Assembly (NCBI GenBank): GCA_030390025.1
Contig: CM059447.1
Location: 27,590,001 to 27,654,000 of the forward strand
Reading direction: 5' to 3'
From: Squalus acanthias
Taxonomy: Eukaryota
DNA: 64,000 bases
The notes beneath the pieces are model-generated. The model worked only from the letters and a program-made list of their open reading frames with translations, was not told where the DNA came from and searched no databases. Made by a program: the position numbers and the translations under genes. The number at the start of each line of letters is the position of its first letter. Position 1 is the first letter of the stretch. Below are positions 1 through 64,000 of the stretch, piece by piece.

Positions 1-268
1 AGGAGGAGCAGGAGTGCTTCCTCCCGGCCCCTCAAGCAAACCTTCTGCTGTGATCTCTCCCCCTCCTCACGATCTCTCTCCATGCACCCCTCCTTGATCT
101 CTTCCCTCCTGCCTCGCTGCCGCGATCCCAGACCCATCCCCCCCCCACCAACCCCCGATCTTCTCTGGTTGCTAATGAGGTCCAGCCGTTAAATTCGACA
201 GGGCCTCCGCTTCCCGGAATTTCCAGGTTTCCCAGCTGCAGACACGCCCCCTGTAAATATCGGGACCT
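1..268 (-). mobile_element. End of a GC-rich non-autonomous DNA transposon (MITE-like), cut off by the window edge; same family as 20403-21245
   Basis: The reverse complement (gcagctgggaaacctggaaattccggg...aggccctgtcgaatttaacggctggacctcatt) aligns by eye to 20449-20518 (gcagttgggaaacccaggagaacggg...aggccctgccgacattaacggcagggcctgattt). Both carry repeated GATCG-containing units. Confidence 0.55.
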
Positions 269-1384
269 TTAATTTTGACCCGAGTTAGAGCAATTTTGAT
301 ATAGAGTTTGAATTTGGCATTCATTCTTACTTTGCATATCAAGATAGGCCCTTGAGGCAATGTCACTTCTCTCTGAGATGGGCACTCCATTGCTAGTCAT
401 GAGGATATCAACGTGAGTGAATAAAACGTGCCCAGTTTGAAAGTCAATCAAGGCTCGGATTCAAATTTCGATTCTCACCACGCTACATAATTGCGTGATG
501 GGGCCACCAACATGTTCCCCTTCTGAAAAGGTAAATAAGCAGAATGTAATTCATATTGCTCTCGCAAATCTACTGACATACAAGCAAATAGAAATAGATT
601 TTATCATTTTATCGACATATATGACTTGGAGGGATGGATTTGTATTTGTTTATTTGGAGAGCAGGAAGCCTGGTTGCACATTGCTTCACTGAATTCCTGC
701 AGGCACCAGCAATAGGAAATGATGTTTATGTTAAAGAATACAAAGGCATTTTTATAAGAGGCTGCTTCCTAATGTTACTCATGTTCGTAAGTTATCTAAA
801 GGTCAGGGTACTAACAGTTAATGAACACCTGAAACTACTCTGATAGCTAGTCACTAAAAAGCAGTGTTTCGAGATTTTACAGTGCAGGATCAATGTGCCA
901 TGTCATTTAGTTTATGAGATTGAAACTTTTTTATTCCAAGGCCATGCAGGAGCGCTGTGCCCATTAGCAGGCAGGTAGTTAGCAAGCCCAGTGCTGATCT
1001 ATAAGGGCACTGGAAGACGACGAAAACCTGTGGAGTTTTACCACAGCAGAGGAGTGAACACCCAATGAAAAAGAGGCAAGGGAAGAATGAGGAGGGGAGA
1101 AAAAAGTATTCTTCAGAGTTCAGGTTTGAATTTGTCGTTTGGTGGTCCATAATCAAGGTATTTGTGAAATGTGACAACCAATTGGTTGAAACCATGAAAT
1201 GTGGATCAAGATGTGAAAACTATACTAAGGGTCAGAGGTAGGAACTGCCACGACTTTGAGTTGTTCCCAACAAATTCAACACATGAACTACAGTGAGAGT
1301 CGAATCTGCCCTCTTTCTCATAAGGCTGTCTGGGATTGTACATTGAAACAGCACAAAAGCAGCGACTGACTACCAAAGTTATCA

Positions 1385-1682
1385 GGGACCAGAGAGATGC
1401 ATTCTCTATCACCTGGTGCGGTACTGATGAGGAAAGTTCCAGGTTCAAACCCTGGTTTGTGCTGAATTGGTTGATTTTTTTTTTCCCCCGAGAGCGGCAG
1501 CAGGGGGGACTACAATTTCCATATCTTGGGCTAGATATGGAAAACAAACCATCCAGGGTTCTCATTCCTCACCATAATCCAGTGACGCATGCTGGAAAAT
1601 GCACATGTGGTAGCATAAGGTGATGGGGTCAGGCTTAGCTGTGATGCCTCACTCTTTGGTGAACAGTTTGCTGACACTCATG
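1385..1682 (+). mobile_element. Degenerate tRNA-derived SINE (unnamed family B)
   Basis: B-box-like ggttcaaacc followed by a body (ctacaatt...ccagggttctcattcct...ccagtgac..ctggaaa...ctgtgatgcc) that recurs at 11700-11995, 21250-21428, 30628-30875 and 39735-40078. Confidence 0.6.
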
Positions 1683-2502
1683 GTCAAGCCACAGGACATT
1701 TTTTTGTGCTGTCAGTGTCAGCATTTAAGGGTAGATTTTCCAAGTTCTCGTTCACCACCAATGCATATCGGGAAATATTTTCCCACAATTTTCTGACATG
1801 TACTGGCAGTAGGCAAGGGCCCAGGAATTCTATCCTTTAGTATGAGTATCAAGCCATTCTATACAAATAGTACTGTGATAGCAGTGGACGTAGTAGAGCT
1901 GTAACAACAGAATGTTACAGCAAAAACAACAAATAAGTTAACTCACATCTTTAAAATGTGGCCATAAACAATGACTATGGCCCCCAAATAATTATAGTTC
2001 TCCTATATCAGTCTTCACACGACTGTTGTCTTGAAATATTCAAAATTCTTTCTTTATGCAGTCATGTCCATTAAAGCAAGCATGCAACACCATTTAGCTA
2101 CGAATGAGTTAGACTTGACACATCATTTTCCAGGAGGGATTTCACACATATCAAGGCATCAGCAATGTGTGAACAATGATGCAGTAGAATTAAGGCTACT
2201 GGGGCCATCATTATATTTATGCTCAAATATTTTTGCCAAAGCAGTGTTTGAAGTTGGATGGGTTCTGGCAGGACGGTGAGTGAATGAACTGAATAGTAAT
2301 CCTTATTTATCAATTTCACAATCTGCAGCTGTATCCATAAAGCCTTAAAATCACTTCAAATAGCTTCGAAATGACTTTGTACAAGTTTGCTTAGTATTAA
2401 TGAGGACATCACAAAGTGTTTGTGGCAAATTTCATAGATTCATTACAAAGCCGTTTGTTTGTGCATACAAAACAAGGTTCTGCTGTGTAGGCAAGTCCAA
2501 AC

Positions 2503-2892
2503 AGAGGCTTAAATTTATATAGCACCTTATCACATCTCTCAGAAATGCGTTCCCAGACAATGAATTACTCTTGTTGTGGAGGCCAACACAGCAGCCATTT
2601 TGCAAACAGCAAGATCCCATACACAACAAGAAGATGAATTTTAGTTAATCTGTTTTTGGTTGAGGAAGGAATGTTGTCCAGGACACCAAGAGAACAGCAT
2701 GCTCTTCTTTGAATAGTGCCACTGGATCATCAATTTCCACCGTGACAGCCTGATGGAGCCTCGGTTTAACATCTCATTCAAACAACAACACCTACAAATG
2801 CAGCACTCCCTATCTCAAGTCCTATAGTTGGATTTGGACCCATAAAGTTCTGACTCAAAGGCAAAAACTGACACTAACTGAGCCAAGCTGAC
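2503..2892 (-). mobile_element. SacSINE1-like Deu-domain SINE, degenerate
   Basis: Collinear with the better copies at 21430 and 40601: L2-like tail at left, core cagcaagatcccatacac...gcctcggtttaacatctca, tRNA-like head at right. Confidence 0.75.
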
Positions 2893-3841
2893 CCTCAAGT
2901 GTTGACACTGGCAGAAAATGGAGACCAGCACAGCCAAGTGCAAAATGGCCAGGTGAGCGCTTGCAAAATAGGATGGTAACACTGCCAGACAGTGCAAAAT
3001 CCAGGTAAGAGAGTTCAAAGATGGGTCAATTCTAGAAAGATAGGGTGTAAATGAGTGATTGCGAACAAATTATCAATCGTAATTCTGAAATGGATAGGGT
3101 GCAGCTGACAGGTTAATCTTTATTAGCAAATCGTGATTAATAAGAAAACTTGAACACATTTTAATACAAATTTCATGGATCAACCAGTAACTATTTCTGT
3201 GTGCAGGGTTGGAGTCAGATTCACCATGCTGATGGTCCAAATAGAAACCATGATCTCGTCATCTGCAGATAGCTAAAGCTGCAAAGTGCAGATCAGTCCA
3301 ACATCAACTTTAGCAAGTCAACTCTGGAGAATTATAGGAATAAGAAACAATATTTGTTTCATCAGAATAATTTCAGTAGAGGCTTGGGAAGCAATCTAGT
3401 ATCTGTTACAACAGAGGTGGTTGTGTATATATAAAAAAGCCTAGTAGTGTGTGGTTTACCGAGTCCTGCAATTGAAAACTTGCAAAAGATCAAAACCTTA
3501 CAACTTCATTGCTTCATCGGCACAAGCCTGTACAGGCCTGAACCAAACATCTCCTGAACACCATTAACTTGCATCAGTTTGCACTGCTAACTGGATTTTT
3601 TACACATCTGTTTGGTATGGGCAGTCTGTAGCATGAATGGAATGGAATGGAATGCAGCTTTTTCCTGTTGTAATTATATTTATTAACAAATTTTGACATC
3701 GCTACAGTACAACTTATGTCATTCTTTTTGCGCCGGTCCTGAACAGCAACTGCAATACAGGGAGTTGCAGAAATTACACTCTGTGTTGTCACCAAAATAT
3801 TTTGCTATCAGCAAACTTGCACTAAGATTTATACAAAAAGA

Positions 3842-4052
3842 AAATACTGCAGATGCTGCAAATCTGAAATAAAAACAGAAAATGCTGGAGATACTCAGCA
3901 GGTCAGGCAGCATCTGTGAAGAGAGAAACAGAGTTAACGTTTCAGGTCGATGACGACTGACGAAAGGTCATCGACCTGAAACGTTAACTCTGTTTCTCTC
4001 TTCACAGATGCTGCCTGACCTGCTGAGTATCTCCAGCATTTTCTGTTTTTAT
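3842..4052. repeat. Penelope-type foldback repeat with perfect 86-bp inverted arms (3869-3954 / 3967-4052) and a hammerhead-like core
   Basis: The arms are exact reverse complements around the 12-nt spacer gactgacgaaag. The core CTGACGA-A-AGGTC-ATC-GACCT-GAAAC-GTT lies at 3957-3985. Confidence 0.8.
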
Positions 4053-5714
4053 GGCCCTAAGATTTTACTTGCAGACACTTTGGAAAAGTCTCAACCTGTT
4101 CAGGCATTTTCTGTTGCTCCAAGCTGTTTTAGAATGTTTGTGTCATTTCAGTAGCACAAGGAACAATCTTTGGGGGTGATTTAAATCACAATATTATGTC
4201 AACAGTATTCCATCCCCACATCTTCCGCGTTATTTTTCTTTCCTCCATTTTAGGTTTCCCCATAACTCACCGTATTTTCCAGTGAGTGGAACAGACAGGA
4301 AGCAACCTCCCAGGCATTTATCAGCATCACTTATTAACCAGCCTCTCGAAGGTGCATGAGAATTACTAGGGTACAGTGTGAATCTATAATAATTCAATGT
4401 CACAGGGGGATTGGGCAATTTGACTTTTCACTATGCATCTGGTCAATTCTTATGGATACTCTGCAGTGAATTTCTGCAATTGTTACCTTTCCTTCCTTGA
4501 TGATTTCTTCTTCTTTCAGTTAGCCACAGGAGTCTGCCGAGTTTGGTTAGAAACAACTTTTATTTCCCACTGAGGTGATTTAATTGAGTTGACCACATTA
4601 TAGTTATTGAATAAAGAACAGATCAAAAATTACAGACGTTGAATAATCTGCCTTGCCTTACCTCCTGCCCGGCTGAATGTACAAAATAAAAAATTCTAAA
4701 CAAATTATAATATCTTTGAGAGAGCTAAATGGAACCAACTCTTCGGCCAGCTATCACCCAACAAACTGCTCCATCAGATTGGAGGCTGGGCTTTTATTGT
4801 AAGAATTAAACACCACACAATTGCAGGCAGCCCTCAAATTTCCATTCATTAATTCGAGTGGATGGACAATCATGGGCCGTGTGTCAGCAGTTTCCCAATG
4901 TACACTCCGGCAGGCAAGGCTCTGAGTTAGGAATGCTTAACCAAAAGAAGACCCTACTCAATAACACATTTAAACACCATGGTCCAAAAATTTGTGGGAG
5001 GGCGGAAGTGTTGCGATGCCCCCTACCCAGGACCTCTATCACTGAGCCTGGGAAAGCTTGCAAGGTCAGAGGGAAGTCTCTTAGATTTAATACCACTGGC
5101 AGGTCCCTGCACCACTAAGGTTGCCTCAAGGCATCTGCCTGTCCCAATGGGATTGCTGCTGGAAGCACAATGACGTTCCCCTCGGAATGAACTACAATGT
5201 GCCTCCTGTGACCTCTTTGCAAGGAGGACCTATTGAAATATATATATTTTTTAAAGAAAACTTTTTTCCACTAGCCTGGCCTAGACCGCCAGATGGACTC
5301 CAATTCTGCCCATTTAATGGCCTGGTGCACCTGGTTTCATCAGGCCCAGACATACGACTGCCTATGTCTTATCCCTTTGAGGGTTGAAGATGTGGAAACA
5401 CTTCTCGTAGGGAGTCCCCAACCTGCCCCATCCTACTCTGATGACCACGTTTAGGTTGGGCTTTGCCCCTTACAAAGGCTGCAAGAAACTCCAAATTAAA
5501 GGGTAGAAGAACCAAGCTTAACTGGGTCCTAATCTAATTTGCTAGCTTTTCAGCGCATTTCCACCAGAGTTACAGTGAGAGTGTGTTGGAAGGGCTACGA
5601 CTGTTTGGCTCCAACTTTTCTAGCTTGATACCTTCATCCAGACTACAATTTATGCTTTTTTTTTCATTTTAACCCAATACTGAACATAGATTAGTAGTCA
5701 TACTGAGATTCATT

Positions 5715-6180
5715 TAAGTGACCAATCTTCTTGCAGGCTTAATAGCACTCCTTGGATAACTTCTGCTAACAGTATGAAGTGGATTTACATGGTACGTTCC
5801 TCTATTCGTTTCAGTATGCTGAAGCTCTAGTCTGTCTCGAATCCTTAACATTGAAGTTTATATCAGCAGCATCAGATGTTGCTAATGGCACAGATTCAGT
5901 TTCAGAGTCAGATTTAGAGTCACTCTGAGTTCCATCACAGCTTGGGGCTTATTGCTGCTCTGATCTATATCTGAGGTTTTTTTCCCAGACAATACTTCTG
6001 GCACTTCCAAAGCTTCAAAGTAGCGACTTATATCATGCAGCACCCTTTCTTCAGTTTAATTCTTACCGTCTTCAGTTTGTACTTCTGGAAATGAAAACTA
6101 GTCCCTTCACTCTGAACTCTCAATTTGATTTTTTCCATTTATCAAGACCGATGTTTGGTCGTCTTCTCCGTCACTCCAGG
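5715..6180 (-). pseudogene. Possible highly decayed Gypsy-type LTR retrotransposon pol/integrase C-terminal remnant
   Basis: Minus-strand fragments translate to EVQTEDGK and RSAIKPARRL. These resemble the SYEVQTEDG and RSGRxIKPPxRL motifs at the end of Gypsy pol. There are many stops and no LTRs were seen. Confidence 0.35.
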
Positions 6181-6420
6181 GAAGGAGATTAGCATGAATC
6201 ACTAGGCTTCTATGTAACTCTTTACCCTCTGTTACATGAATCATTCTGTGTACTGGGATTTAAGTGTGCCTCCCAACTGCTTGATACATAGTGAATTTGG
6301 GAACTTGCATTATGGGGAAAATCTTGGGCTTAATGTTTGCATATTTAGACAAGGTAGCAAAAATGGCGTGCAGCACAAATAGATTTAAACTGAAAAGACA
6401 GACCTTTGCTTGCTGGCCTC

Positions 6421-6990
6421 CTTTATAAATCTCTGGTTAGATCTCAACTAGAGTATTGTGTCTAATTCTGGGCACCACACTTTAGGAAGGATGTCAAGGC
6501 CTTGGAGAGGGTACAGAGGAGATTTACCAGAATGGTACCAGGGATGAGGGACTTTAGTTATATGGAGAGACCAGAGAAGCTGGGATTGTTCTCCTTAGAG
6601 CAGAGAAGGTTATGGGGAGATTTAATAGAAGTATTCAAAATTATGAGGGGTTTTGATAGAGTAGATAAGGAGAAACTGTTTCCACTGGCAGGAGGGTTGG
6701 TAACCAGAGGACACAGATTTAAGATAATTGGCAAAAAATCCAGTGGGTAATGGGGAGAGATATTTTTACACAACGAGTTGTTACAATCTGGAATGCTCTA
6801 CCTGAAAGGGTGGTGGAAGCAGATTCAGTAGTAACTTTCAAAAGGGAATTGGATAAATGCTTCAAAAGGAGAAAATTTTAGGGCTATGGGGAAAGAGCAG
6901 GGGAGTGGGACTAATTGGATAGTTCTTTCAAAGAGCCAGTATGGCATGTTGGGTCGAATGGCCTCCTTCTATGCTGTATGATACTATGAA
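6421..6990 (+). mobile_element. CR1 LINE 3' fragment (ORF2 C-terminus plus 3' UTR)
   Basis: Encodes ERVQRRFTRMVPGM...LGLFSLEQRRLWGDLIEVFKIMRGFDRVD...TRGH, matching the end of the CR1 ORF2 at 53950-54398. It ends in the typical gaatggcctccttctatgctgtatga tail. Confidence 0.92.
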
Positions 6991-7010
6991 AACTGAATGT
7001 TATAATGTAA

Positions 7011-7420
7011 GAAAGAACTTGTGTTTATATTGCACCATTAACATCTTCAGAACTTCACAGCCAATGTATTAGTTCAGAAGTGAAGCCATTGTTTTGTAGC
7101 CAAACAGAGCAGCCAGTTTTCAAAGAACAAGGTTCTCCAAACAGTTTTTGGTAATGTTGAGGGATGAATGTTGGCCAGGACAGCGGGAGAAGTTCCCACA
7201 TTGTTAGAATACTGCCATAGAATCTTTTACATCCATCTGAACAGGCAGATGGGGTCTCGGTTTAACATCCCATACAAAAGACTGCTCCTCTGACAATGTA
7301 GTATTCCCCAAGGACTCCACAGATGTGTCAGCCTAGATTATATGCCCGAGTCCTGGAGTCAGGCTTGAACCCACGGCCTTCTGACTCAAAAGTGTGAACA
7401 CTACCACTAAGCCAAGCTTG
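7011..7420 (-). mobile_element. SacSINE1-like Deu-domain SINE, near full length
   Basis: The reverse-complement head has an A-box (TGGCTTAGTGG) and a B-box (GGTTCAAGCC). The core is shared with the other copies and there is an L2-like tail. Confidence 0.85.
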
Positions 7421-8560
7421 CAATGTGCCGGAGAATTAGAAATTTGTACAAAAATGAAAGAATATTTCTCAACTGACTCCTACCATTCAGTCAAATATCT
7501 TGTCAGATACTTTAGCTGGTGTGTAAACAGAAGAGCTTACAAAGGCACCATTCTGTAAGCATCACACCCATTACTATGGATTTGTCCATTTTAATTCTAT
7601 ACAAAGACTAAGAAGAAGGTTTTGGAAATCGTACTGCAGTAGATGCATTGGCAGACAATATGATAAACATTGAGCATAATGTTTGGAATGGAGGAAATAT
7701 GTTTTGATCAAAAATGTTCCAATATGATGGCAGTACCCTCTTAATTAGATTTTTGATATTAATATAGTCTAATATGCGACTAAATGAAATTCATGTTTTT
7801 AATCCATATCCTCTTCTCTCACACATGTCTGTAGCAACCATTATATCATGTAAGCTGAATATGAATTGGCCCTCTCCTGGATAGGTAACAGACTGAAGAA
7901 TCAATACTACACTTCTGCTGCTTAAAAAAAAAACACATTGTCGACATAGAGGGGACACATTAAAAGTCCCATTATGCAGACAGGCAGCTGGAGGGGATTT
8001 AGTTCAATTTGATGTAAATGAACTTCACTTATATAAACTGCACCCATCTGGCTGGTGCATTGAAATCACATCACACTGAAATAGTAGTTAAACCAAGCAT
8101 GCACCATGTAACCTCTGACCTATAATTTCTCACAGTAGTTTTTTAAAGATCTACCATTGCCAATTATTAGCATAGTCTTTATAATTGAATTGATAGGTCC
8201 ATTAGAATTTTGCACTCCAAAATATATGAGACACAGGATGATCTACTCATATTTTACAAATACCAACTAATTCTATTGTCCATGTTGACCAGTTCAGCCA
8301 CACCCTACTATTGAAGTAGATGTGAAAGCAGAAAAGAAACAAGTGACCAATCTTTGAATCTTTGGGGAGGGAGGGGAACAGGGATAGCATCCAAACTCTG
8401 ATACTCGAGGTGTGACTGACGGTCACTAAAGTCTATGGAGCAATTTCCTCATGTGTATTCCACTGGGGCTTAGGCAGCACACATTCTTCAGTGGTGCTAA
8501 AATTACTCTGACAGGGGTGATTTTACCTGTGCTAAGGAGTTTGGGCAACACCAAGGCCCA

Positions 8561-9258
8561 AGACGCAAAATTCGGTTACGCCCATTTGGGAGCGGTAACC
8601 GAGTTAAGGCCGGACATTTAGCGCCTGGCGCGGAAGTACCGCCCCGCACAGGAAGTGGAGCACAATCTCGGGTGCTCCACTTCCTGGTGGGGCGGTAACC
8701 AAGGCGATGTCGGGGCGCGATCGGCAGCACTCAGCGGAGCACTGCCATGTTTCAGCACCTCTCCCCTTCAGTTAAAGGGGAGGTCCGCTGCGCACACTGC
8801 AGGGCCTCTGATGGCCCCAACTAGGCCACCAGGGCGCCGTGGTGCCGGGCTGCGCGATGGCGGCCAGGACCACACCACGGCCCACCACAGAGGGCCGACC
8901 TGGAGGTCAGCCAATAAAAGAAAATGGCGGCGCGGGTCGCGGCCGCACCTCCCCTTTAAATACCGCCCCGTGAGCAGAGGTCAGCCCAGCTCGCGACCCG
9001 CGAGGTTGGCACTGACATCGCCCATGGTAGCCTCGCGGGGCGCAGCCAAATTTCTGCTGCAGGGCAGTAAGGGGCCGCAGCTCATGGCGATGATGTCATC
9101 GCCAGTGGCGCAGCGGTCCGGGGCGCTATCGGGTAGCGCCTCAGCAACGTGCAGCCGAATTTCTCAGGAGGCGCTTTTTTTCGCCCCCCGGGCGATAAGC
9201 CCTTTGCACCCCCGGAGGCACTAACAGCAGGCGCAAAGGAGTCAAATTTCTGGCCCCC
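8561..9258. mobile_element. GC/CpG-rich non-autonomous DNA transposon (Harbinger-like MITE)
   Basis: Sharp GC-rich block ending aaatttctggccccc. It is an inverted relative of 19694-20390, sharing accgctgcgcc(a/g)ctggcgatgacatcat(c/t)gccatg. Confidence 0.7.
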
Positions 9259-10370
9259 TGTGTTTTACCCAAGCAGAAGGCAAGAATTTGATGGATACAT
9301 ATCCATTAGCGGACAGTGCTCCTCATTCTCAAATCGACTAGTCAGATACATCCTCACATTAAGGCCACATTCCCACTCTCATACTTAGGACTAAATGGGC
9401 TTATGACTACTATAAGGATTCATAGCTCCCTGTCCACTAGACTATGAGATTGAAAAAAAAGCAAACCTTGCGCAGGGCAATAGCTATATGCTTGAGCACA
9501 TGTGCACGGGCATTTTATTCAAAAGGACCGGCACCCTCATATGTGAATCACGGCAAACTTGGATTTTTCTGAATAAATTTAAAAAGAAAATAATTTTAAA
9601 CTAGCTGAGATTTCTGTCTCAGACTGGGTGCTCTTCTTGACAGGGGTTGTTCTATTCTTTGAGAATCAAAGCAAAACTAACATTGCACGTTTCCTAGTTT
9701 GGACTGAGATTCTTCCCAGCCAATTACAGAGCAACACTATTAAAGAGTCCTGGAGGTGTATGCGGCCTAACCCCTCGAGCTGGAACAAGTTACATACTGG
9801 CAAACTGCCTGGAAAAGGGTGATAGTATAATAAAAATGAGATTAAAAATCAGCAGGAACAGGGAACTGCTTGTTTCAATTTGTGAGGCGAGGGAATTGAA
9901 GCAAAATGAAGCAAACAAATATCCTTGACTGCTTCACTTATCTCGAAATCTCAAAATGATCTCAAACTATGGCAAAAGAATCTCCACGCTGTTCAGTTTT
10001 TGCTGCTTATAAATATCTACACTGAATATATTCACTTGCACAGCAACTGCAATTGGATTTGAATTGGGGTAAAATACATTCTTGTTAGGTCAATCATAAA
10101 CCCTTGAAACATATGTATGAAAAATTAAGTGAATTAGCGGGAATATAATACCAGGCCCGGTTTTAAAAATCAAACTACAAATTATAATTAACATCCTCGT
10201 CTTTTGCTTCATCCATTTCTGCTGATTTTTGTTGTTTCGTTAAATAGTGAGAACTGATGACATAACCGAAGGATATCCGCTTCCTAAAGGTGCCTAAGGG
10301 AGCGAAATTCTCACTAGCTGAGATATAGTTTCAAACTCCGCAATGAACTATGCGTGAATTCAACTCCCTC

Positions 10371-10698
10371 AACAACAACTTTCATTTAGAAAGTGAATTT
10401 AGCAGAGAAAATTGCCACAAAGCGCTTTGCAGAGTTTAAGAAAAATAGACGCCGAGCCAAAGACGGAGGTGGGTTTTAAGGGGAGTCTAAAAGGAGGCGA
10501 GAAAGGTGAAGAAGTGGAAACATTTATGTAAGGCATTCCAGAGCGTGGGACCTTGGTAGCTGAAGGCATGGTAACCAATGGTGGGGCAAAGAGAAGGGGC
10601 AAAGCACAAGGGGCTGGAGTCAGAGGAATGGAGAGTTCGGGGGGTGGGCGGGAAGGGGATTATAGAGCTAGGCTTAGGGAGGTAGTAGAGCAAAGGCA
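10371..10698 (-). mobile_element. L2 LINE 3' fragment, degenerate
   Basis: (aac)n tail at left. The reverse complement aligns to the L2 3' end at 17640-17946 (accattggt..catgccttcagct...ctctggaat). Confidence 0.75.
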
Positions 10699-11003
10699 CC
10701 TGGAGTTTTCTCTACCCTCCAGGATCATCCAAGAAGAATGATACTGACAGGCTGAGTAACCCATCCAAGCCACAAAGAAGGTAATTTTCATTGACTGGAA
10801 TGAACAGAACAAAAGGACTGTTACTATTGATCACAAATCTTTATAATTTTGGTTTTCAAAAGGGAAGCTGCCTCTCTGAACAGCTGAATAATATCTTTTC
10901 TGCTGCAGAACATAAATTTAACATACATAAAAATATAAGAAATTGGAAATTTAGAGTTTTTCTAGACACCCATAATTCTTCTCTCAATTAAATATATTAT
11001 ATA

Positions 11004-11238
11004 AACTTCACACAAAGAGTAGTGGAAATCTGGAACTCTCTCCCCCAAAAAGCTGTGGAGGCCAGGACAATTGAAATATTTCAAAACTGAGATTGATAGA
11101 TTTTTGTTAGGTAAAAGTGTGAAGGTACAAGGAATCAAGGAGGGTAAATGGAGTTAAGATACAGATCAGCAGTGATCTAACTGAATGATGGAACAGGCTC
11201 GAGGAGCTGAATGGCCTACTACTGATCCTATGTTCCTA
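11004..11238 (+). mobile_element. CR1 LINE 3' terminal fragment
   Basis: ttcacacaaagagtagtggaaatctggaactctctcccc (FTQRVVEIWNSLP) followed by a 3' UTR ending gaatggcctact..cctatgttccta. Confidence 0.85.
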
Positions 11239-11394
11239 ACTGAATAAGCGTGAATTAAAATATCGGTAGGTTCTTAGGCCACCTGGCATTTATTGCTATG
11301 GCATTTTGCATCAATAAATATTTTGCAAATCCACCTGTGTTTCTCCTCCTTCTTTTTCTTATTCTGTAATTTCTGCCAGTGTGTTTTGCGCCAG

Positions 11395-11555
11395 TACTTC
11401 CATCTCCGTACCATCGCCCCTGCCTCAGCTCATCCGCTGCTGGAACTCTCATCCATGCCTTTGTTACCTCTAGACTCGACTATTCCAGTGCTCTCCTGGC
11501 CGGCCTCCCACCTTGCACCCTCCGTAAACTCGAGCTCAGTCAAACTCTGCTGCCC
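11395..11555 (+). mobile_element. L2 LINE internal fragment
   Basis: Encodes TLIHAFVTSRLDYSSALLAGLP, the conserved L2 ORF2 C-terminal motif. Confidence 0.88.
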
Positions 11556-11699
11556 GAATCGTGGGTGGGCAACTGTGCTTGTTTTAGTGCTGCTGGGGCA
11601 CCTGCAGGAGGGATTTTGCTCTGTGCCTTGCCACAGAACAAAAGGAATGGCTGTGCCAGCTGACGATCTTAAGGAGTTTGTTTTAATGCCAACATGTGT

Positions 11700-11995
11700 G
11701 AGCCAAGACTGTTAGTGTTGGCGGACTACGCAACTTCAGTTGAAGTCGGTTCTGTCCTCGTCTGATGGCCACAGACATGCACTTCCAGCAGGGATGACCG
11801 GGTAGTGAGCAGCAGTGGGAACCTTGGCCAAATTTTCATTCCCTGCTTCAGGTTCTCTGAAGCCAATTCTTGCATCTCTACTGACACCTTGGCTGAAATC
11901 AGCTAACTTAGCACAGACTGGGAATCAAGCTTGGGATTTTCCTGATCTGTATGGTTCACTTACTCACCATTTTAATATGCTAATTCGCTGGGAAA
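11700..11995 (-). mobile_element. Degenerate tRNA-derived SINE (family B)
   Basis: ggctgaaatcagctaacttagcacagactgggaatcaagcttgggattttcctgatctgtatggttca is the reverse complement of the family B head seen at 1385 and 30628. Confidence 0.65.
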
Positions 11996-12261
11996 GCCGA
12001 GCAGCTTTTTTTTAAGAAAGTGAAGCAACACTTTAACAAGCATTGCGCTTGATTTGGATCTCACACCAAAGTCTGAAGTGGCTCCTATCCAATTTGGGAG
12101 TACAGGCATATCGGCTGAGTTTAGGACATTCAATTACCCCTTGGAGTCATCAAAATTAGGAAGAACATTCAACATTCATTTGATAACAGAGGGAATTTTC
12201 ATCTCATTAGACTGCACTAGATTGAATCTGAGTGAGTGTGAGTGTGAGTGAGTGAAAGGAA

Positions 12262-12546
12262 GACTGGCTTGCATTTATATAGCGCCTTTCATGACCTCAG
12301 GACGTCCCAAAATGCTTTACAACCAATGAAGTACTTTTGAAGTGTCGTCACTGTTGTAATGTAGGAAATACGACAGCCAATTTGCACACAGCAAGATCCC
12401 ACAAACAGCAATGAGATAATGACCAGATAATCTGTTTTACTGATGTTGGTTGAGGGATAAATATTCATCAGAACACCGAGGAGAATTCCCTTGCTCTTTT
12501 TTGAATAGCTCCATGGGATCTTTTACGTCCACCTGAAAGGCCAGAC
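12262..12546 (-). mobile_element. SacSINE1-like SINE, 5'-truncated
   Basis: High identity to 21430-21720 (cttgcatttatatagcgcctttcatgacctcaggacgtccc...gggatcttttacgtccacctga). Confidence 0.9.
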
Positions 12547-15500
12547 ATAAAGGACAGAGAAGTGAAAGGATAACATCCCAACCTATTATACCACCCCAGT
12601 CATCCTTCTAAGATTTTGTTTGCCTTTTATACTTACAAATTACTTCAAATCTTAAATGTTCCACTATCTCTTCTGCCACATCATTCATTTCAGCACTCAG
12701 AAATTTCTTATGCATTGATGGGACATCATGGTTACTGAGGAGTTCAAGTGATGAAAAACGGCTCCAAAACTAGAGCTTTGGTACCTAAAAATGGTTAATG
12801 CAAATACCATTAGACAGAACAATAGGATTTAGGCATAAACCTTCCTCATAGGTATTCCTATAGTTACACAACTCTCTGTTCACAATGACTGTGCAATGAC
12901 TTCTCCAAAGGTGCTGTGTAATTTGGTATTTAATACATTCATGTACATTGTGCCAGACTGTGGTTTATTCACTTGCTATCTTATATCATAACTTGACAAA
13001 GCAATGTATACGGCATGTGTCCTCTTAGTGTGCTTTGACCATCAATATATCAAACAGTTTATAAAAGAATCAACCAGCTCTGGGCCGAGGAAATATAGTC
13101 TCTAGTACAGTTCTTCAAAGCATGTAAAAAGTTAAAAGGCCAAGAGACTGATGGAAAGAAATAAGCATTAAAAGGCTCCTGGGAATGCGATTAGGCTCAT
13201 GACATATATTACCAGAATTAAAAGCTAATTCACTGTCAGGATGAATTAGGAAAGCTCATGTAAACAGAAGTAGAGCTACTTTATTTTAAAAATCGACCAT
13301 GACTCCACCCCATATTAACTATCTGTATCAAGATTCTTTCTCTGTCCCAAAAGCTAGAGAGAAGAGAAAAAAAAATCTCAAAACACACAATGGTTCTTGG
13401 CACATAATAGGCAAATGAAACCTTGATGAACTGAATAATTAGGTGCTGTACTAAACTACTTAAACTGAATGGATGTGCTGATTAATTACAACAGGAAGTT
13501 TTGTAAAACCACTGGCCTACTGCTGGGACGATTGCCGTCAGATGGCCTGGGAACTGTTCTGAGCTGGACCTGAGATCCGCAACATTCTGTGCAAGTGCCC
13601 AGCCTCAATTAGCCTCTGTAATTCAAAATGAAAACAATCCTCCATTTTCTCATTAAAAGATGAAAGTTTTTTTATACCCAGTGGTAATTCCACTGCTGTG
13701 AAGAAGCCACTTTCCATTCATGGAGCCTGATTAGGGGCAAGACAATAGGATTGTTTGGAACGGAGCAGCAGGACATAGCTGCCCTGTACCAGCTAAATTG
13801 TGGGTGAAAGAGGATAATGGGAGATTGATTAGGGTTAATAGACTTATTTTTACAGGTCATGCAGCTCGGCGCTGCCTCACACTGTGGGTTGCTGCAGTCG
13901 AACGCATAGTATCACAAGCAATAAATCAAACAGTGTAGGGAGATTCTGTATTCTTTCCCAAAATTGTTGGCCAGAATTGGCTTTTGTTTCAGAGTTGCTA
14001 CCGCCTACTGCTTTCCAGATCAGTAGTTTTCTATTTTCAATATGACATTTAATTGCCACTGTCAAGCTGTACACAAAAAAGCTCTTTTTAACTTGCCAAC
14101 GAAGTTAACCGTTTCTGGTAAATAACCATTATGTACTCTCACAGTCAATTAATCTGCGTCAGTATTTAACTTGTTGATCTGACAATAACTGTAGCCCGCT
14201 TTCCAACTCTCTTCGCACTTACAGTATAGGTTTAGTTAGAAGATCTGTGCATGTTGTAAATCTTAAGAAATAGTATAATTAGAGTTTTAGGATTTGTTGA
14301 CAAATATACATGAATTAACCGATAGGAAGCACTGGGGCTGTTGGGCAGACACTGGTTTGCTGCGGCTGAATCCTAGATGGTCATTCTCAAAGGGATCCAG
14401 TGATTGTACACTTTGGTGGGAGCTGGAGGAGAGCTTTACCAACCAGCAGAAATGGAAATCTGAGGGCCCCGGGGAAGGGAGCAGAACTCCAGCTGCACTA
14501 TCTTCACTGAAGGTATCTGAGAACTTTATCGTGCCTGCTATCTTAAAAGGAGCAATGCTTCATCAGTGGACTTTGGAAGAATATCTCGAGGATAATTCAG
14601 CAGCATTAATCTTCCTTTTGCTGCAAATGGAAAATGTATGACAAAGGTCAGAAAGCTTTACCCTCATTAGCAGGACTACCCTTTTTGAGAATGACAGTGC
14701 ACAGATCAATTTTTGTGACACAACGATAAAGCATAAGGATGATCTTTCAGCCACAACATTGCTTTCAATTTACATCGGGAGCAGGACACAACTTAGAAAA
14801 TGGTGGACTCATGAATTATTCGTCAATTGGAACAACTTTGACTTACATCACATTATCCTGGATGCTGTTTGCAACAGATCACATTGTGATTTTGTGAGTA
14901 TGCACATCAAAAATATGCTTCAAAAACTTTTCATTGTGGAATATGACGAGAAAGTCTGTTCCTTGTACTTGTATCTACAAACAAACACACACGGCAACAC
15001 ATGTTTTTTCCCCAATAACATTGCAAGAGTACACTTAGTCTGTAGTGCACCCAGAAACCAGTCAGTCGATCTACATACTTGCTGGCCAATGATTCACCTC
15101 CTTGCACTCCAAAGCCTCTACTCTTGAAGAATCTAAGACCTTGGACTACATTGTGCCTTAACGTATATTGGCGAGTATTTTCTGTTTGTTTTTAAATAAA
15201 TTGCGCAAAGTTCTTCTTTCAGGATCCTGCAGATTTTATTTGGGGGTTTTTTTGTGTATATTTTTTAAACAGAGCTAAAAAAGGAATGCACCTTTTAAGA
15301 TGATTTATTTAGACTTGTAATAGACATAAATAAAATGATTACTCCACAACATCTCGACTCGGCCTAAGGGTTAGTTTATAGAAGACTCTGTATAGGAGTT
15401 GGTTGCAGATCTAAATCTGTTTCTGTTTAACCCGCAAAGTATTTTACATCAAAAATAGTTTTCAAGTCAACATCCTCTGCTGCTTTTCCATCTACCTCAG

Positions 15501-15676
15501 TCTGGTACATTTTAGCAGTACCACCCAATTTGCTTTACTGTTGAGGTAGACCCTGCATGAAGGAGAGAAGTTACAGACACCTGCTACCTTACCATGCACA
15601 GTAGCTCCGGACTGAATGTAATTTTAATTTGGCAATCTCACACTTTCAGTAGGCAGACAAACTCACAGAGAGCATG

Positions 15677-16206
15677 GGTCAAAGAATTGGGACGAGAGTG
15701 TTGGGTGCCACTATGGGCACATCTTGGGTGCTTGCCTGCCTGCCCTGTGCTACTGGAAATTCAGCCACCTAGCTGCCATACTGCGGGATGGGGGAGGGGA
15801 GGGAATAGTGTGCCGAGGCCCCCTCCACCCATGCATTTCCCTCCTCAGAAGGGGACCTGATGCATAAAATTTAAAAAATAAACTCCCCATTGTGAGGGTG
15901 GAGGTGTTTTCTTAGCCTGTCCCCCCAACAGGACTCATTTCTGACCTTCTGGTGGCCAGTACACCTTGTCTCAATGCCTCGTCCCTTATGGGTTTGTAAA
16001 GTGGGTCTCCCAGTGTTGGGAACCACCGGGCCTGGCCTGGACCTATTCCCTTCCCCCGCATAAATGGCTTGTAAAGACCTGGAAGGAGGCCCTGCCTCTT
16101 ACAAGGCCTAGCAGGAATTTCCAGTTAAGTTTGGGACCACAAGTACCTGGGTTCCGACATTGTTCCGAGCCATTACGGTGGTGAAACAATCAAGGGAATT
16201 CAGTCC
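15677..16206. mobile_element. Degenerate GC-rich MITE-like element
   Basis: GC-rich block bounded by gggtcaaagaattg and gaattcagtcc, in the style of the other MITEs. The termini are decayed. Confidence 0.35.
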
Positions 16207-17367
16207 TATTTAATTTAAAATAGAAAAGGTAGGTCAAAGGAATAATAGGAGAAAAAAGGGACTTTAGTGCAGAGATATTAGTCTGGGCCCGTTTACACCC
16301 CACTGCTAATTTGGTATGGTTTGTGCCCATTTTACACCCGAAAAAAGGGCGCAGCACATACCATGGTCTTTTTTCAGTTTGCTGTTAATATTACATCAAC
16401 CAAGCCCTTTCTGATATTTGAAGAGCTTTATTACTACAGCACTGTGTATTTTCCCCCACAGTGTCACAACGCTGAGCTGAGGGTAAATAGAACCAACCAG
16501 GAGTTCCCCGTAATCTGCTGGCAGAAATCGGGTTAAATTATTGCTACAGTCATTAAATATGAATTTGAATAATTGTTCCAACCAACTTTCCACTCATAAC
16601 AAAGTAATCCTGAAGAATTTATAGTTAGTCCTACAGGATATAATTAGGGGGTATCGACAACAGTAGAAATCCTGCATAATTTATTATTTCTTCCCATGTG
16701 GATCTATAGGACTTCCTCCAAAAGCTCTAATATTCCCTTTGTGAAACACGTCAGGCAAGTTTGAAATAGTGCTATAGGATTCCACTGAGAGAACCACAGT
16801 ACAATGGCATCCTAACAAGATCAGCTGCATTTGAAGAGGTGGTTGATTTTAAGGGGGACTTGACCTCAACAAAGCTCATTTTAAGTAGGCTCCAGTGGAC
16901 GTAGCTCTCCCTCAAACTTGTTATATTACTGAGAAAACTAACCCTGGAGTAAGCAGTAAGATGCCTTGATTTGCACCTTCAGTATCTGTTGCTTTAACAA
17001 AGAAACGTGACAGGATAAAAGAAGGGGGGGGGGGAAGAGTTTAAATTTATTTTCTTGCATTAAATGCAAAATTAAACCTTTTGAGCACCCATGGCAACAA
17101 AATGAGACAATAAAAGGTAGGAGTGGCAAAACAAAAACACTGAAGTGGGATCCATTTGGAAAGAAAAGGAAAAGGATGAGCCAGCACTTGAGTAGTCATT
17201 AGCCTCAGCCCTCCTTTACACATGCAGCAATGGAGCTTGCATCATTTAGAGATTTTAAATGTCCATTCAGCAATGAGTGTCTTTTGTTCTGTACTTGCCG
17301 TTGGCAAATTAAACTTTCCCTTTAAGAGGTGTGATTGGCAATTTGTTTGAGTGGAGGACCATTACAG

Positions 17368-17946
17368 GACTATTCCAACGCACTCCTGGCTGGCCTCCCA
17401 CATTCCACCCTACGTAAACTTGAGGTCATCCAAAACTCGGCTGCCTGTGTCCTAACTCGCACCAAGTCCCGTTCGCCCATCACCCCTGTGCTCGCTGACC
17501 TACATTGGCTCCCGGTTAAGCAACGCCTCGATTTCAAAATTCTCATCCTTGTTTTCAAATCCCTCCATGGCCTCGCCCCTCCCTATCTCTGTAATCTCCT
17601 TCAGCCCCACAACCTCCCCCCCCCCCCCAGATAGCTGCGCTCCTCAAATTCTGCCCTCTTGAGCATCCCTGATGATAATCACTCAACCATTGGTGGCCGT
17701 GCCTTCTGTTGCCTAGGCCCTAAGCTCTGGAATTCCCTGTCTAAACCTCTCCGCCTCGCTACCTCTCTTTCCTCTTTTAAGATGCTCCTTAAAACCTACC
17801 TCTTTGACCAAGTTTTTGGTCATCTGCCCTAATTTCTCCTTATGTGGCTCGGTGTTAAATTTTTTGTCTTATGACACTCCTGTGAAGCGCCTTGGGACGT
17901 TTTACTACATTAAAGGCGCTATATAAATACAAGTTGTTGTTGTTGT
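17368..17946 (+). mobile_element. L2 LINE 3' fragment, young
   Basis: Encodes DYSNALLAGLPHSTLRKLEVIQNSAACVLTRTKSRSPITPVLADLHWLPVKQRLDFKILILVFKSLHGLAPPYL. The 3' UTR ends aaaggcgctatataaatacaagttgttgttgttgt. Confidence 0.95.
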
Positions 17947-18281
17947 GGTGCTGAAAGAGTAATGGCACAAGTAGAATGGTAGAGTACCAGTGATCTGAAA
18001 TGAGCAGGGGCAACATTAGAACTATTAAAAAAAAAAAATATTTTACTAAAATTCAATTTTTGTGTGAATTCAGATTTCTTTTAGTATAACTCTCTATTTT
18101 AAGATCAGATTTCAAATCATCGATCATAAGCTGCAGTGGAAAACAGCGTTAAGTACATAATCAGGAAACAAAACTATCCTTCACAGTTGCAATGAGAAGA
18201 AGTGATGTCAGATCATTGTATTAAATATGACTCCGAAAATCTGAGGCCATCCTCAGCATTACTTCAGTGAGAATCCACTGG

Positions 18282-18960
18282 AGGGGCTGTAAACTGGGCT
18301 GGGATCCTGGCATGTGGGTTCCCGCCCTTTTGTTGAATCTTCCAGATAGCCGTCTGGAGACAGAATCTTTGCCCGACACTTGCAAGATCATCTGCATTGG
18401 ACGGTGTGGGGATTCCCCCATCCCAAGTTCCAGTGCCTTTGAACCTCAGTGGGATCCAGCATTTGGTCGTTGGGGGTACGTCTGGTCAGGATAGGTGGAT
18501 CTACTCGCTGAAGGGCAGAAGTGGGCCCAACTGGGGATCCAGGCTGGGATAATGGCCTGGACCCCTGAAGAAAAAGGTGGGGAGGGGATTTCACATTTTT
18601 AAATGTGGCCCCCTTACAAAAGGGACTGTTGGGGCCAGTCTCCTGTTGTTTTGGGGGCGGGTGGGGTGGGGCGGGGGTGGTTAGGAAATCCCCAGCCTGG
18701 CCACCTCTGCTGGATTGTCCAGCATGTTTCCTATGGTGGATGACCATATGTGCCCCTAGAGGCTCAAGCCCTCACCATTTACGAGCAATTTAGGGAACAC
18801 CCCAGGGTCAGTGATGGAGGTTCTCAGTGGACGCAACTTGCCACTTAGATCAACATGCGCCACATTACCGGTTTCTGGAGCCATCATACTCACAAGGGAA
18901 GAGAAATTCAGGGTGGGCATGAGAAAATATGGCTACCTACAGCCAAGCTTTAGTTCCAGA
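18282..18960. mobile_element. Degenerate GC-rich MITE-like element(s)
   Basis: GC-rich block in an AT-rich background, starting ggggctgtaaactgggc. The boundaries are uncertain. Confidence 0.3.
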
Positions 18961-19514
18961 GTTAACTATCCAGTCACTTTGAAGCTAATCATATTTCATA
19001 GTTGGTTCTAAATTATCTCTCTTGCACTCACCCATTCAGCTGATAATATAGTTGATGCCTCAAATAAAGAAAGGTGTTTGTCAGTAGCATAATTTGTACT
19101 GAAGAGCTTGGTTCCAAGAATATTTGCCGTGGATTAAAGCCAATGTAACAATCCTCTCTATGGTTACTTGAGTATTTCATAACTACATTTGGAGCCAAAC
19201 ATGGTTCTAGCTATTGTTTGCACACTTGATGAATCTGTTCAGATGTTCCCAGGCTCACTTCTCTTTCTGGTTAGCTTTTGGACTTAATCCAGGTGACAGT
19301 GTATACAGTTGCCTGCATAAATGGACATTTTATATACCACAGCTAAATTGGTCCATGAGCTATATCCAAGATTGAAGCTGGCAATACAATGAAACCTATC
19401 TACATTCAGATAATGCGAGTACTAACAGGCTTCACTCTGCTACACATGCTTCATAGCAATATCATTTGGTATTATGCAGCAAAAACAAATGCCTGGTTTC
19501 AAACTGTAGGATAC

Positions 19515-19693
19515 CTTTGATCTTTTTGTCCTTAACCAACACCACCAAAAACATATCAGCTGGTCATCCATTCATTGTGGGACCTTGCTGTGCTCAAATT
19601 GGCTGCCACATTTGCTTCCGTAACAACAGAGACTACACTTCAAAAGTAAATTCATTGGCTGTGAAGCACTTTGGAATTTCTTGAGGGCATAAA
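19515..19693 (+). mobile_element. SacSINE1-like SINE 3' part, tail interrupted by a MITE
   Basis: tgtgggaccttgctgtgctcaaattggctgcc...gactacacttcaaaagta..ttcattggctgtgaagcactttgg matches 40790-40890. Confidence 0.7.
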
Positions 19694-20390
19694 GGGGGAA
19701 AAATTGAGTTGGTTTGTGCCTCTCGTTAGCACCCCCAGGGTTGCAAATCCCCTAGCACCCGGGCGCGGCGCCGCTAATGCCTCCCGCGAAATTCAGCGGA
19801 AGCTTAGCGGCGGCGGTAGCCGCTAACACTCCGCACCGCTGCGCCGCTGGCGATGACATCATTGCCATGCGCAGCGCCCCGGCCTCAAAATTCTCTTGCG
19901 CCCCCTGAACTATCGCTGCACGATATGTGCGACAGGATCAAGGGGTGGTTTTGCAGCGGTGACAGCGCTACTGAAAGGGCAGGTGTCGGCGGCCATTTTT
20001 ATTTTGGCCAACTGCCAGCACCTGCCCCCTTTCGCTTTTTTATGCGGGGTGCCGGCCGCGATCGCTCAGCCCGGCACTCCTCCTGAGTGCCGGGCTGTTT
20101 TCACGGCACCCCGCTCCCCGGTGGTCCGGCAGGGTCCCGGTGCACGCAGCACTAGACCCCTCCCCTTTCATCAGGGGAGGAGGCCTGCAATGACGCGGCG
20201 CTACGTGCCGCTGCTGCACATAGTGCCGTGAAATTTATTAGTAGCGCCCCAAGCAGGAGGTAGAGCGTTTTCCAGTAGTGCCCCACCTCCTGCTTGGGGC
20301 GCTACTACTGAATTTACGGCGGGAGACGCTAACTTTTTCGGGGTGCTGGCAACGTTAGCACCCCAAAATGGCTCACCCAATTTTCCCCCC
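19694..20390. mobile_element. GC/CpG-rich non-autonomous DNA transposon (Harbinger-like MITE) with TIRs
   Basis: Termini GGGGGAAAAATTG and CAATTTTCCCCCC, flanked by AAA on both sides (possible 3-bp TSD). It is a relative of 8561-9258. Confidence 0.8.
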
Positions 20391-20402
20391 AAAATGTTTA
20401 TT

Positions 20403-21245
20403 ACTGAATTTTAATGGGAAGGTGGGTTGGGGGCGGGGGGAGCTCCAAAGCAGTTGGGAAACCCAGGAGAACGGGTTTCCCGCAGGCCCTGCCGACATTA
20501 ACGGCAGGGCCTGATTTGAATGGGAAGCCTCTGTTTCCCACCCGCAGCCAGACGGATTGAGAGGCTGGCTAGCTCCGGGCGGATAGGCCTGCGACACTAG
20601 GCCGCACAGAGGAGGGGGGGATCGCGTGGAGGCCGGGCCAGGAAGAAGATCGAGGGGGCCGGACCAAGAAGTAGATCGAGGGGGCCGGGAGCAGCAAGAA
20701 GATCGAGGGGCCCTGGAGTGGCAAGAAGATCGGGGGCCGGGGGGGAAGCCGGAGGAGGATGGGGGCGGTCTGAAGAGGATCAGGGGCCAGAGGAACAGCA
20801 CGAGGAGGGCTGGAGGAGCAGGGGCAGGGGGAAGCCTCCTGGGGGGATCGAAGGCCTGGAGGGTGATTGGAGGCCTCGTGGGGGTGTCTTTGACTGCAGG
20901 GCATAGGTTGGGCAGGGGCCCTGGATCCAGGAGGTAAGGCATATGTAAAGGCACTTTTCCTCTGGATGCAGCAGTCTTTGCCTTGCATTAGCTGGCAGGT
21001 TTCATGAGGTGGGAAAAACCCTACCAGCTAAAGGTAAAGACAAAATGGAGGTTAAAGAGGCTTCCAACCTCATTATAATATTTAAATAGATGACCCGCCT
21101 CCTGGCAGTGGGTTGGCTGCCCACCCCCCATCAAAACCAGAAGTGGGCGGGTTGGAGGCAGATTCAGGTCGGGATTCTGCTTTTTAACCCTTTAATTACC
21201 CCCACTCCCCCAACCCACCTGTTTTTTTAGGTTAAAATTCCCCCC
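20403..21245. mobile_element. GC-rich non-autonomous DNA transposon (MITE) with imperfect TIRs and internal ~28-bp tandem units
   Basis: Left end gaattttaatgggaaggtgggttgggggcgggg versus right end cccactcccccaacccacc...ttaaaattcccc. The unit agatcg(a)ggggcc occurs four times at about 20645-20745. Confidence 0.72.
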
Positions 21246-21249
21246 CATA

Positions 21250-21428
21250 TGTGAGCGTGGACAGGATGTTCTATCACAAGAGGCATTACTGTCAAGCCTT
21301 ATCCTGCCTCACACACTGCATAGCAATTACTAGTGAGAACCCCCATTTGATTGTTCCCCCCTTAACCCTGAGCTGTCAAGCCCAATTGTACTTCCTATCA
21401 CCCAGACTGAGATTAGCCAACTCACAAT
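21250..21428 (-). mobile_element. Family B SINE body; its head is displaced to about 21815-21865 by a SacSINE1-like insertion
   Basis: cccaattgtac...ctgagattagccaactca matches family B on the minus strand (compare 11870-11915 and 39980-40030). Confidence 0.6.
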
Positions 21429-21429
21429 G

Positions 21430-21865
21430 AAAGAAAGACTTGCATTTATATAGCTCCTTTCACGACCTCAGCATGTCCCAAAGTGCTTTACAGTAAATTA
21501 AGTACTTTTGAAGTGTAGTCACTATTGTAATGTAGGAAACGCAGCGGCCAATTTGCACACAGGAAGATTCCACAAACAGCAATGAGATAATGACCAGATA
21601 ATCAGCTTTGTTGATGCTGGTTGAGGGATAAATATTGACCAGGACCCCTGCCCTTCTTTGAATAGTGCCATGGGATCTTTCATGTCCACCTGAGAGAGAG
21701 CAGACGGGGCCTCGGGTTAACGACTCATCTGAAAGACGGCACCTCCGACAGTGCAGCACTCCCTCAGTACTGCACTGGAGTGTCAGCCGAGATTATGTGC
21801 TCAAGCATCTGGAGTGGGAATTGAAACATAGGACCTTCCTAGTCTGCATGGCTCAGCTACACTGA
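21430..21865 (-). mobile_element. SacSINE1-like SINE joined at its B-box to the head of a family B SINE
   Basis: Well-preserved Deu-SINE body and tail at 21430-21820, then gaattgaaacataggaccttcctagtctgcatggctcag, which is the family B head rather than the SacSINE head seen at 7360-7420. Confidence 0.85.
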
Positions 21866-22119
21866 TGTCAGTTGAAGCACTGGAGATGCTCAAACAATAA
21901 CTTTAAAACCATTGTGTGCACACAAGCTTCCTGAAGTGGTTCTGGGAATCTGGATAATTATATCGACGTCATGCCCTGACATAGGCGAAGGAAGAGAATA
22001 CTTCTACATATATACATTTATTGTACCAGAGCAAGGCAAATTTCACATCTGCTTTCAATACACAAGGTCGAAGAACTCAAGAAAGCTCATTAGCATTTTC
22101 AAAAGAGCAAAAACAGACT

Positions 22120-22639
22120 AGTTACCTCAGTAGGGATCAAAGTGTATCAAAGGACACAAGGCAATAAACTAATTTTGATCTCCTATCTACTTTGAAACCC
22201 ATTTCCGATAATAGTCCATTCTCTCAGAGTTCTAACAGTGCAATATGACTCGGGCTTTATTTGTTTATTATGCAGAAATAATATACAATTTCCTTTTTGC
22301 TTCAATTAGGCAGTATAATCTACTCCATTCTGTTGTACAGCTGTTTAAATTGCTTTAATTACATGTGTAGCTTTTTAAAAGTTCGAGTTTGACCATATTA
22401 ATTCCGATAGAAGCTATTGCTGTTAAGCATATGAAAGTAATGGTGAATTTATTTGTTAGGTCTATAGTTTTGCAATCTACACTAGCATTGCCGATTATTG
22501 CGGGTTGGAAAACTGATCATACACTCAAAAGTGACAAAAATGTTATTCTGGAAATAACTAAGCTGGTTTAATAACCTTAGTAAGGTTCAGAGCATATCAA
22601 AGGACACAAGGCAATGAACTAATCTCCGTTTCCTAGCCA
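22120..22639 (+). repeat. Diverged ~70-bp direct repeat, copies 450 bp apart (22120-22189 and 22570-22639)
   Basis: The core tatcaaaggacacaaggcaat(a/g)aactaat at 22145-22173 and 22595-22623 is identical at 28 of 29 positions. Confidence 0.8.
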
Positions 22640-25059
22640 GGTACATAACCTACATAAATTATCTTAAGATCGCAATAAAAACTGCCTGTTTACCCTGATA
22701 AATGATTTCTCATTTGATAGGTGAATGCTTCCACTCTGGCGTTACATATGACTCAATACTCCTGAAGCATTTGTTAGCATTCGAGCTTCCAGTTGAACAT
22801 TACCCGGGTAATTGGCAGTAAAGGATGGAAGGCAAGTGTGGAAACAGAAGTCAGAAGTAGATTAAACATCATTAATGGATTAAGTTAGGAAATCCAGGTG
22901 GTCAGGAACCACACAAGGTAGGTAAATGTGTAGGTAATTGGACGCGACCTGCAAAGCATTGCCTTACTAATGTTGGCTTGAGCCATTTAAAAAGAAATTC
23001 TTAATGGGAACGTACTGTTCATCTCTCCTTGCAAATTAATGCCGATCACTCTGCAATAGGATTATAATGAGGATATCGGAGGTAAACTATTTTTGTTAAA
23101 ATTCTCAATTCATTTAAACACTGGGACATACATTTTAGATGAAATGTCGATAGATAGCCTAATGTCATACCTTTGTCCCAATTTTTCCCTTCAGGCAATG
23201 CTGCTCAAATTGTTAGTGTGTATATGTTTTTTGTCCCCCATCCCACTGCAGACACAATCAGAGGGCTTGATGAAGCAACAATGTCCCAGGAATTATCCTG
23301 GCAGTTCCTACGCCTGGGAAACTATGTTGCAGCTATGCAGAGAGGGTGTGTAAGATAACATCAGCGTGAGGCTCCCAGCTGTTGGAATGTCTCCTCACAC
23401 TGCTACAAGTAACCGTGAAGTTTCCAATTTTATATTTAGAAAAAATAGTATTACTGAAAAGAACTTTACAGCTTTGTGGTCTGCCAATATAAATCCTGGG
23501 GGTGAGTGTGTTGGAGTTCTTTGTTCGAAATTTCTAGTTTTGCAAGCCTAATTTCGGTCCAATTAATAGGTAGTTAGGGGATTTTTTTTTTACTTTCAGA
23601 GTTAAGTCTCTTTTCCTGAAGTGTAACTTACTGAACTCATGTGTTAGGAAAGTGCCACGTGAACTAATAATTGGCTTTCTGAATCCTCCATTTAATTGTT
23701 TTGTTTCTTCAATGTGTCAGCAAAGAGTCGTGCAAGGCTCTAGCCACAGATCAGTGACATTAGGCCCCTGAAGTAACCTTAATAATATCCTAGCTTTATT
23801 TATAACTTCAAAGCTCAGAAAAATCCCTGGTCATTGTCAACACTGACAAATCACTCCAAACTGAAACAAAATAGGTCATTAAATGCTTTGCAATAAAAAC
23901 ATGAAGGCCAGCCTCTTGGATGGCGTAAGAAAATAAAAACAAGGTCACAGTAACGGAACTGAATTGTACAGAATGAGCTATAAAAGAACCTTGTATTTAA
24001 TTGGTGTTTTATTGTGATTTGCCAGCCTTTACTTTAACTAACAACTTGATGGGACAATATCTTTATCTGTCTGATTCCAATTCAAGGCTATGACTTCAAT
24101 TATCCATGATGAATATTTCTGGAACTGTGGGTTCTTGTTATCAAAGTATGCCACATAATTGTATTCACTTATGATTAATTCAGGGTTTCATGCTGCATAA
24201 TTAGCACATACATTCTTCAACAAAATGGCAGATCCACATGCCTAAAAAGTGAAAACGCAGTGCACAATGTTATCTATTCTTAATCTTATTTTAACTACTT
24301 TCTTTATAAGGGAGATGATATAGAATAATGTTGCAGAACTTGATGCATTTTATAAAGTGCTTGAATATTTTAACTGAATGGTAATTTATGACTACATTTG
24401 GTATTCAGTTAGTTGGAAGGACAATGATGGAAATGCAGAGACAATACTAAGGGTTATATCATTTCTATCTCCCTAGAATGATTCAATGATTCACTGCATT
24501 TCCATTTGCAGAATTCATTGTGTTTATTTTAAAGTTGACATATCTTTGCTCTGCAGTAAATCTGTTTATACAGTCTACTATTGCCACATAAATTGGCCAT
24601 CGAAAGCATGCCATGAACTCAAAAGGGGCCAAACATGGAGATACTGAAAATGCTGGTGATCGTATGAATTTGTCATTTTCATTACAGTATTTTTATAGCT
24701 TTTTTTTTTAAGGTAAACATATTTGAAACTATTCAAAAACTTCATTCTGAAAGTCAACAGACTCCTACACTGTTTCATATACACTTGATTTGTAGCCCAG
24801 AATTTTTAGTTTACACATGAGAAAGTTGGGGATGATGTTCCTGGATTTCCTCTGTGCAGGTCTTGCCTGGCCATAGCTTTCCTAACTATAGCCACATGGA
24901 GAGCAGGCAATTTGCTCTTAGATCTCCACCAATGCCACTCCGTCACAGTTCTGGGGTTACTTTTACCCTTTTTACTCGTGATACTTTTGGCTCGTGTGCT
25001 TCTTCTCCCCCCCCCCCCCCCACCCCGTATAAAGCACATTGCGATCCTTTCTGGATTCC

Positions 25060-25133
25060 GTATTCAATTGCTGTAAAGTGCTTTGGGACGTCCTGAGGTT
25101 GTCAAAGGCGCTACATAAATCCAAGTTCTTTCT
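25060..25133 (+). mobile_element. SacSINE1-like SINE tail fragment
   Basis: gctgtaaagtgctttgggacgtcctgaggttgtcaaaggcgctacataaatccaagttctttcttt matches 40873-40940. Confidence 0.8.
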
Positions 25134-25778
25134 TTAAAAGCACTACGTTAGTGCAAGTTGCTGTTGTTGTTCAGTCTACTTTCATAGGTGGGCCCTGGCT
25201 CCCTACATCCTCAGCAGTGCTTTTACTCGATGTGATATCTAGATAAATTGTATAGTAAGCCCGAATTGAATGACTTGGCTCTTCCCCTGTGATAAATCAA
25301 ACAATCATTACTACAATGCACCAAAATTAAACTGGAATGTGATTTCTGTGACTGAAGCCATTTTTAAAAATCTCGTTATGTATCATGACTGAAGTAAAGA
25401 AGCTGATACCAAGATAAATCTTAGACAAAAATTCTTCATTTAGCTCACACCCCACCAATGCCACTCTTCATCCGGTCACCAGGAGAACAGAGAACTAGAT
25501 GCATTTCCAGAGAAAGAAGGGATTCAGAGATATGGTGAGAAGAAAGACAGGTGGGGTTCATCTAAAAAAAACTCTTCCATTCTTATGGCCCAACATGTCT
25601 CTCTCAGATTGCCCCTTCCCTGTGGGCAGGCACTAAGCAGAGACCAGAAATGTGACCATGACTGGAAATTTAACAGGGGGCAAAGAAAACAGGTCTCTCC
25701 ACTCCATGGTGCCATTGCTGTCCCACTGCAGAACAAGCTAGAAATGCTTGGCAACAATGCCCTTTTAAAACATAAGGT

Positions 25779-26166
25779 GCAACAGAGGAGGCTGAGGGGA
25801 GACCTTATTGAGGTGTATAAAATTATGAGGGGCCTAGATAGAGTGGACAGAAAGGACCTATTTCCTTTAGCAGAGGGGTCAACAACCAGGGGGCATAGAT
25901 TTAAAGTAATTGGTAGGAGATTTAGAGGGGATTTGAGGGGAAATTTCTTCACCCAGAGGTGATTGGGGTCTGGAAATCACTGCCTGAAAGGGTGGTAGAG
26001 GCAGAAACCCTCACCACTTTTACAAAGTGCTTGGATGTGCACTTGAAGTGCCGTAACCTACAGGGCTACGGACCAAGAGCTGGAAAGTGGATAGCTCTTT
26101 GTCGGCCGGCGCGGACACGATGGGCCAAAATGGCCTCTTTCCGTGCTGTAAATTTCTATGATTCTA
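25779..26166 (+). mobile_element. CR1 LINE 3' fragment, close to the full-length copy
   Basis: QRRLRGDLIEVYKIMRGLDRVDRKDLFPLAEGSTTRGHRFKV is nearly identical to the ORF2 end at 54080-54398. The tail is gtgctgtaaatttctatgattcta. Confidence 0.93.
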
Positions 26167-27347
26167 GGAAATCATTCCAGCATTACTTAACGTCAGTTAA
26201 ACGCCTTACCTGATATTCCATTCCAATTACATAAAGCAACATATAACTGCCAATATTCAGAAAACAACATTTCCATTTTTACCTACCAGATATCCAGTTC
26301 AATAAAGGGAACCACACAATATGCTTCTCATTATTTGAATTACGCCTTACATCACATGAACCTGAACTCCATTGTCAACTTTAATGCTGTCAGCCCATAA
26401 TTAAATTGATAATTCTGTGTTGGGAATATTTGCTAAATTATTTAAACCTAGTTCTGTGCATATACTTTTGAGAAACAAAAAAAAAATTGAACAATTCCCC
26501 AATACAGCTATAATTAGGACTGGATCAATATGATGTTGGACAACCTGGTAGCATGTTGTCATTTTCTGTCTAGCACTTTTCAGTGTTCACTTCTCCATTC
26601 ATTCTAACAGTTACTTGTAGGAGTGTAATATATTAATGTACTAGTTCATTGAATAATGACTAGATTACGGATATACTGTCAGCAGACCATTAAATAAAGG
26701 GGTCAGCAATAAACTATACAAGTATAGCAACCTGGTACAGCACTTGCCTCCCAGCCAAAGGTCAGAGATTTAAGTCCCAAAGCTATCTATCACTTGAGTC
26801 CATCTGCTTCAGTAAGATGAGTTACTTCAGCTCTCAGCAGACCTGCTAAGTGAAGTATTGCACCCAGTGACAGGACTGTTTGAGAACAAGAGGGACAAAA
26901 TAATCTAGCCAACTATATATTTGTAGAACTATTCATGTTTTTATGGCAAAGAAAGTAGTACTAAGGGAATCTGGAATGTGTCTCCTGGAGGAAATGTAAA
27001 AATTAAATATAAATCAGGATGCCTTTTCTGTAGATAATTTTGTTACAGTCATAACATTTGTGGTTTTATTCTACAGGAGAATATCATTGGGGTCTATAAA
27101 GGGACGAGGTTAATCGAGGGAACCATCCCTTGTTTGTACATTTATTTCAAGAGTTAAGGATATTTTTTAAAATGCATTGACGTTGTCTTACCTGATCTGC
27201 ATAAACTGATCCTTTCTCTGCCTGAGATCATGGAGTAACAATGATGATAATAGCTATGCTGGAAAGGCTTGTGTGGCAGCAGAGGCTGCAGAGAGAATTT
27301 GGATTATAACATTGTACAAATAGTCTGTAGAATAAGAATTCTAAGTA

Positions 27348-27778
27348 AGGGGGTCTGACTGGTGCAGTGGGTTTGCAAATTGTCCTGATTGCCTCTGGAG
27401 TTTGAATCAACTACAACTTGCAATTATTTAGCACCTTTAACATAGAAAAACGTCCCATAGAGCATCATAGAATGCAGGCCGGAATTATAGGGTCAAAGTC
27501 TCCTCTCTGCTGAGATTCACATCTTACCTGACCACTATTTAACACTCAAAGAGATGATAAAAATGACTAGCGTGAGAAATAGAAATAACATGCCATTCAG
27601 TTGATGTACTTTTATGAAGTTAGGGTTAAGGCACATATTTGGAATTAAGTAGAGGGAGCTTTACACTGGATCTGGCCCATGCTTTTCTTGACCCAGGAGT
27701 ACTCAATGTCAATACTGGGTGCCAAAGGGTGTTTTCTTCCCCAGCACTGACATCGCTCGCCTCCTAAGTGAATGAAAA
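27348..27778 (+). mobile_element. Possible degenerate LF-SINE-like element containing a short antisense L2 tail (about 27410-27470)
   Basis: tRNA-like start; agggttaaggcacat...gagggagctttacactg...gcccatgct resembles the remembered LF-SINE 3' half. The inserted acaacttgcaattatttagcacctttaacatagaaaaacgtccc matches the L2 tail at 61712. Confidence 0.4.
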
Positions 27779-29794
27779 GAGCTTGTTATACGAATCTTGA
27801 CATGTTACTTACAGTTCTGATGACTGTAATGGTCAGAGCCAAGCAAATAGCAATCTGGCTTCCTGAAAGATCTATACAATCACTTCAGAGATATTTGCCT
27901 TTTCTCTTTGGCTGCAAAGTATTTTTCAACACTGCGCGTATTACAGATTTATTGCAGCGTATTTATCAACATTCGAAATATTACAGATTTATTGGCAAAC
28001 ATAGAGTTTGTTTACTTTTACTGCAGAGATATATAAAAATAGGTTACTCTCTTTAACAAAACTGGCAAGTTTCGACCTAAAGAATAACATTCTTCTGCCC
28101 TGTGTTGCATCTCTGGCAAAGAGCCCTGACTGAATATTTTAGTTGAAAATTTGTTCTGGTTTGCCCACCTGAAAATAACCACATACAAGCCTTTGACAAA
28201 ATTGATTGATCGCACAGTTTCGCTCTCTTGTTGACAACAATAGGCTTATTTAAACCAAACAGTGAAGTCATTCCACTTAATTCCAGTAGATCAGGAGAGT
28301 TTGGACTCTGTAGCTGAAATGCAAGGTTGCCAAAGCAAAATTATTACAATGCCTCTCTCTTTTCCTAGTTATGTAAGAGAGCTCAAATTTACGCAAGCAG
28401 ATTTCAGCCATGCAGAGAACAGCATCACGTCAGGTCTGAGCTTCGCTCCATTTAAACTGAAACAGTGATTTGGGGAATTCAGACAGCGTGACCATCATAA
28501 TGGTGACACAACATTGCCACTCTTATTTCTTGCTATTGACTGGATATTCTACTATAAATACTCTGAGAATACTCCAGTCCCTGTTATATGTTCTGGGTTA
28601 ACCATTAGTGTTAAATAGCACCTTTTGACTTCGTGGGCATTTGTGGAGGTTAATTGTGTGATAGCAAGATTGAAATGCATGTACATTCTTCAACTGTTCA
28701 ATTATCAAAGTCAATGAAACGCCATTATCCTGGTTTCCTGCACTGCTTTTATACTTCATGATAATTTATCCCAGTCTTTGGAAAGAAATTTGACTTCTCC
28801 TTTTTACTGAAGGCGACAAGAGCAGATTCGAGGCTTGGTTGAGTGAGCTCCACCATGGATTAAGAGTCTGCCAACGGGGATCATGCAGCAATCACTCTCA
28901 ACCCATTAGTAAGCACCACACACCAGAAGAGTGGAGGAAAGAGCTTCTTGTTATCATACCTAGAAATGTTTATTGGTTTTCAAATTATTAGTTTTCAGCC
29001 ATGTAAAAATATGAACACAAATTATTAATTAAAAATTCTAAAGGAGGTATCTTGGAACGTTTTCATGTAATAATAAACTCTTGAAATATTTAACTGCTTC
29101 TTTAACACAAAAGGCAATGGGCAGACGATAAATTCAGTCACAAGGAGCTCTAGAGAAATGCTAATGTATATTTGATATTCTTCTCATTTCATTTAAAAGC
29201 AAAATGTTTGCTTTATTCTTTTTTCATCTACTTGTTCTATAAACCTACACTTTGAAAGGGTACTAAAGCTTTTTGATTCATAATATCAAGTAGCAATTGT
29301 ATTTGAAATACCAAATCAATTTCAGTTTTCCAAGTTATTTCTCTAATCTGCTGTAGGTTTGATCATTTTCTTTTCATAAACTTTCCTGTAGATAACAAGA
29401 GACTATAATTGTACGTGACTGCAACACTTTCTTTGAAACCCAAGATTTCATAATCTGCATTAATATGTAGGCTGAGAGATTCATTCTGATTTGAGTTGCT
29501 GTATTAAGGCCCAAGTCAGTTATAATATTTTCTCAAAGTTTGTTCTCAAACTAGAAATGTTGACATTTCTCATTTTCCTTTGTACTCATCTCATCCCTTT
29601 TTAAGGATGATTTTTCAGTAGTCAAAATGTCAAAACTCTCTTGAAATAACAGTAAAACTTATTAATTAAAACATCCCATGGCTAGAAAAAAATATTCTTT
29701 TTATCCAATTAATCCAACTAAAGAGACACCGTACAACACATAAGATATCTGTAGCTAACCTTCCCTTTCCTCTTCAATGTCCTTGAACGTATTG

Positions 29795-30498
29795 TCGCCT
29801 CCGATATCGCTAACATCTCTCCTGGAACTCCATTCTTTGACATGGTCAATCATAACATCCTTCTCCACTGCCTCTCCTCCATTGTCCAGCTTGATGATAC
29901 TGCTTTCACTTGGTTGCAACTCTTTCCTATTCAATCATAGCCACCTTCGCAGAGTAACCTCAGGAGTCCATCAAGGATTCATCCTTGACCTGCCTTTTCC
30001 TAAGTTTCATGCTGATCCTGGAGCAGCCGCTCCGAAAGCTTGTGATTTCAAATAAAACTGTTGGACTATAACCTGGTGTTGTGCGACTTCTCACTTCAAT
30101 CTTTGATGATCTACGTTGGCTCCCAGTCCTTTAGTATCTCAAATTTAAGTCCTCATCCTCATGTTGAAGTCCCACCATGGCCTCGCCCTCCCCGTCTCTG
30201 TAGCCTCCTCCAGCCCTACAAACCCCTCCCCCAAACTCTGCTGCTCATGCATCCTCCATCCCTCGCATTAGCTGCCTATGCCCCATTCTTCGGAATACCC
30301 AGCCTAAACCTCTCTATCACTTCACCTCAATTTTCTTCTCTATGGCCATCCTTAAATCCAAGCTATTTGCCCAAGCTTTTGGCCACCCACCTAATCTCTG
30401 CTTCTTTGGTTCAGTGTCTGTTTTTCCTTATGACCCTGTGAAGCACCTTGGGATGTTTTTCTTGTTAAAGATGCGATACAAATGCATGGTGTTGTTGT
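29795..30498 (+). mobile_element. Degenerate, internally deleted L2 LINE, interrupted by a Penelope-type fragment
   Basis: RT remnants (tttgacatggtcaatcataacatccttctc; GVHQGFIL), a 3' part matching 17490-17946, and the tail gtgaagcaccttgggatgttttt...gttgttgt. Confidence 0.75.
30012..30095 (+). mobile_element. Penelope-type terminal repeat fragment with a partial hammerhead motif (second family)
   Basis: ctgat..GGAGC-agcc-GCTCC-GAAAGCTT followed by aataaa and ctgttggactataacctggtgttgtg. The sequence is foreign to the surrounding L2. Confidence 0.6.
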
Positions 30499-30627
30499 AA
30501 AGAAATCTTCTTATTCTTATTTTGGAATTGTTCCAACACTCCCCTCCTTGTCCTACATCTTGGACACATCCAAGTTTATCTCCAGATTGAGGCTGACCAT
30601 AATAGAAAATGCACCACGTGCCCTCTC

Positions 30628-30875
30628 CAGGGGTCAGTGGGTAAATATACTACCAGTGGAGTGCTCAGTCGTACATGCCAGGAAGGTCCCAGGTTGAAAT
30701 TGTGTTCTCTGTGTTGAACAAACTGATTTTAGCCAGGATGGTGGTGATGGGGCATTACAATTAGCGTGCGTGCTGATACTGGGTGTGAAAAGGATCAGAC
30801 TCGGTTGTAATGGTTCCTACACCTGCTGTCACACAATATATAGGCTTACACATGAAGAATAATCACTTGAACAGG
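30628..30875 (+). mobile_element. Degenerate tRNA-derived SINE (family B)
   Basis: ggtcagtgggtaaat...ccaggaaggtcccaggttgaaa head and taggcttacacatgaagaataatcacttg 3' part (reverse complement present at 39820-39855). Confidence 0.65.
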
Positions 30876-32131
30876 ATTATTAGCTGCCACTAACTATTAA
30901 ATGTTTCTCAATATAAGTCATTGAAGCTTATATCGAAATATCATAGCTTCACATATACATACCTTGAATGTGTATAAGTAGTGTTGTAATTGGCAGTATT
31001 CGGAGGAAAGGCGAGTCTGGCACCGTGTCTGAAATAAGATTTTGGATGTCGAGATGTTTAGAAATAGTTCTTTAAGCAAAACAGCATAGAGTGTATGAGA
31101 TTCTGTATGATCATGAGTGGGTCACTATCAGAAAGCGGTTGAAAAAGGAAATGAATAATGGGACATTTGTTTTACACATCGACGTTCCTATTTTCTTAGG
31201 CTAGGTATCAAATCAAATAAATGAATACAGAGTGGTTAAAATGAAAAGAGGTCAACGGGGTCAAACAGATACAATTTCAAATTACCCCCTGGGTGCTAAT
31301 TTGAGGAATCGTTTAGGACACATTAAAAGCAGAGTGCTGAAGTGAGCATCAATAAACATCGGCCGCATGTTCCAAATGGTTTAGTAATTGCTCTTTACAG
31401 TCACCGTATCATGCTTTAAAAGTTGGTCTGTCAGATCAGTGCACTCATAAGTCATGACTTCAGAGTTTTTCTATGATATATTGATTCAAATTAACAATAG
31501 TTAAATATAATATTTTTGATGTGGTTTTCTGTTCCTAGTGAATGCTGAGAATCAACCCACAAAAGAAGAAAAAAAGATTTATAGCAATGCAGCAGTTCGT
31601 TCTGTCGAATAGCTGTCCTGTATGTAATTTATTAGTCTGACCTGCTGGTGTGCTGTATATAAAGTCCACAAAACCTGCCAAGAGTAATGTTACCCAGCAG
31701 GGTGGACAATTCCATTTTGGAGAGGTCCATTACAGTAAGAGAGAGTCCACGAGCATTCTGAATTATGACAGCTATCACCGAGTTCCCTAAATCCAATGTT
31801 GTGTTGAGTCTATCTATGTAAATACATTTGTAGGAACAACTCATTGTGTTTCCTTGTGCTCCAATTGATGTAAAACAGCGGGCAGGTAATTGGAACATTT
31901 TGCCTTTTAAGCTAATAAAACGTCATCTAGTGTCCGACCCGATTCCAATCTTTCGAGGGCAATTATATGGAGTTCCAGATTTGGACTAAGGACCCGTATG
32001 AGCCCTTCTTTGTACTGCTAGACATCACCAAGTGCCACTCAATTTCAATTTACATTCAGGAGTATTGATCATCACAAATACACTATTATATTTAAGCCTT
32101 ACACACCTTCGTCACGTCGAGCCCACACACT

Positions 32132-32420
32132 GGCAGCCTAGTGGTTATGATACTGAACTAGCACCTTAGAGGTCACAAGTTCGAATCCCACCATAGCCAG
32201 TTATGAAATTAAATTCAGTAAATCACGGGAATGGCCATCAAAGCTGCTGGCTTGTCATTAAAAGCTAATTGGTTCTAAACTTCTTTGGGGAAAGGAACCT
32301 GCCACCCCTACCTGGTTTGGCCTGGACATGTTTGACTCTTAAATGCCCTCAGGGCAAATAAGGATGGGCAATAAATACTGCCTTGCCAGTGCTGCCCGCA
32401 TCTCACAAGCAAATAAAGAA
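32132..32420 (+). mobile_element. tRNA-derived SINE (third family, C)
   Basis: A-box-like gcctagtgg, B-box agttcgaatcc, and a body ending ggatgggcaataaatactgccttgccagtg...aataaagaaa. Confidence 0.65.
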
Positions 32421-32519
32421 AGCACTACATTATTTATGAACCGAAACAATCGTTTTCTGAACTATCCCAGAAAAGCTAACCATATTTCACATAGAAAACG
32501 ACAGTCAGAGTTTGTGAAA

Positions 32520-32722
32520 CAATCTACTGACAGCGTGGTTGAGGCAGAGACCATTGCATTTGTTAAGGGAGAAATTGGATACATATTTGAAGCAGAGGAA
32601 GATACAGAGCTGTGGGAAGAGAGCAGGGAAGTGGGATTAGTTTGGGATTGCTCTAGCAAAGAGCCAGCACAGACACGGTGGACCAAATGGCCTCCTGTTG
32701 TACTGTAAACTTCTAATGATTA
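32520..32722 (+). mobile_element. CR1 LINE 3' terminal fragment
   Basis: gtggttgaggcagagacc (VVEAET) and the 3' UTR aaagagccagcacagacac...aaatggcctcctgttgtactgtaaa. Confidence 0.8.
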
Positions 32723-33756
32723 AAAGGTGGCATGGATAGAGTTGGAGGTGGGTTATCTGCCTGTCCTCATAAGTTGGGAATGGCATGTGATCATTTCAAA
32801 ATGGCAGATTAACAATAAGAAAAGATGTTTCACAGTAAGTAATTTTGTCCATCAGATAAAAGGTGCAACAGTTCCCAAATATTATGTTGTTTTTATTCAT
32901 TTTTATTCATAGACTTGGATGCTCACAGACTGTTGTCACTGAATGCTTAAAGTTCTGTTTATCACAATAAACCTTGGTCTCAGGTTCACGACATCACCAG
33001 TAGGAAATAACCCAAATCGTTTACGATACCCTGAAGCATCTAATGTGTGTGGCACAAGCTATTCAAGCGCTGAAAATCTGGAACAGGTATCTTCATTCAT
33101 TCCGCTTTGATCTGCCTTCCCTTTACTTAACCTCAGACTGACCTTTAGAATGTTAGGTCGCACAGGGGTTACGAACATGAGCAGGACAAAATGTCCTGCT
33201 AACAGGAAATAAACCTCTGCCTGTCGACAGAATCAGAGGGAATATTCCAGTGGAATTATGAAGGAGTCTAACGTATATCACACAAGTTGAAGTGTTTCGC
33301 TGTACTTGTCAAAAGTTCCTGCCTTTTTCCTGTGCGAAAGATTGTTGTAGCTTTAAGTATAGAAAAGTGCCTGTTGCTAAAATTCCCTCTGTACATTGTT
33401 ACCCCGTGGTCAATTTCCTTTGAAAGCAATCAGGAAATGTCTATCTAGCCACACCCAACAAGAAACAATTTGCAATACTCATCACCAGTCATGTGGTCTA
33501 TAAATTTACACTTCCTTCTGTATCACAACGAGCAAACAGCACCACAAGAGGATCAGTTTCATTCAAATACATTTTTGTTTTTCCATGTTAGGTGCACGAG
33601 GAGGGCATGAACATCTAGAAATAACTGAAGTGAACACGTCTCTTACAAATTGTTTTTTTTTGTAACATTTAAATAGTAGGGGGAATTGGAGCGGGCCCCC
33701 CACCCCCGAATGAGCAATCTACTTCTCCAAGTCTGCGTTTGTGGATATTGGGTGGG

Positions 33757-34892
33757 GTGGGGGCTAACTCTGGTTCAATGTATTCCTGAAGGTTTCATCG
33801 CATGACCTCCTGCCTCCAACTGCCCCGCCCCCACACACTCGCCATTGGTCGCCCAACACGTCCATCCTTGCGGTGCACCACCTACCCACGCTAATTATTA
33901 AGCGAGAAGGTTCTTCATTGCCCAATTGGATGATTCTTGGCAGTCAGCCCAACAGCCTATTTTCCCAGCTCCAATATGTTTATAATTAATAAACAGATGT
34001 GGTCAAAGAAAATGGAAAAAAAAAAATTTTTTTTTAATGCCCCTCTGATTTTTCTCCTGGGTTGCTCGCAGCAGTGTCCTGGAGATTGGGCCGGACTTTG
34101 CCGGGCCGATGACGGTGTAGGCACAGTGTACGCCATCATAAGCCTTGTAAAAGGCCCCCGCAAGTTCCAGGCTTCTGCATGCGCGAAAACCCGGAACTTG
34201 CGATCTGTCAAGGTTCGCCTCGACAGATTCTCCGAACCGAAATTACAATCACTTTCTCCGGTGCAGAGTTGTGCTATTTGCCCAACTGCTACCCAGCAAA
34301 TGTCCACGAAACCCTTACACCTGGTAAAATCAGGTGTAGGGCCTGCTTTTACCAGCGTAAGGGTTAATATAAATCTTAAATTAAAAAAAAATCATCCACA
34401 AACATTTAAAATTTGTTTATGTAATTTTTGGCCCGGATTAAACTATTTAAAATTATTTTTCAAACAATTACATTTTTATTGTAAATGCTTCATTAAAGGG
34501 ACTTTTAATTAAATGTGAAAATGGGAACATTTATTTTTATTAGAATTGAGTAAATTTTTGAATTATTTGGGGATTCCATTGCTTGTCATTAGGGGATTCT
34601 GTTCGGAAATGACAGCAATGGAATCCTCCTTTCTGATTGGAGGAGCTGGCCCACATGATCCCAGGGACGCTTCCGAACCGCCTGTGTCCCTGGGATCCGT
34701 GGGCCTTTACACAGGCGCACGCCTGCAGGCCCAGGACCCGAAGTCTCCGAAGCCCGGGAGCCAGTAGGTAGGTGCGGATTTTTTTCAGGGTCGGAGGTGT
34801 ACTCCGGAGGTACGCCTCCGACCGCAAATTCCAGCCCAATAACCGTGAATTCCTGGAGACTCCAGGCCAATCTCGGATGGTCAGTAACCCTA
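33757..34892. mobile_element. hAT-like non-autonomous element (TAGGGTTGCCAA-type termini, decayed), split by a MITE
   Basis: The right end cagtaacccta reads tagggttactg on the minus strand, and the left end is ggggctaactctgg. The subterminal tcctggaga motif occurs on both sides of the insert. Confidence 0.5.
34088..34837. mobile_element. GC-rich MITE with 14-bp imperfect TIRs
   Basis: Left end gggccggactttgc versus right end gcaaattccagccc (reverse complement gggctggaatttgc, 12/14). GC-rich arms flank an AT-rich centre. Confidence 0.75.
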
Positions 34893-35276
34893 GTGGTTGT
34901 GGGATTGGGATCACCTATAATGTCCCCCACAGTTCAAGAAACAGAATGAAGGTTGGGGGGGGGAGCGGATTTGGGGCTGGTGGTGGGCGGTAGGGTTAAT
35001 ACTTCAGGTGTGAACTTCATCAGGACACAGCTCTGCACCCGGAGTATTGGCCTGTTTTATCTCTTTTCAAGACTACTGGACATCACTGTGTGTTTCCAGA
35101 ATTTCCTGTTTTTGTTTAAAACCACACGCCTTTCACCACCTTAATTATTTTTATGTTATTTTATTCTTCTAATATCTTTTCATGGTTTGACTGAAATGAC
35201 CTTTTATGTCACTTAACAGGATCCAGCTTCCTTTCCACCCATACAAAGTGACTTGCTCACCTCTCCGTTGTGAAGA

Positions 35277-35555
35277 AAATTTAAGATAATTGGCAAAAAG
35301 AACCAAAGGGGACATGAGAAGAACTTTTTTACACAGCGAGTTATGATGATCTGGAATGCACTGTCTGAAAGGGTGGTGGAAGCAGATTCAATAGTAACTT
35401 TCAAAAGGGATAAATACTTGAAAAGGAAAATTTTGCAGGGCTATGGGGAAAGAGCAGGGATGTGGGATTAACTGGATAGCTCTTTCAAAGAGCCGGCACA
35501 GATACGATTGGCCAAATGGCTTCCTTCTGGGCTGTAAGATTGTATGATTCCATGA
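35277..35555 (+). mobile_element. CR1 LINE 3' terminal fragment
   Basis: Collinear with 6715-6990 (atttaagataattggcaaaa...ctgaaagggtggtggaagcagattca...gggctatggggaaagagcaggg). Confidence 0.9.
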
Positions 35556-35574
35556 AAAATATATAGCCAAGACT

Positions 35575-35660
35575 GTTCACTTTACAGATGCTACTGACCT
35601 GCAGTGCATTTCTGGCAGTTTTTGTTTTTATTTCAGATCTCGAACATTTGCTGTTTTGTT
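35575..35660 (+). repeat. Degenerate single-arm copy of the 3842-4052 Penelope-type repeat
   Basis: acagatgctactgacctgcagtgcatttctggcagtttttgtttttatttcagat resembles 4004-4052 plus the reverse complement of 3842-3870. Confidence 0.55.
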
Positions 35661-38600
35661 TTTCTTTTTATCAGGCTACTGATGTCAATCTTCATTTCTG
35701 CTTCATAAATACACCAAATGTCGGAAAGTCCCAGTATTTGCTGAGCTACTGAAATTTGGCAATAAATATTGAAAATTCTTTTGGCACCACAAAAGTAGCT
35801 AGCAAAAAAAAAACAGCTGCATATAAATGGTCTCATTTTCTGATTAAACTACTGACTAGATTTAATTAACCTGACAACGAAACTGATGTTAGACTTAATG
35901 TAAATATTAAAGATCTTTGAGTCTTGCAATTACTGCTTTACTTCTGGATCATTCCTGCGTTGAGCTGTGCCTTCAAATGGCTGGCATTACCTGTTGCCTA
36001 CCCTCTGATGCATTGCCCCCGCTCTCTAGGTTTACATTAAGACTGCTTTTGGTGTGTGACAAACTGCTTGAAAATACTAAGTTTTGGTCAGGCATAAGAA
36101 CACAGGCATTCTAAAATGGAGCCTTCTGCTGTACCAATAGAATTTGTTCACAAAAACAATCTGTGCTTCAGTTCTATTTACAGACACAGGGAATAATTTA
36201 TTATTTCTCATTTTAGGAGACAGACCCAATAAAGTGCACCATGCATGGAATAATGAACAGGTATTGCGGCCTACAAAAACCACTTAACATGCAACAACGC
36301 CACAAAGACTTTGTCAGCGAGTCAAAATTAAGCTAATGCTCAATATTGCTATTGTTACTGCAGCAAGATCAGCTAGCACTTGAAAATGAAAACAAGTGAA
36401 ATCCATACCATTTAAAAAAAAATTGTGTAGATGAGATTATGCAAATCCAGCAAGGCTGACAGACATCAACTCGGAGCCTGCAGTATGCTTCCAATGTGTT
36501 GCCTACCTCATTAACACATATTAAGGGGCCAGAATGGTATTTCCGTGATGTGATGTAGTCACTGATCCAAATTATACTTCAGCCTTCTGCCCAGAGCTTC
36601 TAAATGCTGCCTGCTAACATTAAAAATGTTGAAAACTCTGTTGTAAAATGTACCGGCCAGGAATGTCTTGAACGTGGTCTTGCGCCGGTCCCCAGTTATA
36701 CTGAAGCAGGCTACTTGTTGGTAATGGTCTCACACCTCTTGCATAATATGGTCAGCAGTCCGATTGCCAACCTGACGCCTAAGCTATGCTACCAATCTTT
36801 CATCAATGCACATCTGAAACCGCATCTCACTGGTGCAAAACTAGAAGTGCAACTGACCAATTAGGTGCATTAACATAGTTCACAAAGAGACGCACCCTGC
36901 CTCCATGATTTTACTAATGTGTAGGTATCACAGTCAGCATTTCGCTGGGGTTTTTTTTCCCTCCATGTTTTAATTTTGCCAGCTTTAAAACTTCATGAGT
37001 ACAAAATCCAAATTCCCAACCACCCCTCGCACCTCAGGCTATCGATAGACATTTCCAACAGACTCTCTCCCAAGGTTGCCAAGATCACAAAAGAAAACAT
37101 ACACACCAATAAACTGGTCAATCAACAAGGATCAAAAATAGAGTACAATTTTTTTTTAAGGATTAGAAGTACACTTAGCCATTGGATTATACGATTTAGA
37201 AGCTCTCCCTGCCTCAGCCCTCACAAAAAAACTACCAGGAAAAAATACAAATGTTAGACATTTGATATATATAAATTAACAATAAAACCTGTTTATACAG
37301 AGATATGAATTGGTTTATAGCGCTGCTTAAATATGCAGTATCTCTGTGTTCTGTGAAATTGTACATTTAAATGAAAAATTACCCTTATTACAGAGATACA
37401 CACTGAGCAGAACAAATTTGAATATAAGTGAATAGGAGGGATTCTTGGCTTTTGAAAAATGATGCACTTAAACAAAATAGACTGCACAGATTAATTCTGT
37501 AACTTCCAAAATACATTATAGTGTAAAATGAATTTCATTAAATGTCTGAAGCTAAATATTAGAATTAATTTTTAAAAAGTCTGCAAGCACTGAATGAATT
37601 TTAAAGTTTTAATAATCTATGAATAAATTAAAAACTGTAACCCAGTTACTTCTGGAACAGTAATCTTTCCACAGTTCCTAAAAGGATTAAAATACAATTT
37701 TGAGAACATGCTGACTGTTCAGTATTAGCATCCCGCACGCTTCCATTTATATAGTGGTTTAAAATTATTTTGCCTAGAAGCATAATATTTCTACAATGAT
37801 ACAATGGAGTATATGTCATTGCTCCCCCACCCCCATTTATTCAAAGGTCATTGTGTTCTTTTTTCAGAACTATGGTAAACTGCAAAGATGATAAATTTAC
37901 AGATAGACTTGGTTAACAAGGAGAAAGATGGTTTTCAGCGGGATAGATCCGCAGGGTTTACCAGCTTCATGCTGGGAATCTAAGACCTGCTGAATACTTA
38001 TCATTGAACTATAAGCTGCTTCCTACTTCAGTTAATCACACCGACACTGCTTGCTGAAGCTCTTGTTCTGAAAATTAATCCTATGAATTTAAGTTTGTTT
38101 TATACAGCCCAGCCACTAACATGTTGTCAATATTCCATAAACAGCTTTGTATAATATTAGTATTTATCTACACTGTGGACTTGCTTGAGCAAATGCTCGT
38201 CCTCAGGATTTCTCATTTATCTGTCTGAATTGACACCCGAAATGCTTCTGCTGATTTATGGCAAGATTTATCAAGAACCAACATGCAAACCTTCATGACG
38301 TTTCGGCTGGATGTGATAAATGCAGGTGATGGTAAAATGATGTTTGTAAAAGTATCTGTAGGGCCTATTCACAAGACTGGGTGGGTGGTAACTATTGCAG
38401 CCTGGGGCAGTGTCAACAGGCAATGGATGCAAAGCGTTGCTAAAATGTACGCCAATAAATCATTCATCACTCAAGTTTTGTAACCTATTCGCTTACCATT
38501 TACTAACACCTCGTGTTTGTGATGTTACTGATCTGATTCATATCTGTTGATACGTTTTAAATGTTCCACAGTAATGTTTTTCCAGGTCTTCTATATAGAG

Positions 38601-39734
38601 GAATGTGTTCCACTTTAATGGGTCTCTTTTGGATGTACATGAGGAGCCCTATGGAAATGCAGGTTATATTCTTAGAAACTGAGGTGTTAATATTGCCATC
38701 TTTTGATTATTTTAACAGCAACAAATAGAAAAGCAAATTATGTCAGATTTTCCACTGGGAAAGTTTGTTCTACAGACCTTACTGACAGAAACCGCAATCA
38801 GAATTCACCTGCAATAATGCTCATTTTGTGCCTCTCAAGTGGCTCAACAGCCACTTAACGGGTGAAGTAATGGCCAAGGACCTCAACCCACATCCAGTGG
38901 AAAAACTGTAGGAAATTAAGCAGACCAGCTTTGTACATCTTGATTCATGAACATGGATTTTGAAAGACAAATTTATTGATCCATGGCATGAGATCCGAAA
39001 GATGTGTGTCTAATCCACCTCTGCATTTTGAAATCAGAGACAAAAGCAAACTACAATTCAGGTTTTAAAAGTTATATACATTGCCTGCTTGTGTAGAATG
39101 TGTTGAAAATTATATTTAAATTAATCCTTTTTTGTGCAATAATTTATTTAAACCTTGAGATTTTGATTTTTCTATGAGGAGCATGAAATATACAGTTGAG
39201 CAGTGCATTGGGGCCTCCGCAGCTGCACATCAGGCCTCAGAGATTGGAATTGCTAGTCAGCCAATAGGTCCTGATTAGACTTCAACGTCCTTTGGGGGGG
39301 GGTGTGGGTAGGGGTGTAGCAACTTAATAAAAGTTACTCGCCCTCAGGTCTTCAGCCCTTTAGTGTTTTGGAAAGCACACTTGCAAAGATTTCTTCCACT
39401 CCAAGGGTAATTGCAGATCAGCTGTTTGTGCAGCTGGATTGAAGTGTCCCACCAGGTCTGACACTATTGGAGCCTGTAATAATTCACTGCTGACTGGTGC
39501 CAATATCCTCATTTCCACATTTAAACCTAGTCAGTCAAAAATGCTTTGGTTTTAAAGGCTGGCGCTCTGGGTTTAGAGGAACTACAGTTCCACCAGCTAT
39601 CAAGTGGCCATATTCACAAGCCCTTTGCAAGCTTTACTAGCGATCCAACTGTGTTGTGGAAGTGGCAGTTTTGTACGAAAGGTGAAACAGCCTAATTTCC
39701 AATGGCTATAAATTTATTTACTTTTCTCCTATTT

Positions 39735-40078
39735 TACTGCTAATTTTCTTCCCTGCCCTTTTCCTTTCAAGGCACTGACTCTTTACTTAGTATGGTTCCA
39801 TGGACATTCTCTGATACCTCACTCAAGTGATCATTCTTCATGTGCGAGCCTAGATTGTAAGTGTCGGCAGGTTAATCAACTGTGTTGTCGCCCATTGTCC
39901 ACAATGCCTACTTCCAGCAGGAGTTACTTGTTAATGATTAGAAGCAGGATTCTTGGTGGATTTGCCTCTTAATACGGAGGCCAATTGTAGCAGCCTTATT
40001 TCCAGCCAAGCTAGATCAGTTAACTCAATGCATAGCTGGGATCAAACCTGGATTTTTTTTAGTCTGCTCACTGAGGCA
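39735..40078 (-). mobile_element. Degenerate tRNA-derived SINE (family B), near full length
   Basis: caagtgatcattcttcatgtgcgagcctaga...cttccagcagg...gaggccaattgtagc...gatcagttaactca...gggatcaaacctgg. Confidence 0.65.
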
Positions 40079-40600
40079 ACTCTGAACCTAAGAATTATGA
40101 ATGAGTAAAGAATTGTCATCAAAATGTAGAGTTGATTCATTATTGCTCCTCTCCATCTATCTGCGGTTCTGGATGATTTTGTCCCTGCAGCAACCTTGCT
40201 TACTTGCATCTTCCTTTGTGAATAAAAAGCAGCAGGCTCTCTGGCTCTTACCTTGAGTGCTACTTCAGGTGTCAGTGTGCGTGTATTTGTAGGTGTTGGC
40301 ATGACTCTTGGAGTTGATTTAACCAGATTATTTGATGATGTTCATGTTCTATCTGTTGTTCCGTTACAGCTGCTTGAAACATTCGTATTCGCTACACCCT
40401 GATCACAATCCGATTGTAGAAATAATATTTGCAATTTATCTTTCCCTCATGCTGTGATTCTCATGCCTGCAGCTACTATGCTTACTTATTCAACTGGGAC
40501 TGTCAGGGTGATAGACTTCTGCTCTAGAGTCCGATCAGGTGCTAACAGGAAACTGTTCCATCCAAGACTTCTCCTATGCCATGTTTCTCAGCTTGTCTCT

Positions 40601-40940
40601 CACTGTCAGAGGTTCCGTCTTTCGGATGAGACGTTAAATCGAGGTCCAGTCTGCTCTCTCAGGTGGAGGTAAAAGATCCCATGGCACTATTTCGAAGAAG
40701 AGCAGGGGAGTTATCCCCAGTGTCCTGGCCAATATTTATCCCTCAATCAACATCACAAAAACAGATTATCTTTTCAAAATCACATTGCTGTTTGTGGGAG
40801 CTTGCTGTACGCAAATTGGCTGCCGCGTTTCCCACATTACAACAGTGACTACACTTCATAAAGTATTTCATTGGCTGTAAAGCGCTTTGGGACGTCCGGT
40901 GGTCGTGAAAGGCGCTATATAAATGCAAGTCTTTCTTTCT
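40601..40940 (+). mobile_element. SacSINE1-like Deu-domain SINE, 5'-truncated, well preserved
   Basis: Reverse complement of 21430-21755. The tail is aaaggcgctatataaatgcaagtctttctttct. Confidence 0.92.
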
Positions 40941-41804
40941 GAAAAAGCACACAGGTAACTCTACAGTAATTCCAGTGGATGCGTGCCAGAACTGAGATTT
41001 TGCACCTGGGTTTCTATATCATCCTAATAGTGATCACTCATCACTTAAAGCATTCTGCTCTATTGTTTCTGGAAAGGCACATTAAAGAGAAACTGTATCA
41101 GTCACATTAAGTCAACTTCAATCTGTGCCATGTTATTTAGATGGTTCACATCCAGCATGATACCACTAGTCTTATTTACTGTTTCAGGAACCAGGTGGGC
41201 TCCTCAAATATTACTTGCAATGTGAGGTGCTTCTAACTGAAAAAGCCTCAGGGAAAATTATTTACTGGTAGACGATTTTATGTTGAATGAACGATGCCCA
41301 ATTTTTTTTTCATCAATGCAGTAACTCTCAAAGCCTCGAATGGTGAATAAACTTAGTGCTTTCCAAGCACCTTTGTTACAGTTCATGTATTCTCTGTATG
41401 TCATTGGTGACAATATATGCAGACATATATCTGGGGAATGGTGGATAGAGAAAAAATTAGCCAATACATAGTCAAAGAAAGAAGTATTGAATCCTGTAAT
41501 ATTTTATTCCGGGTATTACTTAATCATATTTATTCTTCCAATCTCCAAGAACCTTGAGGAGGGCACAAACTTTCAAAACTCATTGTAAAAAGTTGATCAG
41601 GCAAAATATTAGTACTAAACTAGTTTGTGCTTTTCCTACCCATGGAAATTATTTTCCTGTAATGAAGGGAGAGTTGCCTATTTTAACCTTAGGTGTCTCT
41701 TCTCTGCTGGTCTGAACTGAATGTTTAATGCACGTGCACTCTCTCACCCACACGTTATCAAGAATCAAAAGCCTTGAAGGGCAGCAATGTCTCCTTTTGT
41801 CATT

Positions 41805-41900
41805 TAGAATCATAAAACCATAGAATGGTTACAGCACAGAAGGAGACCATTCGACCCGTCGAGCCCGTGCCGACTCTCTGCAAGAGCACTTCAGCTAGTC
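41805..41900 (-). mobile_element. CR1 3' tail fragment
   Basis: catagaatggttacagcacagaaggagaccattcgaccc is the reverse complement of the CR1 3' UTR end (compare 6945-6990). Confidence 0.8.
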
Positions 41901-43769
41901 AGTTTAGTGACTCCAGTCAAAACAAAATGAGACTGTAGCTTCCATGTATGTGCTTTCTTTTTCATGGCCTTTCTATCTAGCGGTCAGCAAATATCCACAG
42001 GAAAGGTAAAGCCTGAAACAGCATTCCAGTGGAAGTTATTGACTACAGTATGGTATTGGGCCGCAGAACAATACCACCTGAGCTACTGTGTTGCTCATAT
42101 TGTCCCAGGGAGAGTTTGGTTGTGTGCTGCTCTTCTGGACTAACCTTTCTTCTTATCTCTCAAAAATTCACAGCTTACAGTTTCCGCCCCCCACCCCACC
42201 CCCCCCCCCCCCCCGCCCCCGCTCACCCCCAGTGCTCTAAATCGCACTGTCCACTTCTCACACCATGCAAGATCGCTTAGTGGCCCCAAACCAAAACTTC
42301 CACCAATATGCTTTCTGTGTTTGCCAATGAAGATTCAAATAGATGAAGAACTTTTAATCAGACACTTCTGAGTCTGACAATACAGAAAGTGATGAAGAAA
42401 GTGATACTAACTGATTGGACTAGTAGAGAGTGGAAAATCACTTCACAATGTCAAGCTCAGATTGCAATGAGAAATGTTCTTACATGGCAATCGGGTGGAA
42501 CAAGTCAAGTCCACCAGTGACTGTTTGGGATTTTTCATCCCATGTAAAATCTTGGAAAAATATGTAAGAACAATAATAAAGGAACTAAGGATTATTTTGA
42601 CTCTAATCATTGCTGGGAAGGTTAAATTAATGGATCCCATGTTCCCATTTGGGAGCCAAACTTGAAAAGAAGCATGGACGGGAGCTAGAGCTACAACATT
42701 GTAATATTAATTCTCTAACCTGGGCTCCCGACAAGCACAAACCCCACTGGGAGCACAGGATCTCTGAATTTACTCTAGGGTCTATGGGACCCATGCTGAC
42801 TTTAGATTCATTATTCGAGCCCCACCATTCATGAGATATTATAGGGTCACTACACAATCCCACAAAGTAATCGGTATTTCAAAATTCAGACCGTCAAAGG
42901 ATTATATCTGTCCAAGTACCTCTATCGCTTGGTTTTTTTCATTCGCTGGATTGTGACATAAGCGCAACTGTACATAATCCAACCCAAAGTTGAACTTTAA
43001 TTTCAGGATTTTAAACAGTTTACTTGTTCACAAATTTATGGCAGACTGTTTTTCCCTTCAAGAGCAATTATGTACTAACATCCCATTTGATAATCCGTGA
43101 TTTAGTAGAATTGCTATTTAGATCCCGTGGTGACTCATTACAAGATTGACAGCATGAGTAAAGTAAGTCTAAGGTCATCTGTCATATTTTCAATTGCAGT
43201 AGATAAATGAATTGGAGGCAAAGCCAGACTGACTATGAAAACTCTGTGTTGAGACATTCAACTGTGACTATGATTACCTATTTGTGCCACTGACCGACTT
43301 GCTGACTAACCAAAAAATAATTAAAAACGAGTATTTTCCAACCATTTCTGATTAAATTTGAATACTGATTTTTATAGAGATAATAGAACAATTACATTAA
43401 ATCAAAATTTTCATTTTCAAATTAGTGGATAGATAACTCTTTATCCGAGCTGCTCATCTCAGCAGTCCTCTGTAGGATTACAAGACTGAGAGCAGACACC
43501 ATGTGATCACATTCAAATCAATCTATTTTCAAGCCTTTCTCTTTTTACTGATACTACCATGCTCAATTTTCATTTGGGTTTTCCTCTCTTGTTCTTTCTG
43601 AGATTCCTCCTCCAGCTCAATCTTTGCTAGGACCTATAAAACAATGGAACGTCTAACCTCCATCAGTATTTCCTTCCTCTCAAAATCTTCAGGCTTTTAA
43701 AACTCAAGCTTGATGTCACCAATCGCTACTCCTTTATACACCTCATCATTTTTACTCTTTTTAGTCTGG

Positions 43770-44655
43770 TAAGGGATTAGGTTATGAAGAGAGTTTGGAG
43801 AAACTGGAGCTCTTTAGCCTTGCAAGGAGATGACGGAAAGGGAACTTTATAGAAATATATAAGATCTTAAATTGCATAGCTAGGGTTAATCTGGAGCACT
43901 ATTTCATGTAAGAGCAGGACATTAGAACAAAGAAGCATAGGCTAAAACTGGTGAAGTTTAGCTCATTCAAAACTCTAATGCCTGTATCCTATGCGGCACC
44001 AGCTTCCACTCATACATCAAACCTGTTCTTGCTGATCTTCATTGGCTCCCGGTCACCCAAGAACTCAAATTTAAAATTCTCATCTATGTGTTTAAATCCC
44101 TCCATGACCTTGACCCTCCCTCTCTCTGTAACCTTTTGCAGCGCTACAATACCCCCTGCCCCTGAACTCTGTGTTCCTCTGGCTTTGACCTCTTGTGCAA
44201 TGCACCTCCACCTCACTTCACCCCACCATTAGCAACTATGCCTTCAGCCACTTGGGTTCCATGGTCTGAAATTCACTACCAAAACCTCTCCACCTACCTC
44301 TCTTCCTCGGAGGAATTTTTAAGACCCTCCTTAAAATACAAGCTTGTGGTCACCCCTCCCAATATCTGCTTCTTTGGCTCAGCATCCATTTTTTGATCGT
44401 GCTTCCCTGAAGCACTTTGGTACGTTTCTCTATCTTAAAGGTGCTATATATAAATGCAAGCTGTTGCTGGAAAAATTGAGGACAGATGCCAGAAAGAACT
44501 TTTTTAGACAAAGAACGATCAATACTCGGGATGGTCTTCTGGGTAAAGGAGGCAAAAACAACAGACTCTTTCAAGAATCAGTTAGTTGGGGGATTCAAGG
44601 CTTTTGTCTGGATGTAGACCCGAATGGCCTCTCCTATCTGCATCTACCCTGTGAT
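43770..44655 (+). mobile_element. Old CR1 3' fragment split by an L2 insertion (CR1 parts about 43770-43952 and 44469-44655)
   Basis: The left part encodes YEESLEKLELFSL..R..GNFIEIYKIL. The right part resumes with KLRTDARKNFFRQRTINT and the gaatggcct tail. Confidence 0.7.
43953..44468 (+). mobile_element. L2 LINE 3' fragment
   Basis: Collinear with 17415-17946 (ttgctgatcttcattggctcccgg...ttaaaggtgctatatataaatgcaagctgttgctg). Confidence 0.85.
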
Positions 44656-44951
44656 TAAAAAACAGCAATCTAAGATGGACATAAACTCTCAACTCACATC
44701 GGGATAAAGGTAGGAATCATGTCATCTGAATGGTTTACATTTTCCAATTGGCAACATTTTTATGCTGGTAGTGACCCATTTATTTTAAATGGGGTTGCTA
44801 GTGACATTGAAATAATGCCAATTGGAAAATCTAGGCTGATGCGTTTAGAGTTTTTGAGCTGGCTCTTTTTTGTATGCTCACTTTCAAAATTACCACTGGA
44901 AATCTCAATACCATGTACCACGTGGCAATACAACCTGAGACAGTGATAAGC

Positions 44952-45342
44952 AAAAGAAAGTAAGAACGTGCCTTTACTTAGAGCCTTTCACAACCTCAGG
45001 ACGTCCCAAAGCATTTTAAGTACTTTTGAAGTGTAGTCACTGTTCTAATGTAATGGAGCCAATTTGTACACCGCAAGATCCCACAAACCAGATATGTTGG
45101 TTGAGGGTTAAATATTGGCCAGGACACCAGGGGGAGAACTCCCCTGCTCTTGTCAAAAATAGTACCATGGGATCTTCACCTGAGTGGGCAGAGGGGGCCT
45201 CAATTTAACGTCTCAGCTGAAAGACGGCTCCTCCACCAGTGTAGAATTCCCTCAGTGCTGCACACAAGTGTCAGCCTGGAGTGGGACTTGAACACACAAC
45301 CTCTGAATCAAAGGCAAGAGTGCTACCACGGAGACAAGGCTT
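44952..45342 (-). mobile_element. SacSINE1-like SINE, near full length with deletions
   Basis: Same tail, core and ggagtgggacttgaac...gagtgctaccac head as the other copies. Confidence 0.85.
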
Positions 45343-45539
45343 AAGCAATTGGAGAGAGGGTGAATGAGGAAAGGGGGGAGAAAGGGGGAATAAAACAGTA
45401 AAGTTTTAAAAAATGCAAGTGAATCAGAAATAAACTCTTAAAAATACATTTTAGCACAGAAAGGAAAAAAAGTAAAGCAAGTCTCAAGTGTTACATAAAC
45501 ATACTTCATTGCATTACTAAAAGAGTGCTCCAATGTTGA

Positions 45540-45890
45540 CGGTGTCAGCCTTTGTTCAGATGAATATTAAAAGATTTTAGAGCACATTTAAAGAAAAGGG
45601 AGTTCTCTCAGCTCAGTGAATACCACAAAATTGATTAATCTATTTGCAATTTGTGGGACCTTGCTGTGCACAGAATGCCTGGTGTGTTTGCAAACATAGC
45701 AATGAAAGATGTTGGAGCCATATTTTTACTGACCTATCCTTCACAAGCAAGATGGGACACACAATATTTATTGATTGACTGTTGTGTGAAGTCTGCAGAA
45801 TGCTACAAAGTAAATGATTGGATTGGAAGCACTTTGGGACACCCTGAGAGACATTATAAGGTGTTGTATAAATGCAAATTATTTCTTTCT
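45540..45890 (+). mobile_element. Highly degenerate SacSINE1-like SINE
   Basis: ttgtgggaccttgctgtgcaca core and aagcactttgggacaccctgag...tataaatgcaaattatttctttct tail. Confidence 0.55.
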
Positions 45891-47354
45891 TCCTGTACTT
45901 CTTTCATTTACTGTGCATTTTTCTTATATTTCCTTGGGTGATTTTCCTGCAGATACTATTTTGGGACAAATTGTCTTCATAGTTGAATTATCCTGCAGCT
46001 GAATAGTAGAAAGCATCAAAGTAACTCAACAAAAATCATCAACAGTGAAAGTCTGCTCGTGATCTGGGAGAACTTTAAAGGCACAACACTATTTCGCAGT
46101 CTTCATACAACAATCAATAAATGTTGCGTGCTCCATCTCGCTTATGAAGAGCAAGTCAGCTCTACGAATGCGGCTCTTTATTGTTTGTTTACTGTTCACA
46201 GTTCTAGTGCCTGCTAAATGTACAATTTTATCTCACAGTATTCAGCTCAAAATTAAAACCCCAGGCTTTATGTAGGACAGCCAAAACCCATGCAGGCATG
46301 TTGTGTTGTGCTGGTATGTCATTTAAGTCAGTCAAAGAGTTTCCATGTGCTCCCAGTCAGGAGGGATAAAAGAACAGTCACCAACAAAATTAAACAGCTG
46401 AAGCAGTTCAAAGATAAAGACAGCCTGTCATTTTGTTGCCGGAACCTATTTTCTCAATTTATTATGTGAGCAACCTAATCCAGAGAGCGATGCTCTTTTA
46501 TCCAGTTTGTTGTTTGAAGGGATTTTCAGCTGAATAAATAATCCTAACTTTGAACATAAATCACTGTGGTAAAAGGTTGATGGATGCCTGCACTTTCTTA
46601 TGATAATTCCTGATTAGAGACTGGCTGTGAAAAATGCCACTGGCTTATCGCTAGCAACCAGCTTACTGAAAGATATCATTCAGGAGAGATGATGTGTTAA
46701 GAAACAAGAAGTTTGGATGAAAACCTGTGAGGCTCTCTCTATCACGCACAGCTATGCTGATAACGGACAAAATCAGCATCAGGTCAAATGTCCGTGATAC
46801 GGAGCTGATGTCACGACATTAGCAAGATCCCGCAAAGTGGACATAAGTTTAAACATGTGATTTATAGAGTAACTAGCCTTTTTTAGTGATGTCTGTAAAG
46901 ACGTACTATTAGAGTGCCTGTGTGGGATGCGTATGCATTCTTGTGTACATGTATGTACATATATACATACACAAATGGTGCATCTGTTATTCAAGACTAA
47001 CAAAAATTAAATAATATATGAACAGATAACATTTCAGTTAGGTGCAATGTGTTTTTAATTATATTTTACCAAACTATACACCATTGGAAAAAATAAAAAT
47101 GTAAGAATATCTATCCCTGAATTTTAGTACTTCATACTTGGGGTGAATTTACTCGAGGTGTTATAGATACTGGTCCCATAATCAATCATGTTATTGAAAG
47201 GAAAGACAAAAGAAACAGATCAATTAGATGGTCAGAAGAGGAGCCTCTGTGGACAAGGTTTAGCAAAATAATAAAAATGATATAAAAAGAGCAGCTCCAT
47301 GACTTTGCTAGACTGAGCACACACAGGACATCTTCCCCCCAACAGATATGTCAT

Positions 47355-47485
47355 GCACCTGGAATTTCCACAGGGAGTTCTTTGGTGGGAGATTGGTGGA
47401 ACCCCTGGAGAAACAGTGTAAACGGTCAAAAGGACATTTCTCCAGGGTTTCCACTGAAGTTGCAGTCCCACGGACATTCAGGGCC
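47355..47485. mobile_element. Small palindromic MITE-like element
   Basis: Internal inverted pair ggtggaacccctggagaaa / tttctccagggtttccact, with imperfect terminal arms cctggaatttccacaggga / tcccacggacattcaggg. Confidence 0.55.
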
Positions 47486-47529
47486 ATGACGTTTAATGTG
47501 TATAATAACGACAAGGTGTTTGGATCAGG

Positions 47530-47730
47530 GCCTGGGGTTTCCGCTAGGTTGAGTTGGTTTTTTCAGTGCAATTCGCCCAAAATCGGCCAAACCAGCGCAA
47601 AAGATCGCGGAATTTCAAGCGCAAATTAAGTCCAGTTCAAGTCGAGTTTCCGCGATCTTTTACGCTGGTTTGGCCGATTTTGGGCGAATTGCACTGAAAA
47701 AACCAGCTCAACCTAGCGGAAACCCCAGGC
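47530..47730. repeat. Foldback with 83-bp inverted arms (47530-47612 / 47648-47730, 2 mismatches) and a 35-bp spacer
   Basis: gcctggggtttccgctaggttgag...aaaagatcgcggaa and its reverse complement, read directly from the sequence. Confidence 0.92.
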
Positions 47731-48378
47731 ACTGGAAGCCTGCCCCGCCCAAAAAACAGATTGAATTAATCACCATGGTGAGTTTCCGCTAATTGCGCCT
47801 GTTTGTAGGCGTTCGAGGAGGCTATTAAAATTAAGCTTTTTTTTCTTAGGCGCAAGGACACTAATAGGCACCTATTGAAAGCTTTTAATTATTTAAAAAA
47901 ATAGTAAGAAACTGACTTTAAATCTGATTTTAAATGACTGAAAATGAATTAAAAATATACAGAGCCATTTACTAGTTTCATTGGTGTACAGTACACCAAT
48001 GAAACTAGTAAATGGCTCTGTATATTTTTAATTCATTTTCAGTCATTTAAAATCAGATTACTCACAGGTGGTGGACTAGGCACTCTGATTAAAAATGCTT
48101 ATTTTTTTGTGATAAATCCATTTTCAGCTGTATTAATATAACTGCACCAAATTACCACTCTTAAATATATCAAGGAATATTTTTTAATCCTAATTTCTTT
48201 TTTAAATTACATTCTAAAACGCTGCCCGATTGCGCTGGTCCATGGTAGATTTTACATTCGACGATATGCAAATGAGTTTGAGCAGGCAGTTGAGAAAAAA
48301 AAATCAAAATTAGCGCAATTTTGAGCGGAATTTGTGCCCGGATTGTCGATTGCACCCAAAACGGAATCGCTACCCCCT
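47731..48378. mobile_element. MITE-like element hosting the 139-bp palindrome
   Basis: CpG-containing arms with recurring gtttccgc motifs, an AT-rich centre, and the terminus gaatcgctaccccc. The left boundary is obscured by the foldback. Confidence 0.45.
47921..48059. repeat. Perfect palindrome with 69-bp arms and a 1-nt spacer
   Basis: 47921-47989 is the exact reverse complement of 47991-48059. The centre is ggtgtac-a-gtacacc. Confidence 0.95.
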
Positions 48379-49829
48379 GATTTATAGACAGAGCAGGTAC
48401 ACAATCTGTCCTGAAGCTCTATTGGTTTTTCTGTTTCAAGTTTAAATGCTTTGCTGCATTAATTTATTGGGGGTCAAGTTTTCAGGTGTCAACTGGTGGG
48501 GTCTTTAACAGGAATCGTTCATGCAAGGCGAACAATTCATGAGCACATGGGAGTTTCCTCTAGACATCCCCATGTTTACAAAGTTACCAATCATAGTGGA
48601 GTTGCAATAATCACAGTTTAACACCGTTACAAGCAGGAGCTAAACCTCTCAGCGCTTCAAGGAAACAACAATTGGATACCAGTCCATATGGGCTGAACAG
48701 AAACTACAGAGTCCTGCTTCAGAAATCATTGAGAAAGCTCTGCTTCACCGTTACTGAGGTTGTCCATTAATGCCAACAGGTATAGGCAATGAAGTCAGCA
48801 ATATTTGGTCCAGGCAGGTAACCCACGTTCCAATCCACACACCAGAAAACAAGCTTGGGATATTGTCAAACCATTGTGTTCATCCATCAGTCATGCAAAA
48901 TGAAGGTAGTGGGTAACATGAACCTTACGTGATATATTGAGAGGTTCTCAATGGAGTGAATTTGGTGAGCGTCATCTCTTCAATGCCATCCTGTTCACTG
49001 CACCTTAACTAATAGGAAGTGTAATGTGCAATGAATGTTGGAGAATACATTATCACCCATGATTATCAGCCTTATGGTCAGCATTATCTACCCTGCAGTC
49101 CTTACACTAAACAATGGTTACAGACCACCCTGTGATACCTAAACACGACTGCACCACAAGCCACTCACACACTGAATCAGAAATCAGCACAGACTGAGAC
49201 ACCTGAACTCCTCAATTTAGTGAATCAATTTAGTGAACAGACGATGCAGAACCTCCACTGGCTGAGGATGGTTTGGAGAGCCCCTATCGCATAGGCCCAA
49301 CATGAAGATTAGTGGGTTTGCCTTCAAGATGAGGCTACTGGAGCACCAGCATGAAAAAACAATGGCATGCCCACTATCGACACAATAATGGATAAAAGAC
49401 TGGAAGGATGGAGAGATTTAGCTGAGATGAATAACTCCACCTGCCTTAAAATGAGCAAGACAATCTCTGTACCAGGTTAAAAGTTGATGATATTCCCAAT
49501 TTGATTTAATACAACAACATCTGCACCCTCCGAGTCAACCATATTCTATAACAAACGTTCTGATAACATATAATTCCAAAAAAGGGCATGAAAAGAAGCC
49601 AAAAACATCAAAGCATGTGGTTTTTGTGCCTAAAGCTCGACTTCAATATGCAATGAATTATATCAAGACTATTGTTAATTGTTTGGTGCTGTGAGTGTTT
49701 TGCACATGTAGATGTAGATTTAACTTTACTCTGTAATGAACCATATGTGCCATATAGTTTCAATTAAGTTCAGAATAAAAGTGAAATAGCATCGTTGTAC
49801 CTTCATTAGAAGCAGGCAATTACACTGAA

Positions 49830-49965
49830 ATACAAATAGAAAAAGTTGGAAATACATAGTAGGTCGACATCTAAAGGAGAAAGGCAGATTAATGCTTTGG
49901 GTGGGACCCTTGTATTCTGATCAATAGTCTCACCTGAAATGTTAATGTGTCTCTTTCAGGCGCTG
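49830..49965. repeat. Highly degenerate copy of the 3842-4052 foldback family
   Basis: gaaaaagttggaaatacatagtaggtc..catct...ttctgatcaatagtctcacctgaaatgttaatgtgtctctttcag follows the same layout. Confidence 0.5.
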
Positions 49966-49974
49966 ATATCTTAG

Positions 49975-50205
49975 TCCATCCATATCGAAAGACCCTACAG
50001 CATCCAATTGCTTCCTAAATAATTCCAGGGTTCTCACCTCCACAAGTTTCCCCAGAATCCCATTCCATGTGTTGATCGCTCTATATGAAGAATTTCCTGA
50101 CATCAGTTTTAAATTTGCCTTTCACTGGTTTGAATTTGTGTCCCCTTGTCCTACTCTTGCAATTTAGTTGAAGTCATTTTCTGAATCTACCTTTTCAATG
50201 CCTCT
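49975..50205 (-). mobile_element. Old CR1 LINE, 3' part (continues at 54471-55050)
   Basis: The reverse complement agaggcattgaaaaggtagattc...aggacaaggggacacaaattcaaac gives RGIEKVD and RTRGHKFK. Confidence 0.7.
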
Positions 50206-50523
50206 CTGTCTCCTCACTTATTTAAATCTCAGCAGTATAAATAAGGGAGGCTAGAGTGCAGTTTGTCACGGAGTGCAGATCGGAACAGAGTGTTAAACTG
50301 CGAGTTTGGTGAGTGAGGGAGTGAGGGGAGGAGGTGTTCCTTTCTTTTTCCATCTTTGTCAGCTTCCAGGAGAGCAGGAGCTAAAAAGCTGCACAAGAGG
50401 GGACAGAGAACCAGCGGTGAGTATTTCTACAGTATTTCTACATTCCAGTCATTAAAGTAAAAAGTAAGGTCCCTAGTGTATTTAATATTCTTTAATTTAA
50501 AGGGAGTAAATTAAGGGTAGGAC

Positions 50524-51478
50524 ATGGCAGGGCAGCTCGGCAGCGTGGAGTGCTCCTCCTGTGCTATGTTGGAAGTCAGGGACACTTTAGGTGTCCAGGG
50601 CGAACACATGTGCAGGAAGTGTCTCCAGCTGCAGCTACTCGAAATCCACGTTTTGGAGCTGGAGCTGCGGCTGGAGTCACTGTGGAGCATCCGCGAAACT
50701 GAGATCTTCGTGGATAGCACGTTTAACAAGGTGGTCACACCACAGGTAAAGAGTGCACAGGCAGACAGGGAATGGGTGACCACCAGACAGAGTAAAAGAA
50801 CTAGGAAGGTAGTGCAGAAGTCCCCTGGGTCCATCTCCCTCTCCGACAGATTTTCCGTTTTGGATACTGATGGGGGAGATGGTTTCTCAGGGGAATGCAG
50901 CAAGAGCCAAGTCCGTGGCACTACGAGTGGCTCAGCTGCACAGGAGGGGAGGAAAAAGAGTGGGAGAGCAATAGTGATAGGGGATTCTATCGTAAGGGGA
51001 ACAGATAGACGTTTCTGTGGCAGCAGACGTGACTCCAGGATGGTATGTTGCCTCCCTGGTGCCAGGGTCAAGGATGTCACTGAACGGCTGTAGGGCATTC
51101 TGAAGGGGGAGGGCGAACAGTCAGAGGTCGTGGTTCACATTGGTACCAACGACATGGGTCGAAAGAGGGATGAGGTCCTGCAACAAGAATTTAGGGAGCT
51201 AGGTAGCAGATTAAAAAGCAGGACCTCAAAGGTTGTAATCTCTGGATTACTCCCGGTGCCACGTGCTAGTGAGTATAGGAATAGGAGGATAGAGCAAATG
51301 AATGCGTGGCTAAAGAGTTGGTGCAGGAGGGAGGGCTTTAGTTTCCTGGATCATTGGGTCTGCTTCTGGGGAAGGTGGGACCTGTACAAGTCGGACGGGT
51401 TGCACCTGAACCGGAACGGGACCAACATCCTTGCGGGGAGATTTGCTGGTACTGTTGCGGGGGGGGGGTTTAAACTAA
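50524..51478 (+). pseudogene. CR1 ORF1: Cys2-Cys2 zinc-finger-like motif, leucine-rich coiled coil and SGNH/GDSL esterase
   Basis: CSSC...CRKC; LQLQLLEIHVLELELRLESL; SGNH blocks VIGDSIVRG, HIGTND and DGLHLN. A premature TAG at 51091-51093 is followed by the same frame continuing. Confidence 0.92.
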
Positions 51479-54398
51479 CTTGGCAGGGGGATGGGATATG
51501 GAGTGGAGCTATAGTAGGGGGTGATGCACAGCCAACTATAGAGGAAAAAACAAGTCAGCCTGAAAGGCAGAGCAAATATGTAACGGCACAAGGGAGTATG
51601 GCAAGGCTGGATGGCATTTATTTTAATGCAAGGAGTCTTGCGAGTAAGGTAGATGATTTGAAGGTGTTGATGAACACATGGGAGTACGATATTGTTGCTA
51701 TCACAGAGACATGGTTGAGGGAGGGGCAGGACTGGCATATCAATATTCCGGGGTATAGAATCTTCAGGTGAGACAGAGGGGGGTGTAAAAGAGGAGGGGG
51801 TGTCGCAATATTAATCAAGGAGTCAATTAATGCTGTAAGGAGGGATGATATCTTAGCAGGTTCCTCTAATGAGGCCATATGGGTAGAACTTAAAAACAAA
51901 AAGGGGGCAAGCGCTTTGCTGGGAGTGTACTATAGGCCCCCAAACAGTCAGGGGGAGATAGAGGAACAGATATTTAGGCAAATCTCAGAGAAGTGTAGAA
52001 ATAATAGGGTAATAATAGTAGGGGATTTCAACTTCCCCAATATTAACTGGGATAGTCAGAGTGTGAAAGGCTTAGAGGGTGCAAAATTCTTAAAGTGCAT
52101 CCAGGAGAGCTTTTTGTGTCAGCATGTAGAAAGTCCTACAAGAGAGGGGGCGGTACTGGATCTAATTCTAGGGAATGTAGCTGGGCAAGTGGTAGAAGTG
52201 TTAGTAGGAGAGCATTTTGGTGACAGTGACCATAATTCAGTGAGATTTAAGGTAGTCATGGAAAAGGACAAAGATGGACCGGAAATAAAGGTTCTAAATT
52301 GGGGGAAGGCCGATTTTAATATAATAAGGCAGGATCTGGCCAAAGTGGACTGGGATCAGCTACTTGTAGGAAAATCCACATCAGAGTAGTGGGGGTCTTT
52401 CAGAAAGGAAATAGAGAGAGTACAATGCCAACATGTTCCCGTAAAGGTCAAGGGTGGGACCAACAAGCCCAGGGAACCCTGGATGTCAAGGGATATACGA
52501 GAATGGAGTAGGAAGAAAAGGGAGGCTTTTGGCAGATACAAAGGACTAAAAACAGTGGAAGCCCTAGAGGAGTATAGAAAGTGCAGGGGGGTACTTAAAA
52601 AAGAAATTAGGAGAGCGAAGAGGGGGCATGAAATAACACTGGCGGGCAAAATAAAGAAAAATCCCAATGTGTTTTATAAGTATATTAAGGGCAAGAGGAT
52701 AACCAGGGAAAGAGTAGGGCCCATTAGGGACCAAAGTGGCAATCTGTGTGTAGAGCCAGAAGATGTAGGTGAGGTTTTAAATGAATATTTTGCATCTGTG
52801 TTCACTATGGAGAAGGACGATGTAGGCATAGAAATCAGACAGGGGGATTGTGATATACTTGAACAAATTAGTATTGAGAGGGAGGAGGTACTAGCGGTTT
52901 TAGCGGGCTTAAAAGTGGATAAATCCCCAGGCCCAGACGAGATGTATCCCAGGCTGCTGTGTGAGGCAAGGGAGGAGATTGCAGGGGCTCTGACACAAAT
53001 TTTCAGAACCTCTCTGGCCACAGGGGAGGTGCCAGAGGGCTGGAGAACAGCTAACGTAGTACCATTATTCAAGAAGGGTAGTAGGGATAAACCAGGGAAT
53101 TATAGGCCAGTGAGCCTAACATCAGTGGTAGGGAAATTATTGGAAAAAAATCTGAGGGACAGAATTAGTCTCCACTTGGAGAGGCAAGGATCAACCAAGG
53201 ATAGTCAGCATGGTTTTGTCAGGGGGAGATCATGTCTGACCAATTTGATTGAATTTTTCGAGTGGGTGAGGGTAGTGCAGTTGATGTGGTCTACATGGAC
53301 TTCAGTAAGGCTTTTGACAAAGTCCCGCATGGGAGACTGGTCAAGAAGGTAAGAGCCCATGGGATCCAGGGCAACTTGGCACATTGGATCCAAAATTGGC
53401 TTAGTGGCAGGAGGCAGAGGGTGATGGTCGAAGGTAGTTTTTGTGACTGGAAGCCTGTGTCCAGTGGTGTACCGCAGGGATCGGTGCTGGGTCCTTTGCT
53501 GTTTGTAGTGTACATTAATGATTTAGATATGAATGTAGGAGGTATGATCTGTAAGTTTGCAGATGACACGAAAATTGGTGGGGTGGTGAATAGCGAGGAG
53601 GGAAGCCTCAGGCTACTGGACGATATAGACGGGTTGGTCAGATGGGCAGAACAGTGGCAAATGGAATTTAACCCTGAAAAGTGTGAGGTGATGCATTTTG
53701 GGAGGACGAACAAGGCAAGGGAATACACAATGAATGGTAGGACCCTAGGAAGGACAGAGGATCAGAGGGACCTTGGTGTGCATGTACATAGATCCCTGAA
53801 GGCAGCAGGACAGGTAGATAAGGTGGTTAAGAAGGCATATGGGATACTTGCCTTCATTAGCCGAGGCATAGAATATAAGAGCAGGGAGGTTATGATGGAG
53901 CTGTACAAAATGCTAGTTAGGGTACAGCTGGAATACTGTGTGCAGTTCTGGTCGCCACACTATAGGAAGGATGTGATAGCATTGGAGAGGGTGCAGAGGA
54001 GATTCATCAGGATGTTACCTGAGTTGCAGCGCTTCAGCTATGAAGAGAGCCTGGACAGGCTGGGGTTGTTTTCCTTAGAGCAGAGAAGGCTGAGGGGGGA
54101 CCTGATTGAGGTGTACAAAATTATGAGGGGCATAGATAGGGTAGATAGAAAGGAACTTTTCCCCTTAGTAGAGGGGTCAACAACCAGGGGGCATAGTTTC
54201 AAGGTAAGGGGCAGGAGGTTTAGAGGGGATTTGAGGAAAAAAAATTTCACCCAGAGGGTGGTTGGAATCTGGAACTCACTGCCTGAAAGGGTGGTAGAGG
54301 CAGGAACCCTCACAACATTCAAGAAGCATTTAGATGAGCACTTGAAACACCATACTAGCATACAAGGCTACGGACCAAGTGCTGGAAAATGGGATTAG
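51469..54398 (+). pseudogene. CR1 ORF2: APE-type endonuclease plus reverse transcriptase
   Basis: EN motifs FNARS, ITETWL, YRPP, GDFN, LDLIL and SDH. RT motifs NYRPVSLTS, QHGF, DFSKAFDKV, GVPQGSVLGPLLF and KFADDTK. In-frame stops at 51769-51771 and 52387-52389, and a frameshifting deletion near 53262. The first in-frame ATG is at 51598. Confidence 0.95.
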
Positions 54399-54470
54399 AA
54401 TAGACAGGGCTTGATAGCCGGCACGGACACGACGGGTTGAAGGGCCTCTTTCTGTGCTGAACTCTATGAG

Positions 54471-55050
54471 ACCTTTCAAGGCTGAAAAAATTAAGTTTTT
54501 CTATTCTTTCCTCAGATCTCTTTTGAGCTACCTCCTGATGTCTTGGTGACCTGTACTGGACGCAGTGTCCAAGGTGTGGTCTGACCAGAGCACTGTATAG
54601 CTTGGACATGACTTGTACCACACTGTTCTGGCTATATAGTTCAGTATTCTATTGGCTTTGTTGATTGCTGCTCTGCTGTGGTTAGAGATGATGAGAATTT
54701 CAACTTCACCTTCTGCTTTTACAAAATGGAGTATGTGTCACCTTTTTTTCCCCTATGTGCAGTACTTTAGGCTTGTCCATGTTAAATTTCATCTGCCATT
54801 GCTCTGCCCGCTTACATATTTTGTCCAATTAATTTTGTATTTCTCGAGCTGCCTCCTCAGAATAAAATGTCCCTCTTAGTTTGGTATCATTTGCATATTA
54901 ATCAATTTGTATTGAGTTTCTGAATTCAAGTCATTGATGTAAATTAGAAACGGCAATATTTATAATACTGGTCCCTGGGGCACAGCACTCAGAACACTCC
55001 CCCCACCAATATTATTCCTCTATCTCTTTTCTACCCTTCAATCAATTTTG
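54471..55050 (-). mobile_element. Old CR1 LINE RT/C-terminal remnant, antisense (host of the full-length CR1)
   Basis: The minus strand gives KLYSALVRPHLGHCVQYRSPRHQE..YEE-like..EKLNFFSLER. ttggtatcatttgcata near 54880 reads YANDTK, a decayed FADDTK. Confidence 0.8.
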
Positions 55051-55227
55051 ACAGGGTTTAAATAGATTCGGGTGGTTGCAGATTATTTTCTTTAGGGCAG
55101 TTCTGCTTCACATCAAACCCATGCCGTTTTTTGGCTGAATGTTTGTATTTATCTAGCCCGAAATGGAACACTTGCCCAGTGTCAAGGCCAAGCACTCCCA
55201 GATCAGGTACAGCATTGATAAGATAAT

Positions 55228-55915
55228 GGGGTGGATATTCACCTTGGGCAGTAGTGCAAAATGGCCGGTAGCGCAAATGGGCGATAGCGCAAAATGGGCG
55301 ATGTGCAAATGGGTGATAGTGCAAATGGGCGATGTGCAAATGGGCGATAGTGCAAAATGGGCGATGTGCAAATGGGCGATGTGCAAATGGGCGATAGTGC
55401 AAAATGGGCGATGTGCAAATGGGCGATGTGCAAATGGGCGAGAGTGCAAAATGGGCAATGTGCAAATGGGCGATGTGCAAATGGGCGATAGTGCAAATGG
55501 GTGGTAGTGCAAATGGACGATGTGCAAATGGGCGGTAGTGCAAATGAGCGATGTGCAAATGGACGATGTGCAAATGGGCGGTAGTGCAAATGGGCGATGC
55601 GCAAATGGGCGATGCGCAAATGGGCGGTAGTGCAAATGGGCGGTAGTGCAAATGGGTGATGTGCAAATGGGCGATAGTGCAAATGGGCGATGTGCAAATG
55701 GGTGATAGTGCAAATGGGTGATAGTGCAAATGGGCGGTAGTGCAAATGGGCAATGTGCAAATGGGCAATAGTGCAAAATGGGCGATAGCCCATCAGCGAT
55801 CCGTTTTACACTCCGCCTGATTTTCTTCTCCATTGCAAATTGGGTGGAGTGTAAAATGGGCTGCTGACTCACTATTGCTAGTTTTGCACTATTGCCTAAG
55901 ACATATTTCAACCCC
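55228..55915. mobile_element. Palindromic MITE whose left arm is expanded by a minisatellite
   Basis: Left end ggggtggatattcaccttgggcagtagtgcaaaa versus right end ttttgcactattgcctaagacatatttcaacccc. Inner arms ccgttttacactccgcctgattt / aaattgggtggagtgtaaaatgg. Confidence 0.8.
55246..55790 (+). repeat. Minisatellite, about 34 units of 15-17 bp, consensus GGGCGAT(A)GTGCAAA(A)T
   Basis: Units counted directly. It explains the repetitive PICT/IAHLH/RPFAH ORFs in the track. Confidence 0.95.
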
Positions 55916-57899
55916 TATGTGTCTTAATCTCAAACTCAAAACACCACCCCACCTGCTGTAGTGTGAGACTCCATTCCCCACATTAGTGGCAGAATATTCC
56001 CCCAACCTCATTCTTAACCTGTTGTTGCATTGGGCACGGATATGAATATTTTTCCATTCCATTGCTTGGTTTCTCCTAATCTCCTAACAAGAGCAAAATA
56101 AAAGATTTTAATAAAGACAGAAATATCAATTTTTTAAAAAAAGGAAAATTAATCAGCTTTTCATTTGACTCCATCATACATCATTTATAACATTACCAGC
56201 CTGGGGAGTAAATGCTGAGCAAGTCTTTAGTTTATTACTAAACTAAAGAACACTTTCCCATAAAAATGGCATTTTCAAAACCACAATGGAATCCATAACA
56301 AATTAGCAGATTCCATGAATTCCATTATTTACCTTTCCCGGGATAATAAAAGGTAATTAAGTCTGGAGTGGCTGTAAACGATAGCACAGATGTCTGCAGT
56401 GCAAAAATAAGTTACATTAGTTTCCAAATCAGCTGTTTGTTTAATAGGAAACTGACGCAACGGCTGCCCTATTAATATCGTGTTACTGTAGAGGAATTAG
56501 CTGGGATTATAGATAATGCAGTTGTACCGTCTGTCCCCATGGCTGACGTGGCCTTACCTTGCAGTGTCCAGGACTTCTGAAAAGACTGGGCAGCTGCAGG
56601 GGCTGACTAATTCAGACTGGCCGGCGTCCAGGGAATGGGATGCTGGGATTAAGTACAACACACCTGCCACCAGTTTCATCAAAACAGCAGGGAAGAGTGG
56701 AACCAAATCTGTGCTTCCTCAGATTGTCTAATCCTCTGAACTCCCCCGGTCTACACTAAATGATACCGTAAAAATTTACAGGAAAATGCAAATGTAAAAC
56801 CCAAGTGAGCTTTTAATAATGAGCCCTGGGATCTTTTTAGTGATATTTGATTACAAAAAGATACAACTCATTTAATCATCTCTTCATTGATCCCCTGTGC
56901 CAAAGAGGGAGTTTTCTTTTCTGTCAGCTCGGCTGCTTTTTGCAATTATCCACTGCACAGTTTTACAAACAGAATTATATGTAATTCATTACCCATCAGT
57001 TCTTATGTTGCAAATACTGCTGAATGCAGGTCTTCGATGCTCGCGCCATATCAGCAGCCAGGACTTGTTGGGCAGCTGTGTTTTTAAACAGATCTACAGT
57101 ACTCGATGGATGCAAGTTGAACAGTTACTGAAGTGATCGTGTGTGTCACAGTATCGATGCTTGCACAGTCCATGCAGGGCAAAGGCTAATAATTCACTCA
57201 CATCTGGTGCCGTGTGGCTCACGAGCATCTCAGTGGCTCTATTTATACAGATGCTTCGGAAAATAATACTTCTGCTATATTTAATTTACAGATTTTAACT
57301 AATTCGAAGATTTTTCAAATGCAATGCCTGTAGCTGGATTGTTCATGAATTACACTACAAACTCAGGAAATTAAAACACTATCTTAAAAAGCACGTTGAC
57401 GTGAATGACATTGAATTATTTCCCTAGAATAATTAGATAAATTCCTGAGGTAAATTGTACACCTACAACGATGAGGTGTTTAAGTTGCTCAGCAGGCAAG
57501 CTGTGCTGGTAATGGAAGTGCGGACATTCATTTGTCTAGCCCATCATGCAGGTGCTTCATGCCCTGCATTTTTCTCTTCATACTGGCGCGGAGATCCAGA
57601 AGACTAGATTCTCACCCACCTGATTCTCTTGACGTTAATTCCGCCCAATGCTGGAGGTAGACGGGCATATTTGAGTGAGCCAATAATGATGTGACGTTGT
57701 CATATAAACAAGTTTCTGTTGTTACTGCCTCATTTAATGCTGCATGTAGATCACACCAATAATAAAACAGACACCCAGTGTTGCTAGGTAGAAGTGCATT
57801 TAATGGGCCAGCTGCTAAATTAAAAGGATTCATAGAAGGCTTATTATGATTGTTTTGCTGTGGGACTCCCATTTTTGCCCCAAGAGACCACTATAAGTT

Positions 57900-58640
57900 T
57901 CCCATTGGGAATACCCCTGCATTTTTGTTGGTTGGAGGATGAGGAGGAGCAACGGTAGAAGGCCTGGTTGGTCAGACACCACAGAAGATACAATCACCCA
58001 TCCACTGATTCCTGCACTCCAGAGCATACGGAGCAAGGTTCCCCTACGTCTGGCTGACCCAGGAGCAGTACTTAAGGAAGCTGCACTTTGCAAGGGAAGC
58101 CGTCAGCATGTGTCACACGTGCTGCAACCCAACCTACAGTGCACTTCCACCACAGGCACTCATTGGCAATAGCTGTGAAGGTTTATGCTAAAGGGTCATT
58201 GCAGGCTGCCATCGGGGACATTAGCAACATTATTCAATCAGCTGTGCACAGCTGCATCCAGCAAGTCATGGATGCATTGTTTGCTACAGTTAGCCAGTTT
58301 ATCCACTTCCCCACGGGCAATCCTGTGGCAACATGAGCCCTACAACTTCACCTTGTTACAAGGTATTATAGAATGTACCTACGTGGCGATGCGTACTCCA
58401 TAAATCAAACCCATCATCTAGGTCAATCAGAATCATGCAAGTGAATGCTCGCTTTACTGGAAGCTACTATGATGCCTTCAGTTTAAGGTAGGCCGCTATG
58501 CTGCACTATTTGATCCCATAAAGGCAAGTGTCTGGGTAGATACTGGCGATCAAGGCTACCCTAGACAACCATGGCTAATAACACCTGTGCACTTGACAGG
58601 GCAGCAGCTGAGCACTGCTATAACAAGGTTCATTCTTCTA
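57900..58640 (+). pseudogene. Decayed PIF/Harbinger DDE transposase (HARBI1-like)
   Basis: Collinear fragments across frames: LAIAVKVYAKGSLQAAIGDISNIIQSAVHSCIQQVMDALF, LQGIIECTYVAMRTP (GxIDCTH-like), IMQVNARFTGSYYDAF (PGSxHDA-like), ILGDQGYP-like..PWLITPV and AEHCYNKVH. Stops, frameshifts and deletions are present. Confidence 0.85.
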
Positions 58641-59246
58641 TTTGTATTAAACATGATTAACAGCCCCATGTACATAAACACAACTAATAGATATATCAAT
58701 GCAAACATTTGAATGGTGTGTACTATTAGATCCTAATTTGTCACTAACTTAACAATTCCTTAAGATCCTAATTATTTGTTTACATATTTTGCCTTTTCCT
58801 GTTATTTGGATCCCACAGCAATAATTGCAATTCCCTGACTGAGAAAGCAGACAGTTTATTTCCAGTCTGTTGTTTATAGCGCTGTGGTGCTGCTGCTAAG
58901 AGGTGCATTGACCCTTTGTCTAATGTTCCTGCTGCACTCCTTCCCAGATGGCCCCAGCTATGCCTGAAAACTCACTGTGGGGAAATCATGAGGATAGTTC
59001 ACATCCTGCCAGCTTATGATGATATACACAAGTGCAGTAATGTACTATTTAAGACAATTTTATCTGCATAAAGTGGTCAAAAAAATAAATTGATTTTCAT
59101 CACTGCATCATGTCTGAAAATTAGCATCAATTTCCATTTTCTGGAACCTCTTAACATCTTGGGCTGGCTTCTCCACTGGATTACCGCTAACAATGTTTGA
59201 TAGAAGATATTAGACGAATAAAAATTAACTTTGAACACCACTAACT

Positions 59247-60356
59247 GGGGGAGGTTTTCAGGCCGCCAGCTGAGCGGAAACAGATGGCCGTGCCCAAAAA
59301 TTGGCGGGGTATGACTTATTGCCCCATTCTCACCGATGGTGTGGCCACGGTATGTTGCCAAGGACCTTTCACTGGGTGGCCAGAGCACCCGCCTGAGTCA
59401 GGTAAGTGGCATGAAAAAGTGGCAGTGAGTGGCAAGAAACCTGCCAATACAGCAGCTAGAACCATGTGGAAGGAAGTGGCACAGGTTGTAAGGGGAAACT
59501 CCGTAAATCCCAGTACCCCTCTTTAATGCTGGCCAATGTTTAATAACTCCACAAGGTCAGTAAGGATAAGTGCTATGGTTATAAGCTGCCATTAATGCAT
59601 ATTTTCTACATTTAAGACAGTAGGTCTATATTCACCATAGAAGTACATTCACAAATGTATGGGCATCATCCTATGCACGAAATGAACTGGAGTGATACGT
59701 GCACATGCAAGATTACAATTAAATGGATGCAGCATCCTGCAATGTCTACATGTCCATTGAAGTCTCACTGTCTCGGTGAGAATTCTCAAATAGTTGTTAA
59801 CTTCGACTCCCGTGATTGATAATAAACAGCATTCTTTTGTAATGCAGAAAAGCTTGTGCATAATTCCTGAGAAGGACAGGCTACAGAAGGAGAGACAGCA
59901 GGAGGAGGAGGAGGCAAACAAAAATACATAGAAATACATAGAAACCCAGGCTTACTTCTGTGTTGTAATTACTGTGTGATCTGGATCTCCTGTGGTGGTG
60001 CCTTATAAGCCTGGCTTCCCTGGTTCTCTGCTGTTCCTCCTCCTCTAACAAGTAATGAGGAGAGTCCTCATGGGGAATAACATTTTGCAACCTGCCTCTT
60101 CATTTTAGGAGAATTCCACAAACAACAAATAGTCTCGAGGCAGACTTCTAAATGAAACTAGCAGCCTCAAATTTCAAGAGCAAACCAAATGGACATAAGA
60201 CCAATCCAAAGTTAGAAGTATCTATTTAACAGCAGAATTTACCTTTAAGATCCCAGTATCAGCCTTCCTCAGCTGCTGGTATATATTACTCCTGTTTTAT
60301 AATGGCTTAAGTTAGATTGGCGGATCCTAGGACAGAGCCCTAGGTTTTATGGCCCC
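59247..60356. mobile_element. Internally deleted Harbinger element retaining 5' pieces of its two convergent genes
   Basis: GGGG.. and ..GGCCCC ends (weak TIRs), a Myb/SANT fragment on +, and a transposase N-terminus-like fragment on - (EEEEQQRTREARLIRHHHRR, 59980-60090) similar to EDEEEQR*KAWLVRHHRR at 57935. Confidence 0.55.
59431..59565 (+). pseudogene. Myb/SANT-like (MSANTD-type) DNA-binding protein fragment of a Harbinger element
   Basis: GKKPANTAARTMWKEVAQVVRGNSVNPSTPL*CWPMFNNSTRSV fits the WxEVAxxV...RTxxQCxKxFNDL pattern. Confidence 0.65.
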
Positions 60357-60487
60357 AAGTAATGAATGATTCTAACAAATGGAGTCATCACTATTATATT
60401 TGAGGTGGGATCTATAGCATGTACAAACTGATCAATGATACTTCCATCCAGAGTACTTTAGAAACAATATGAGTAACTTCATGAAGG

Positions 60488-60560
60488 TTCGTGTGGAGCA
60501 TAAACACCGGCATAGACCAGTCGGGTTAAATGGCCTGTTTCTGTGCTGTAAATTCGATGT
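60488..60560 (+). mobile_element. CR1 3' tail fragment
   Basis: accggcatagaccagtcgggttaaatggcctgtttctgtgctgtaaattc resembles the tails at 26100-26165 and 54415-54470. Confidence 0.7.
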
Positions 60561-61711
60561 CATTCGAAAACTTGGAGAGATGGCCTACATGGTTCATCTT
60601 CTTGTATAGCAGGCTTAGATCATTTAAGTTGAACATCCAATTGAACTTTACTTGTCTATTTTCATTGCTACTCATGCACAATGCAGACAGTACATCTGCA
60701 GTAACATCAGAAGTCTTCCAGTTATACTAAACCAATATCTAACATGCATAAAAGGAAAATTCATATTTGATTTCTTTTAATTTATTGAGAAAAATAGCCC
60801 ACAGGGAAGTTAATACAAATCTCTCTCTCTCTCACTCTGACAATAAAAACATTGAAAACACTTCAGACGTTTTCACCAGCAGCATACACATCCTGCCACC
60901 TTTACAGGATAATTCAGGCTTCTGAAAGGATTGTGATAACCCCAACTTCAATTATGATTGAGAAAAAAAGAGGGAAAGCACCAGGTCAATGTTTTCAGGG
61001 AAGCGTGGTCAAAATGTTGTGATCCATTAAAACAAAACTTCTACTCAACAAGCACACTTTTGTAGCTATAGGAAATGTGCAGAATGTCCCTCAGAACCTA
61101 TAAAAGAGTAAAGATGGGCTAATGTGCCTGGACCATTTGCACAATCATGATGCAGGCCTGTCCCCTGGCAAGGCCTTGTGCTGGGACCTGGCTGTAAAAA
61201 CAGGAGTACAGCTGCAGGCTTCAGAGGCCTGGCCACCAGCATCAGAGCCTTCTGGCTGCTGTCTCCACCCAATTTTGTTCTCCTTCACACCCCGTCTGCA
61301 CCAGTTTGTGGAGCATAAAAAGACTAAAATTGGGCCCGTTATATATGTGCCAGGTATCTGAGCCATTGAATTTGAATACAATCATCCGGGGGGGGGGTGG
61401 ATTTTGTTTGAATATATGTTTGATTGGCTGCTCTTTTTGAGCTCAAGAAAGTTTATTTTAGCTTATAAATTGAGTAATCTGTCTGAGGCCATCGGAGAAA
61501 TTGTAGATAGACCGGAGAGACTGTGTGGAAAGTCAGCAGCAAATTGCCACTGATGATTAATATCTAGGGACTTTGTGACAGGTCCAGCAATTGTTGACTT
61601 ATCCATTTATTGCTTAATAATCTGTTTGGTAACTTAATGAACTGTCAAGTTTAGTGGGATGTGAACCACCTTGCAAAACATGTGCTGTAATCAGTAAACT
61701 GAAATACACTG

Positions 61712-62700
61712 ACAACTTGCATTTATATAGCGCCTTTAAAGTAGTAAAACGTCCCAAGGCACTTCGCAGGAGCGTTACCAGGCAGAATTTGACACTGAGC
61801 CGCATAAGGAGATATTAGGACAGGTGACCAAAAGCTTAGTCAAAGAGGTAAGTTTTAAGGAGCATCTTAAAGGAGGAAAGAGAAGTAGAGAGGCCGAGAG
61901 GTTTAGGGAGGGAATTCCAGATGCCTATGCAGCTGAAGGCCCAGCCACCAATGGTGGAGTGATGAAAATCGGGGATGCACAAAAGACCAGAATTGGAGGA
62001 ACACAGAGTTCTTGGAAGGTTGCTTGCTGAACCAGGAGCCAATGTAAGTCAGCGAGCACAGGGGTAATAGGTGAACGGGACTTGGTGTGAGTTAGGATAC
62101 AGGCAGCAGAGTTTTGGATGAGCTCAAGTTTACGGAGCTCAAGATGGGAGGCCGGCCAGGAGAGAATTAGAATAGTCGAGTATGGAGGGAAAAAAAAGCA
62201 TGGATGAGGGTTTCAGTAGCAGATGGGTTGAAGTAGGGGCAGAGATGGGTGATATTACAGAGGTGGAAGTAGGCAGTCTTGGTGACGGAGAGGAATGGAG
62301 ACCAAAGCTCAGCTCAGGGTCAAACAGGAAGCCAAAGTTTCGAACAATCTGGTTTGGCCTCAAACAGTGACTCAGACAGGATGGAATCAGTGGCTCAGGA
62401 ATGGAGTTTGTGGCGGGGGCTGAAGACAATGGCTTTGGTCTTCCCAATATTTAATTAGAGGAAATTTCTGCTCATCAGGTCAAGGAGGAAGAAAAGGGAT
62501 AGTGCACCATGGTCACAGACACACAGGAATGTCATTTGTAACTTTGACAAGGGCTGTTTCTCCTGATTGGAGAGGTTCAAACATGGAGTTGCGGGGAAGA
62601 TGGGCATGGATTTGGGAGGCAACGACAGGTTCAAGGAGGAAATGAAAGTTGTAGATGGGGCAGTAGTTTGCAAGAACAGAGGGGTCAAGGGTAGGATTTT
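61712..62700 (-). mobile_element. L2 LINE 3' fragment with internal deletions
   Basis: acaacttgcatttatatagcgcctttaa tail; reverse complement of 17368-17946. The minus strand encodes VRNFGFLFDPELSF and LDYSNSLLAGLPS. Confidence 0.92.
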
Positions 62701-63901
62701 TTGACTAGTTTTCAGTTTGACCCCAGTGCGTGCTGAAAGTTACCTTGTTATTGGGCAGGTAAAGGCACACTCTGGTCCTTGGAGAACGAGGGATTGCCTA
62801 GGGATTGTCTGAGAAAACTGTCTGAAGTAAAAACCAAAGAATATAACAGATATCTTTAAGAAACTGTAACAACCGTCTTTTTCACTTTCATAATCTCTCA
62901 ATAGTAACACAACAGATTTGAATTAAGGGACAGATGATCCTGTGCATACAATGTACACAGAATTCAAAAATAATTATTGTTCCCGAATCAATTAAGAAAC
63001 CCAGGAAATACATATTTTTGATGTGGAACGATATCACTGCAAAAAATCAAATTAAACCTATACTAGACAACTGGTAGTACTATTTGCCTTTAATTTTTAC
63101 CTAATATATTGTTAGTTTATTATGCAATATATCAATATAAATAAAAATAATTGCTCTCAAAGCCTTTTGGTAAATTGACAGCTAAATATGAAACTTTGGA
63201 ATGTTTTGGATAATAAACAGCGATTTGATTTAAACTTATACAACATTCACTAATTGGAATGTGTTAAAGAAAGTTGGGGTAAGGGATATGTTTTCATCAT
63301 GAATACTTCCAGCTAATTACTGCTTCTCATCAGGAGAGCACCACAGAGCCTAGGATTTCATAAGCACTCTATAACAAAGTGATTCTGACTTCTAACGAGC
63401 ATTATCTGCCGCAGTATAACCAAATGTGACATTTGACTGATTGTCTTTCTGACCTTCCTTTTTCTTCAGAAAATCTTTAACTTGTTTAGGTATATAAAGA
63501 GCAGCATTTGATGTTTCTGATCAAATGGTCCAGTGTCATTAAAGTAGCAATTCCATTTTTGCATTACTGAGAAGCTATCACAGAAACTAATTGCTTTTTT
63601 CTGCAAGATTTAAAACTGAATCTCTGACTGAAACTCAGCTTTTTATGTAAAGATTAATGCAATATTCTTTCTGACAAAATTTTACCCAGCCAACATGTGT
63701 TGTCACCCAATCTATAAAAGCTAAGATTGCTTAAATTATTAGAACTCTCTTGATCAAAGAACGTTAGGGATTATATCATCTGTGCTCAAATGTAGTTTCC
63801 TTCGATTGCAGCACTTACCACTCTAATGGCTCTCATTTCACTCATTGGGGACTAATGGGTACAATTTATTTCAGGCTTTTTCCTCTTATCCTCATTCTCA
63901 G

Positions 63902-63995
63902 GTGTCCTCATGTCAAACACTATTCTCAGATGAAAGAGTGGACGAGCAACCTGCTCCTATACCTCTGTTAATCCTCCCCACCCTCGGAACTGACG
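63902..63995 (+). other. Candidate 94-nt internal exon of an unidentified gene
   Basis: Pyrimidine tract plus CAG acceptor (ttcctcttatcctcattctcag), an open frame VSSCQTLFSDERVDEQPAPIPLLILPTLGTD, and a G|GTAAA donor at the window edge. No homology was recognised. Confidence 0.2.
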
Positions 63996-64000
63996 GTAAA

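Follow-up and report, generated by a model that had tools for sequence, protein, structure and literature searches.

A conserved U_UUA_AAC heptamer at the ORF1/ORF2 junction of CR1 LINEs points to probable programmed −1 ribosomal frameshifting

LINEs of the CR1 type probably produce their endonuclease/reverse transcriptase (RT) as an ORF1-ORF2 fusion, generated by programmed −1 ribosomal frameshifting. This reading is based on the sequence of the junction between the two ORFs, i.e. on a slippery heptamer, its phase, the stop codon, an open linker in the −1 frame, families devoid of an AUG, a G-run at a fixed distance, and the lack of a conserved local hairpin. Frameshifting had been proposed in a first-pass annotation of the window (the whole 64,000-nt stretch of Squalus acanthias DNA that was analyzed) for the CR1 family found there, and comparison of related elements supports the proposal at the level of sequence, from which we infer the translational event.

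According to the proposed mechanism, most ribosomes would stop after the heptamer and release ORF1p. A minority would slip in tandem (from UUA-AAC to UUU-AAA) just before the stop codon and read on via a flexible linker into the endonuclease-RT region, which would yield an esterase-linker-endonuclease-RT fusion. The rate of slippage would set the ORF1p:ORF2p ratio, as in gag:pol.

Results

The element in the window and its family

The window contains a near full-length, dead copy of a CR1-type LINE (50213..54460, ends approximate), delimited by blastn comparison with sister copies and by its domains; this element and all of its features described below lie on the + strand. It shows approx. 95% identity to the sister copies over 4.2–4.3 kb (blastn). 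ORF1 (50524..51478), recognized from domain and PDB matches, codes for an N-terminal Cys motif and an SGNH/GDSL esterase. The esterase domain (PF13472, E = 2e-16) was scored on a sister copy of the window ORF1 (L025), and the esterase ORF1 also matches PDB entry 4C1B (E = 6e-28). ORF2 (51625..54398), defined by its domains and by comparison with sister copies, codes for the endonuclease and RT.

The junction has the composition given in the first-pass annotation: a run of ten G residues (51459–51468), TTTAAAC (51469–51475) and TAA (51476–51478). The U_UUA_AAC heptamer (51469..51475) is the predicted −1 shift site, as judged from codon conservation and junction windows. It is directly followed by the ORF1 stop codon (51476..51478), which is TAA in this case and TAG or TGA in other lineages. 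Next comes a variable linker in the −1 frame (51479..51624), with 52 codons from the heptamer to the endonuclease Asn (39–95 across lineages), and within it, at +11 to +15 counted from the heptamer, lies a run of five G residues (51486..51490), which position counts single out as a candidate unstructured 3′ stimulator.

It was also correctly noticed that the esterase frame of this copy runs into the endonuclease frame without a stop. There is one open frame (51094–51771), in which the TAA that serves as the family ORF1 stop is out of phase, and the first ATG of the fused frame (51598) is codon 44 counted from the heptamer. This ATG is placed in a strong context within the linker, and a sister family is without it. 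The fusion had been ascribed to a single excess G that hard-wires it. Both parts of this explanation have to be revised: across the unstable G-run (51459..51468), which joins the frames of ORF1 and ORF2 as a property of the window copy only, the family mode is shorter by 4 nt and not by 1, and the hard-wiring is of no consequence, the copy being dead. ORF1 is interrupted by a premature TAG (51091–51093) and ORF2 is broken three times (TGA at 51769, TAG at 52387 and a frameshifting deletion near 53260), and therefore the window copy is unable to make the fusion. It is a pseudogene of a presumed frameshifting family.

The search of the genome from which the window derives (3.7 Gb) gave 1450 candidate copies, of which 40 were scored and the nearest 30 fetched. 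TTTAAAC is kept in 28 of these 30 copies, and the modal length of the G-run, found in ten of them, is 4 nt below that of the window copy. The junction is in the ORF1-stop phase in 15 copies, fused in seven (the window copy included) and in the third phase in eight; the whole 316-aa ORF1 ending in L-N-stop is present in three. Since the length of the G-run varies among copies, the in-frame junction of the window represents a copy-level slip, and the native state of the family is two ORFs, the second of them in the −1 frame.

A natively single ORF, which would have spoken against frameshifting, was not found in a young family either: at least 1149 copies have the split-phase junction, as against one copy with a fusing deletion. 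T-TTA-AAC-TAA is present in 99 of the first 100 listed copies of this family, and 21 copies contain one G fewer. Amplification of a hard-wired fusion was considered and rejected, the fusing deletion (L168) being single-copy.

The 10-mer at the junction has two matches in the window (0.54 expected), a number reached in nine of 100 shuffles; what exceeds chance is its position, its phase and its conservation across lineages, not its mere presence in the window.

Codon conservation at the end of ORF1

The codon test covered 21 representatives, each standing for a single family or locus: nine from the same genome as the window, eight of the amniote type, and four of the annelid type or related. 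Their pairwise amino acid identity is 16–87% (median 30%), and their nucleotide sequences form 14 clusters at 80% and eight at 70% identity. The L2-like locus L069 and the locus L057 (broken frame) were excluded, as were L042, L052, L058, L065 and L068 (same clades), among which L042, L058 and L065 have an altered heptamer or stop. The representatives were found with a profile built from proteins that end in LN; this introduces a bias in the amino acids but not in the codons. Because of the relatedness of the lineages, counts over the 21 should not be read as independent trials; the same relatedness applies to the control columns.

ORF1 ends in xxT-TTA-AAC-stop. The Leu codon is TTA in 21/21 representatives (background 14% of Leu) and the Asn codon before the stop is AAC in 21/21 (background 39% of Asn), while the modal-codon shares of 16 conserved control columns range from 0.35 to 0.76. 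T precedes TTA in 20 of the 21, across seven residues (G, S, A, T, C, H and Y). An X_XXY_YYZ heptamer is therefore present in the zero frame of ORF1 as U_UUA_AAC (20/21) or, in the sole exception at its first base, as G_UUA_AAC (1/21). The identity of the following stop codon varies (TAA, TAG or TGA). Synonymous variation in the heptamer, singled out earlier as a possible weakness of the frameshifting proposal, is thus not free. AAT was never found at the Asn codon, though it would leave the residues of both frames unchanged, which argues for a constraint on nucleotides and not for dual amino acid coding. Deviations at the heptamer or stop were seen in single copies (L007, L014, L042, L058, L065 and L139).

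Among sliding windows, synonymous conservation peaks at the junction, in ORF1 (0.99 vs. a mean of 0.53, sd 0.12; 249 windows, 14 sequences) as well as in ORF2 (0.98 vs. 0.44, sd 0.12; 316 windows, 13 sequences, first 430 codons), i.e. approx. 4 sd above the mean in both ORFs. The second most conserved window of ORF2 is the G-run (0.88).

These results bear on the view that there is no frameshifting and that the motif is kept for the C-terminal L-N of the esterase, as a termination context or as an RNA/DNA packaging or transcription signal, ORF2 being made otherwise. We consider this very unlikely. In alignment A1, as this view would predict, L315 and N316 do not vary, and TTTAAA together with the G-box resembles promoter elements. 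However, the codons are fixed and not the residues alone, and the L-N end is missing from related esterases. Moreover, a transcript of ORF2 only would need an AUG, which is missing in 7 of the 19 lineages described below, and such a signal leaves unexplained why the −1 frame is open up to the heptamer despite a linker of 39–95 codons.

The −1 frame and the missing AUG

The frame test comprised 22 representatives, in 19 of which the endonuclease N-A-R-S motif lies in the −1 frame; two that run off their contig and one with an indel were dropped. No stop interrupts the −1 linker between heptamer and endonuclease in 16 of the 19 (1.0 expected from shuffles), and families without the ATG (7/19) also have the open frame, a point on which the first-pass annotation had made its proposal depend. 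The linker contains stops in the other three; these, like the representative with the indel, are single decayed copies. The length of the linker ranges from 39 to 95 codons; the −1 frame is nonetheless open as far as the heptamer. The +1 frame past the heptamer carries 3–12 stops in all 19 representatives, and 5′ of the heptamer the −1 frame is closed within five codons in 13.

No Met precedes the endonuclease Asn in seven of the 19 representatives. The linker contains a Met in 12, in three of them at codon 5, at a distance of 5 nt from the first base of the stop codon. Examination of 20 longer stretches revealed one young family with three wholly intact copies, which are 12–19 nt apart over 3830 nt. 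The −1 frame of this family has 968 codons and its first Met is codon 167, past Asn 48 and E-T-W 75, which we take to be catalytic residues of APE endonucleases. Altogether, a −1 ORF of 968–999 codons was found in five intact copies from two families.

An explanation by termination-reinitiation, in the style of L1 and SART1, would have ribosomes restart at a nearby AUG or non-AUG codon, with the heptamer and the G-run as cis-elements of the restart. Reinitiation is the accepted model for bicistronic LINEs (excerpts of PMC2881922 and PMC3708506), and L1 tolerates the loss of its ORF2 AUG (excerpt of PMC13705589); since L1 ORF2 works without this codon, a missing AUG alone is no proof of frameshifting. 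The in-frame ATG at codon 5 in 3/19 lineages, or anywhere in the linker in 12/19, would also suit a restart. Reinitiation does not, however, predict an X_XXY_YYZ pattern that ends exactly at the stop. Codon 5 is freely variable, and no AUG or near-cognate codon (CUG, GUG, UUG or ACG) is shared in position among the eight lineages compared. As the explanation of the junction we therefore regard it as unlikely; it may act as a second route where a lineage has an AUG.

Access to ORF2 through splicing, or through slippage of transcription in the G-run 5′ of the heptamer, would be still more surprising, and we give this explanation hardly any credence. In the window family, CTAAC and after it TTGGCAG resemble a branch point and an acceptor, and there is an unstable G8 run. 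Neither the upstream G-run nor the AG is common to other lineages, however, and the distance between branch point and acceptor is too short for splicing.

The region 3′ of the heptamer

The G-rich tract noticed downstream of the heptamer in the window turned out to be a conserved motif at a fixed distance, which frameshifting could employ as a stimulator. G residues are present at +11 and +12 from the heptamer, ungapped, in 21/21 representatives (a set in which L084 replaces L040), and at +13 to +15 in 20/21. The G at +11 falls on a third base in the −1 frame and is retained in 20/20 across five codons; GGG comes next in 18/20 (background 28% of Gly codons). Exactly placed GGGGG (+11 to +15) was found in 131 of 147 copies; L032 and L059 deviate in the G-run.

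Structure was searched for by MFE folding and a duplex scan. The 90-nt MFE folds of the 21 representatives (z from −2.0 to +1.3) revealed no conserved hairpin, pseudoknot arm or shared fold, in line with the earlier remark that no pseudoknot is evident by eye. A partner of the G-run within 200 nt beats shuffles in only one of 20 cases, and no consistent long-range partner was detected across the representatives. By these methods, the junction shows no conserved pseudoknot or stem-loop 5–9 nt 3′ of the heptamer, the feature that defines sites of the structure-stimulated (coronavirus/retrovirus) type, and we do not class it with them. It does have what defines stimulation of the PRRSV type, a conserved unstructured motif at a fixed distance, here G5 at +11 to +15. 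In PRRSV, nsp1beta and a poly(C)-binding protein bind a motif placed 11 nt past the shift site on its 3′ side, the same register as that of the G-run (PMC5009743).

Three other candidates were tried. A G-quadruplex, predicted in only 7/21 representatives and absent from annelid-type lineages, was therefore rejected as a general stimulator; natural quadruplex stimulators were not known according to Atkins et al. 2016 (PMC5009743, in excerpt). A C-rich stretch located approx. 650 nt upstream in several vertebrate lineages was left unsupported as a long-range partner: it lies outside the windows of synonymous conservation, and annelid-type lineages do not have it. A calicivirus-type TURBS was rejected too, as UGGGA-like letters occur 3′ of the stop in some lineages only and in the wrong geometry.

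We suggest that the conserved G5 run, 11–15 nt downstream, may stimulate the slip. The most speculative step of the mechanism is that a protein, be it ORF1p or a G-tract binder of the host, would land on this run at the entry channel for mRNA; granted frameshifting, a protein-bound G-tract is, by analogy with PRRSV, our best guess for the stimulator, with the chances of its being right or wrong about equal. Slow termination at the stop codon adjoining the heptamer may perhaps help.

CR1 assignment and distribution of the junction

The elements combine an esterase ORF1, typical of vertebrate CR1 (PMC13343379, in excerpt), with an APE endonuclease and RT in ORF2, which is a hallmark of CR1. Another hallmark is the presence of short tandem 3′ units instead of poly(A); these are of the TTCTATG type in four young-family copies, and the window contains one decayed unit. 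We assign the element to CR1 provisionally, on the basis of its domains, 3′ end and named homologs.

The 120 listed ORF1 homologs originate, by name, from sharks, rays, chimaera, teleost, coelacanth, frogs, turtles and squamates, the closest named ones being from sharks and rays. Vertebrate CR1 ORF1s had been described in the first-pass annotation as commonly ending in LN, and this holds for 79 of the 84 listed homologs with a short tail after D-G-x-H. Of the remainder, 33 are without the D-G-x-H motif and three are long-tailed; two of these long tails read F-K-L, which corresponds to −1 translation.

Further families of the same genome came from five protein searches, and a metagenome scan gave 52 loci, of which 22 extend to the ORF1 end, several of these being cut off there. 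The loci include amniote-type elements, so labeled from their similarity to turtle homologs and from what is known of bird CR1. They also include a distant clade with named relatives in the annelid Ridgeia piscesae (72–76% identity); in this annelid-type clade the L-N end is present in 79 of 89 short-tailed homologs (120 examined). Viral and prokaryote contigs scanned with ORF1 gave no matches. In four contig sets of presumed RNA origin the junction is bridged without joints, an observation too weak to bear on expression or splicing.

In a library clustered at 50%, no more than 45 of the 92 distant relatives with a short tail end in L-N; nine end in G-N (eight as Q-G-N) and two in K-N, and thus related esterases without the L-N end exist. 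The L2-like locus L069 has no heptamer, and its ORF2 follows a UGA in the same frame. Together, these observations indicate that the feature is clade-limited. The G-N and K-N endings of other clades would fit other slippery heptamers.

Discussion

The CR1 junction resembles that of coronavirus/arterivirus ORF1a/1b and retroviral gag-pol in heptamer class (U_UUA_AAC, G_UUA_AAC) and phase, and likewise has a structural protein upstream and a polymerase downstream in the −1 frame (excerpt of PMC5009743). The first-pass annotation named U_UUA_AAC as the slippery heptamer used by coronaviruses; it is among the most shift-prone heptamers, and G_UUA is used in equine arteritis virus (Atkins 2016, PMC5009743, in excerpt). 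In contrast to the viral −1 sites, the CR1 junction shows no conserved pseudoknot or stem-loop. Unlike retroviral gag-pol, it belongs to a non-LTR element that has no protease; the fusion would therefore either remain intact or be cleaved by the host. In having a short unstructured motif from 11 nt 3′ of the shift site, CR1 is similar to the PRRSV nsp2 frameshift (nsp1beta plus a poly(C)-binding protein acting on CCCANCUCC), but its motif is G-rich and not C-rich, its heptamer is U_UUA_AAC, and its partner protein is hypothetical.

Among LINEs, the Dictyostelium elements TRE5-A and TRE3-A, also of the APE type, depend on −1 frameshifting for ORF2 according to a figure legend in a review (PMC5911963), from which the likeness is drawn; they are amoebal and of another clade. 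Mammalian L1 and silkworm SART1 also have a bicistronic RNA with ORF2 dependent on ORF1 translation, but they use termination-reinitiation to make separate proteins (according to excerpts of the literature), whereas ORF2 of CR1 overlaps the stop and is often without an AUG. Zebrafish ZfL2-1 (the source of 4C1B) has a homologous esterase ORF1, but is of the L2 clade, and the L2-like L069 differs at the junction as described above.

Frameshifting of the −1 kind is thus already known, including the statement for TRE5-A/TRE3-A, and the CR1 case appears to be unreported. Our literature search gave no report of it, though an earlier remark in the founding CR1 papers (1997/2001) is possible. It is absent from the excerpts of PMC13343379 (a 2026 survey, in which the word ‘frameshift’ occurs 0 times), PMC2734521, PMC11835228 and PMC4176376, and ‘CR1’ occurs 0 times in the first 300,000 characters of PMC5009743. 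PMC5006619 added nothing on frameshifting of TRE elements, and excerpts of reviews offer no mechanism for CR1 ORF2 translation.

We tentatively put forward, as a conjecture somewhat more likely to fail than to hold, that the CR1 clade has had one −1 cassette since before the protostome-deuterostome split (or has spread it by transfer), composed of U_UUA_AAC, the stop, a 10-nt spacer and a protein-bound G5, and that the sister Q-G-N and S-K-N clades may use G_GGA_AAC and A_AAA_AAC, respectively. The junction cassette of CR1 is 25 nt long.

If true, the proposal would place the gag-pol strategy in a LINE, with the first structure-free frameshift stimulator consisting of a G-tract. The way in which LINEs translate ORF2 has long been an open question, and an answer (reinitiation) exists, to our knowledge, for L1 and SART1 alone. 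In birds, reptiles and cartilaginous fishes CR1 is the principal LINE; it dominates in most non-mammalian vertebrates and also occurs in annelids, and frameshifting would account for the way in which such abundant elements produce their copying enzyme. The working CR1 enzyme would then be an esterase-endonuclease-RT fusion, produced at a fixed ratio to ORF1p. CR1 ORF2 annotations beginning at an internal Met would be truncated, the native junction would be needed in engineered CR1 assays, and host factors that act on viral frameshifting could control CR1 too.

Variation at the ORF1/ORF2 junction and related elements

A short natural deletion at the ORF1/ORF2 junction of one CR1 copy, locus L168 (G000:C14:54877000-54883500), has generated a single intact ORF1-ORF2 frame of 1270 codons. 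This fusing deletion is single-copy, and further single frames of 1192-1280 codons were also seen. L168 looks like a nested insertion, since its 3′ flank resembles the endonuclease region of a different CR1 family.

Two or more very young families of CR1, with fully intact copies, sit side by side in the genome of the window (G000); their ORF1s share only about 41-56% identity with that of the window family. Inter-family junctions of recombinant appearance are present (loci L196 and L200).

RT sequence from CR1/L2-type LINEs occurs at five other places in the window, each a truncated fragment that lacks the junction: 6421-6857, 25555-26048, 35232-35423 and 43774-43950 (forward strand) and 54472-54995 (reverse strand). 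A tandem array (55245-55788; about 34 copies of a 15-16-nt unit, 87% matches) lies a short way past the CR1 copy.

Among the homologous proteins, P0007, a shark-type CR1 ORF1 (61% identity) listed under the name of Pseudomonas aeruginosa, is likely a contaminant in an assembly of that bacterium.

Several distant esterase ORF1s (P0120, P0285, P0296, P0301, P0306, P0310, P0319, P0353, P0361, P0304 and P0368) have a different C-terminal end, either Q-G-N or S-K-N, for which the heptamers G_GGA_AAC and A_AAA_AAC would be a fit. In still other ORF1s the end is F-F-R or F-F-H.

At a single L2-like locus, L069 (3109-3300, forward strand), the esterase ORF1 ends in P-H-D followed by TGA-CTG, and past this stop the endonuclease reads on in an unchanged frame. 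UGA-C is a readthrough-type stop context, and the L2-like sister clade, judged from this one locus, may therefore use a different recoding route.
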